A stretch of 57,751 nucleotides of DNA, filler included, from Squatina squatina (lineage: Eukaryota): NCBI GenBank assembly GCA_031763465.1. It is 3 parts of 3 records of this genome, joined end to end, with 100 filler letters (N's around TTAATTAATTAA, not from the genome) between each part and the next. Parts side by side here need not be neighbours in the genome. Positions count along the whole stretch, not along the records: positions 33,911 to 57,751 come from JARFOE010000038.1; 2 more parts are not named here. One strand, given 5' to 3'. Within the stretch, counting starts at the first letter, position 1, and every line of letters begins with the position of its first letter. Of the stretch, positions 1 to 57,751 are shown one piece after another. A program made the translations under genes and the position numbers. The notes under the pieces were generated by a model that saw only the letters and a program-made list of their open reading frames with translations, did no database searches and was not told where the DNA came from.

Positions 1-194
1 GATGTGAGATAAAATCCCAAGACAATTCTAGCTCAGGTTTGTTAATCATTGCAATGGTCCCCCTCCTAAATTTAAGGCTGAAATTCTGGATGATGCTGTC
101 TGTTTGGAGCTGGACAAATGGTATTTCCCCCAAAGTTGCAGTATCGGCTGTCCAGAGCTTTGAGTCTGCTCTCTTAAGATCAAATTTTATAACA

Positions 195-285
195 GCAACA
201 ACTTGCATTTAGATAGCACCTTTAACACAGTAAAACATCCCAAGGTGCCTCATGGGAGAGATTATCATACAAAATTTGAAAATTT
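195..285 (-). mobile_element. L2-clade LINE 3' tail fragment
   Basis: Reverse complement of the tail seen at 44050-44147 and 48820-48912 (caacttgcatttagatagcacctttaac...aaacatcccaaggtgc). Confidence 0.7.
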
Positions 286-680
286 ATTGAGTCCATATTG
301 TAGTAAAGATATGTGGCAAAAAACACATTTTGCATTGGGGCAAATCTGGACAACCACTTTCCCCACTTATGTCTGGTGCTCGTTTTGTTTTAAAGTGCAC
401 TGTAAAGTAGGACATGGAGTCTATATTCAAGGGCCAACTCTGACACCTGACTGGTTTTTTACATTATTAAGATGGTATACTTGCTATGTCTATTGTGCTA
501 CATAATATTCTGCAGAAGAACGCAGCACTTGCAAGAAAATATACAAACACATCTTTAATTTAAAGTATATTACGTTTAAAATATATTTCTTACCTCGTGA
601 CCAAGGGAGGGAATGTCACTAGCAGGATATTAAAAATTCAGAGGCATTTCCACCCCATTGCTTATCCAAATTTCCAGCCT

Positions 681-694
681 GTTGCCATGGAAAC
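681..694. promoter_or_regulatory. RFX X-box motif
   Basis: GTTGCCATGGAAAC, one mismatch from the palindromic X-box GTTGCCATGGCAAC. Motif only; no functional evidence. Confidence 0.4.
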
Positions 695-3477
695 CCGCTG
701 ACAATAGGTTTAAATGGACTAATTAATATTTATTTGGTGATGCACATCTAGCAAGAAGTCACCACAAAAGCCTGCTCATTCATGTTGTGTTGTTTTCGCC
801 AGAGGTGGGTCTACCTCTGATGTTAGCCCTGTAATATAAATAGAGCCTCTGTCAGTACCACATTTTGTAGCATTCACTGTTTGAATATGGACATTTTAAA
901 GTTAATCACAGTTCTTTGTGAAAGAGTTAATATTCAAAAGGGTAATGATGGCAAGGCTCCTCTTTAACTGCTACAGCTCATTCGACTCTAAAGGGATGGG
1001 CTGACTGAGGAAAGCAGATTGCTGACTTGAATTGAAACACTAGAAGACAGCGATCCATGTAAAGAAAAAACTCTTTGTGGGAGAGAGTTACATTTAAAAT
1101 AGAGCTTTCTGGATCGTGCTGGAGCAGCAGATTTCCACTGCTGTCAAACTGCCACCAGCATTCTGATGCAGCAATCGTTATGAAGCAAGATACTTGATAC
1201 CTGGTCCTTCCCCACCCACTGTAACCCACCCCCAAGTCATTTTAGAGTCTGATATCACATAAATACTGAATGGCAATGTTGGAGTTCTCTGGATTGAATT
1301 AACCCATACATCCCGAGTGGCCAACGGAAATGGCATTTATCGAACAAGTCCTTGCGTTTGCGGCCCTCTGTCAGCACTTTAAACCTATGGAGAATTGCCA
1401 CCAGTGATACTTATAAAGACATCCACTAGTTCCTCCAATTACTACTGACGTCCAGAGACAGCTGTGCACTGCATTGTCCTTTTTATCCACACGAGAGGCA
1501 CTTGATGTCATGGCTTTTTGTNNNNNNNNNNNNNNNNNNNNNNNNNNNNNNNNNNNNNNNNNNNNNNNNNNNNNNNNNNNNNNNNNNNNNNNNNNNNNNN
1601 NNNNNNNNNNNNNNNNNNNNNGGTCGAGGTCAGGGCAGATTTAGGGGGAACTCCTCGAAAAGGAGCTTCCTGCCTTTGATCTTCAGTGAAGCGAATACAT
1701 GGCAGAAACTCTTTCTGACCATGCCATGCAGTGACCCAAAGATGCACACATCTTAAGAAACATAATACAAACTGACGTATCTGTTGCCAATGCAAAATGT
1801 GAGGGAGAAATATTTCCTATATATTATTAACACTGTAAACATAGTTAGGAAATTCCTTCTGATCAATATTTCTAGCAAAATCATATACATATTCTTTTAG
1901 AATGCTTTTTTGATTTTACCAGAGATAATGAACTGGGAAATCTATCAGTTATTTGACATTGTTGCAACCAGAGGAAATCTTTGTCCATGGACGATAACAT
2001 TGATGTTCCTTTGAAAATTCCATAAAATAATATAATTTTGCTGATGCAACTATGTATTTGAGAGCTTCCTCACTCTCGTCCCTCTTATCTGAACACCTCA
2101 GTATATTGCAGAGTTCAGTGCAAGTCATTTAAGTTGAACGTTGCCTTTTTATTGCTTGTGTAAATTAATAGTGGAATTATTTAGTTATACAATTGAGACT
2201 ATAAGTGTGTGTACTTCACTTCAAATGCAGGCAGGTGCTGCTTTCAGTTTGCCTTGAGATTCAGGTATTGCAAGGTGACTGCCAATTATGCACATTAATT
2301 ATATAGCACAGGACATTACATGAGAGTCTCCTCTACTCACCATGCAGATTGTATAACAGAAGAGAGAATTTACAGGGTGTATGTGAAGTACANNNNNNNN
2401 NNNNNNNNNNNNNNNNNNNNNNNNNNNNNNNNNNNNNNNNNNNNNNNNNNNNNNNNNNNNNNNNNNNNNNNNNNNNNNNNNNNNNNNNNNNNCTCTGCAA
2501 TGTCACATAATATGCTTGGATAATGTACAACTGAGATATCAGCATCACAGCTCACTTCAGACAAAGTACAGCACAGTAGTTCAGTCAAAAAAAAACATAC
2601 GTGTAAAGTGGTTTCAGACGCCGCAGTATAATTTTCATCTGCCTGAATTTGAATGTTAATGTCTTTCTACTCTGATTTGTAAATGGGGTTAGAGATTGAC
2701 ATTTGAGCCTCTCAGGTAACAATGACAGTAGAGTTCTGTGACCAGATCAAAGAAACAGACTGAAAGGAGATTTGACACGTTTCCCTCCTGCTGTTTAATA
2801 AGTGGTATCTGCCCCCTTCCAAAAGTTTCACAAAATGATGTTACTGTTGGCAAGGACTGCCGGTTTATGACGCTGCTCATTAACCTTTCCGATTCTAAGA
2901 GGAATATTTGATCACACAACAAGGCATGAAACCTCCAGAAACAATTTGACAAACACTAGCCTGAGCTTGTTCGATGCTTCAGTTCTTGATTCTTTGAAGG
3001 TGGCCCTGTTTACAGACTTTCTTTAACAACTAGCAGTCACTGTTGCAGACATAGTTGTAGCTCATCGCAATTCAATTGGGAATTGTTTCTCCTATCCCAA
3101 TGGCCATTGTGTGGACAAGAAAGAATAATGAACTAACTCAGGATGGACTGGGTAGATTAGTGTTACTTGTCCAACAAAAAGCATTCCTTAATTTAGTACC
3201 AGGAAATGAAGTCGAACAGTAGGAGAACAATTGGAAAAGAAAACGTTTGTTTAATGTGAAACTAGAAAAAGGATAATGAGTCAAAAAGGGTGTTGGACCA
3301 GAACAAGGTAAACTTCAGAGGTTTGGGGGAGTGGAAGAAAAGGATTGCGATAAGATCTGACAAAAAAATGACTAGGCAGCATTTTAGTTCCATGGAATAG
3401 GGAGAAAAATGTGTTAACTTAATAGGTGTTGCTTGGATTGAAGGGTGGTGTACCCACATATGAATGCTGGATCCATT

Positions 3478-3625
3478 TAGAAATAGAAACATAGAAAATA
3501 GGAGCCTGAGTAGGTCATTCGGCCCTTCGAGCCTGCTCCGCCATTCAATAGGATCATGGCTGATCATCCAAATTCATACTCTGTTCCTGCTGTCTCTCCA
3601 TATCCTTTGATCCCTTTAGCCAAAA
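3478..3625 (-). mobile_element. CR1-type LINE/SINE 3' end
   Basis: tagaaacatagaaaataggagc...ggcccttcgagcctgctccgccattcaat..gatcatggctgatc; the same motif occurs at 11040-11127(+), 16572, 26362 and 42200. Confidence 0.8.
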
Positions 3626-3644
3626 TAAGTATATATAACACAAA

Positions 3645-3833
3645 CAAAAAAATACTGGAAAAACTCAGCAGGTCAGGCAGCATCTGTGGAGAGAAAAACA
3701 GAGTCAACATTTCGATGACCCTTCGTCAGAACTGAAAAAAGCCAGAAATACAGCACGTTTTAAAGCACTGACAGGCAAAGGGGTGGGGGGTGGGAGGGGA
3801 GAGGGAAGGACAAAGGGTAACATAATAGTGTGA
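3645..3833 (-). mobile_element. Penelope-like element terminal repeat fragment with degenerate hammerhead core
   Basis: Minus strand reads agttCTGACGAagggtcatcGAAAtgttgactctg...ctccacagatgctgcctgacctgctgag; homologous to 15235-15332. Confidence 0.6.
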
Positions 3834-5194
3834 NNNNNNNNNNNNNNNNNNNNNNNNNNNNNNNNNNNNNNNNNNNNNNNNNNNNNNNNNNNNNNNNNNN
3901 NNNNNNNNNNNNNNNNNNNNNNNNNNNNNNNNNGGAAATTATGCTGCTTGTAATGGATTATGGGGTGTGAAAGACTCAGTGAAAGTGAATTATGAACTCT
4001 TTGACATGAGTGAAATAAACCCTTTAATTTACCACAGCTAGGGCAATGTTCTTTTCCTATTCTGCATTCATAGCATCTTTCACTGAAAAGCTATTAAACT
4101 GGCAGAATTTCCATTTCGCACAGTCTTTCATTGAGTGCGCCTCATACAGTTGCTTTTTTATGTTTTTGTGTTATTTCCCATGTGTAAATTGTCAATGTTA
4201 TTTTTACTGCAGTGAAATAACAGTTCCACGAGCAGTGAGAAGACCAGCTGGAAACACAGAATAATAAACTGTGAACCTTGCTCTGAGCCACCATTGCCTG
4301 GAGGCATGATGAGTATTCCCAGTCCATTTTAGGAAAGAATCCAATGACCTCACATTGAGGAATAAGGCAGTGCTGCAATCTACCTGTGTGGCTGAACAGG
4401 ACATTAACTTGCAGCACATGTTAAATATGTATTTGGGGCTGTTTGACACATTGTTGATTGAAGTCGAGTTACTATAAACAGTAAGGAATCAGATTTGATT
4501 CAGATCAATGTGTTCTGGTTTATGGCATCACAAAAACTGTTCAAATAAATTACTCATTCCTACGTGTGTTAATTATTCCATATTAGCAGTAGAGCAGTCA
4601 GCACTGAGAGAGTCCAAATCGATCATTTTAAAGCAGTGTTATTGACTATCAGCAAAGTCCTGGTTGTGTTGAGAACAGAAGCAGAAACTAAAGTGAAACT
4701 GAAAAACATTTTACAGAAACAAAAGTGAAAATAAAAGATGTTTTCCAGGAAATTGAAACTGAAACTAGCTTCTTGTTATAAATACCCGGGGACCCACAAG
4801 CACTCTCAGAGATGAGAAAGGAATGGAAAGGAGAGAAAGGTCAGGAAAAGAGAGAAGGGACAAAAACAGGAGGACAGAAGAGAAGGAACAGGAGGTGAAG
4901 GAAGACACAAGAAGGCATCAGCAAAGCAAGGATGAAAGAGAGAAAGCAAGTAGTAATCAGCTCTGCTGGGTGCAAAAGTCAGTTTCTACAAAGAAAGAAA
5001 GAGAACAGGATTTGCCTCAGTGACCGATAAGTAACAATGTCTGATGACCTAATTTATGGTTATAGTGTCTTGCTTAGTAATCAAAAGATTCTTTTGCTTG
5101 AAATTTAAAGTATTTGAGAGGTTTGTACCCAGTAGGTTATATGTAAGGTCAAGAACTCACGGAGGGATAGTAAGGTAATCCCTAAAAACCCTAC

Positions 5195-5634
5195 AGCCAT
5201 GTGTCTGCCCATTTTACCAGTCTGTCTATGTCTGTTACCATCCTCTTCATTGAACACTACATTTCCAAGTTTTGTATCATCTGCAGACTTTGAAATTATG
5301 CTCTGTATATGCAAATGAAAGTTATTAATATATAAAAATGAGCAGTGGCCCTCATACCAACCCCTGGGAACACCACTGTGTACTTCCCTCCAGATTGAAA
5401 AAAGACATTTGCCACTACTCTGTTTTTTGTCCTGTAGCCAATTTTTCATCCATGCTGTCACTGTCCATATAATCCTGTGGCCTTTAATTTTGCTACCAAG
5501 TCCATTATGTGGCATTTTGTCCAATGCCTTTGAAAGTTCATAGACACAACCTCAACTGTACTACCCCCATCAACCCTCTCCGTTCCCACATCAAGGTACG
5601 CGCTCAAGTTCGTTCAACACAATTTGCCGTTGAC
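5195..5634 (-). mobile_element. CR1 LINE ORF2 (RT) fragment, degenerate
   Basis: Translation includes WMKNWL..., VHSGVPRG and SKSADDTKLG, corresponding to the CR1 RT motifs SGVPQG and KFADDTKL. Confidence 0.85.
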
Positions 5635-5754
5635 AAATCCGGGCTGAGGGTGTTNNNNNNNNNNNNNNNNNNNNNNNNNNNNNNNNNNNNNNNNNNNNNN
5701 NNNNNNNNNNNNNNNNNNNNNNNNNNNNNNNNNNNNNNNNNNNNNNNNNNNNNN

Positions 5755-6115
5755 CAACCGTTCACCACTAATCTGTTTCCTGTCACTTAGCCAATTTCAT
5801 ATCCATGCTGCCACTATCCCTTTTATTCCATGGGCTTCAACTTTGCTGGCAAGCCTATTATGTGGCACTTTATCAACTGCCTTTTGGAAGTCCATGTACA
5901 CCACATCAAACGCATTATCCTCAACAATCCTCTCTGTTACATCATCAAAAACTTGATCAAGTTAGTTAAACACGATTCGCCTTTAACAAAATCCGTGCCA
6001 GCTTTCTTTAATTGTCCAGGTGACTGTTAATTTTGTCCCATTTCTAGAAGCTTCCCCACTACCGAGGTTAGACTGACTGGCCTGTAGTTGCTGGGTTTAT
6101 CCTTACACCCTTTTC
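5755..6115 (-). mobile_element. CR1 LINE ORF2 fragment
   Basis: Reverse complement of the NYRPVSLTSVVGKLLE and DVVYMDFQKA regions (gttagactgactggcctgtagtt; ttttggaagtccatgtacaccacatc). Confidence 0.85.
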
Positions 6116-7402
6116 GAGTTGTAGTTTGGAGGTAACATGAATACTTGGCTGGTTTAGAAAGGCTTGTTCCCTTAAAAAATAATTAAGCCTGCAGCACTGA
6201 GCTTTGCATCTGTTTGACCTGGGTTCAGCTGTGCAATTTTATAGACAGAGTGATAGTGAATAAAGTGAGGGGAATCCATGCTTATTCAAGGCCAGAGCAG
6301 TTTTTGATTCCAGTGGTTTGAAGAGTTTCAGATTCATTAGCTTTGCTGAAAAATAGCCAGCAAATGCTTCAGTATCATCAAAGAACATTCTCTGTCTGAA
6401 AGATATGTCAGTGTTCTGCAAACTTTTCAAGGCTGTATCCCAGGAAACAGATGGATTTCAGAAGCTTAGAAGCAGTATTGTTGTCAAGAATTTCTATCTT
6501 ACAAGCCAAGAATTCCTGTGTACAAACAATGGCTAGTTTAGAGAATCAAAAATGGAGCCTGTTGCAATTTGGACAATAAAGACAGTCTTGGCGAGTTTCA
6601 ACATTGCGAACTTCAAGCCTTGCAGTCAGAAATTCCTGAAAACAATGGTCCTCTAATCTGCACTAAATGCCTTTGAAGGTACACTGTGTTACACAGCACT
6701 ATGTGGAATGGGATTTTGCCCTATTTANNNNNNNNNNNNNNNNNNNNNNNNNNNNNNNNNNNNNNNNNNNNNNNNNNNNNNNNNNNNNNNNNNNNNNNNN
6801 NNNNNNNNNNNNNNNNNNNNNNNNNNNGCTCTGCTGTTCTTTGGTGTTCTTTAATTAGGATCATGAGCCATGGCTGAAAATTGACAGCCATGCATTCGTT
6901 CTTGTGGGACTTTTATATAACACAGCCACCGTGAACTGCTGTGTAATAAAATAATCATGGTTGCTCCCCAGATAATGGGCATCAATTTGCAGGATTATAT
7001 TTCTGTGGTCAAAAACACCTGCATATTTATGGTGTGGTATCCTTGCCTATTCATGTACACCCTGGACTCTTGAGACTCTTTTTCCAAGTGTTAAAAGTCC
7101 TGTGTGCTTTGCCGATGGTGTCCCCTTTCCACTAGGGAAATGATAAATATAGTGTCAGACATTTATACTATACAGCTATGAACTGCAAAGCAGTGTATCT
7201 GGCAGATGTCCCCTGCAGTGGTCTGGAAGGATCCTATTGCATAGAAGCTTAATGCTGTAGTAACCTTCACACCTATGGGAAAAATGATCCCAATCTTTGA
7301 TTCTCTCTATGAAATGGCATAACTCGATCACTACCTTTGCAGTAAAGTGGAGACAGTGAAGACAGTCTTTCCCTTATGTACCCAGGTAGGGGTGGCATAG
7401 AC

Positions 7403-7802
7403 TGTTATGTATTGACATTGAGAGTGCACATTGAGAGTTGAGCTGGGTGTGTACCAGCTACTGTAGTCACCTAATGTTGTAACCCCTCCCTGCCTATGTA
7501 TGTATATAAAGAGAACTCCACCCTGAGATCAGCAGGACAATGCCTGGAGAAGCCAGGAGTGGGATGTCCTACCAAAGAGTGTATGTACTGGCTAGGCCCA
7601 GTCTGAGGCTAGCCTAGTGTTCTGTAAATATGTAAATACAAAGTTACTTGTTATGAAGTTGTGCTGACTCCATCATTCTGTGAGCAGCCCCCAACAACCC
7701 ACAAACATAAAACTGGCGATGAGGATGGGATTCGAACCCAGACCCATTAAGGAGGGAGAAGATCTGAAGAATGAAACAGAACTGCAGGAAAGGAAACCCG
7801 GT
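7403..7802 (+). mobile_element. LTR retrotransposon (Gypsy-like) 5' LTR, PBS and start of internal region, cut by a gap
   Basis: LTR 7403-7712 starts TGTTATG and ends CATAAAA (near-inverted termini) and has TATATAAA at 7503. It is followed at 7714-7740 by TGGCGATGAGGATGGGATTCGAACCCA, complementary to the 3' end of tRNA-Ser(GCT). Confidence 0.8.
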
Positions 7803-8850
7803 NNNNNNNNNNNNNNNNNNNNNNNNNNNNNNNNNNNNNNNNNNNNNNNNNNNNNNNNNNNNNNNNNNNNNNNNNNNNNNNNNNNNNNNNNNNNNNNNNN
7901 NNTGTATGTAAAAGCGACCTGCTGCCAATCTCTGACAGTGCTGCACTGCCCTTAACCACCAGTAATTGTAATTTTATGTTTACTTTGTGGGGTACACCAG
8001 CAGCAACAGATAAAAATGTACAGTTGTTGAAAATCCTGACTTTTTTGCTTTTTCCTCTCCCGAAGGCTGGGAAGCCTGTATGGTCCATCAGTGGGAAGAC
8101 AGTATTGTTTCCTCTACAGGTGGGTGGCATCCAACAGCACTATCAGGTAGTCTTGATTGCAGCCTTGAGACCACTTAATTTTCCATAAAAGCTGCACAAC
8201 AGCAGTCCAGTAGATTCACCCACCAATTTATCTTTTTTTCTCCTGTGGGGGAGTGGCTAATCTCCATTTGTTTCCTTCCCAACATACTGACTGAGGCTGG
8301 GAATCACAAGGGTCATGAATCAGCGTCAGTACAGCAACCCCCTGCATCGCCAGGCCGCCCTGGGCACTGAGCTTTTATGTTACACCATCCTTTTTACTTT
8401 CCATTGGAATGTAGAGCAGGGTACGTGAACGTAGATTGTTCCTCTTTGAATATCAGTCATTATTTTATCCTGATCCTTTTGAATTTTAGTGGCAACCCAG
8501 GAAAAAAAATGTTGACTAAATCCAGAAGAACTATTTTGTGACTGCTTTTGTCTAGCATCTCCCTCCATTGGCTGTGTTGCTGTTCATCTTACACAGAACA
8601 CGACTGAGAGGCCAGAATTGCAAACAGGAGTCTGCCATCTAGAGCAGCCTCCGCTACATGGCACATTACAGCAGATAGAAACAGTCTTGACCTTTGAGTG
8701 CCGAGCACTTCCCGGCTACTTCACAATTAAGTATCGATGGGGAGGGATTTTGAAAACTAATCTTCTGAAATGAATATTTTTCAATTTGGCTTAATTTTAA
8801 CATCATAGCAGTACACTATCTTACTGAGAATCCCTGCTCTTAAGTCCTCC

Positions 8851-8895
8851 AACACAGACAGACACACGCACACACACACACACTCACGCACACAG
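8851..8895. repeat. (CA)n-type microsatellite, imperfect
   Basis: acacagacagacacacgcacacacacacacactcacgcacacag. Confidence 0.8.
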
Positions 8896-11009
8896 ATGTC
8901 AGTGGCTGAAGGATTTGAAATTTATGAAGATGACCTGAATCTGACACGCATTTCAGAGATACTGTACACTGCACCATAGTCGCAGGTCACATTTTTACCT
9001 TTTAGTTTTCTAAACCACTGAGACAGGTGGGGTTGATAAAGGCTGGAGGCCCTCTTTACAGCTGACAGTCTACAGTACATGGAAATGATAACATAGGGAA
9101 GATTATATATGTAGTTTTGCCCACAGGAGCTCCCAGGAATTAACTAGACATCGGAGCTGTCAGACTCCCATTCTATGCCAAGGACACTGACAAAAGATTT
9201 TTGCAAATGAGCCTTTAAATCCCTTAGCAGTCAATGCATAATGCGTGAAAGAATGTGGGTAAGTACAAAAGGCAATATTCACAGCATATCACAGGGTGAT
9301 GGATAGGAATTGACACATGAACCTGGGTTTGTTGTTGTTGGACCGAGTGGGCAGCGGACTCCAGCTGAGACCCCCAAGCCCTCTCTCTATAGCCTCGTTT
9401 ACATTAAAGCTGTACATTTGCATTTGTTGTGAATTTACAGCTGATTACCATCCAGGCCCTCGTATGCAAATAGCACAATGTTTGTTCCACCTTCACATGC
9501 TTTTAAGAGTGGACCTTAAACAAATAGGATTCACCTCAGGCTGGTGAAATACAAAACAAAACAAGAAAAAATAAAATCGCATTCCAACCCTAGAATTTCT
9601 CAAGCTCACTAACTGGCATTTGCATCAAGCAGTGATAAATAATCTTGTCCAGCCCATGTTCTGGTTCACAGCAAAGAGGCACAGACCTGGGAACTTTGGG
9701 ATGTGGCTCACTCTAAGGTCCTGATGAACGGGGTGTTATGGATGAGTAAATTGTAGTTATTGCTCTCAGAATGGTTATGAAGTTTAGGGTGAATCAAAAA
9801 CAGGCAGATGTTGGATCATTTGATCTAGGAGAGAATTGCTAAACGTCACTCACAGAACAACAACTTCTCATTGTAATTTAAGATTGTGCAGCAGAACTGG
9901 GAAAAAAAACTCAACTACAACTTAAGTTAACCCTGGTGTGGAAAGGCTGGGAAGAGTCAAAACAAAAAGCGTGTTTAATAAAAGATANNNNNNNNNNNNN
10001 NNNNNNNNNNNNNNNNNNNNNNNNNNNNNNNNNNNNNNNNNNNNNNNNNNNNNNNNNNNNNNNNNNNNNNNNNNNNNNNNNNNNNNNGCTGCTTAAGACG
10101 AGATCACTCCACAGTAAACTTGAACCCACTGACTATGGCAGTTCGCCAACTTCCTGCCTTTTCAATGCAGGTACATGACAGTTGGACAGAAACAATGAAG
10201 CACAGTTTTGGCACTGAATGCTTTTTTCATTCATTGGTTCCGCTGTGGTAATTATGTCATATTCTAAAGGTTCTTTGTCTTAAATGTGTAATTAAGTAAA
10301 ACCTTAGCAATAGGTTAAAAGACAAATTCATCAGAACTTTTAATCACATTTCAAACGAGGTATTTGTTCTTCACCTGAAAAAATGCTCACATGAGATGAC
10401 AGGCTATTTAGTGAACTTTCAGCAAGGGCAAAGGGGTTAAAACCAGCCTTTCCAATCTCAGGGTTATATATTAACAGACTGAAACTACACATTACATTTC
10501 CTAGTCTTCACCTCTGCCCCCCACTTGATGGACTAGCAGATTGCTGTGCAGCACAAAGTTGATAGAATAATTAACCCTCAATTGAGCAAATTATAACTGT
10601 GCTTGCTATGATTCAATAATGACACGTGCTAATTGGATTCCTCAACTTTTTGATTCAGATATCCATAGTCAGGTGGGTCACAGGCGCACTGCATTGGACA
10701 ATCATTTTTAAAGATGTGCTCACTATCTTCATCAAAACCTGCAAACGTTTTCCTTTTTTGGGGAAGGGGATAAGTCAGAAAATCTGTGTGTTGTTTTATG
10801 ATGGTGATGCCATGAGAAGTGATGTGATGTTGCAATTTAACCCATTTCATATATTGAGCTCTGTGCTTGTAAACAAAGGGGAAGAGGTCTGTCAAACACG
10901 TTTTCATGANNNNNNNNNNNNNNNNNNNNNNNNNNNNNNNNNNNNNNNNNNNNNNNNNNNNNNNNNNNNNNNNNNNNNNNNNNNNNNNNNNNNNNNNNNN
11001 NNNNNNNNN

Positions 11010-11127
11010 GGGGAGAAGGCAGGAAGGTGGACTTGAGGAAAGTCGGATCAGCCATGATCCAATTGAATGGCGGAGCGGGCTCGACGGGCCGAATGGCCTA
11101 CTCCTGCCCTACTTCTTATGGTCTTAC
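11010..11127 (+). mobile_element. CR1 LINE 3' end
   Basis: gatcagccatgatccaattgaatggcggagcgggctcgacgggccgaatggcctactcctgccc...cttatggtcttac. Confidence 0.8.
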
Positions 11128-12229
11128 TTCAGGGCCATTGTCAGTGAGGTAGGCGGCCTAAATTAGAGAGTGTGGCTAATGGTTGCAATGAGGCCCAACG
11201 AGCCTCGGGCCTTCAGGCTCTGCCGAGCGCCGCATGCCCTCTGTAAAATGGGCCGAAACCGTTTCCCTTTTCGCCCTAATATCTTCGAGGGAGTTGCTGA
11301 ATCATACCCAGAAGAGCCAACAGCAAAAAGAGAGATAGCATGTGTCAGGAGTGAGCACATTCAATTTAAACTCTAAATTGAAAAGGCGCTTCCAGAGATG
11401 ACGAAAGAGAGAGAAAGAGAGAGACGAGAAGGTTTGGGAGATTTTGCCAAAGGCAGTCTGGAAAGTTGAAGAGTGGCCCTTGTCACGCAGCTCATTAGAG
11501 GCGACACACTGGCCATGAGGAGGACCCATCTATCTAGGGCTCAGTGCTCAGCGTGAGGGAACTGCCGTAGATTGCCACTGATTCCTGCACCAAGCACGGC
11601 CCCTGCTGTACCGAGAAAAGGCTCGTCTTTTAACACTCTTAAAACTGGCATTCACGGAACAGCAGGATAGTCCATGGGGCTTTCCTCCTGGAGCATCTGC
11701 ACGCTTCTCCTGTTGTAGCTTAAAGACAGATTAAAGGATAATGTAATTCCTCCCCCACCCCTGTCCCCGCCTCTGACCCTTCATTCACTTCCCTGATGTT
11801 TCTCATGCACGTATCGGGGCTGCAAATGTCTAGTTTGGTGCAAATACCCATACACAGGATAGCCATTTTGTCCTTAATAAGACAATGAGCAAAGCTCCAT
11901 ATTACGTCCATTGAACACGAGGAGCACCCCTCTGGTTAAAAAAAAAACACCCCAAGTCGCTTAAAAGGGGCAGGAAGAAAAACCCGACACTGAGCTAAAG
12001 GAAAGATCAAGAGGGAGGGAAAAGTGGGGTGGAATTAAAGCTTGGTCCAAGTTGTGGGTTGTAAGGAGGTGAGAGTGTGGGAGAGCTGGGAGGAAAGCCC
12101 AGCGGGTGGTTGAAGGGACAGGGAGACGGACAAAAGACAAGCGGATTCGGAGCAACAAAGTTTTGCACTGTGATGGAAAGTTGCAGTTCGACACATCTTG
12201 TTCTTCGAGTAAGGATCATTTATGTTTTT

Positions 12230-12590
12230 GCATAGAATTACATAAAACCTACTGCACAGGCCGGCCATTTGACCCAGCTGGTCCACACGAGCCGCCTCCC
12301 ACTCATCATCTCTCAGCCTATCAGCATGTCCTTCTATTCCTTTCTCCCTCATGTATTTATCTTGCTTCCCCTTAAACGCATCTCTGCTGTTCGCCTCAAC
12401 CACTTCCTGTGGGAGCGAGTTCCACATTCTCCCCACTCTCTGGGTAAAGACGTTTCTCTGGAATTCCCTATCAGATTGATTAGTGACTGTCTTGTATTTG
12501 GTCTCCCCCACAAGTGGAAACATCTTCTCTATGTCTAACCCTGTCGAACCCCTTCATTTTAAAGATCTCGATCAGGCCGCCCTCTCATTC
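12230..12590 (-). mobile_element. CR1 LINE ORF2 C-terminus and 3' UTR
   Basis: MFPLVGET...RNVFTQRVGRMWNSLPQEVVEA...KYMREKGIEG; same family as 44520-44835. Confidence 0.85.
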
Positions 12591-14344
12591 TTCTATAGAA
12601 GCACGGCACAATTCTTTTTGAGTTGGACTCCTTCACTGGGCAGGAGAGGAGGTTACGAAGGAATGGTGCCGGACACAACACGGGAGACGTAAAGACCGAC
12701 GCATTGGTGCCCTCACCAGCCTATCGCCGTGTCTGTGAAGAGGTGTTTGCAAGCCCTGGGAGCTGGCACCTCTCACAAGCTTCCAGGGCTGTGTGTACTT
12801 CTCTGCGTCTTGTGATCATGAGGTCACTGTGTTCCAAATTAAAAAGCCAGCCCCAGGCACGGTGACCTTGCTGCCGAGGATTACATGATTAAAACTTCAT
12901 TTCTCCTCTGCGATGTCACGAGCCAGTGTTTCACCCGTGTCTTTTACGGAGGTTAACGGCCCTGGGTGTTCAGGGTAGGGAAGGTAGCTTTCCACAGGGC
13001 TCTGGGCTGTAAGCCCTTGCCACCAGCGGTTAGCTCCTATTTTTCTCCCCCCACCCCACAACCTTTACAAAAAATGAAGTTCTGTAGGCTTACAATGTTG
13101 GCTACACCAATTCATTTTGCGCTGTCCCCCTATTTTCTCCCCTGTATTGTGTTTTGTCTGTTAGCAAGCCTAAGATCGCTCCACCCCCTCACTAAAAACC
13201 TGTAAACAAATTAGAATTAAGGATATGAATGCAACTACACAACATTTCTGTACAGACAGTATTTTCTGAATAAAATTGAGGAAATGCGGTTAGGTTTGTA
13301 GATTAAACACTATTGTAACCCTTAAAGGATTAAAAGACCTATGTAGTCTTCAGATTAATCTTACCCATTATAATGCACAGAGTAAAGTTGTAGCACACTG
13401 TTATTATTCAGTTATATAATAGAATGAGGCACATGTGTTCCAGGTTGTAAAACGAAATACTCAGCAGGCCAATAAAAGTGAAATGTAGCCCTACATGTTT
13501 TAATGGGTAAGGAAGCAAACTGAGGATAGCAAAGTGTGTGAAGCAGAAACCAGTCTGGAAAAGTTCTGAATGAGGCCACCATCGCTGCGTATGATCTGCT
13601 GTGCCTGGTGACTTCAAGGACCTTTCTTCAAAGTGTTCTGATGTATTTGAAAGTTCGCAGTATTCAGGATCGCTTGATTTCGCTTTTGTCCGCAGTCATC
13701 AGACGAGAGTGACATCTTGAAAGCCTCAGAAGATTAAATAGCAAAGCTCAGTCGGAAGCTAAAAAGAAAGGGCCAGGTCGGCCATTAAGGAGCAGGTCCT
13801 TTCTTGTCTGTGAAAGAACTTTCAAGGAGCACTATTGGAAGCAGAAGGCCTGATAAAGAATACAATGAGGGGGAGAAAAGGAGAACCCAGAGTGGAACCA
13901 GAGGGAGGGGGCACTGTGAATGAGGGATTAGTGCAGCTCCACAGCAAAGAATGGGGAATCCCAGTTGAGATGAAAATGAGGTATTACTGTTTGGGAGAAT
14001 TTGGTTCACTGAGCAGTAACAATATATGCTGGGGCAGAGGGGGGAGACTTGACATCGCACACCACTAAGCTATGTTGACCCTCAGCATAGGCCATATTAA
14101 AACAGTTTTATTTAAGGTCTTGTGGATATTTACATTAAAATATCTAATTGAACTGTTTGAATATTGTTTTGAAATGTGTTCTGTGAAAGAGTAGACAGGT
14201 TTGGATTTGCCAGCTACATAAAAGGGGCCGGTGAGAAACCCATCACGACACGGCACTGCACCAGCATGATCCAACCTGCTCCGGTCAGTCCCTCGCCCAC
14301 ACGCATTTTGCAGCCAGCTTTATGCTGCTGCTCAAGTTACTGAT

Positions 14345-14816
14345 GAAGAAAAGTGGAGGAAGTGATGCTTTAGCTGTACGGAGCCTTGGTCCGATCCCGG
14401 CCTGGAGTCAGTGTGTTCAGTTCTGGGCCCCGCATCTCAGCAAGGATCTATCGGTCTCGGAGGGGGAAAACAGCACAGATTCACCAGAGTGATACCGGGG
14501 ATTAAAGGGTTAAATTACAAGGACAGTTTGCACAGACTCGGCTTGTATTCCCCCCTAAACCTCTCTGCCTCTCTCTCCTCTTTTAAGACGCTCCTTAAAA
14601 CCCACCTCTTTGACCCAGCTGTTGCTCGCCTGATCCTAATATCTCCTTATGTGTCTCGGTGTCAAATTGTGTTTGATAATTGTTCCTGTGAGGCGCCCTC
14701 GGACGTTTCACTCCGTTCGAGGCACGGTTTAAACGGGAGTTCTTGTTATTGTTCATACCAGGGCTAAAAGGGTGAAATTCCGAGGACAGGTCGAATACAC
14801 TTGGCTTGTGTTCCCT
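14345..14816 (+). mobile_element. CR1 ORF2 fragment interrupted by an L2 3' fragment (about 14551-14753)
   Basis: CR1 sequence (tgtgttcagttctgg, QHRFTRVIPGIKGLNY) switches to L2 sequence (ctaaacctctctgcctctctctcctcttttaagacgctccttaaaa...tgttattgtt), then CR1 resumes. Confidence 0.8.
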
Positions 14817-14916
14817 NNNNNNNNNNNNNNNNNNNNNNNNNNNNNNNNNNNNNNNNNNNNTTAATTAATTAANNNNNNNNNNNNNNNNNNNNNNNNNNNN
14901 NNNNNNNNNNNNNNNN
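14817..14916. other. Artificial scaffold concatenation linker
   Basis: N44-TTAATTAATTAA (14861-14872)-N44; the core gives stop codons in all six frames; identical structure at 33811-33910. Confidence 0.95.
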
Positions 14917-15234
14917 AATCTCATAAAATTAGTTTGAAAGAGGAGAGAATTTTATTCATCCATTCTGGACTGCATTTGACCCCTGGTATCAGAGGCGAAG
15001 TGTGTTTGTCATCTGTTAACAAAGAGAAGAGAATGTAACCGCACCAGGATGTATTTAATGTTACTGGACTCTCGTGCTGGAGCTCCATGTGGCATTTTGC
15101 CTTGCACTTTGCCGACCACTGCAGCTTTGACCAAGATTGGTGTTTAATCCTGAGCAGGCTACCTGCTGGCGAGAGTGCAGGGGTAAGTAGAGCCGAAAGA
15201 GGGGAGATAGAGGAAAGTCAGATTAAATCGACAT

Positions 15235-15332
15235 TTTCTGATGAAGGGTCATCAACCTGAAACAGTAACTTGGTTTCTCTCTCCACAGATGCTGCCTGAC
15301 CTGAGTTTTTCCAGCATTCTCTGTTTATATCT
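15235..15332 (+). mobile_element. Penelope-like element terminal repeat with minimal hammerhead-like core
   Basis: CTGATGA-agggtcatcaacct-GAAAC-a-GTA-act followed by ctctccacagatgctgcctgacctgagtttttccagcatt. Confidence 0.6.
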
Positions 15333-16272
15333 TAAATAGGCGTTGCTGTTTCATGCCTACTTCCTTGATAGCACATGTCACTGCATCATCCTGAAGCTGG
15401 CTGCCTGCATTTGTACGTCCATCTTTAATTGCAGTAGCAATGGATGGAGGGCAGGAAGAGTTGTAGTGGGACTTGATGACTGCTACTTACTCTAATATTT
15501 TTTCTTTCATAAAAGAAATATGTTTTGGAAGTTTACATTTGAGCAGCAGTGCTACAGTGAGAGCCATATAATCAGGATAAAGCCCACGTTTTTAAGCTTC
15601 TCCTATTGTTATAGAGGATTTTCAGTTGAACCTTCCGTGGGACATTGCTACCTTGATCAGAATTACTGAACAGTATCTCAATAAATACAATACCATATTA
15701 AACTAGAAGCACCTAGCAGGGAGACCAAGTTCCAACCAACTGGTATTATGCTCCAGCTATATTAACAGCATTGCTTCAGGAGGCAATAATTGTATAGGTT
15801 AGCCACATAACCGCCTCTTCAAAAAAAAAAATCCTTGTGTGTGGATCCTTGCATGCAAATGTGGAACCGTCCCCTAGCTATGTGTCTGTGATTGCAGCCA
15901 GGTAAGATACATCACTCGTTACGAGCTGCAAATTGATTCTGCAGTTGTTGCTGTCGCATGGAATATAACGCAGCCTAAATGAATTATTTCTGACACTTTG
16001 AGGTCAGGCAATACCCTTGGTTGCTACTCACGATACTTGGCCCTAATTGGTCTGGAAGCCAGACACCCGATTCCATTGTTTATAAACATCTCGCCACCAA
16101 CCTCATCCTCTTGTCGAGTATTAAGACAGAGGATATTACCTCAGTTCCCCAGGTATAGACTCACCTGTAGCTACTGTGCACCTCAACTCCAGTAAGAAAC
16201 AGCAGCTGGGATGCCATTTGCTTTAAAAAAAGGAAAGTGAAGTTTAGAGAAATTAAGAAGCACTCTGCTTAC

Positions 16273-16311
16273 CATTTGCTCTGTGAAGATCTGAAGGTCC
16301 TCTGGGGCACC
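16273..16311 (-). CDS. NCLN: Nicalin 39-nt internal exon (GAPEDLQIFTEQM)
   Basis: tttttag/GGT...ATG/gtaagc; corresponds to human GTPPDMPVFTEQM. Confidence 0.85.
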
Positions 16312-16571
16312 CTAAAAAAAGAAAACAAACTTAAAAAGAGACAGCCCTGTAAAGGCTGAACAGACAGATCACAGAAGGGGGCAAAAAAACAAAACTGGAT
16401 GAGACACACGCAGCAGAGCCATGTGTGCGCACACTATACACCAATGACATAGGCTCAAGTGCCACTTGTGGCCCATCTCTATCTGACTGGTGGCCTTTGG
16501 CAGATTTGTTACTCAGGTTGTAGCCTGCTTGGCTGTGGAGTGTTGCTGGGGCTGAAAACCAGTGCAGATCC

Positions 16572-16619
16572 GTAAGAACATAAGAATTAGGAGGAGTAGG
16601 CCACACGGCCCCTCGAACC
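16572..16619 (-). mobile_element. CR1 3' end fragment at contig edge
   Basis: gtaagaacataagaattaggaggagtaggccacacggcccctcgaacc. Confidence 0.7.
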
Positions 16620-16719
16620 NNNNNNNNNNNNNNNNNNNNNNNNNNNNNNNNNNNNNNNNNNNNNNNNNNNNNNNNNNNNNNNNNNNNNNNNNNNNNNNNN
16701 NNNNNNNNNNNNNNNNNNN

Positions 16720-16945
16720 GATAGAGCAGTAGAGAGGCAGAGGGGTTTAGGGAGAAAAATCCACAGCTTAGGGCCAAGACAGCTGATGATGGTTGCGTGA
16801 TTAAAATCAGGAATGCTCAAGAGGCGCGCAGATATCTTGGAGGGTTGTGGTGCTGGAGGAGATTACAGAGGTAGGGAGGAGGGATTTGAAAACAGGGATA
16901 AAATCGAGGCATTGCTTAACGGGGAGCCAATGTAGGTCAGTGAGG
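16720..16945 (-). mobile_element. L2 LINE ORF2 C-terminal fragment
   Basis: Translation SIPDFNHATIISCLGPKLWIFLPKPLCLST matches the other L2 copies (AFSCLGPKFWNSLPKP). Confidence 0.75.
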
Positions 16946-17093
16946 ACATCGATTAAAACTTTCATACATACAATCATCACTATGGTTCACTGAAATCCTT
17001 GTGACAGTGCAAAGTCTTACAAAGCAGTTTTTTTAAAAAAAGGTACCATCAGCAGTAATTATTCAGTGATGTGATAGTCTGGGTTGTACTTAC

Positions 17094-17174
17094 AGGAGCC
17101 ACTCCAAAGGAGTCATAGTGCGCTACAATTACAATGGTGGGAAGATCCTCTCCACCCAGACCAGTCAATCTGCC
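17094..17174 (-). CDS. NCLN: Nicalin exon (about exon 5; GRLTGLGGEDLPTIVIVAHYDSFGVAP)
   Basis: 81 nt, cctttag/GGC...CCT/gtaagt; near-identical to the recalled human nicalin M28-like domain; phase 0 matches the preceding exon. Confidence 0.95.
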
Positions 17175-18391
17175 CTAAAGGAATGACACAAGCATGGAAT
17201 ATCAGGACAAACACCTCACACTTTCANNNNNNNNNNNNNNNNNNNNNNNNNNNNNNNNNNNNNNNNNNNNNNNNNNNNNNNNNNNNNNNNNNNNNNNNNN
17301 NNNNNNNNNNNNNNNNNNNNNNNNNNNNNNNNNNNNNNNNNNNNNNNNNNNNNNNNNNNNNNNNNNNNNNNNNNNNNNNNNNNNNNNNNNNNNNNNNNNN
17401 NNNNNNNNNNNNNNNNNNNNNNNNNNNNNNNNNNNNNNNNNNNNNNNNNNNNNNNNNNNNNNNNNNNNNNNNNNNNNNNNNNNNNNNNNNNNNNNNNNNN
17501 NNNNNNNNNNNNNNNNNNNNNNNNNNNNNNNNNNNNNNNNNNNNNNNNNNNNNNNNNNNNNNNNNNNNNNNNNNNNNNNNNNNNNNNNNNNNNNNNNNNN
17601 NNNNNNNNNNNNNNNNNNNNNNNNNNNNNNNNNNNNNNNNNNNNNNNNNNNNNNNNNNNNNNNNNNNNNNNNNNNNNNNNNNNNNNNNNNNNNNNNNNNN
17701 NNNNNNNNNNNNNNNNNNNNNNNNNNNNNNNNNNNNNNNNNNNNNNNNNNNNNNNNNNNNNNNNNNNNNNNNNNNNNNNNNNNNNNNNNNNNNNNNNNNN
17801 NNNNNNNNNNNNNNNNNNNNNNNNNNNNNNNNNNNNNNNNNNNNNNNNNNNNNNNNNNNNNNNNNNNNNNNNNNNNNNNNNNNNNNNNNNNNNNNNNNNN
17901 NNNNNNNNNNNNNNNNNNNNNNNNNNNNNNNNNNNNNNNNNNNNNNNNNNNNNNNNNNNNNNNNNNNNNNNNNNNNNNNNNNNNNNNNNNNNNNNNNNNN
18001 NNNNNNNNNNNNNNNNNNNNNNNNNNNNNNNNNNNNNNNNNNNNNNNNNNNNNNNNNNNNNNNNNNNNNNNNNNNNNNNNNNNNNNNNNNNNNNNNNNNN
18101 NNNNNNNNNNNNNNNNNNNNNNNNNNNNNNNNNNNNNNNNNNNNNNNNNNNNNNNNNNTAAAGTCCGCAACAGGGTGAAACACAACTCTAGTCTTTCTTC
18201 AAAAATTGCAAGATCAAAATTTGTAACTGCAGTGCTAGATTTCATAATTTTTTGCTCAGATTCTTTAGAAACAACTTCAGAACAGCTAAGTACCGGACGT
18301 TGATGCTGCTGAGCCAGTGTAATTTTCATTTGTAGCACCACCACCAGCCATTTGGCAGTCATTACAATGGAAGAGAAGAATTCCAACTTAC

Positions 18392-18486
18392 CTCAAGGCT
18401 GGTTATTGACCAGTCAGTAATGGCTTTGCTTTGGGCTCCACTTGTAACCATCTGGAAGCCATTGGCTGTGGCTGTGTGCAAGAGGA
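18392..18486 (-). CDS. NCLN: Nicalin exon (about exon 4; VLLHTATANGFQMVTSGAQSKAITDWSITSLE)
   Basis: 95 nt, ccccag/TC...GAG/gtaagt; the phase-1 start joins the G left by the upstream exon. Confidence 0.95.
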
Positions 18487-19004
18487 CTGGGGAGGGAAGG
18501 AATAAATACATTTCATTCAATGCACCCAAGATACTGGTAGAGCTGACAGAAACACAGTATGCACGATATTGCCGACAAGGCTTTTTGGAATCAACGCTTT
18601 ATGGGGATAAAAATAAAAACCTTACTACTTCAAATTGCTCCCACCAGACCTATAAATATAGCCGAGAATGCATTAGATACAAGCCAAGCATGGCAGGGCG
18701 GGATGTTTTTCTACAGTTTTAATGGCGAGGTTATAAGTTTCATACACACATTATGTACTTTACTGACATACTGACACCAACATGGGAACAAATGACATTA
18801 CACATTTCTATTAAAAACAGAAACATTGCCAAGTATTCAGCAGGCCCATCAGCATCGAAAAGATAAGGGACAGGTTAATGTTTTGAGCAGAAATCTACCA
18901 GGAATGGCAATTGCTGTGCCATTGTTTCTGTTTTTATGTCAGTATTCATTTATCGACATACTTATAGCAAGTCTTAAATGGATAGTTTGGTGTCAAAAAC
19001 AGGG

Positions 19005-19180
19005 AAATAGGTCCTTCCTATCCACTCTATCCAGGCCCCTCATCATTTTATACACCTAAGTCTCCACTCAGCCTCCTCTGTTCTGAAGAAAACAACCCCA
19101 GACTATCCTTTCTTTACTTATAGCTAAAATTCCTCAATCCAGGCAACATCTTCGTAAATCTCCTCTGTACCCCCTGAGCA
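19005..19180 (-). mobile_element. CR1 ORF2 fragment
   Basis: cctcatcattttatacacct...ggcaacatcttcgtaaatctcctctgtaccc, the reverse of the VQRRFTKMLPG / VYKMM region. Confidence 0.7.
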
Positions 19181-19309
19181 GTTGTGCGCTGTAAATTCTA
19201 ACTTTCCATTCAGAAGCCTTGCAGCAATGTCACAAGATCATCTTCAAGTTTCCCTCTAAACAATCAAATGCTGCTATTGCCATGCTTTATTGGTGTTGCA
19301 TTTAAGCAG

Positions 19310-19600
19310 ATCAGAATGTCCCATGGCTCATTTCCTGTTGTGTTGAGTTTGGTGACCTTGGCTGGAAATAATAAGAGATATCAGAATTCATCTCGGGGTC
19401 GGTGAGCTAGGAAAGGGGGAAAAAAAAAACCTGCTCCTGATTGCCATCAAGTGAGTCCTGCTGTGCCTCTGTGGACATTAGGTTAGGATTGGATTGGGCC
19501 TAGCTGGAACACTCCACAATGAACAGGCAAGGTATCGGGGTTAATCAGCATCTGTGGAACTGTACTTCAGCAGGATTCATAGCTTTTAGGAGACAAGAAA
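19310..19600 (+). mobile_element. Old SINE-like interspersed repeat; related copies at 21205-21410(-) and 28800-29020(-)
   Basis: Shared degenerate blocks ctg(t)gctgagttagctgatc, ctgctcctgatt.c.atc.agtga and gtggac.t.agg across the three loci. Confidence 0.5.
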
Positions 19601-20991
19601 ATTAAAAAAGGGCAGCCTAACTTTGCAGCCGGATCAAGCAGTGATATAATTTTTACCATTCTCTCATTTTTTTTCTTTCCATTTTATTGGACACGTTATA
19701 AGGGATATTAATGCTAAGAAACCAGTGTCAGTATCAAGCATTCCCAAGCCAGATGCAACAAAATCAGAAACAGGATAAAGCTCNNNNNNNNNNNNNNNNN
19801 NNNNNNNNNNNNNNNNNNNNNNNNNNNNNNNNNNNNNNNNNNNNNNNNNNNNNNNNNNNNNNNNNNNNNNNNNNNNNNNNNNNNNNNNNNNNNNNNNNNN
19901 NNNNNNNNNNNNNNNNNNNNNNNNNNNNNNNNNNNNNNNNNNNNNNNNNNNNNNNNNNNNNNNNNNNNNNNNNNNNNNNNNNNNNNNNNNNNNNNNNNNN
20001 NNNNNNNNNNNNNNNNNNNNNNNNNNNNNNNNNNNNNNNNNNNNNNNNNNNNNNNNNNNNNNNNNNNNNNNNNNNNNNNNNNNNNNNNNNNNNNNNNNNN
20101 NNNNNNNNNNNNNNNNNNNNNNNNNNNNNNNNNNNNNNNNNNNNNNNNNNNNNNNNNNNNNNNNNNNNNNNNNNNNNNNNNNNNNNNNNNNNNNNNNNNN
20201 NNNNNNNNNNNNNNNNNNNNNNNNNNNNNNNNNNNNNNNNNNNNNNNNNNNNNNNNNNNNNNNNNNNNNNNNNNNNNNNNNNNNNNNNNNNNNNNNNNNN
20301 NNNNNNNNNNNNNNNNNNNNNNNNNNNNNNNNNNNNNNNNNNNNNNNNNNNNNNNNNNNNNNNNNNNNNNNNNNNNNNNNNNNNNNNNNNNNNNNNNNNN
20401 NNNNNNNNNNNNNNNNNNNNNNNNNNNNNNNNNNNNNNNNNNNNNNNNNNNNNNNNNNNNNNNNNNNNNNNNNNNNNNNNNNNNNNNNNNNNNNNNNNNN
20501 NNNNNNNNNNNNNNNNNNNNNNNNNNNNNNNNNNNNNNNNNNNNNNNNNNNNNNNNNNNNNNNNNNNNNNNNNNNNNNNNNNNNNNNNNNNNNNNNNNNN
20601 NNNNNNNNNNNNNNNNNNNNNNNNNNNNNNNNNNNNNNNNNNNNNNNNNNNNNNNNNNNNNNNNNNNNNNNNNNNNNNNNNNNNNNNNTCGTACCACTTG
20701 GACACGCTTCATGGTTGCCAGCTCAGGAAGGCAATAATGAGGCAGAAGGCTCGCTGACCGTGATTTCACTGTCCAGGGGGATTAAAGGGGACTCAGATGG
20801 ATCTCTTTCTCCTCTCAATGTGAAACAAAATTGGAACCTTTAAGAGTGCTTCTCCAGAACAGGAACCACTTGCATTCATAAATACCGCATTAAGTTTGCT
20901 GACTGAAGGCAAGCAGATAATACCACATAAATTGGCAAAATCCTGGCTGCCACACCTTAATCAAAAAAAAGACAATATAGGCGCAACCCAC

Positions 20992-21136
20992 CTTCTGCAG
21001 CTGAGGCAGTGCCCTGCGAGACAGACGCTGAATTTGTTTGTTCATGTATTGACAAGAGCTCGTCATCCTCCAAGGCAAAGTACACCGGTACAATTGTCTC
21101 AGTTGCCAACAGCTCTGGCTCGATCTCCATAAATTG
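20992..21136 (-). CDS. NCLN: Nicalin exon (about exon 3; QFMEIEPELLATETIVPVYFALEDDELLSIHEQTNSASVSQGTASAAE)
   Basis: 145 nt, ttgcag/CAA...GAAG/gtgggt; strong match to recalled human nicalin. Confidence 0.95.
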
Positions 21137-21204
21137 CTGCAAGTTTTAAAACAAAAAGTCAGCCCAGTACCCACTACCAAAGCTAAAGTTTCACTGCCAC
21201 AAAC

Positions 21205-21410
21205 TTGCTGCCCATCTCTCCTGAAGTCATCAATGCTGGACTAGGAGTGGGAAACATGGTTATTTTTTCCTCTCATCAGCCTAGAGCGAAGCCAAATATA
21301 GCATCACACTGTAGTCCTAACACAGATCAGCTAACACAGCACAGATCAGGGACTATCCTCGTCTCTCTGGCTCATTATCACATCATTTTACACACACTTA
21401 CCTACTGAGC
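21205..21410 (-). mobile_element. Old SINE-like repeat copy
   Basis: Minus strand ggctcagtaggtaag...gtccctgatctgtgctgtgttagctgatc, with a tRNA-like head; related to 19310-19600. Confidence 0.5.
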
Positions 21411-21748
21411 CCAAGGTGGACCTCCAGGATCAAAAAGTTAAAAACAAATAGGAGTGGAACAAATAGAATTTGACTAAGCTCAAGGTCCAAATTTTTGCAC
21501 AAATTCCAAAATATTTTCCTGTGCAAACTGTGGGATGTGTGCCATGCAGTTCAGTTTCATTTACTACTATCCCTTCAGAAGCAACTTCATTGAAGACAAC
21601 ATCTTTCATTTTAATAAAACTTTTTTCATACTCAAATGTGAGGGATGGTAGCTCTGAGGAATAGAATACTTTCCATTACAGGCACTCAGCATTAGAATCA
21701 AGCACATCCAATAATGACTATTATTAGATGCAGATTAAAATTCATTCT

Positions 21749-21762
21749 GTTGTCATAGCAAC
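21749..21762. promoter_or_regulatory. RFX X-box motif in an NCLN intron
   Basis: GTTGTCATAGCAAC; motif only. Confidence 0.35.
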
Positions 21763-22276
21763 CCACCGCATCTCCAACTTCAGACGGACCAGCATAATAT
21801 GTTTGCATTACTCACACTAGCTTCTCTCACTGAAATGGCCAATTTGTGCCAAATTTGGGAAGGTTTTATGGCTGAGGGCCGATGCTCACTAGATAGTCCA
21901 AACTCCTTTCAAGTAGGATAGCGACAGCCATTAGACATAGGAAACTGTCATCTCATCGCTGTTTGATCAGTTTGGATTTATAGTTTATGAAGCTACGATT
22001 GGAGGTGGTACGTGGGTGGATGTTGCAGCAAGATCCATTCTCCATTAATACAGCGAATTCACTGTGCTACCACTGCTTACTCAGGCTCTAAATGACACTC
22101 CTAAAGCTACTTGTGTTTCACTTTTATCTGCTGCGATGCTAACCAAACCCATCGACAAAAAATTTACTGACTTGTAATCAGTTCCAGGTACGCCCTATTC
22201 TTTGTACACTTATGCCCTCCTGACTGTTTTCTTCAGAGGACATGCAATTGGCTAAAACACAAGAAAGCTGCTTTAC

Positions 22277-22907
22277 CTGAATGACATCCTGAGGCATTGT
22301 CGACATGTTCTGAGGCAGAATGATCACCACTGCCCCTGCACTCTGTCGTANNNNNNNNNNNNNNNNNNNNNNNNNNNNNNNNNNNNNNNNNNNNNNNNNN
22401 NNNNNNNNNNNNNNNNNNNNNNNNNNNNNNNNNNNNNNNNNNNNNNNNNNNNNNNNNNNNNNNNNNNNNNNNNNNNNNNNNNNNNNNNNNNNNNNNNNNN
22501 NNNNNNNNNNNNNNNNNNNNNNNNNNNNNNNNNNNNNNNNNNNNNNNNNNNNNNNNNNNNNNNNNNNNNNNNNNNNNNNNNNNNNNNNNNNNNNNNNNNN
22601 NNNNNNNNNNNNNNNNNNNNNNNNNNNNNNNNNNNNNNNNNNNNNNNNNNNNNNNNNNNNNNNNNNNNNNNNNNNNNNNNNNNNNNNNNNNNNNNNNNNN
22701 NNNNNNNNNNNNNNNNNNNNNNNNNNNNNNNNNNNNNNNNNNNNNNNNNNNNNNNNNNNNNNNNNNNNNNNNNNNNNNNNNNNNNNNNNNTGGCCTCCTG
22801 GAACTTTTCAAATGAGAACTCTGCTAGTCTCATTAACACACACCGGCGGCTCAGCACATCTGCTTCGAATGTTCGAGCCTCTGTGTTCAGCATGGCATTC
22901 CTTGTAC
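22277..22907 (-). CDS. NCLN: Nicalin exon (about exon 2), split by a 440-N gap: 22907-22791 plus 22350-22277
   Basis: tgacag/GT ACA AGG gives GTRNAMLNTEARTFEADVLSRRCVLMRLAEFSFEKFQEA-I-RQSAGAVVIILPQNMSTMPQDVIQ/gtaaag; 117+74=191 nt, in frame when the flanks are joined directly. Confidence 0.93.
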
Positions 22908-24028
22908 CTGTCAAGATAAAAAAAATGTGTGTTTTGGTAGCTGCCAATACATGGAGCGCACAACCAACAGGTTCCCAGACTGCATGATAATGATTGCCGC
23001 TGCCCCAAAGGCAAGTGCAAGAAGTAGGGACCAGTTGGATTATAGGATCAATTGTCCAATTCTTTTATGCAAGATAAAGTATATTTTCCTTACACAAAAA
23101 ATTCTCCAGGGGAGCAAAATAAGGTTTATCTTGATTTACTTTGTCTTGTCTCTAATCTTGGTGGTGTCCCACATGCTGGATTTTGTATCATAGGATTCAT
23201 AAGCCCCATAAGGTTGAAGCATGAGAATGGGCCAGAGAAACTTCGGTTCTTCAGCATTAGACAAGAGAGTGAATCCTGTCGCTTTTATCTGATCTTTTGC
23301 ACAACTTGCCAACAATTCATTTCTGGGCTCACACACTCAGGGCAATTATGTGCTCATGGTACCAGAGGGCTGCAGGCTGTACCCCAGTAAAAGTCAATGC
23401 CTTCAAAAAAAGGAGGGTGAAATTGGGGAGAAAAAAATTGTCAGTGATATTGGCAGTACATCTGTTGAACTTAAATAGCAGAAACTGTACAGTAAACAGT
23501 GTCTAGTGGCAAGATTTAAATTGCATCATGGTGTTAAAAGAACACACCCCTGTACGGTGGCACATGAACTTCTGGGGAAGTCATTAGCTGCTGCCTGATC
23601 ACTTGCCCATCGGTAAACACAGCAATTAGCAAACCAAAAGCTGTCTCGGCATTGACGCAGACTACTCCTAGCTTCTGAGCCGCGACTGCAGCCAACCACA
23701 TACTGCCCAATGGTCATCTATGTGCCACTTCAAAGAACTAAAAAAGATAAATACCGTACTGTTCAGCGCTATTCAGGCCCATAATAGCAACACTGAATGC
23801 CATTTTATCAGCAATGGCTACAAGGAATCTGCAACCTCACCAGAATGCAGTTAATGACCATTGCTATCTCTCGGTAGTCCATAGTTATGTACTGAATATT
23901 TGTGATTTTCAGATGACAAAGTTAGGAGNNNNNNNNNNNNNNNNNNNNNNNNNNNNNNNNNNNNNNNNNNNNNNNNNNNNNNNNNNNNNNNNNNNNNNNN
24001 NNNNNNNNNNNNNNNNNNNNNNNNNNNN

Positions 24029-24168
24029 CCTCCTCCTCGTCCTCCTCCTCGTCCTCCTCTCTCTCTCTCCCCCTCCTCCTCGTCCTCCTCGTCCTCCTCG
24101 TCCTCCTCTCTCTCCTCGTCCTCCTCTCTCTCCTCGTCCTCGTCCTCCTCGTCCTCCTCTCTCTCGTC

Positions 24169-24222
<54 letters not shown>
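24029..24222. repeat. Polypyrimidine (CCT/CGT)n and (CT)n low-complexity tract
   Basis: Visible directly; gives spurious RE-repeat and PPR-repeat ORFs. Confidence 0.95.
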
Positions 24223-24226
<4 letters not shown>

Positions 24227-24544
24227 AAAAAAAAATTAAACGTGGCTATAAAATTTAATGCATTCTAACAAAAATAGTATCTACCTGCTGTTATGTTGAG
24301 CTCAATCATAACTATAGTGCAATTACTGGTATGGCCATTACTTCTTTCCAGTTTTATTTCTGCAACTACACTATGCTACATGTTTTCCATCATCCTCCTC
24401 TTATAATTATGATTTATTGTATTGTCTCCGACTTCACCTCAGAAAGCTTTATCACCAGTGGATGTTTCCCTCCTTCCTTCTGCTGGATGGAAAACAAATA
24501 ACTTAGATTTATTTTTAGAATTCCTAAAAAATGTTTGGTAGTCC

Positions 24545-25110
24545 TGTATTGGTTATAGCACTGGACTAGCAGTCGAGCAATTGAGTTCAAATCCCATCAT
24601 GGGAAGTTGCGAAATTGAATTCAATAAACTCGGTTATTTGTGGGTGAGTATTTGGGGGGGGGGAAAAAGTTACCATGCAAGGTGTCGGACTGTTGTAAAG
24701 TTGCTCAGTAATGTCCTTCAGGGAAGGGAACCCATCGCCAATGTTCCTGCTAAGCTGTGCGACCGTGTCTGGACGTCCGGCATAGGCTGCTCAACGGTTT
24801 TTCAATGGGTGTTTTTGCAGACACGCAAAATTTTGAATAGGCCACGCAGCCCATTAAAAGGGGCAGTGCACCCCGCCCCCCACCCCAAAAAAAAAATTAG
24901 TGGGAACGTTGCCTGTCACCACTCTACTTGCACACATCTCCCAGTACCACACCTTGGGCCTTTTGATGCTCCCTGAACTGGCCTAGCCAACCACTTAGTT
25001 GCAAAGAAAAACGTTCTTTTTGAACAAGAAGCACCACCACCGCCACCACCTTCTGAAGGCGGTTAGGGGTGTGCAATAAATGTGGTCTTGGCCATGTTGA
25101 CCACATTATG
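24545..25110 (+). mobile_element. tRNA-derived SINE hosting a nested MITE
   Basis: B-box-like gagttcaaatccc near 24583, body aatgtccttcagggaaggg, tail caccaccttctgaaggc.gttagggg...caataaatg. Confidence 0.65.
24739..24911. mobile_element. hAT-type MITE, copy 1
   Basis: TIRs caatgttcctgctaa / ttagtgggaacgttg; 8-bp flanks cccatcgc and cctgtcac differ only by CpG-type transitions. Confidence 0.75.
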
Positions 25111-26361
25111 AGAACAAATATATATTTTTTTTAAATGTTACCAGTAAGCTTTGTAGGGGTGGTTGTGGTTGGTAGAAGGTAAGACTAGATGACTTCAGAT
25201 GCCATGCCATAATCTCTCATGCCAGTTATTCATCACTCCAAAGTCATTCAAAACTCTTCCTTTTATACTGAACTTCCCGTCTGAATCTCGTTGGATCTCT
25301 CAAGATGGTGCTGGAACTAATATTTGCCTTACAGGTTGCAGCTTGAAGCAGGTTTTCATGATCTGAAATTCTGGTGCATCTTAATGTGATTATGTTTAAA
25401 GCTGCTGAATGTAAAAATTGCATGTGCGATTGTTTCACTAGTCGGGTCCATATGTCAGATTTTAGTGAAGATACTGATGCAGTCTTTGGTGTATTTGGAG
25501 TTGTTGTGTTCCCTTTTTAACAGCAAGAGGAGTACATTAATGTATTGCTATCTTATTTGCAGTATATAAAGAAGAAAACGAAGGATCAGGCCTGTAAGTA
25601 TTGAAATTCCCAGTCTAGCTTCTCTGTTGGTGCGACCTGCTTGTTGCTAAATTGGATGTTGAGTCAGTGGTTGAGAATGCTCCTTGATGACGCCTTGGCT
25701 TTGTGAAGTCAGCTGCATCAGGAACTTCATATAATTGAAATTAGGGGCGTAAGGGGCAGGTTTCCTTGTGAGCTGACACAATTGGCACTTGTACAAAAGG
25801 TTTGAAATGTAATGCAAGAGGGCGCAAAATAATTTTCAGATACAAGAGGAGATGCATTTTAGAAGTGTTTGGAAAAGAGGGGAATGTAAAGAAAATACTG
25901 CCCCTCAAATTAAGCCCTCTCTCCTGAAATGATGGGTACTTTACCAATTGGGTCTTGAAGCATCACAAATGCAGCATGCTGACGTGGAACATACCTGCAC
26001 TTATAAACTTCCATTATTTTCACAAATGGAAACGAAGCCCAGAAATTTGAGGATTTTGATTTTTTTTTGCCACATCGACTGTAAGTGGTTTAATCAGCAA
26101 TAGACTCCGCTGCGCAGACTAATTTTTGAATTTGCACTTGGCTCTGTGTTCTGCTGTTCCTGCAGTTCTCTGAATCCACAGCTAAGATGACAGTCTTACT
26201 GGCATATTTTATGAGGCTTCTGTAAGTAAGGAAAACAATTTCATAAATCAGTCTTTCAAACGGTGCTAAATTTTGCCCTTATCAAGCAGAGAGTTGATCG
26301 TTACTAGGGGATGGAATTTTCCATTTTTTGTATCCAGCACGAGCACCAAGTACTCCCAAAT

Positions 26362-26439
26362 AATAGAAACATAGAAAATAGGAGCAGGAGTCGGCCATTT
26401 GGCCCTTCGAGCCTGCTCCGCCATTCAATATGATCATGG
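26362..26439 (-). mobile_element. CR1 3' end
   Basis: tagaaacatagaaaataggagcaggagtcggccatttggcccttcgagcctgctccgccattcaatatgatcatgg. Confidence 0.8.
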
Positions 26440-27730
26440 NNNNNNNNNNNNNNNNNNNNNNNNNNNNNNNNNNNNNNNNNNNNNNNNNNNNNNNNNNNNN
26501 NNNNNNNNNNNNNNNNNNNNNNNNNNNNNNNNNNNNNNNATGTGACATGGACTTATCATGGTGTATTCTGGATATTGTAGTTCCATGGAAATAGGGTGAA
26601 AACTACAGCTCCCATAATGTATCACTCTCATTCACTTTCTCTGTCTCTCTCACTCACACACACACACAGACACACGTGCGCACAGAATCGGTCCACATGA
26701 GCTGAATATCTCCAACACTCAAACCTCAGATGAGATTTCAATTGCTGGGAATTAAGCAGAACTCAGCCTCTGAAGCACAGAGAGAGGGAAGGCCGACTTC
26801 TGCACAGGGAAATTCTTGCAAGACTTCTACTACAAATTGATTAATTCAGTGGATAAGTTTAAAAACTTTCGAACAAATTGTTCTAAATGTTAATATTCTA
26901 AATATTATTTATTTGACCATTTATACATTCCAAAAGGGTCAGAAATACAAGATGACAGTTGGAATCAATTTGAAAAAGAATTGAATTGAGGAATGTGAAT
27001 TGTGCAAATGCTTTTCTTTGCATTGGTTGATTTTCTAATCTAAATTCCAGCAAATCAACAAAGTTAAGTTTCTTATTTTAACTCGCTAGAAATGTGAGAT
27101 TTGATTTTTTTTTTCAGTTTTAGACAGATTTTATGTTCCACCCTAAATATTTAATATGTTCTGTGTTAGGCTTTACTTAAGTTGGGAAAAAAAAGTTTTA
27201 CCTATTCAATGAATACTTATATTTATATAAGTTGGAATTAACATGTTAGGACGTGAGCTTCAATGTAATGGGGGTGATGTTTGCCTTGCAGGGCCGTTCG
27301 CTAAGGTTCGGGTTGGGGGCCCCTACGTTTTTCTAGACCGGAATGGAAACATCGGTCCTGTCCCGTTTAAAAAAAATTTATATCTAGTAACCGATATTCT
27401 AAGGGGGTGACTTTTAGCACGACCATCAATAATAATCAGAATGAAGTATAGCTCTGAGCCTCTGAGCCCCTGACCCATATGAAACTGATTCGTAGGCCGT
27501 ACATTGAACATCTATGTTATAAAACCAAGAAGGGAAGAATGGGTTGAGAAAGGAATGTAAATGTGGCGGAACCAACTACTTTATTTTTTCTGTTGTAAAT
27601 TTTTTTGCATTTTCTCTGTATATTTGTAAGTTTTTTACAGCTCTCTTATTACAGCTGGATTTGAGCTTATTGTAATCGTATCTTTTACACTTAGCTTTGT
27701 AATTGTGGATTCCATTCATTCTAATTGCAG

Positions 27731-27872
27731 ATAGAACTTTTAAGACCTGTGGTGGCATCTATCCAGCAGTTCAAAATGCAGTACAAATCCTTGGGTCAGG
27801 CTCTTGATACAACAAGGCACAGCCTTCAAACAAAGAACATTTATATATCAGAAGACCCGAGTGAGAATTTGG
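27731..27872 (+). CDS. HAUS8: HAUS augmin-like complex subunit 8 exon (IELLRPVVASIQQFKMQYKSLGQALDTTRHSLQTKNIYISEDPSENL)
   Basis: ttgcag/ATA...TTGG/gtaggt, 142 nt; FK.QY....ALDTTRH.L is a conserved HAUS8 motif. Confidence 0.88.
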
Positions 27873-28799
27873 GTAGGTTTAAGTCCTTGGACAAATTCGA
27901 CCATTTGATGTGGGGTATGCAAAATTTTGGATTTAGCCNNNNNNNNNNNNNNNNNNNNNNNNNNNNNNNNNNNNNNNNNNNNNNNNNNNNNNNNNNNNNN
28001 NNNNNNNNNNNNNNNNNNNNNNNNNNNNNNNNNNNNNNNNNNNNNNNNNNNNNNNNNNNNNNNNNNNNNNNNNNNNNNNNNNNNNNNNNNNNNNNNNNNN
28101 NNNNNNNNNNNNNNNNNNNNNNNNNNNNNNNNNNNNNNNNNNNNNNNNNNNNNNNNNNNNNNNNNNNNNNNNNNNNNNNNNNNNNNNNNNNNNNNNNNNN
28201 NNNNNNNNNNNNNNNNNNNNNNNNNNNNNNNNNNNNNNNNNNNNNNNNNNNNNNNNNNNNNNNNNNNNNNNNNNNNNNNNNNNNNNNNNNNNNNNNNNNN
28301 NNNNNNNNNNNNNNNNNNNNNNNNNNNNNNNNNNNNNNNNNNNNNNNNNNNNNNNNNNNNNNNNNNNNNNNNNNNNNNNNNNNNNNNNNNNNNNNNNNNN
28401 NNNNNNNNNNNNNNNNNNNNNNNNNNNNNNNNNNNNNNNNNNNNNNNNNNNNNNNNNNNNNNNNNNNNNNNNNNNNNNNNNNNNNNNNNNNNNNNNNNNN
28501 NNNNNNNNNNNNNNNNNNNNNNNNNNNNNNNNNNNNNNNNNNNNNNNNNNNNNNNNNNNNNNNNNNNCTTTTTCTTTCGGTTTACGACTACCGACCAGTA
28601 TGTCCATTGTGTCTCATTAGTTACAGTGTCTCCACGGCACAACTATAGCTGATACCAAAGAGAGCCAATATAGACAGATGATAGGTGGACACATGCTTGC
28701 CAGAATTGGCTCCGCAGAAACTGCTTTGTTATCATGTTCCCTTTAGCAGAAGTACCTTGTTACATTAACCTGTGTCTCCTCCTCCAGCACAGTTTCAAA

Positions 28800-29020
28800 G
28801 GTCACTTTCTTCATGTGTGATGTTTGCTAGTGAATGCTGAGAAGCTATTCAACTGTTGGGGCATTACAGCCTAATTCAATATATTGGCCTATCCCCTGAC
28901 ATCCACATATACACTTTGCTAGCATGGACAGCTGGATAGTGATAAGGAGAAGCATCTACTCCGGCTGCCATCAACTGATTCAGCACAGATGAGAGATTGA
29001 ACCTGCCCAGTTCCATACTA
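28800..29020 (-). mobile_element. Old SINE-like repeat copy
   Basis: Minus strand ggttcaatctctcatctgtgctgaatcagttgat...gtggatgtcagggg; related to 19310-19600. Confidence 0.5.
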
Positions 29021-30289
29021 AGTTTAATCAGCTGAGTCATTGAAAGCCTTGTAATATGCATATTTTTCTCCTGGATGCTCGGCAAATAATAAGCTACAGC
29101 AAGGAATTTATTTTTATTTGGCGAATATGAGGGAAAGAAGAGAGCTGCACTGACCTTCATTAAATGTGCCTCCAGTGGGCTGAGTCATGGAATGGACTTG
29201 GCTCAGGAAGCATGGTTTCCTCCTAAGGCTTTTTGGATGCATTGATTTAATTTGACACCAGTCAAAAATATAAATTTTATCTTGATGCAAAGCAACATTG
29301 TATTAATGCAGGATCTCCTTTTGCCATTTTTAGCTGCATCCATTTATTTTATTTTNNNNNNGCATCCATTTATTTTATTTTTTGAACTTGGAAGGTAATA
29401 CATGATAACCTGTTTTATTAGGTTTTTAACTTTTTTAAGGGATGCTTATAATTTCTCAGTGCCAAGCAGTGGATAGGTGGCCAGTTATCAGCTCCTGCCA
29501 GTGAGGATGCAAGGATATGCACTAAAGTAGTGCGGGCTGCAGCTTCCCCTCTCCCAAACAGCATGGTTGATTACTCATAGTGTGGGAGACTGACACCACT
29601 CCTCGTCCTCATTCAGATGCAGGCTCGTACTGGGGGCATACCATGCTATTTGATTGTTGGGGTCTCACAGCTGATTATTGATTCAATCTTGGAAAAACAC
29701 TTCTTACTGCACTAGTGTAATATTTTGCCATTTCCCACATCGCTGAGTAAGATTGCCAATTAAGTGCTTCACTGGGGACCGTTTTGTGCTGTGGGACTGT
29801 TCCCAGTATGAGCTGCATTGAGACTGCCAAACTTCTTTGCTGTAGGAATTTTGCAGACAGAGGCCACTTTTTCATCCCATTGGTCTCGTCAAGATTGTAA
29901 CCCGAGGCCCAGAGATTTAAAAAAAAATGTATCTGATCAACTGCACCACACAGTTCCCTGAAGCTTTTGTACAGATGCAAATCTGACATTTTAATGTACA
30001 GCAGATTTGAGGCAGTCTGGGAATTGCCCATTTTGGGTTGCTGGATCAGTTGCAGAAGATAAGTGGGGTGCGTTTTTCTTGTTTATGCAAGTACAATTCG
30101 CACAGGTGGTGACTTAATGGGCCGAGTGCAGCTTAAATTCATCTAATTTCCCCATGGAGGAAGGGAGGGAAGTCACTGAGTGATCGGGTGCTTCCCACAA
30201 GGAAGAAGAATCAGATTCCCCTTGTTGGGCTCATGTCCTTATAGGTGGTTGCGTCTTTGGAGAGACTTATGCTGACATTCTCTTTACAG

Positions 30290-30431
30290 AGGAGTTGAAA
30301 ATTCATCTAAAGACAACAAAGCAGCTTCTAGATGGACTTGGACTCGGACCAGACAGGAATAATTCAAAAGCCTTGGCTGGAATTAAGGAGCTTGGACTGG
30401 TTGTTGCAAAGGCAGATACAGAGATGAAGAG
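30290..30431 (+). CDS. HAUS8: HAUS8 next exon (EELKIHLKTTKQLLDGLGLGPDRNNSKALAGIKELGLVVAKADTEMKR)
   Basis: ctttacag/AG...AG/gtattg, 142 nt; phase 1 matches the previous exon; aligns to recalled human ..TTQRLLGEL...ELKDVTAKKDLELRR. Confidence 0.8.
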
Positions 30432-31713
30432 GTATTGATGCCCAATCCTTTCAAATCATTTGATTGGAGTTCCTTTTCTGTATCATTGACTGCTCTCTCT
30501 GANNNNNNNNNNNNNNNNNNNNNNNNNNNNNNNNNNNNNNNNNNNNNNNNNNNNNNNNNNNNNNNNNNNNNNNNNNNNNNNNNNNNNNNNNNNNNNNNNN
30601 NNATGAAGGGTAGAAATGAGAAGTTTTGTATCGCAATAAAAAAGGGATGGAGGAACAGAAGACAAAGTGAGAATGTGTAAATCTATGAATCCTTGCTCTT
30701 TCATCCCTATTATCCTACATCCATCCCTGGTTGCCTTAAGATCTGCTGAGGGTCACCTCTGTTTAATTAACTCTGGAAGTCTCCAACCCAAAGCACAACT
30801 GGTACAGTTCACAGTTTTGTTTTGAGATGCACTGAAAGTACAGGAGATGGAAATGTCTTCTATGCTCAGATTTAGGACAATTTGAATGCACCTTGCATTA
30901 TCAATATTGCCCCGCAGCTTGCTTGTGTTTGTATACAAAAAATGGCACATTACAGATTCTAGTTTCATAAAGAAATACGACACGTGCCATATTGTCTTGT
31001 TAAATGGCCAGCAAGGTGCTATTTACACCTTGATTTATTATCAACCTAATGTATTAATCTCTCTGTGTCATTACTTGTTAAATTTACGTGCAGCGCAGAG
31101 ACTCGTAATAAAATAGATGCACAGCTAAATTGTGTTACCTTGTTAATGCCTGTTCATAAACTAAATTAACTACAGCAATTTAGGGAAACTTAAGGTGCCT
31201 TCTGAATTTTCTTTGCATAAATGTACAATAAAACATAACTGAATTGCTCCAGTTAGGTATTTAATGTTGCTTTATCACTTTTTTAATTTATTTTTTTCCA
31301 AGTGCCTGTCTGCTTTGCAGTACAAACTGTCAGCCTGTCTGCTGTAAAATGCATCTGATGGGCAATGGTGTGGAGTTGGGACGTCCCACTCCTCAGGCAG
31401 CAGGTTTGTTGTGGCAAGTGCCTCCACTGAGGGCACATTGGAAATCAAAATCAGTTTTAAAAATATATTTTTGTAAGTTAAAAGTTTTAGATTAGACTTA
31501 TTTTTTATTAATCAAGCCAGGCATAAAGTTTGTCTTAAAGTGCGAAAAGTCACTAAGACACTTCTCAGAGAGGCTAATGGGACGTCGAGCAACATTGGGA
31601 GGTNNNNNNNNNNNNNNNNNNNNNNNNNNNNNNNNNNNNNNNNNNNNNNNNNNNNNNNNNNNNNNNNNNNNNNNNNNNNNNNNNNNNNNNNNNNNNNNNN
31701 NNNTTGGTTAGCG

Positions 31714-31987
31714 ATGGCCAGACTGAGAGAGGCAGACAGAGCTCAGCAGCAGGAGCAACAGCAACAACAGCAGCAGCAGCAGCCGCCCCAGCACCAGCAA
31801 AAGCCCATGAACGGAGCTGATCTCCAGCACAACCACAGCCAGATGAAGGACCACGATGCCATTAAGCTGTTCATTGGCCAGATCCCACGGAACCTGGAGG
31901 AGAATGACCTGAAGCCCCTCTTTGAGGAATTTGGGAAGATATATGAGTTAACTGTGCTGAAGGACCGATTCACAGGCATGCACAAAG
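31714..31987 (+). CDS. CELF5: CUGBP Elav-like family member 5, first coding exon (polyQ N-terminus and start of RRM1)
   Basis: MARL..QQQ...[49 protein letters not shown]/gt. The MARL start and the NCLN neighbourhood favour CELF5 over CELF3/4/6. Confidence 0.88.
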
Positions 31988-33810
31988 GTTTGAGCAGCAT
32001 CAGCACCACCTACAGCATAGGGCAGCATAGCAGTTAATGGGAAATCATAGAGTCTGGTATTTAAATAGATTTAAAAAAAAATTAATTCCTTAGTATTAAT
32101 TTTGTAATATTTCTATTCTATTTCTTAGTTGTTTTAAATTGGCAACATTTATTGATCAACTTTTATTTATTCAGTGAAAATGAAATTAAAAGACTTGAAT
32201 TAGTCAAAGCCACAAAGGTATTTGATAAAAATTACATTTAATATGTCGTCACTCAATATTTTTTTTCTTTTACACTGATTGGCAGAAAAAATATTCAGTC
32301 ATGAAAAGATTCCTTTTCAATCCAGAATGGTACTATTTGAATTTATTTTGTACAAGTACAATTTCTATGGAAGGAAGGAAATTGTTTTTAAAATTATCAG
32401 TACTATTTTAGCCTTTTTTGGCATTTCTGGAGCACTCCACAATGGCACCACCATATAAGCATACCGAGTTTATCTAATTACTATTTACACAACCCCGCAA
32501 AGATGCTTTGATCCCATTGCACCTCTTACCAACTGAATTTACTGCATCCTTGTCCACATTACTTTTAGCGAACACTTACGCCAAGTCATTGGAAAAGTGG
32601 GCACTTGTGCTATATTTGGAAGTGTCTAACAGTTTATAGTAACTGTAGCATCTGTTGAGTCACCTCCAGCACAGACTATCTCAAACTGTAAAGCTAAATT
32701 CTCAGGGCAATGGAAATTAAAATCATTCAGCATGTGTTAAACTTGTGCATTTTCATTGAATCTCTCAGTTTATCAAACTGTAAAGACAAATTGTAAAATG
32801 GGTACCAGCTTAGAGCAGTGCAAGGCAAGCAGACCTTACAGGTACTTGAGATGCTCTGCACACCAGCACCTGCATTTTAAAGAGCTGGTGGGACAGTAGG
32901 CAATTTGCTAATGTTAAAAAGGTAAAATTGTCCTGTTCAAGTTGCAGTTATACTACAACTGATGTAAATCTGAAGCAAGGTTGGATAGTCTTTTTTTTTT
33001 TTTAAAAGTAGAGATCTGCTTTCCTAAATTCAATTTGAACATCTCTGTACCAGTATTATACTCCACATAAAAGTAGACTTTTGAGTCATCTGCACCAGCA
33101 GATAGAAACTGAAAAATTGGAGATCTTTTGCATCCAGTTCTTTTTGCCTGCAATTTTCCATGCTACATTGAGTGTACACATTTTGTAACTTCATTAAGGC
33201 TGCAGACTGTATGTAAAAAATATTGAAATAAATACCTGACGTAAGTTTCCAGAATTGTATTTTTTTCCTCCACAAAGCCCAGTTGAATGGGTGCAAGGGA
33301 AGCTCAATGTGCAATGGCATGCTACCTAACCACTAAATGGACGGATGAGAGGCTGCTAAGTCTACGGGGAGGTAAGGCAGAAATAGCTGTTGATGCTTAA
33401 TATTCGTATCCAATTTCAGGGGGACTCAATTCTCAAGTATGAAAGAATATTTGCAGAAGGTAGATTGCAATATGCTGCTAGTCAGAAATATTTGGGGTAA
33501 GAAAAATGGAGGTTGCTACATCTATACTATAGACAGCAAAAGTTTGCATGTGCCTTGGATAAAAAGGAAGGTAGATGGTAAAGTGCAGCCTAAATGGCTT
33601 AAGAGTTTGACTGGAAAAATCATTTTAAAAATAAATATTTCACTTGGTATAAATAAAACAATTGCAAAAACGTAGAGATATGTATAAAATACAGATGAGG
33701 ATAACTAAATTCATGAATCGAAATACCAAAAAAGAGTATTGGAATATAGGATTGTGAAGATTATGTTAAGGTGCCAGTGATACCAGATGCTTTTTGAGTG
33801 TGGTCTTAAA

Positions 33811-33910
33811 NNNNNNNNNNNNNNNNNNNNNNNNNNNNNNNNNNNNNNNNNNNNTTAATTAATTAANNNNNNNNNNNNNNNNNNNNNNNNNNNNNNNNNN
33901 NNNNNNNNNN
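33811..33910. other. Artificial scaffold concatenation linker
   Basis: N44-TTAATTAATTAA (33855-33866)-N44. Confidence 0.95.
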
Positions 33911-34379
33911 GCCTGCTTGCTGTGCTGGGTTCTGTCCCAGCATTGTTAAATGCCAATCTCTTTCTTCTTGTATTTTTCAAACACAATGAATATGTTTCTA
34001 AATATAGGCCCCCTGCGTTAACATTCCGCCTGTCCCGACAAGGATGTAATTTGTGGATTAGTTTTCCGATAGTTCCTATTTCCAATTGTCTGAGGCATTC
34101 GAATGAACAAAGTTTCTTTCTTTCGCCTGCGCTGGTGACCTTCACATTAACATTTCTGATTCTTAAATATGACACAGTTAGCATTTCAGTCTGTCCAATC
34201 TCGCTGGCAGAATTCTGTTAACCCTTGGACTGCTGGAGGTTCTTCCATTCCCAATGTAATTGGACATTTCATTCTTGATCAACGATAATGTGAACTTTAA
34301 GAGGGAGGAAAGGACTCTTGGGTCCACCAAGGCCATCTTTGCAATGAATCTTCACCCCACCCTTTCATTGCCCCACTTT

Positions 34380-34605
34380 CTCTAACTCTGGCCTCTTGAG
34401 CACCCATCCCTGAGCTCTGGAATTCCCTCCCTCAACCTGTCCGCCTCTCCTCCTGAAAATCCACCTCTTCCACCAAGCTTCTGCTCACCTGTCCCAACAT
34501 CTCCTTCCGTGGCCCGGCGTCAATCTTTGTCTGATAAACGCTGCCGCCAAGTGCCTTGTGATGTTTTACTAGTTTGAAGTCTCTGTGTAAATGCCAGTTG
34601 TGGCT
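34380..34605 (+). mobile_element. L2 LINE 3' fragment
   Basis: ctctggcctcttgagc...ctctggaattccctccctcaacctgtccgcctctc...gatgttttact. Confidence 0.7.
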
Positions 34606-34639
34606 CCTGTGAAGACCTTCCGTCTCCAGGAGCACATCG

Positions 34640-34800
34640 GGTTGCTTCCTGACCCCATTCACACCAACAAATCCAGGTAACTTATTCCACAACTTGATTC
34701 CCGCTTGGGTGAAAAACAATCTTCCGACCTCATTCCTGGCTCCGAATTTCACCATTTGTAACTGGCATCCCTTGGGGTATGAACCCGACATCACAGGGAA
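34640..34800 (-). mobile_element. CR1 ORF2 C-terminal fragment
   Basis: MFPVMSGS...RLFFTQAGIKLWNKLP (CR1 FFTQRV..WN.LP motif). Confidence 0.6.
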
Positions 34801-36165
34801 CAATATACCTCAATCAATTCAGTCAAGCTCCTTGGTATTTTGGAAACTGTGAGGAAAAGTTTGAAAAAACTCTTCAGCCTTGCAAGGAGGTGAAAGAAAG
34901 GGATCTTATTGAGGTGTATAAAGTAATAGAGTAGATTTTCCTCATTCTACGCCCAGGCACACTGGAACAACTGAGTGCAATGAATATCAGAAATTCATGT
35001 GGATCAGAGCACACACCTGTAAAGGTACCTACCAAAAGATTTACGTCTGCAGACCCAGGAAAATCTTCCCTGATAAATCGGACAGAAAAGATCAATCTAG
35101 GGCACTATTTCAAGTTAATCTATGACTGTTGGATAAAGAAATACAGGTATTAACTAGTAAAAGCTTCACACAAAGAGTGATTAACAGCTGGAATTATTTT
35201 CTGGGTACAGTACTAAAGGCAGTTAGATGTTGTGTTGGGGACCTGGTACGCCCAATTGGCATTTTTATAGCTGGTGGCTATATGGGGCCAATAGGTGTAA
35301 TTTTAGCGCCCTAATAGAGCCGTCCCTTTAAGTCAGGGAATTGGCATCTTAGAACATTTCTTGGCNNNNNNNNNNNNNNNNNNNNNNNNNNNNNNNNNNN
35401 NNNNNNNNNNNNNNNNNNNNNNNNNNNNNNNNNNNNNNNNNNNNNNNNNNNNNNNNNNNNNNNNNTCAGAGTAGCATTTTAAAGGGGTACATTGACTGTT
35501 CGAGTCTGTCCACCAGGTGCTGATGCTGGGACCCCTGACCCTCAGTCCCCACCCCGAGCACAGGATCCCGGTCCATTAGCGTCTGCAAGGAGACGGATTC
35601 CAAACTTCACTCAGGATTAGTGCACAGTCCCCGAGAGAGGGACCCAGCAGCTTCTCCAGCTCTGGGATGGAGTAGAACCCAGGTCTCTGTGTCTGACGGG
35701 GAACAACTGGGTTCAATCCTGTTCAGTGAATACTGACACCTCCCCAGCCCCAGCCCCTCCATCCCAAGCTAATTCTGCTTGTGCTTTTACACCCTTGGCT
35801 TTCAGGACTGTAAGGGTTAACGGGGCTGAGGAAGGAGTCACCAATCTGTGGCTGCCCTTGGGATTGGCCTCAGGAAGATTGGCCTCACACTGTGTCCAGA
35901 CCCAGGGGCTTGCAGTGAGGCCACTCTGATGGGGGTACAGTAAGATCCAGCCCCTCCCGCTCCCGCTCCCTACAGACCTGCTGCATACTTCAAGAGCTGA
36001 CAGCAGCCTGGCTCCTGCTGCTTGTTTACACTGCCAGAGGCTAGGGATTGGCCTGCACTGGATCGGAGCCAGGGCTTGTGATCAAGCTCCAGCCTTGGAT
36101 CTACCTGGAGCAACAGTGAGTCCAAATGGGGCTGCTCGGCCTGAGACGTGAGGCTGTTCGGGGAA

Positions 36166-36357
36166 CAGGGGCTGGGGTTCAAGGGATAGCATTAGCTGGG
36201 GTTCAGGGGTAGCAGTAGCTGGGTTTGAGGGGGTAACAGTAGCTGGTGTTCAGAGGGTAGCAGTGGCTGGGGTTGAGGGGGTAACAGTGGCTGGGGTTCA
36301 GAGGGTAGCAGTGGCTGGGGTTGAGGGGGTAGCAGTGGCTGGGGTTGAGGGGTAACA
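36166..36357. repeat. 24-bp minisatellite (gctggggtt[c/g]ag[a/g]gggta[g/a]cagt[g/a])
   Basis: About 8 tandem G-rich units running into a gap. Confidence 0.9.
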
Positions 36358-36457
36358 NNNNNNNNNNNNNNNNNNNNNNNNNNNNNNNNNNNNNNNNNNN
36401 NNNNNNNNNNNNNNNNNNNNNNNNNNNNNNNNNNNNNNNNNNNNNNNNNNNNNNNNN

Positions 36458-38550
36458 GCTCTCCTCGCTCTCGCACTTTATTCAGTCGCTCTCCGCTCTC
36501 CCACACGTTATACTGTTGCTCCTCTCCCTCCCGTTCTTTAAACCATCGCCGCTCCTCTCTCTAGCTACTTATACAGTTGTCCTCCTCTCTCCCGCTCTTT
36601 ATACAGTTGCTCTCCTTACTCCCACTCTTTATACATTCGGTCTCCTCTCTCCCGCTCTTTATTCAGTCGCTCTCCTCTCTCCCGCTCTTTATACAGTCGC
36701 TGTCCTCTCTCCCGCTCTTTATTCAGTCGCTCTCCTCTATCCCGCTCTTTATTCAGTCACTCTCCTCTCTCCCGCATTTATTCAGTCTCTCTCCTCTCTC
36801 CCGCTCTTTATACATTCGCTGCTCCTCTCTCCCGCTCTTTATACAATTGCCGCTCCACTCTCCCACTCTTTATTCAGTCTCTCTCCTCTCTCCCGCTCTT
36901 TATTCAGTCTCTCTCCTCTCTCCCGCTCTTAATACAGTCGCTCTCCTCTCACCCGCTCTTAATACAGTCGCTCTCCGCTCTCCCGCACTTTATTCAGTCC
37001 TCTCCTCTATCCCGCACTTTATTCAGTCCTCTCCTCTATCCCGCACTTTATACATTCACCCCTCCTCTCTCCCGCTTTTTATACAGTCGCTCTCCTCTCT
37101 GCCGCTCATTATTCAGTTGCTCGCCTCTCTTCTNNNNNNNNNNNNNNNNNNNNNNNNNNNNNNNNNNNNNNNNNNNNNNNNNNNNNNNNNNNNNNNNNNN
37201 NNNNNNNNNNNNNNNNNNNNNNNNNNNNNNNNNGCTCCTCTCTCTCGCACTTTATTCTGTCGCTCTCCTCTCTCCCGCTTTTTACACAGTTGCCGGTCCT
37301 CTCTCCTGCTCTTGATACAGTCGCCACTCCTCTCTCCTGCTCCTTATACAGTCACTGCTCCTCCCTCTCGCTCTTTATTCTTTCGCTCTCCTCTCTCCCG
37401 CACTTTATTCAGTGGCTCTCCTCTCTAACTCTCTTTATACAGTCGCTGCTCCTCTCTCCCACTCTTTATTCTTTCACTCTCCTCTCTCCCGCTCTTTATT
37501 CAGTCGCTCTCCTCTCTCCCGCTCTTTATTCAGTCACTCTCCACTCTCCCGCGTTTTACACTGTTGCCGCTCCTCTCTCCCGCTCTTGATTCAGTCGCCG
37601 CTGCTCTCTCTCGTTCTTTCTCCAGTCGCTCACCTCTGTACCACTCTTGATACATTCGCCGCACCTCTTTCCTGTTCTTTATTCAGTCGCTGTCCTCTCT
37701 ACCTCTCTGTATACAGTCGCTGCTCCTCTCTCCCGCTCTTTATTCAGTCACTCTCCTCTCTCCCACTCTTTGTTCTTTTGCTCCACTCTCTCCTGCACTT
37801 TATTCAGTCGCTCTCCTCTCTCCCGCTTTTTACACTGTTGCCGGTCCTCTCTCCCGCTCTTGATACAGTCGCCGCTCCTCTCTCCCGCACTTTATTCAGT
37901 CGCTCTCCTCTCTCCCGCTCCTTATACAGTCGCTGCTCCTCTCTCCCGCTCTTTACTCTTTCGCTCTCCTCCCTCCGGCACTTGATTCAGTCGCTCTGCT
38001 CTCTCCCGCTCTTGATACAGTTACCGCTCCTCTCTCCCGCTCTTTATATAGTCGCTGCTCCTCTCTCCCACTCTTTATACAGTCGCTGCTCCTCTCTCCC
38101 GCACTTTATTCAGTCGCTCCCCTCTCACCGCTCTTTATACAGTCGCCGCTCCTCTCTCCCGCACTTTATTCAGTCGCTCTCCTGTCTCCCGCTTTTTCAC
38201 TGTTGCCGCTCCTCTCACCCGCTCTTGATTAAGTCGCCGCTCCTCTCATCCACCCTTTATTCAGTCGCGCTCCTCTCTCGTGCTCTCTTCTAATGTCGCC
38301 GCTCCTCTCTCCCGCACTTTAGTCAGTCGCTCTCCTGTCTCCCGCTTTTTCACAGTTGCCGCTCCTCTCACCCGCTCTTGATTCAGTCGCCGCTCCTCTC
38401 TCTTGCACTCTTCTAATGTCGCTGCTCCTCTCCCGCTCTTTATACAGTCGCTCTACACTCTCCTGCTCTTTAAACCATTGCTGCTCCTCCCTCCAGCTAT
38501 TTGTCCAGTCGCGCGCCTCTCTCCTGCACTTTATCCAGTCAGTCGACTCT
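36458..38550. repeat. 30/31-bp pyrimidine-rich satellite (ctttattcagtcgctctcctctctcccgct)
   Basis: Dozens of tandem diverged units over two contigs (gap 37134-37233); explains the LLSPALYSVA-type ORFs. Confidence 0.95.
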
Positions 38551-39119
38551 NNNNNNNNNNNNNNNNNNNNNNNNNNNNNNNNNNNNNNNNNNNNNNNNNN
38601 NNNNNNNNNNNNNNNNNNNNNNNNNNNNNNNNNNNNNNNNNNNNNNNNNNATTGCCATAGACTCTTTATCATACGCACTTCCAGTGCCATCTTCTTTAAG
38701 TCTGCAACAGAGACAGTACTACATTATTACTTTCATAGGTTATTGGGTCATTCAGTTCTTCCTGCTACTCTAGAATGCAATTTGACACCCGTGACCGTTA
38801 TAAAAAGAGGAAGGCTAGATCAACCGAAAACAACCTCAAGTCAAATTATTGGCATAGTACTGCAGTGTATAATTTGAGTCACTAGACGGCAGAATATGCA
38901 CAGCTTGCTAGCAAAGTCTAGTGTATGAAACATTACATCCGTCGTCCTGATATGGGGTGTGATATTCTCCACACCATGGATTAGAAAACTGCCATCGCAT
39001 TCTCCATATCAGAACCTGCAAAAAATGTTCAACAAATGCTTTTCCAGTTTTTTTTTAAAGCAGGGGTAAGACAACAAAATGAAGGATTAAGAGGCAGGAT
39101 TGAAGGTAGCACGACAAGT

Positions 39120-39290
39120 TTAAAAAGAAAACACAGGATTCTTGGCTTAACAATCAGAGGCGTGGAGTACAAAAGCAAGGAAGTTATGCTGAGCCTTTAT
39201 GAAACAATGGTTAGGCCTCAGCTGAAGTATTGTGTTCAATTCTGAACTCCACACTTTAGGAAAGATGTCCAGGACTAGCCTGGGATGAAG
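39120..39290 (+). mobile_element. CR1 ORF2 fragment
   Basis: ILGLTIRGVEYKSKEVMLSLYETMVRPQLKYCVQF. Confidence 0.85.
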
Positions 39291-39612
39291 TCTGTGTTTT
39301 GTTTCTAAAGCTTTGACTCACACAAAGCCCTGTGGTGCAGCTGTGATTGGCTAATTACTAATTCTGTTTTTACTGTCATCATATGAATTAAATTTGGTTC
39401 AATATTTTTCAACTGTCTTGACGCCTCCTGCCTCATTTCCTAAAAGCTTTGAAAATATTTTGTTCATTTTCGGCTGGTTGTCTCTCTAACCGTCACTCCC
39501 AGTCAGCTTCTTTGCATTATTGTGGTGAGTTTGCCATAGTGTTCGATGTGAGCTCGATTGACAGGCCCCTCCACGATCAGGAACTTTCATATGCGCACAC
39601 CACAAGAGCCCA

Positions 39613-39800
39613 AAATAACACCTTGTATTTGCACAGTGCCTTTAACGTATTAGAACAACCCAGGGCGCTTCACAGGAGTGAGTATCAAACAAAATTTGAC
39701 ACTGAGCCACACATTAGGGCTGATGACCAAAAACTTGGTCGAAGAGGTAGGTTTTCAGGAGTGTGTTAGAGGAGGAGAGAGAGAGCTAGAGATGAAAAGA
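39613..39800 (-). mobile_element. L2 LINE 3' tail
   Basis: cttgtatttgcacagtgcctttaacg...acaaaatttgacactgagccaca...tgaccaaaaacttggtcgaagaggtaggtttt. Confidence 0.75.
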
Positions 39801-39904
39801 TTATAGATCCAGTCTGCCCTGTCTTCCGGAGGTCAGTGTGTGTTTCCTGGGCTTACCTGTCTGTGTGGGCTGTGCTGTGGGAGTTGGCGATTGTACTAAT
39901 TAGC

Positions 39905-40258
39905 CACTCTTGACCGTGGATCAGTTAGCGCGCACTCCTCTGAGTCATGGGTTCAAGTCCCTGAGACCTGAGAACTGAGGGAGTGCTGCACTGTCGCAGT
40001 TGTCGCCTTTTGGATGAGACATTAAACTGCCCTCTGGTGGGTGTAAAAGATCACACAGCACTATTTTGATGGCGAGCTGGGGACTTCTCCCAGGTATTCT
40101 GGCAAATATTTATTTATCCTTCAACCGTGGGACCTTGCTGTGTGCATTTTGGCTGCCGCATTCCCTACATTACAACAGCGACTACAATTTAAAAGTACTT
40201 CATTGGTTGTAAAGCGCTCCCAGGTTGTGAAAGGCGCTTTGGAAATGCAGCTTCTTGA
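39905..40258 (+). mobile_element. DeuSINE (SacSINE1-like), internally deleted
   Basis: tRNA-like head gggttcaagtccc; Deu-domain-like gagggagtgctgcactgtc...ggatgagacattaaac; tail gtaaagcgct...tgaaaggcgct. Confidence 0.8.
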
Positions 40259-40302
40259 AGTGTTATTAATTGCTGTTGTTTTTCTGTTCCCTCCGGTTTA
40301 GG

Positions 40303-41842
40303 ATGAAGATGCGCCATCACCGTGTGGTTCTGATGCTGTGTATGGCAGGAGTCTGTCTCATCTCCTTCATGCACTTTCTCAAGGCCCTGTCCTACATCAC
40401 ATTTTCCCGTGAGCTCTCTCCCTTTAGCCCTTCCCTCAGGTCCATCTTTGTCAACTCTCAGTTCTTCTGGAAGCAGGATGCGGTGGAGGGTGTGAGTGCA
40501 GGCCTGGGGCTGCAAACTGCGGCCGATGGCCAGCATGGAGGCTGGCCGCAGTTACACCGAGCCCTGTTTGAGCTGAAAGACGATGAGACCAAGTACTTCA
40601 TGCGGACGAAGGCCGGAGCTATCTGTTTCAAGCAGGGAACCAAAATGGAGAGCAAGATAGCAGCAGGGTCTGTGGAAGGGGCAGTATCCTGGGGCCGCAG
40701 TTCGATGGACAATCAGCTGACGCGGAAGGTGGTGGGCCGGGGGGTGTGTGGGAGGCCGAGGTGCAGGTGGGTAGGGTGCCCTTGCCTCCCAGGCTGGCAT
40801 GGGCCATACTGTGGGGTCCCCACCATGGTCCAGTATTCCAATTTGCCAAGGAAGGAGTGACTGAGCCCGCGGGCAGTGCCTCGCAGGGTCATCAACGCCA
40901 TCAACATCAACCACGCGTTTGACCTGATGGACGTCCGATTCCACGAGCTGGGCGACGTGGTCGACATTTTCATCTACGAGTCCAACTTCACTGCCTTTGG
41001 GGAGCCCAAGCCCCTGAAATTCGTGGAGATGCTGCTGAATGGGACCTACAGTTACGTGGGCCACAAGATCCTGTATGTTTTCCTGGACCATTTCCCCAGC
41101 GGTGGGCGGCAGGACGGATGGATTGCCGACGACGACCTGCGGACCTTCCTGACCCAGAACGGGATGAGTCGAATTGTGGATCTCCGGGATGACGACATCT
41201 TCATCATCGACGATGCCGATGAGATCCCAGCTCACGATGGCGTGCTCTTCCTCAAACTCTTCGACGGTTGGACCGAACCCTTCGCGTTCCACTTGCGCAA
41301 GTCGCTCTACGGTTTTTTCTGGAAGCAGCCGGGGAGCCTCGAGGTGGTGTCTGGCTGCACTGTGGCCATGCTCTTCATGGTCTATAACGGAGATGGCATT
41401 AAGCTGCGGCGGAGGGAGTACTATCTGATGCCAAACTTCCGACAGTACGAGAACAGCACGGGGCATATCCTGGTGCCCTGGGCACTAGGGAGCCCACTTC
41501 ATTTCGCAGGTTGGCACTGCTCCTGGTGCTTCAAGCCAGAGGGCATCCGCTACAAGCTACTGTCCGCGCAGAATGGAGACTTTCCCCGCTGGGGGAACTA
41601 CCAAGAGAAAAGGGAACTCAGCTACATTCAGGAGTTAATCCAGACTGGGGGCTGGTTTGATGGCACTGAGCAGGACTATTCCCCCTGCAGACCCCAAAGA
41701 ACACATGTACGCTCCCAATTATCTGATGCAAAACTTTGAGAAATACCGTTACATGCTGGAGAATCCATACAGGGAGGAGAGCTGGGGCCAGGGGGCAGCA
41801 GGGGTTGCTGAGATGTACAATCAGAGTGGGAAGATTACATAG
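40303..41842 (+). pseudogene. MGAT3: Beta-1,4-mannosyl-glycoprotein 4-beta-GlcNAc transferase (GnT-III), single coding exon with a nonsense codon and a frameshift
   Basis: Acceptor tttag/G then MKMR...CMAGVCLISFMHFLKALSYITF, CLPGWHGPYCG, PRRVINAIN, IIDDADEIP and GWHCSWCF. In-frame TGA at 40858-40860; extra T near 41680 shifts YPPADPKEHMYAP out of frame. Confidence 0.85.
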
Positions 41843-42199
41843 CGGCACTGGTAGCGAGCCCCGCACCAGAGGGTCAGGACAACTATGTGCAGCATCTACT
41901 GTCTGGATCGTGCCACTAACTGGGACCTGTGGGTTTCAAAAACTCCTCTTCTTTGGTGCTCCCACCTTGAGGCTGCGCGTCCGATCAAGCAGCTTCGACA
42001 ACAGCACCTGCACTTTCTTCACAACGCTCACCACCTTCATTTTTCCCAGAGTTTGCAGTTTGAGGCAAAGCTGGTTTCTATTCAGATTTTGATTGAAATT
42101 TCTTTTATGTACTAAACTCGTTCCTCTTCCCTGCCTCAAGGATTTGTGTGATTCAAGCTTTGCATTGTCCTGGGGCAGCAAAGCCCGCTGGCCCATGGC

Positions 42200-42323
42200 T
42201 CATAGAAACATAAACATAGAAACTAGGTGCAGAAGTAGGCCATTCAGCCCTTCGAGCCTGCACCGCCATTCAACACGATCATGGCTGATCATTCAACTCA
42301 GTACCCCGTACCTGCTTTCTCTC
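42200..42323 (-). mobile_element. CR1 3' end
   Basis: catagaaacataaacatagaaactaggtgcagaagtaggccattcagcccttcgagcctgcaccgccattcaa. Confidence 0.8.
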
Positions 42324-42739
42324 NNNNNNNNNNNNNNNNNNNNNNNNNNNNNNNNNNNNNNNNNNNNNNNNNNNNNNNNNNNNNNNNNNNNNNNNNNNNN
42401 NNNNNNNNNNNNNNNNNNNNNNNCTTAACGTTGATTTAGCACTAATTTATCGCCAAAAGAAATACCCGAGTTGGGCGCCCGGTATCTCTCCACATTTAGA
42501 CAAAAGCAAAAACAATATAATGACCCAAAATAATTCACTGAAATAATTCTAAAACATTCTCTGCTACATTATTAATTTCAAGCTTCGTTGATTAACTAGT
42601 TCAACATCCTGATGGCCCATCTGAAGCAAGTTTGTAGGAAATGGTGAGCCAAATTTTATGGTTAGCCTCAAATAGATCACACAAAATCAAATTCTGTATG
42701 GATAACTAAGTTTACAAATGAAAGTTCTTTCTTTTCTGT

Positions 42740-44835
42740 GATGAGGATTCCCTGTAAATATTGACACATTCCGAGAGAGCTGAGGTTAGAAAATCACTAG
42801 AGGAGTAAGATAACGCACAGGTAATGGCAGAGAAATGGTAGAAGTACTGAATAGCTAATTCACCTCAGTTTTTACTAAAGAAGATAACAAAATAGACACT
42901 TCACTGGAGGATAATATTTGAAAGAATATTAATATAGTTAGGATAGAAAGGAAGAAAATAATTGACAAATGAGCAAAACTAAAAGAGAGTTAAATCCCAG
43001 GTCTGGATGATATGCATCCATGCATACCCAAGGAAACTAGGGAGGAGATAGCAGAGGCACTGGTTTATATGTACAAAAGTTCTATAGAAGAGGGGTTGTG
43101 CCAGAGGTCTGGAGGGCAGCTAATGTTCCTCCTATATATATAAAAGGAGATTGAACAAAGTCTGGGAACTATAGATGTGAAATAAAGACACTGGAATCTA
43201 TACTAAAAGAAGTGATAGAAGAGCATCTAGAGACAGAAAATATAATAAAAAATGAACAGCATTGACTCCAAAAGGCTAAGTTATGGTTAACAAACATGGT
43301 AGAATTCTTTGAAGAGCTAACATAGACAAGGGTAGTTCAGTAGATATCATTTACTTGGATTTTCAAAAGACCTTCGATAAGGTATCACACGGTAGGCTCA
43401 TGACAAAGGTTGGTGTATGGGGACTCAGAGGACAAATAGCTGCATGGGTAGCAAATTGGTTAAAATATAGAACATTGGCAGTAGGGGAAAGGGTAGTTAT
43501 TCAGGTTGGAGGAAGGTAGAAAGCAGCATTCTAAAATTATCAGTGCTTGGGACTTTTATTCATAATTTACATTTGTGATTTGGACTTAGGAACAAATAAC
43601 TCAACAGCAAAATTTGCAGATAATACCAAACTTGGGGGAGGAGGGTGGTTTGGTGTATAGCTAACACTGAGGAAGAATACAACATAATACAAGAAGACAT
43701 TAGAAATCTTACAGACTTGGCAATCTTATGGAAAGTGAACTTTAACATAGATAAACGTAAGGTGATGCACTTTGGTAGGAAAAACAGAAACATTACCTCC
43801 ACCTTAGAAATTAAGAAACTGTGAATGGAGTAGAAGAGCAAAGGGATCTAGGGCATTCTGCCCTCTTGAGCATCCCTGATTATAATCGGTCAACCATCGA
43901 TGGCCGTGCCTTCAGCTGCTTAGGCCCTAAGTTCTGGAATTCCCTCCCTAAACCTTTCCATCTCTCTAATTTTCTCTCCTCTTTTAAGATGTTCCTTAAA
44001 ACCTACCTCTTTAACCAAACTTTTGGTCATCTGTCCTAATTTCTCCTTATGCAGCTCAGTGTCAAATCTTTTCCTTATCACACTCCTGTGAAGCTACTTG
44101 GGATGTTTTACTACTTTAAAGGCGCTATATAAATACAAGTTGTTGTTATAGGTGAACAAATCATGAAAAACAGCATCACAGGTCAGCAAAGCAATTACAA
44201 ATGGTAGCAAAGCACTGGGATTTATTTCTAGGGGCATAGAATTTGAAAGTAGTGAAGTTATGTTCAACTTATATGGGATCCTGGTCAGGCCACATTTAGA
44301 GCACTGTGTACAGTTCTGGTTTACATACTGTAAAAAGAACATAGAACACTGGGGAAAGTGTCGAAAAAGGTTTGCAAGGACATTACTGGAACTGAGAGAT
44401 TACAGCTATTGGGAAAGATTGAACAGTTAGAGGCTTTTTTTGTTCGAAAAGCGAGACTTAGAGGTGACCTGGTAGAGCTTTGTAAAATTATGAATGGGTT
44501 GCACAGGGTAGATGCGGAGAGAATGTTTCCACTTGTGGGAGAATCCAAAACCAAGGGCCATAAATACAAGATAGTTATGAATAAATCTAATAGGAAAATA
44601 AGGAGAAATGTCTTTACTCAGAGAGTGGTCAGAATTTGGAACTCGCTGGCACAGGAAGCGGTTGAGGCAAATAGTATGAAACTAGACAAATACATGAGCG
44701 AAAAAGGAATAGAAAGATATGCTGAAAGGATGAGATGAGGTAGATGGAATGGGAAGAGACTTGTGTGGAGTATAAATGCCAGCACAGAATAGTTGGGCCA
44801 AATGGCCTGTTTCTGTGCTGTATACTCTATGTAAT
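42740..44835 (+). mobile_element. 5'-truncated, degenerate CR1 LINE (RT domain to 3' UTR) with nested L2 fragment
   Basis: Degenerate motifs SVFTKED, SPGLDDMHP, VDIIYLDFQKTFDKVSH, KFADNTKLG, LVRPHLEHCVQFW and RNVFTQRVVRIWNSL, with stops and frameshifts. Confidence 0.92.
43854..44147 (+). mobile_element. L2 LINE 3' fragment nested in CR1
   Basis: GRAFSCLGPKFWNSLPKP...SFKMFLKTYLF, tail aaaggcgctatataaatacaagttgttgt; CR1 resumes immediately afterwards. Confidence 0.85.
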
Positions 44836-44929
44836 GGAGTGGTTAACCATACCAAAGGCTGAAGACTGTTCGAGAAGGATGAGGTCACATAGGATCTCAA
44901 TTGTGACTTTGAGAAGGGCTGTTTAAGTG

Positions 44930-45060
44930 CTCCGAGCCACATAAGGAGATATTAGTACCTATCTCCTTAAAGCTTGGTCAAAGAGCTAGGTTTTAAGGAG
45001 GTAGAAGTAGAGAGGCGGAGAGGTTTAGGGAGGGAATTCCAGAGCTTTGGACTGAGGCAA
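44930..45060 (-). mobile_element. L2 3' fragment
   Basis: ccgagccacataaggagatatt...gagaggtttagggagggaattccagagc. Confidence 0.75.
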
Positions 45061-45248
45061 TTGAAAGTATGACCAGTGGGAAACCTAAGCACATTGATTG
45101 CACTGGGTAAAAGAACAGCATATAGATAAAGGATAATAGTCCTTGAAACAGATGTTCAGAGTGCCAAAACAGCATTTTGCCCACTACTGGTACTTGCATA
45201 TCAATTGTGTTATTTTTTATTTCAAAGTAGCCAGAACATCACACAGTG

Positions 45249-45280
45249 ATTAACATATTTTCATCCCATAATCCTTTACG
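45249..45280 (+). promoter_or_regulatory. Putative snRNA distal sequence element (octamer-like and SPH/Staf-like)
   Basis: ATTAACAT at -219 and atCCCATAATcctttacg at -205 relative to the U4 start; this is the usual DSE position. Confidence 0.55.
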
Positions 45281-45409
45281 TTCATTTCAATCTTTTGCTG
45301 ACAAAATGCTTTTTTGTCGATTTGTGTTAAGAACACAATGTGATTCCTGGTAGCAAACCAATCCTAGCTGACAATGCAACACTGTTTGAAGCTGAGTTAT
45401 GTCGAGCCG

Positions 45410-45427
45410 TTACAACTATGAACAGTA
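45410..45427 (+). promoter_or_regulatory. Putative snRNA proximal sequence element
   Basis: ttacaactatgaacagta at -58 to -41; only a loose match to the mammalian PSE consensus. Confidence 0.35.
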
Positions 45428-45467
45428 TGCGTCGGATAGACCTCCGCGCGCCAGGGTCGATCTGGTT

Positions 45468-45611
45468 AGCTTTGCGCAGTGGCAGTATCGTAGCCGATGA
45501 GGTTTAACCGAGGCGCGATTATTGCTTATTGAAAACTTTTCCCAATACCCCGCTATGACGACTTGAAATATAGTCGGCAATGGCAATTTTTGACAGTCTC
45601 TGCGGAGACTG
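45468..45611 (+). ncRNA. RNU4: U4 spliceosomal snRNA
   Basis: AGCTTTGCGCAGTGGCAGTATCGTAGCC...TTGAAAACTTTTCCCAATACCCCG..., Sm site AATTTTTG and terminal hairpin CAGTCTC-TGCG-GAGACTG. Full length, with no poly(A) tail. Confidence 0.97.
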
Positions 45612-45789
45612 ATATTAAAATGAAAATAGATTTGGAATTTTTAATGCAATGGATTTTTTGGTGATCTGGTATTCGAAGCTTTGCACAAATATACTAAAGC
45701 CACTCTTTTAGACCTGAAAGTATTTTAAAAAATGTTGCTTTACGCAAAAAGTCACAGTAATCATTAAATGTTTATCGCATGAAAAACTT

Positions 45790-45805
45790 TGCGCCCTCTG
45801 TTGGT
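45790..45805 (-). promoter_or_regulatory. CTCF-like motif
   Basis: Minus strand CCAACAGAGGGCGCA fits the CTCF core CC(A/G)(C/G)(C/T)AG(A/G)(G/T)GGCGC with one mismatch. Confidence 0.55.
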
Positions 45806-45959
45806 AGCTGCACATTTTATAAACCAGCTCGAATCTTCAGTTTATTTTAATAATTCCTGCTATTCCTCACGGCAGGATCGTTTCCGATCTTGAATCTCTT
45901 TCTCTTTATTTTATTCTTGGATGGTTCAATAAAGCGAAATTTACTGGCTAAGGAGGTTG

Positions 45960-46090
45960 TGCTATCTGGACTATTGCTTTTTCCTACATTACAACAGTAC
46001 TTCAAAAAGTACTTAATTGGCTGTAAAGCGCTTTGGGACATCCTGTGGTCCTGTAAGACGCTACATAAATACAAGTCTCTCTTGTTCTTT
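45960..46090 (+). mobile_element. DeuSINE 3' fragment
   Basis: tttcctacattacaacagtacttcaaaaagtacttaattggctgtaaagcgctttgggacatcctg. Confidence 0.7.
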
Positions 46091-46789
46091 ATTTCGCACA
46101 TTTGGAAAGGACCATCCACAATTAAGGTCCGCCGGCATCCGAACACAATGTGCACTTGCCGGCTGAGAAACCTCTAAGAAATTTCTCGCAGACGCTGCGG
46201 TGTAGAGGGTAGAGTAGTGGTCCACAGCTCCTGGGGGACACCGTGTGTCTTAAGCGTACCTGGGATTATGTGGGCCGGTGCTACAATCAGCAAACAGAAG
46301 GTCTCTCATTAATACTATGACAGGTCGTTAGTCCTTGCACTTCAGTACGTCAAGAATAACTTAAATTTGTGATTTTGGTGTCTGGGTGTGTTCAGAATGC
46401 ATTTTGTAAGTCCTTCCAGCAAAACCATTTAAAAAACCTGAGAATAATGCTATCTTCAAAAATCTATTGGAAGCCAGTTATTTACTTTCCTGGACAATAA
46501 GCACTTTTCGTGGACAAAATCCTGTGGGTCATATGTAAATGCTTCAATTTCCGACCTAATATAGCTTTTAAAATTAAATATTTACTTGGATTTGTCAGGA
46601 GGTATCCCCTTACGCTGTAATCCATACATAATTGCTGGGCAGTAGGTGGGCAATTAGCCCAACTCTGCGCCAGTAATTAGGATTTTAATGTCGGAACTTG
46701 ACAGATTGCAAGTTTAGGATTTATCGCATGCGCAAGAGCAAGTGCAAGCAGAAATGCCATACTTACTGTCCATTTCAAAGACAGAACTC

Positions 46790-47200
46790 TGAGAGTATGC
46801 TGTCACACTTGTCAGAAGGTTGTGCACATAAATCTAGGCTGACACTCCAGTGCAGTGAGAGGGAGTGCTGCACTGTCAGAGGTGCTGTCTTTTAGATGAG
46901 ACGTTAAACCGAAACCCCATGTGCTCTCTCAGGTGGGCATAAAAGGTCCCACGGTACTATTTTGAAGAAGAGCAGAGGAGTTATCCCCGGCCAATATTTA
47001 TCCCTCAATCAACATAACAAAACAGATTATCTGGTCATTACCACATTGCTGTTTGTGGGAGTTTGCTGTGTGCAAATTGGCTGCCATGTTTCCCACATTA
47101 CAACAGTGACTACACTTCAAAAGTACATCATTGGCTGTAAAGCACTTTGAGACATCCAGTGGTCATGAAAGGCGCTATGTAAATGCTGGTCTTTCTTCTC
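46790..47200 (+). mobile_element. DeuSINE (SacSINE1-like), near full length
   Basis: gaggtgctgtcttttagatgagacgttaaaccga (Deu-domain core) through the tail gaaaggcgctatgtaaatgc..tctttctt. Confidence 0.85.
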
Positions 47201-48634
47201 CCCCTGAGAACAAATAAAGCTTGGATATTCGTTGAATCACCCCAGACAACTGCCATGTATCAACAGATTTAATATTTGATGTGGATCTTTTGCTAACTAA
47301 GTTGAGAAAACTAAATTGAGCATGTAAAATCTACCATGGCTTTCTAGGTTCTTATTAATAATGCATTACAGTTTCTTTTCCGACAATGAACTGCTGTTGC
47401 TATATGCAGGAAAAATGTAACATTAATTTGTATGCAATAAATATTTTATCGAAGCAACTTTCCATAATTTCTTTCTTCTGTTCTTTGGTACACAACACCT
47501 GCAGGGCTGGGGCAGGGAGCATGACTGTTTCCAGTGTCACCGCTTTCTCCAAAGAACACCTTCCTTTGTGGATTAAGCATGTTAGTTATTGATGTTCCCC
47601 CAAAATAAAAAATACCATAAAGTAAATTAAAACTGTTTCCATGGCACTCCTATTTTGCCTTCCACTGCCAGGTCTCTCCATCCTTCCTCAGGCTCCTACA
47701 TCTCCNNNNNNNNNNNNNNNNNNNNNNNNNNNNNNNNNNNNNNNNNNNNNNNNNNNNNNNNNNNNNNNNNNNNNNNNNNNNNNNNNNNNNNNNNNNNNNN
47801 NNNNNNNNNNNNNNNNNNNNNNNNNNNNNNNNNNNNNNNNNNNNNNNNNNNNNNNNNNNNNNNNNNNNNNNNNNNNNNNNNNNNNNNNNNNNNNNNNNNN
47901 NNNNNNNNNNNNNNNNNNNNNNNNNNNNNNNNNNNNNNNNNNNNNNNNNNNNNNNNNNNNNNNNNNNNNNNNNNNNNNNNNNNNNNNNNNNNNNNNNNNN
48001 NNNNNNNNNNNNNNNNNNNNNNNNNNNNNNNNNNNNNNNNNNNNNNNNNNNNNNNNNNNNNNNNNNNNNNNNNNNNNNNNNNNNNNNNNNNNNNNNNNNN
48101 NNNNNNNNNNNNNNNNNNNNNNNNNNNNNNNNNNNNNNNNNNNNNNNNNNNNNNNNNNNNNNNNNNNNNNNNNNNNNNNNNNNNNNNNNNNNNNNNNNNN
48201 NNNNNNNNNNNNNNNNNNNNNNNNNNNNNNNNNNNNNNNNNNNNNNNNNNNNNNNNNNNNNNNNNNNNNNNNNNNNNNNNNNNNNNNNNNNNNNNNNNNN
48301 NNNNNNNNNNNNNNNNNNNNNNNNNNNNNNNNNNNNNNNNNNNNNNNNNNNNNNNNNNNNNNNNNNNNNNNNNNNNNNNNNNNNNNNNNNNNNNNNNNNN
48401 NNNNNNNNNNNNNNNNNNNNNNNNNNNNNNNNNNNNNNNNNNNNNNNNNNNNNNNNNNNNNNNNNNNNNNNNNNNNNNNNNNNNNNNNNNNNNNNNNNNN
48501 NNNNNNNNNNNNNNNNNNNNNNNNNNNNNNNNNNNNNNNNNNNNNNNNNNNNNNNNNNNNNNNNNNNNNNNNNNNNNNNNNNNNNNNNNNNNNNNNNNNN
48601 NNNNNNNNNNNNNNNNNNNNNNNNNNNNNNNNNN

Positions 48635-48912
48635 CCTGCGCCTTTCCGATTTTCCTTATTCCACCATTGGCGGCCGTGCCTTCAATTGCCTCGGTTCCAA
48701 TACCTGGAATTCCCTCCCTAAACCTCTCTGCCTCTGCACTTCTCTCTCCTCCTTTCAGATGCTCCTTAAAATCTATCTCTTTGGCCAAGCTTTTGGTTAC
48801 CTGTCCTAATATCTCCTTATGTGGCTCGGTATCAAATTTTGTTTCATAATCGCACCCGTGATGGGACATTTGACTATGTTAAAGGCGCTATATAAATGCA
48901 AGCTGCTGTTGT
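48635..48912 (+). mobile_element. L2 LINE 3' end
   Basis: STIGGRAFNCLGSNTWNSLPKPLCLCTSLSSFQMLLKIYLF, tail aaaggcgctatataaatgcaagctgctgttg. Confidence 0.85.
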
Positions 48913-49099
48913 GTTGAGGTTTCAAATTGGAACTATATACACCATTTGAGCTCCCTTAATACATTAAGAGCAGCAGAGGGGGAAAAGAAAGTGTTAGAAG
49001 CTCTAGATATTGTCAAAACCCTGAAAGTTCCCTTTGAAATAGTTCGAAGACAATTAAAAAAAAACAGAACCAGGCCAATTTATTGGAGAGTACTATGAA

Positions 49100-49230
49100 A
49101 TCAGAGAAAGGTCATGCTGATAGGCTGAGATGAAGTGAGGTGGGGGAGGCTTGTGTGGAGCATAAACACTGGCATGAACCAGTTGGGCTGAATAGCCTGT
49201 TTTTGTGCTGTAAATTTGATGTAATTCTAT
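49100..49230 (+). mobile_element. CR1 3' UTR fragment
   Basis: ggcttgtgtggagcataaacactggcatgaaccagttgggctgaatagcctgtttttgtgctgtaaatt; homologous to 44755-44835. Confidence 0.7.
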
Positions 49231-49876
49231 CAACTGTTGTGCACATTAGTATTATAATCAACACATATGGTAAAGATTACATGGAATGATCATAACCAGA
49301 TGGCGAATGTAATAAAAGGACAGCACCAGTAATCAAGGAGCCAGATATATAATGTTACCACTTTTAACAGGTTTAATTGTGAGAATATAATTATATACTT
49401 CATTTTTTTTTAAATCAGCCTTCTTGAAGGCAGCTATGTGATTGGAAATAGCAAAGCTCAAAGAATTTGAGCAGCTTTTTAAAAAAAAAGAAAAATTACA
49501 CTTCAATTATCCATATGTTGCCCACGACAACATCATTTGAAGTACAAGGGGAGATTCTGTGACCCCCCGCCCGCCCCCGCCCCCCAGGAAAAAAGCCCTT
49601 GCTGTTTGTGTGGAAAGTATCACGCTCAGGGCTGGGGGGAGCTGACCTCTGCTCATTTTAATAATCATATGCACGTTTACCATAAATGCAGAGAGCATTA
49701 TGGTTGATGGGAGGGTGATGGTGGTAGGTTGTACTGTTGGGGGGTGGGGGGATGTTCTATGTTTGTTTTTGGAAAGATGAATGATCCTTTCCTTCAGACA
49801 TGTAGTGTCCTACCTGACCATGGACTGGTGAATGCTCTGCCGTGCTGGTTTAATCATGTTCTCTGCTCCCCCTCAG

Positions 49877-50754
49877 GTGCAAGGAGTGTTCCAGCACTCT
49901 GCTCCCTGGAGCCTACAAACCTGGCGCACATTTGGGCACCTTCGTGTGTACGCACCATCGAGGACGAGTGACCGGACAGCTGCTGCGCCCTCTGGCTGGT
50001 CAGACCATGCAATCACACCATGGCCCGAGCTCCATGCCGGCACGGACACTTTCACCAGCCAGCCCACTGCCACTAGAACATTCCCAGGTGCCCACAGAAG
50101 GATCAGGAAACTGTAAACGCAGCCCAGCATTAGAGTCCGGATTAAATGAAGAGGGAAGTGGTGCACAGTCAAATAGCCCAGGACGCAGCCTTTCCCTTTC
50201 GGTTAAACAGCTTTCTGCAGCCTTTTCAGTCTCCACTGAAAACGGTCATTCTGCCACTGGCAAAACACACAAACAACTAGTGCTTTCCAACAGCTTCGGC
50301 TTCAGGGATATAGTAAAGCCTGAGGTGGAATCTCATCTTCCGGAGGAAGCACCAAGATCGGCAGATTCCTGTGTTCCCAAAGAACAGACTGAGTGTGGCG
50401 TGAGTGAGCAGCCAGTGCCAGGGCCGCAGTCTGATCTGCAGAATTCTCAGCGCGAGGAACAGCAAGCAGCACACGCGGAGATGGGCATCGCCACAGAGAA
50501 TGCAGAGAGCACCAAAACCTCGGGGTCTCCAGCCAGGTGCACTGGCGAAAGCCCAGATACAAGCCTAGCTTCCGTGGACATAGAAACTTCTGACGAGAAG
50601 CTTAAGACTCCTGTTCCTGTTCCGAGGAAAACGGTTGACTCTGCATCGTCGCCCGTGGCAACGCCGCGTCCAGTACCTCGACCACGGGTTAGCTTTGGTA
50701 GTGGAACTAATGAAACATCTGTCCAGAAGTCGGAGAGCAGTGTGCTGGTAAATG
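49877..50754 (+). CDS. MICALL1: MICAL-like protein 1, large exon (second half of LIM domain plus Pro/Ser-rich linker)
   Basis: cctcag/G TGC gives CKECSSTLLPGAYKPGAHLGTFVCTHH; the frame stays open with PVPVPRK/PRPVPRPR motifs to the donor AATG/gtatgt. Confidence 0.88.
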
Positions 50755-51444
50755 GTATGTGATGCTTCTACAATAACAGCCAATTTTATTGAGACAGCGC
50801 TTTCAATGTAGAAAATACATCCCAAAGCATGTCCGAGTGAGGAAAAGAGTGGACGCCAAACTAAAGTACAAGAGTGTAGCAGGCTCGCACAAAGGTTTGG
50901 NNNNNNNNNNNNNNNNNNNNNNNNNNNNNNNNNNNNNNNNNNNNNNNNNNNNNNNNNNNNNNNNNNNNNNNNNNNNNNNNNNNNNNNNNNNNNNNNNNNN
51001 CCTGCCCTTCCCTCTCCTCCCTGAGCCTTACCCATCTCTCTCTATCAGGAAAGAGAGGTGCTGAGTGCTTGTTCAGTCCTAGTGCATCAGCCCGGCCCCT
51101 CTGCCCTGGCCCTGGCCACTGTTTCCACTCAGAACTAGAGGATTCAATCGGGGCCTGAGAGCAGCAACGTGTCACAACCCCCAGAGCGGTTACTGACGGG
51201 AAGGCTGACCAGTAGCAGGCAGTTTCCAGGGGCTGCCAGCCAGTGGTGACCAGCTCTTTTGGATCTAAATGCAGCTTGCCATATCCTGACCGCTGAGTGA
51301 GGGAGTTATAGACAGGTGGTTTGCTATAATTACTGTTTGTGGCAGTAGTACCCAGGAAGCTGTGTGACACCACTCCCCCCACCCCGGCCTTGTGACTTTG
51401 TGTGATGCCTGTTGTAGTAATGTGAGCCCTGTCCTATTTCCCAG

Positions 51445-51518
51445 TTTCAAGCAGCAGAACCTGGAGGAACGGCAGGCAGATGTGGAGTATGAATTGCGCT
51501 GTCTACTCAACAAACCAG
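51445..51518 (+). CDS. MICALL1: MICALL1 bMERB/Rab-binding domain exon ([24 protein letters not shown])
   Basis: 74 nt, ttcccag/T...CCAG/gtcagt. Confidence 0.92.
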
Positions 51519-51606
51519 GTCAGTGACTGCTACAGAGTGCATTCGGGATTTATCTCCCGCAGTCCCAGCTCCCTCAGGCTGATCCCCGCTTCAATTGTCT
51601 CTGCAG

Positions 51607-51721
51607 AGAAAGATTGGACAGATGAGGATCGAGCGCGGGAGGCAGAGTTGATGCAGGAGTTGATTACAGTCATCGAACAAAGAAACGCCATCATCAACAG
51701 CCTGGACGAGGACAGGCAACG
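51607..51721 (+). CDS. MICALL1: MICALL1 bMERB exon ([39 protein letters not shown])
   Basis: 115 nt, ctgcag/AG...CG/gtaatc; an 88-nt intron separates it from the previous exon; phase consistent. Confidence 0.92.
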
Positions 51722-51754
51722 GTAATCTCATCAGTAAATTAGGGTGCTGGGATA

Positions 51755-51914
51755 TTGGGTACAGGATAGTGGGGCACAGGCTTCCTGTGGGTGAGGGGCA
51801 CAGATAGTGGGGTACACGCTTCCTGTCTGGGTGAGGGGCACAAGATAGTGGGGTACACACTTCCTGTTAGTGAGGGGCACAGGATAGTGGGGTACATGCT
51901 TCCTGTCTGGGGAT
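51755..51914. repeat. About 40-bp minisatellite (gtgaggggcacaggatagtggggtacacgcttcctgt..)
   Basis: About 4 tandem units running into a gap. Confidence 0.9.
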
Positions 51915-53362
51915 NNNNNNNNNNNNNNNNNNNNNNNNNNNNNNNNNNNNNNNNNNNNNNNNNNNNNNNNNNNNNNNNNNNNNNNNNNNNNNNNNNNNNN
52001 NNNNNNNNNNNNNNATTCAGCATGTTGAGGGCGAGGGGAGCTGGCACTAATCTGACACAGTAATTGTCTTCACACTTAATCAGTTAGGGAGTAACTTTCT
52101 GTTCTGTCTTGTGAAAGGGTGTTTGCACATGAACACATCGCACCACCATGCAACATAACGTCAGTTTAGATTCTCACATCAACCAGACTTTTTCAGGGAC
52201 TTTTAGATTTGTGTTTTGAAACTTAACTCTTAGCTTCTGTAGATTGGATGAAACACATGGTCTGAATACTGGACTGAGCACTGGTATATACACTCTTACT
52301 CTGATTAACACAATTTGTCTTTTGAGATTTTGTAGGTTCTTAGCAGTAATTATATTTCTACCTAACATACAGGAACAGCTGCCAAAAAAAGCCTTAATTC
52401 AATTTATTGTCAAATCTTTTGTTCAAAGCATTTTTTGTACGTATTCAAGGGGAATATTGGTGCCATTTCTTCCTATTAGTCTGTTAGCTATAGTATTGCT
52501 TTCATAGGTTGAATTGGACGGTTTTGCTGATGCAGATATTTTCTTTCGCTGTTATTCTGCCTTACCTATTTGTATATAATATTTATTGAAACACACAAGC
52601 ACTGTTCTAAAGCTATATTATTCTGCTAACAAAATGGGTAAATTTGGGACCAATAAAATGGAAAGTTGTCCAAGTGTGTGACTGGTTTATGGACGGGAGT
52701 GGCGGTTGTGATTGAGAATTCATCAGTTCTACGCCACATGTCCTGGGANNNNNNNNNNNNNNNNNNNNNNNNNNNNNNNNNNNNNNNNNNNNNNNNNNNN
52801 NNNNNNNNNNNNNNNNNNNNNNNNNNNNNNNNNNNNNNNNNNNNNNNNGGGCAAATTGCCCGTCTCTCTGCCCGCGGAGGCCCTTTCGTTTCAGATGCGG
52901 TGGATTTGCCAAGGGAAATCTTGACCGGTTGCAAGTTCTGGGTTTTGGTGCCTGTGGGGCCCCTACGGGCGCGGGCGCACCTCGTACACACACACAGCGA
53001 CCACGGTTTCAGGGCCAATCTATTCCCTTCATCATCTCAAAAACCTCAATCAGATCAGCCCTAAATCTGTGCTTCTCTAAAATGTTGAGTCCCAGCTCTT
53101 CTAACCTACCTTTGCTACTGAGATGCTTTACAGTGGGAATTAGTCTCGAGGCCCTCTTATTTGATTATTCAGCAATGTTTCACCTTTTGAATGTTTACAT
53201 CACTCCTGCGCTGTGCAGCCATTTAAGTTACGCCGCTGAACTCAACCTTTGACCTTGCATCTTAGGCCGACTAATTGGAGAAGGAATGTTCCTTCAGCTG
53301 ATCCTCAATGTTTAAGGACCTGTCCTAATTTTAAGCTGATTAATTTTCTCTCGCTCCTCCAG

Positions 53363-53576
53363 GTCTGGGACTGGCCTTGAACTTTCAGCCTTCTCTCATT
53401 ATGCTGGGCAGGTACTTTGATAAAAGGAGGCCACTGGCCAATGGACTGGCAGCCGCTGGGAGCCCAGTGTTCCTCAGCGCACTCTCCCCTTTCGGCCAAA
53501 TCCTGCTGGATTACTATGGCTGGCGAGGGGCCTTCCTCATCATGGGGGGCTTGTTACTCAACTGCTGCATGTGTGG
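53363..53576 (+). CDS. SLC16A8: Monocarboxylate transporter 3, partial exon cut by a gap
   Basis: ctccag/GT gives [43 protein letters not shown]...[20 protein letters not shown]3/4 type; adjacency to PICK1 favours SLC16A8 over SLC16A3. Confidence 0.85.
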
Positions 53577-53889
53577 NNNNNNNNNNNNNNNNNNNNNNNN
53601 NNNNNNNNNNNNNNNNNNNNNNNNNNNNNNNNNNNNNNNNNNNNNNNNNNNNNNNNNNNNNNNNNNNNNNNNNNNNGGGATTACCAATAGCTATGGAAGT
53701 AGGAGGCCTGGGGAAATTGAGAAAATAGGAGATGGGGCGAGTTTCGATATTATACAGGAACAGCTTGGTAAAAAAGCGACTGGGAGCTGAAAGCTCAGGG
53801 CTCCAGGGTAGAACTGGACCACTGAAAGCCAGTCAATAATGTGTTGGCCCTACAACATGTATAATATTACATTTGTTTAATTTACTGGA

Positions 53890-54245
53890 GTCGACCATTC
53901 CAACGTTCTACTGGCCAGCCTTCCATCTTCCACCCTCAATGAACTTGAGCTCATCCAAAACTCTGCTGCCTGTATCGTAACTCGCACCGAGTCCCGTTCA
54001 CCCATCACCCTGTGCTTGCTGACCTTCATTGGCTCCCGGTCTACCAACAAGGTTCCCGCTAAGCTACGCGGCTGCGCAGCAGTCTGGAGATCCTGCGCAG
54101 GCTGCTTAACAGTTTTTGAATGGGAGATTTTGCGCATGCACAAAATTTTAAACCACACACCCAAAACAAATTAGGATGAACATTGTCCACCAACACATTG
54201 AATTGAAAATTCTCATCCTCCATGGCCTCACCCCTTCCTATCTGA
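53890..54245 (+). mobile_element. L2 LINE ORF2 fragment interrupted by a MITE
   Basis: HSNVLLASLPSSTLNELELIQNSAACIVTRTESRSPIT, resuming after 54185 with ..IELKILIL. Confidence 0.8.
54048..54185. mobile_element. hAT-type MITE, copy 2
   Basis: TIRs caaggttcccgctaa / ttaggatgaacattg; 8-bp TSD tctaccaa / tccaccaa; body similar to 24739-24911. Confidence 0.8.
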
Positions 54246-54829
54246 ACTCAGCATTGTGAGTGCTCCTAACCCGATAAGGTGAGCCCTGTCTGTTCTCTGA
54301 AAGCAGTAGCTCGGGAGCCTGGCTGTCAAAATGAATGGATCAAATTACACATTACGAAGATTTTGATTACTCTCCAGCAGACACGATCAAATTACACATT
54401 ACAGGCAAACTGACAGGTGTATTGTGTCCTCCAAGGGGACCAATCAGAAATGTGGTGTTGCAAGTAGACATGACCAGCATTGTTAGCTTCACACACGCGT
54501 ACAGGGCAGTGTCGGAGTCCCGAGATTGGGAGCTGTGGACCTGCAGGTAACTGGTGCAAGGAGCTTGCTACAAGCTGGACTACACACCCCACCTCGAGAG
54601 GCTCAGGCAGAAAGGATGCACTAAACAGGAGACAGTGAAACAACTACGCACCTGTACAAAAGGGCATGCCCATAAAGTATTGGTATTTATCTCAAGGAGC
54701 TGACAGGGATCAACGGTCGGGTCCATGGGAGACATAAATAAAAGATCATCACTCCTACTATACACGGCACATTTCTGTCCTGATTTAGTGTAAGGGGCTC
54801 ATTTCCCCCTCCAGACAGGAAAAGATATT

Positions 54830-55050
54830 CTATTCATCATCAAATAGTTTCTCTCCGTTTTCCTCGTTCTCCTTCTCCTCCTCTTCCTCTGCGTCTGTGT
54901 AAATATCCTTCGGACTGTAGTTCAACATTGTTTTTGTCAAGTCGACCTCGATGGGAAAGACGTCGGCATCTTTTAAGACAGCGTAACACTCGTCATAGTA
55001 CTTGGACATGGCGGAGACAAAGCGCTGGAGCTGGAACACGATGTCTTGCA
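54830..55050 (-). CDS. PICK1: PICK1 last coding exon (end of BAR domain and acidic tail)
   Basis: cag/TG CAA gives VQDIVFQLQRFVSAMSKYYDECYAVLKDADVFPIEVDL...EEEEE...DDE followed by a stop. Confidence 0.95.
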
Positions 55051-55153
55051 CTGNNNNNNNNNNNNNNNNNNNNNNNNNNNNNNNNNNNNNNNNNNNNNNN
55101 NNNNNNNNNNNNNNNNNNNNNNNNNNNNNNNNNNNNNNNNNNNNNNNNNNNNN

Positions 55154-55376
55154 GCGTTGCACGGCCCAGTGTGCAGCACTGCTCCACTCACCGCCCCGCC
55201 TGCTGCCGATTGCGCTCCAGGAAGGAAGTGGAGTTTCTGATTTAGTGCTTTATTTCCTTCCTGGAGCGTTACCCCCAAATTTTTTTAAAATTGAAAAAGA
55301 TTAGCGCCTGGCGCTAATTTTTCTACTTTTAAAAGTTAGCCCCCACAACGGGATGCTCCTGAATTTCTCCCCCTAA
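55154..55376. mobile_element. GC-rich, hairpin-rich MITE-like fragment
   Basis: Perfect 15-bp inverted repeat (55213-55227 / 55254-55268) and 9-bp palindrome arms (55300-55318); truncated by a gap. Confidence 0.45.
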
Positions 55377-55583
55377 GATTTTCACCCACAGTTCTACCTT
55401 CAGCAGTACTGAGAATACCAAGCAACCATATCTCAGTGGGAAAGGGTGAACCAACACATGAAGTGATGAGGGAGATGTGAACCAGAATGAGAAGAGAGCC
55501 TTTCACTCCAGCAATGGGGGGGCGGGGAGACTGACAGAGACAAGTTAGCTTATTTCAGGAGAGGACGTATTGGGTTGCTTTAC

Positions 55584-55695
55584 CTGCACGATGTATAAGC
55601 AGGGACAGTACTGGGCCCCTCCGCCAATGCTGATCCCAATTAAATTCTGAGAATCCTTTTTAAGTGTCACTGTCCCGGGCACAGTCGGAATTCCC
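55584..55695 (-). CDS. PICK1: PICK1 PDZ-domain exon (GIPTVPGTVTLKKDSQNLIGISIGGGAQYCPCLYIVQ)
   Basis: 112 nt, atcag/G...CAG/gtaaag; PDZ carboxylate loop LIGI and CPC motif present. Confidence 0.96.
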
Positions 55696-55777
55696 CTGAT
55701 CAAAACAAAGGGATTAAAAAGTTGATGTTTATTACACTGACTTATAAGATCTTTTTCATCGGCCACGGCTGTGACAG

Positions 55778-55994
55778 CAGCCCATTCACTCAATGGGTAA
55801 CCCCGTCCCCCCAGCCCATTCACTCAATGAGTAACCCCCTTCCCCCAGTCCATTCACTCAATGAGTAACCTCCTCCCCAGCCTATTCACTCAATGAATAA
55901 CCTCCTCCCCAGCCCATTCACTCAATGGGTAACCCCCTTCCCCCAGCCCATTCACTCAATGGGTAACCCCCTCCCCCCAGCCCATTCACTCAAT
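55778..55994. repeat. 32-34-bp minisatellite (cagcccattcactcaatgggtaacccc..cccc)
   Basis: 6-7 tandem units in a PICK1 intron, running into a gap. Confidence 0.92.
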
Positions 55995-56109
55995 NNNNNN
56001 NNNNNNNNNNNNNNNNNNNNNNNNNNNNNNNNNNNNNNNNNNNNNNNNNNNNNNNNNNNNNNNNNNNNNNNNNNNNNNNNNNNNNNNNNNNNNNCCCCCT
56101 GCGACTCAC

Positions 56110-56308
56110 GTTCTCGCTTGGTGTCGCGGTGCTGCCAGCTGTAGAAGTTCAGCAGTTCTTTCTGAGCCCTCTTGCGTTTCTCGCGCTGGATTGCCCGCAG
56201 GTTACCCGCTTCGGTCCGGGGGATGCCCGGGCGCCGCCCTTTCCTGGTCACCTTCACCCAGCCATCCTCGTCTGGGACGCCGTCTGCAGCCTCCGCGAGT
56301 GCCTCCAC
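56110..56308 (-). CDS. RRP7A: Ribosomal RNA-processing protein 7A exon
   Basis: 199 nt, tcacag/GTG...GAAC/gtgagt; GVPDEDGWVKVTRKGRRP...KELLNFYSWQHRDTKRE matches the RRP7 C-terminal domain. Confidence 0.95.
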
Positions 56309-56449
56309 CTGTGAACAGAGTGAGCGGCGAGAGTAACCGCATGAACAGAGTGAGCGGCCCGAGACAAACCGCGGGGACGGAGCGAGACCTCGTGTCCCAC
56401 GTCCACTGAGAGACATCACCCACCCCCTCTCTGCCCCCAAACCCCGTAC

Positions 56450-56547
56450 CTCCGCCACCCGCTGGTCGTGTTGCTGCATGAACTGGTCAACGTCATTTTG
56501 CAGTTCCCCAGGGTTGATGATCTTGGAGCAATAAATCCGGATCCACT
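56450..56547 (-). CDS. RRP7A: RRP7A preceding exon (WIRIYCSKIINPGELQNDVDQFMQQHDQRVAE)
   Basis: 98 nt, ttcccag/AG TGG...GAG/gtacgg; aligns to recalled human KWISDY...EVDTFMEAYDQKIAE; phase 0 into the next exon. Confidence 0.9.
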
Positions 56548-56573
56548 CTGGGAAAGAAGGAATGGGTCAGGAT

Positions 56574-56761
56574 CAATGTTCCCTCGTATTTTGTTTTGAC
56601 TGTACAGCCCCCCGTAAGCGGCTGCACCGTCCATTCACTTACATTGAAAAAGATGATCCCAGACTGTGGGGGACTGGCATTTCAAATGTGAAAGTTTGTG
56701 CTTGCGCAAAACTTTGAACGTGCTGCGCAGACTGTTCAAAAAAAAATTAGGCCGAACATTG
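56574..56761. mobile_element. hAT-type MITE, copy 3 (more diverged)
   Basis: Termini caatgttccctcgta / ttaggccgaacattg; internal tgcgcaaaactttgaa resembles the other copies; TSD not clear. Confidence 0.55.
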
Positions 56762-57751
56762 ACAGCAGGTCTATTCATATCTGTCGGACAAGCCAACAGC
56801 TACCAATGACTCTTTCAGGCACCATTGCTGTGGCTGCTGGGCACATGGCACCCCGTGACAGAGAGGCTGGAGCCGGGTTGAAGTTGGAGTTTGGAAACGG
56901 TAACCATCAAGGCATGAACATATGCGTGCCTTTACTCAACTTGCCAGAGAAATCATGTTCTCAAGTGTGTCAGTTCTCGAGTTCTGATGGAAGATTCTAC
57001 ATCCAAATATTAAGCTACCTTTTTGCTTTAGATGCTGATGGAGCTGCTGTGCATATCCAGCATTTCCAGTTTCGATCTCTGCCCCTCCTGTGCTGTGTAA
57101 CATGAAAAGTGCTGAACCACAGCAATGGCTTTTTACTACCCTCTGTATAATGAATCAGATATCTCAACAAAATGAATTTCGTGTGCAAGAACTGGCAGCC
57201 TTGGATAATGCAAAATATTCTTTGCTCCAATATTTCCTGATTTACAATACCCCCCCACATACAATGGGCAGTATGGATTAAATTTTGATGAGCCATTTAA
57301 TTATTTGTGAATCGTATATAGTTACCAGTGAGATGATTTATTCAACATAAATTCACTGTAAATATCTACACTACCACCTTAAAACCACTTCCTTTTTGTT
57401 ACTTAAAATTATTCCCCTATTTTTTTCCATTTTTCTCCTGACAATAGTGACTCACTGCATATAGTCCCATGTTTACAGGCAGTCCTCTGGTACCTCATCT
57501 AAGTGATTATTCTTTACGTGCAGATCTGGACAGTAAGTGTTGACCACAGATAGTTGGAGATAATTAGGAATGTTTTAAACAAACTGTAAGCTCTAGTTTT
57601 GTCTGACTGGCTAATTGTCAACCCCAGAACAGGTCAGGCCCTCTCTAATACTGATGTGAAGCTACAAGACAAGATGACAATTACATTAGATGATGCAGTG
57701 ATGCTTAACTTCACGAGAACATCACTGCATTCTTCCCTCTATACTATGGCC

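Follow-up and report, generated by a model that had tools for sequence, protein, structure and literature searches.

A disrupted and probably sole MGAT3 gene in the draft genome of Squatina squatina

The window analysed in this work, a stretch of 57,751 nucleotides joined from three parts of the draft genome of Squatina squatina (assembly G000), carries in its third part the coding region of MGAT3, a gene of family GT17, in a broken state. According to the available text of PMC4328647, its product, GnT-III, is the only enzyme for the bisecting linkage, and mice null for it are healthy and fertile; bisecting GlcNAc represses branching and terminal epitopes, as stated in the accessible part of PMC13696804. 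A first-pass annotation proposed that the gene had recently become a pseudogene at its syntenic locus. The locus raises the question of whether its lesions are real, whether an intact copy is kept elsewhere in the genome and, if not, for how long the shark may have lived with a dead gene.

By sequence comparison the gene appears to be the orthologue of shark MGAT3. A protein search with it gave 356 matches at E ≤ 1e-20, shark and ray MGAT3 being the top ones; identity amounted to 90-92% with the closest intact shark protein, P0002 (UniRef100_UPI00398F5528), and to 85, 83 and 71% with the proteins of Chiloscyllium, Leucoraja and Callorhinchus, respectively. The piece behind the premature stop scored 91.8 bits with the Glyco_transf_17 profile (PF04724; cut-off 26), and the Pfam scan of the piece before it matched no family. 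In a tree of 31 rows, some of them labelled through accession matches, the sequence fell inside a clade of 12 shark rows (support 98/97) and outside the 10 galeomorph rows (Heterodontus, catshark, Mustelus, lamniform and carpet-shark records; clade support 100/99), pairing weakly with P0002 (92/74); this topology agrees with what we take to be the species tree and suggests a shark of squalomorph-like affinity. Common to the window gene and the intact shark genes (P0002, Heterodontus XP_067875433.1, Carcharodon XP_041034027.1 and Cetorhinus XP_078388273.1), the closest two of which are 85-92% identical to it, are GT17 membership, the MKMR start, the signal anchor, the DDADE motif and a shark-specific IPAHDG.

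The features of the locus are collected in Table 1. Shark and ray isoforms with an N-terminal extension often have Arg just before MKMRR, which fits an AG/G acceptor, and the acceptor of the window was rightly described as intact by the first-pass annotation. The view that the gene is not a retrocopy was borne out as well: the coding region is immediately preceded by an intron end that carries the acceptor and an interspersed repeat, and the match of the organism B contig (see below) ends at the acceptor. The repeat (window 40127-40218, in the intron) is of high copy number, and thousands of contigs from the four runs compared below land there. The AlphaFold model of P0002 predicts a helix at residues 2-33; this model is weak (mean pLDDT 52) and served solely to order the core strands. 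No solved structure was matched in a sequence search with MGAT3. The Glu of DDADE is residue 323/324 in two mammal-like proteins of 535/537 amino acids, and it likely corresponds, by a presumed match of numbering, to E320 of human GnT-III, proposed as catalytic in the accessible part of PMC13696804.

In the window gene as assembled, no single frame stays open from the signal anchor through the whole catalytic domain, and three separate disabling lesions (stop, frameshift and codon deletion) were counted. The premature TGA lies just ahead of strand 1 of the predicted nucleotide-binding core; behind it the MGAT3 reading goes on in the same frame up to 41679. Most of the damage listed in the first-pass annotation was found as described, namely the stop in place of Arg ahead of the catalytic domain, whose proposed CpG origin (CGA rather than AGA) is putative, the extra base with the change of frame at it, and the replacements NHEFD>NHAFD (E205A) and ADDYLR>ADDDLR (Y278D) at invariant columns. 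The change VCESNF>IYESNF is a real lesion but more than the substitution it was taken for, being most simply read as the loss of one Ile codon plus Cys>Tyr; in the weak model of P0002 this deletion and Y278D map to a core strand and a helix. IPARDG>IPAHDG had to be dropped as a sign of decay, since all 11 intact shark proteins have His here, which is the usual state in sharks.

Table 1. Features of the MGAT3 locus, with positions along the window
Feature	Position	Strand	Basis
MGAT3 (GT17) coding region, broken	40303..41842	+	G000:C38:1165860-1167388
Splice acceptor, pyrimidine tract and AG, intact	40270..40301	+	Sequence; organism B contig match begins at 40301
Remaining open frame, 185 codons: signal anchor, stem, loop	40303..40857	+	No GT17 match
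R5H	40315..40317	+	Arg in 30/30 intact proteins
R154C	40762..40764	+	Arg in 22/22 chondrichthyan proteins; CGC in organism A and B contigs
T183R	40849..40851	+	Thr in 30/30
Premature TGA, codon 186	40858..40860	+	Arg in 30/30 intact proteins; frame from ATG 40303
E205A	40915..40917	+	Glu in 30/30
L209M, new in-frame ATG behind the stop	40927..40929	+	Leu in 30/30
Loss of one codon and of the invariant Cys in CESNF	40969..40977	+	Predicted strand 2
Y278D	41134..41136	+	Tyr in 30/30
DDADE motif, unchanged (DxD and likely catalytic Glu)	41209..41223	+	Alignment to intact proteins
Extra base, frame shift before PPADPKEHMYAP	41680..41680	+	Base absent from organism B contig
TGA closing the shifted frame	41737..41739	+	Frame reading
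Ancestral TAG of the conserved tail (PPADPKEHMYAP to TAG)	41840..41842	+	Frame differs from upstream part

None of the ten sequencing runs checked contained half of the sampled window words; four of them (X1, X3, X4 and X5) were compared to the window at 80% likeness, where X4 and X5 barely cover MGAT3, X1 has no cover beyond 40803, and gaps in cover are uninformative. No RNA run turned up for the stretch either, a result silent on expression. In organism B (run X3) a single contig of 2310 nt spans 40301-41965 with 126 other letters, its match beginning at the acceptor as in a spliced transcript. Compared to the window, it has three more bases behind 40969 and one base fewer at 41680; since the contig lacks both indels, they are to be placed on the window's side. 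Among 40 of the 147 difference rows (40333-40791), 24 letters were synonymous and 16 non-synonymous, and for the codons of these rows dS was about 0.27 and dN/dS about 0.18. This comparison therefore points to selection during most of the history shared with organism B. Organism A (run X1) is represented by five short contigs over 40490-40783, 90-98% alike, which are shallow and mixed, their cover ending short of the stop site. Organisms A and B have a common other letter at 7 sites among the rows listed, organism A being ancestral at D51, K137, S149 and R154; as the two agree, at least D51N, K137N, S149C and R154C are derived in the window lineage, R154C being a CpG transition since both relatives keep the Arg codon CGC. 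Two of the organism A contigs (depth 7.75 and 3.1) have an extra base behind 40738, absent in the window and in organism B, with no compensating gap within the covered span, and one contig has 29 unaligned letters, placed beyond 40783 from contig overlaps.

Signs of decay were looked for at columns invariant among 30 intact proteins (22 chondrichthyan and 8 from bony vertebrates; apparently one isoform per locus, from the members listed). The window gene is changed at 7 of 223 such columns (R5H, T183R, the stop at R186, E205A, L209M, the Cys of CESNF and Y278D). The intact shark genes differ from it in having open frames of about 504-530 residues, with no stop, frameshift or codon deletion, and 0-2 private changes each by the same leave-one-out count (3 in total in 11 sharks). 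Rays gave 0-4 private changes; Rhinoraja had 4 of 227 on an end branch of 0.22, and Callorhinchus 7 of 230 on an end branch of 0.31, seven times that of the window gene, which is not long (0.045 vs 0.055 for P0002). Apparently, selection on the window gene has been relaxed, though the hits are unevenly spread: at shark-invariant columns they number 5/112 in codons 1-185, 6/73 in codons 186-278 (pooled, 11 of 185 shark-invariant codons in 1-278), 0/164 in codons 279-459 and 2/28 in the tail. For the longest stretch without a hit, a test picked after seeing the data gave p = 0.006-0.016, and the pattern could be due to chance, to an uneven mutation rate, to gene conversion or to the collapse of a second copy. 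Selection kept on the 185-residue stub was considered and rejected, the 5 hits in 112 columns ruling against it.

With 6-7 hits in about 490 non-synonymous sites the change amounts to 1.2-1.4% (95% range 0.45-2.9%), i.e., about one tenth of half the dS to organism B, a rough ratio, as numerator and dS come from different gene parts. On the best reading, MGAT3 would have been non-functional over roughly the final tenth of its own branch. Dating in years was attempted and discarded: a pedigree rate of 7e-10 per generation led to about 2e7 generations, which is not credible, and only a relative age is therefore given. The loss, called recent in the first-pass annotation, does appear to be late on its branch, but "recent" holds only in this relative sense, because 1.2-1.4% change at invariant codons exceeds the load of fresh polymorphism.

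DNA, protein and profile searches, in which only the best candidates were scored, found one GT17 locus in the assembly; a second candidate (25% identity, E = 0.2, with a stop) was discarded as noise. The paralogue on which the lineage was supposed possibly to rely was thus not found in this incomplete assembly, nor was an alternative contig (second allele) for MGAT3 in the assembly or an internal duplication in its block. The shark and ray cluster members listed look like isoforms, with one locus per species. MGAT3 sits alone in an N-free block of 3,673 bases between 100-N gaps, and its placement on scaffold C38 rests on N gaps; from the uniformity of the gaps, this scaffold may be reference-guided. 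The syntenic position named in the first-pass annotation is accordingly tentative. Open frames around MGAT3 on C38 matched DEAD, Rad51, HTH_SUN2, bMERB, MFS_1, RRP7 and Ras in Pfam scans, one of which covered 140 of the 200 frames listed, and we take the neighbours to be DDX17, DMC1, SUN2, MICALL1, SLC16A8 and RRP7A of human 22q13, a block with which these matches agree. Closely packed exons between 100-N gaps at window 49854-56566, with Pfam support for bMERB, MFS_1 and RRP7, presumably belong to genes resembling MICALL1, an MFS transporter (SLC16A8-like), PICK1 and RRP7A. Downstream on C38, at L034:8995-9999 and L035:3-3008 (minus strand), there are long frames of 335, 348 and 575 codons with no Pfam match. 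In the second part of the window, frames at 27725-27938 and about 31850-32010 presumably represent a HAUS8 exon and the first RRM exon of a CELF gene. TAB1, the neighbour of MGAT3 in a whale-shark record, has its exons on three unplaced contigs of the assembly. Two RefSeq models, P0129 and P0131 (XP_048473271.1 and XP_048473272.1; 939 and 899 residues), were also met; in the former, TAB1-like sequence and the MGAT3 exon are fused in one frame, owing either to a read-through transcript or to an annotation artefact.

Other genes show how such an assembly, split into 1.15 million contigs, is to be read. MGAT2 is present only with its about 165 N-terminal codons (the first third) on a 715-base contig (L006:1-715, G000:C961079); the assembly is thus incomplete, and a second MGAT3 could therefore be missing. 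A tandem repeat lies directly 5' of the MGAT2 start on this contig. The frames of MGAT1 (484 codons) and RAG1 (835 codons, 139 of them unknown) are open and contain N gaps; neither stops nor shifts were seen in three TAB1 exons aligned to P0129, and 16 of 18 GT31 matches are free of stops. One exception is the B3GNT2 orthologue (L013:1357-2544, minus strand; G000:C115:14716176-14716757; it matches the B3GNT2 chain in PDB 8sz3 at E = 2e-173), which has a lone TAG at codon 212 and no further change in 49 core columns, the control being limited to these because the orthologue search gave only distant representatives. Isolated stops therefore occur in this assembly, and the TAG may stem from an error, from a single allele or from a very recent loss of what would be a second N-glycan enzyme, unlike the pattern of MGAT3. 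The other exception, which we infer to be a B3GALT5-like gene (L009:1300-2331, minus strand; G000:C462009), has one TGA in the catalytic domain with intact paralogues (L008, L010) alongside, and is likely an ordinary dead duplicate. Next to one GT31 gene, on the opposite strand, lies an ARF-like small GTPase frame (L011:2101-2763, plus strand).

Consensus errors of a low-coverage draft, with MGAT3 intact in the animal, would agree with the fragmentation of the genome, with the two GT31 stops, and with the fact that no run of this species was among the ten checked. Such errors would, however, have to supply a stop, two indels and at least five invariant-site changes within 1.5 kb, as compared to 2 stops in about 5,500 control codons, whose N gaps could hide frameshifts; even if both control stops are taken as base errors, P = 0.007 for at least 6 hits in 490 sites. 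Moreover, one indel is a clean triplet and the other a single base that lies in no long run, and R154C is a CpG transition, as expected of a germline change, so that we regard an artefact as quite improbable. A null allele segregating beside a working one appears very improbable: a haploid consensus would not show a second allele, and mice survive without the enzyme (available text of PMC4328647), but no alternative contig was found, and the diversity of the epaulette shark given in the accessible part of PMC10587355, 0.2%, is far below the 1.2-1.4% by which invariant codons have changed here. Considering these data, MGAT3 of the window is very probably a real pseudogene.

Whether it was the only copy is a separate matter. 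The gene might be a decayed duplicate, the intact MGAT3 being missing from the draft, partly collapsed into this contig or converting it, in which case the enzyme would be kept. The incompleteness of the assembly, the undamaged codons 279-459 with the intact DDADE, and the dependence of the C38 placement on N gaps speak for such a copy, as do overlapping X1 contigs that differ from the window by 2/94 and 8/107 letters and could reflect two copies or a mixed sample. It is nonetheless unlikely, because no second match, even partial, was obtained by DNA, protein or profile search among the best candidates scored; the frameshift and two tail changes sit beyond the clean stretch; the listed relatives look single-locus, and the gene tree follows the presumed species tree. 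A unitary pseudogene, i.e., the loss of the sole copy, is thus the probable state, and the animal would then likely be unable to make bisecting GlcNAc; this claim of loss rests on one fragmented assembly.

If so, a first disabling hit would have been followed by a lapse of selection and by further changes at positions fixed in other vertebrates. Should the gene still be transcribed, the product would be a 185-residue membrane stub devoid of the GT-A domain. Readthrough of the TGA would not rescue the enzyme, as the frameshift, the deletion, E205A and Y278D would persist, and neither would a restart at Met209, because the signal anchor and the first core strand would be missing. A transcript with no later exon junction could escape junction-dependent decay, and no later junction is known for MGAT3. 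The prediction is that the N-glycans, those of brain and kidney included, carry no bisecting GlcNAc and are therefore branched and terminally extended more readily. By analogy with knockout mice, the loss of MGAT3 is likely tolerated. Among the Mgat3-null and truncated-GnT-III mice (Priatel 1997 and Bhattacharyya 2002, cited in PMC4328647), all of which carry laboratory alleles, the nulls likewise survive without the enzyme, and those with truncated GnT-III show, in the available text of the same article, neurological traits absent from nulls, with which a truncated shark stub might be compared. In a search for truncated shark proteins, the N-terminal piece gave no match at E ≤ 1e-30 among 100 candidates, and the C-terminal piece gave 23 matches, none of them named shark and none above 78% identity.

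The accessible part of a survey of vertebrate MGAT3 (PMC13696804; 99 sequences, whale shark and Callorhinchus included) describes orthologues of this same enzyme, broken here, as broadly maintained across vertebrates; its sole mention of pseudogenisation concerns MGAT4, and its three text supplements contain neither "Squalus" nor "shark". Branching genes of N-glycans have been lost or inactivated in some vertebrate lineages in the case of MGAT4 (GT54; accessible part of PMC12616123), similarly to the window gene, but those are members of a multi-gene family, whereas MGAT3 is described as encoding the sole enzyme for its linkage. No report of vertebrate MGAT3 loss or of data on shark bisecting GlcNAc was found among the matches listed in literature searches, though subscription papers and the supplementary tables of genome-wide gene-loss screens may include such a loss. 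As far as searched, this would be an ordinary event of a known kind, lineage-specific gene loss, in a gene new to it.

The loss may extend beyond this species. In organism A, the closer relative, MGAT3 may be broken as well, and its frameshift is, as a hint, consistent with a loss that preceded the split, each lineage decaying on its own afterwards. It is a tentative proposal that MGAT3 was lost in the common ancestor of a clade of non-galeomorph sharks comprising this species and organism A, and that the clade does without bisecting GlcNAc; if true, it would offer a naturally occurring vertebrate knockout for a main N-glycan of the brain type. If the stop in B3GNT2 is also real, the extension of N-glycans has perhaps been eroded further. 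In Xenopus brain, bisected complex and bisected hybrid forms make up 25.5% and 7.3% of N-glycans, similarly to mouse (accessible part of PMC13696804). Since null mice are nearly normal, the reason for which MGAT3 is retained is an open question, and a lineage that has been without the gene since long ago would, if the loss is true, make it testable. For the shark itself, the loss would mean that a sugar modification common on vertebrate brain proteins has likely disappeared.
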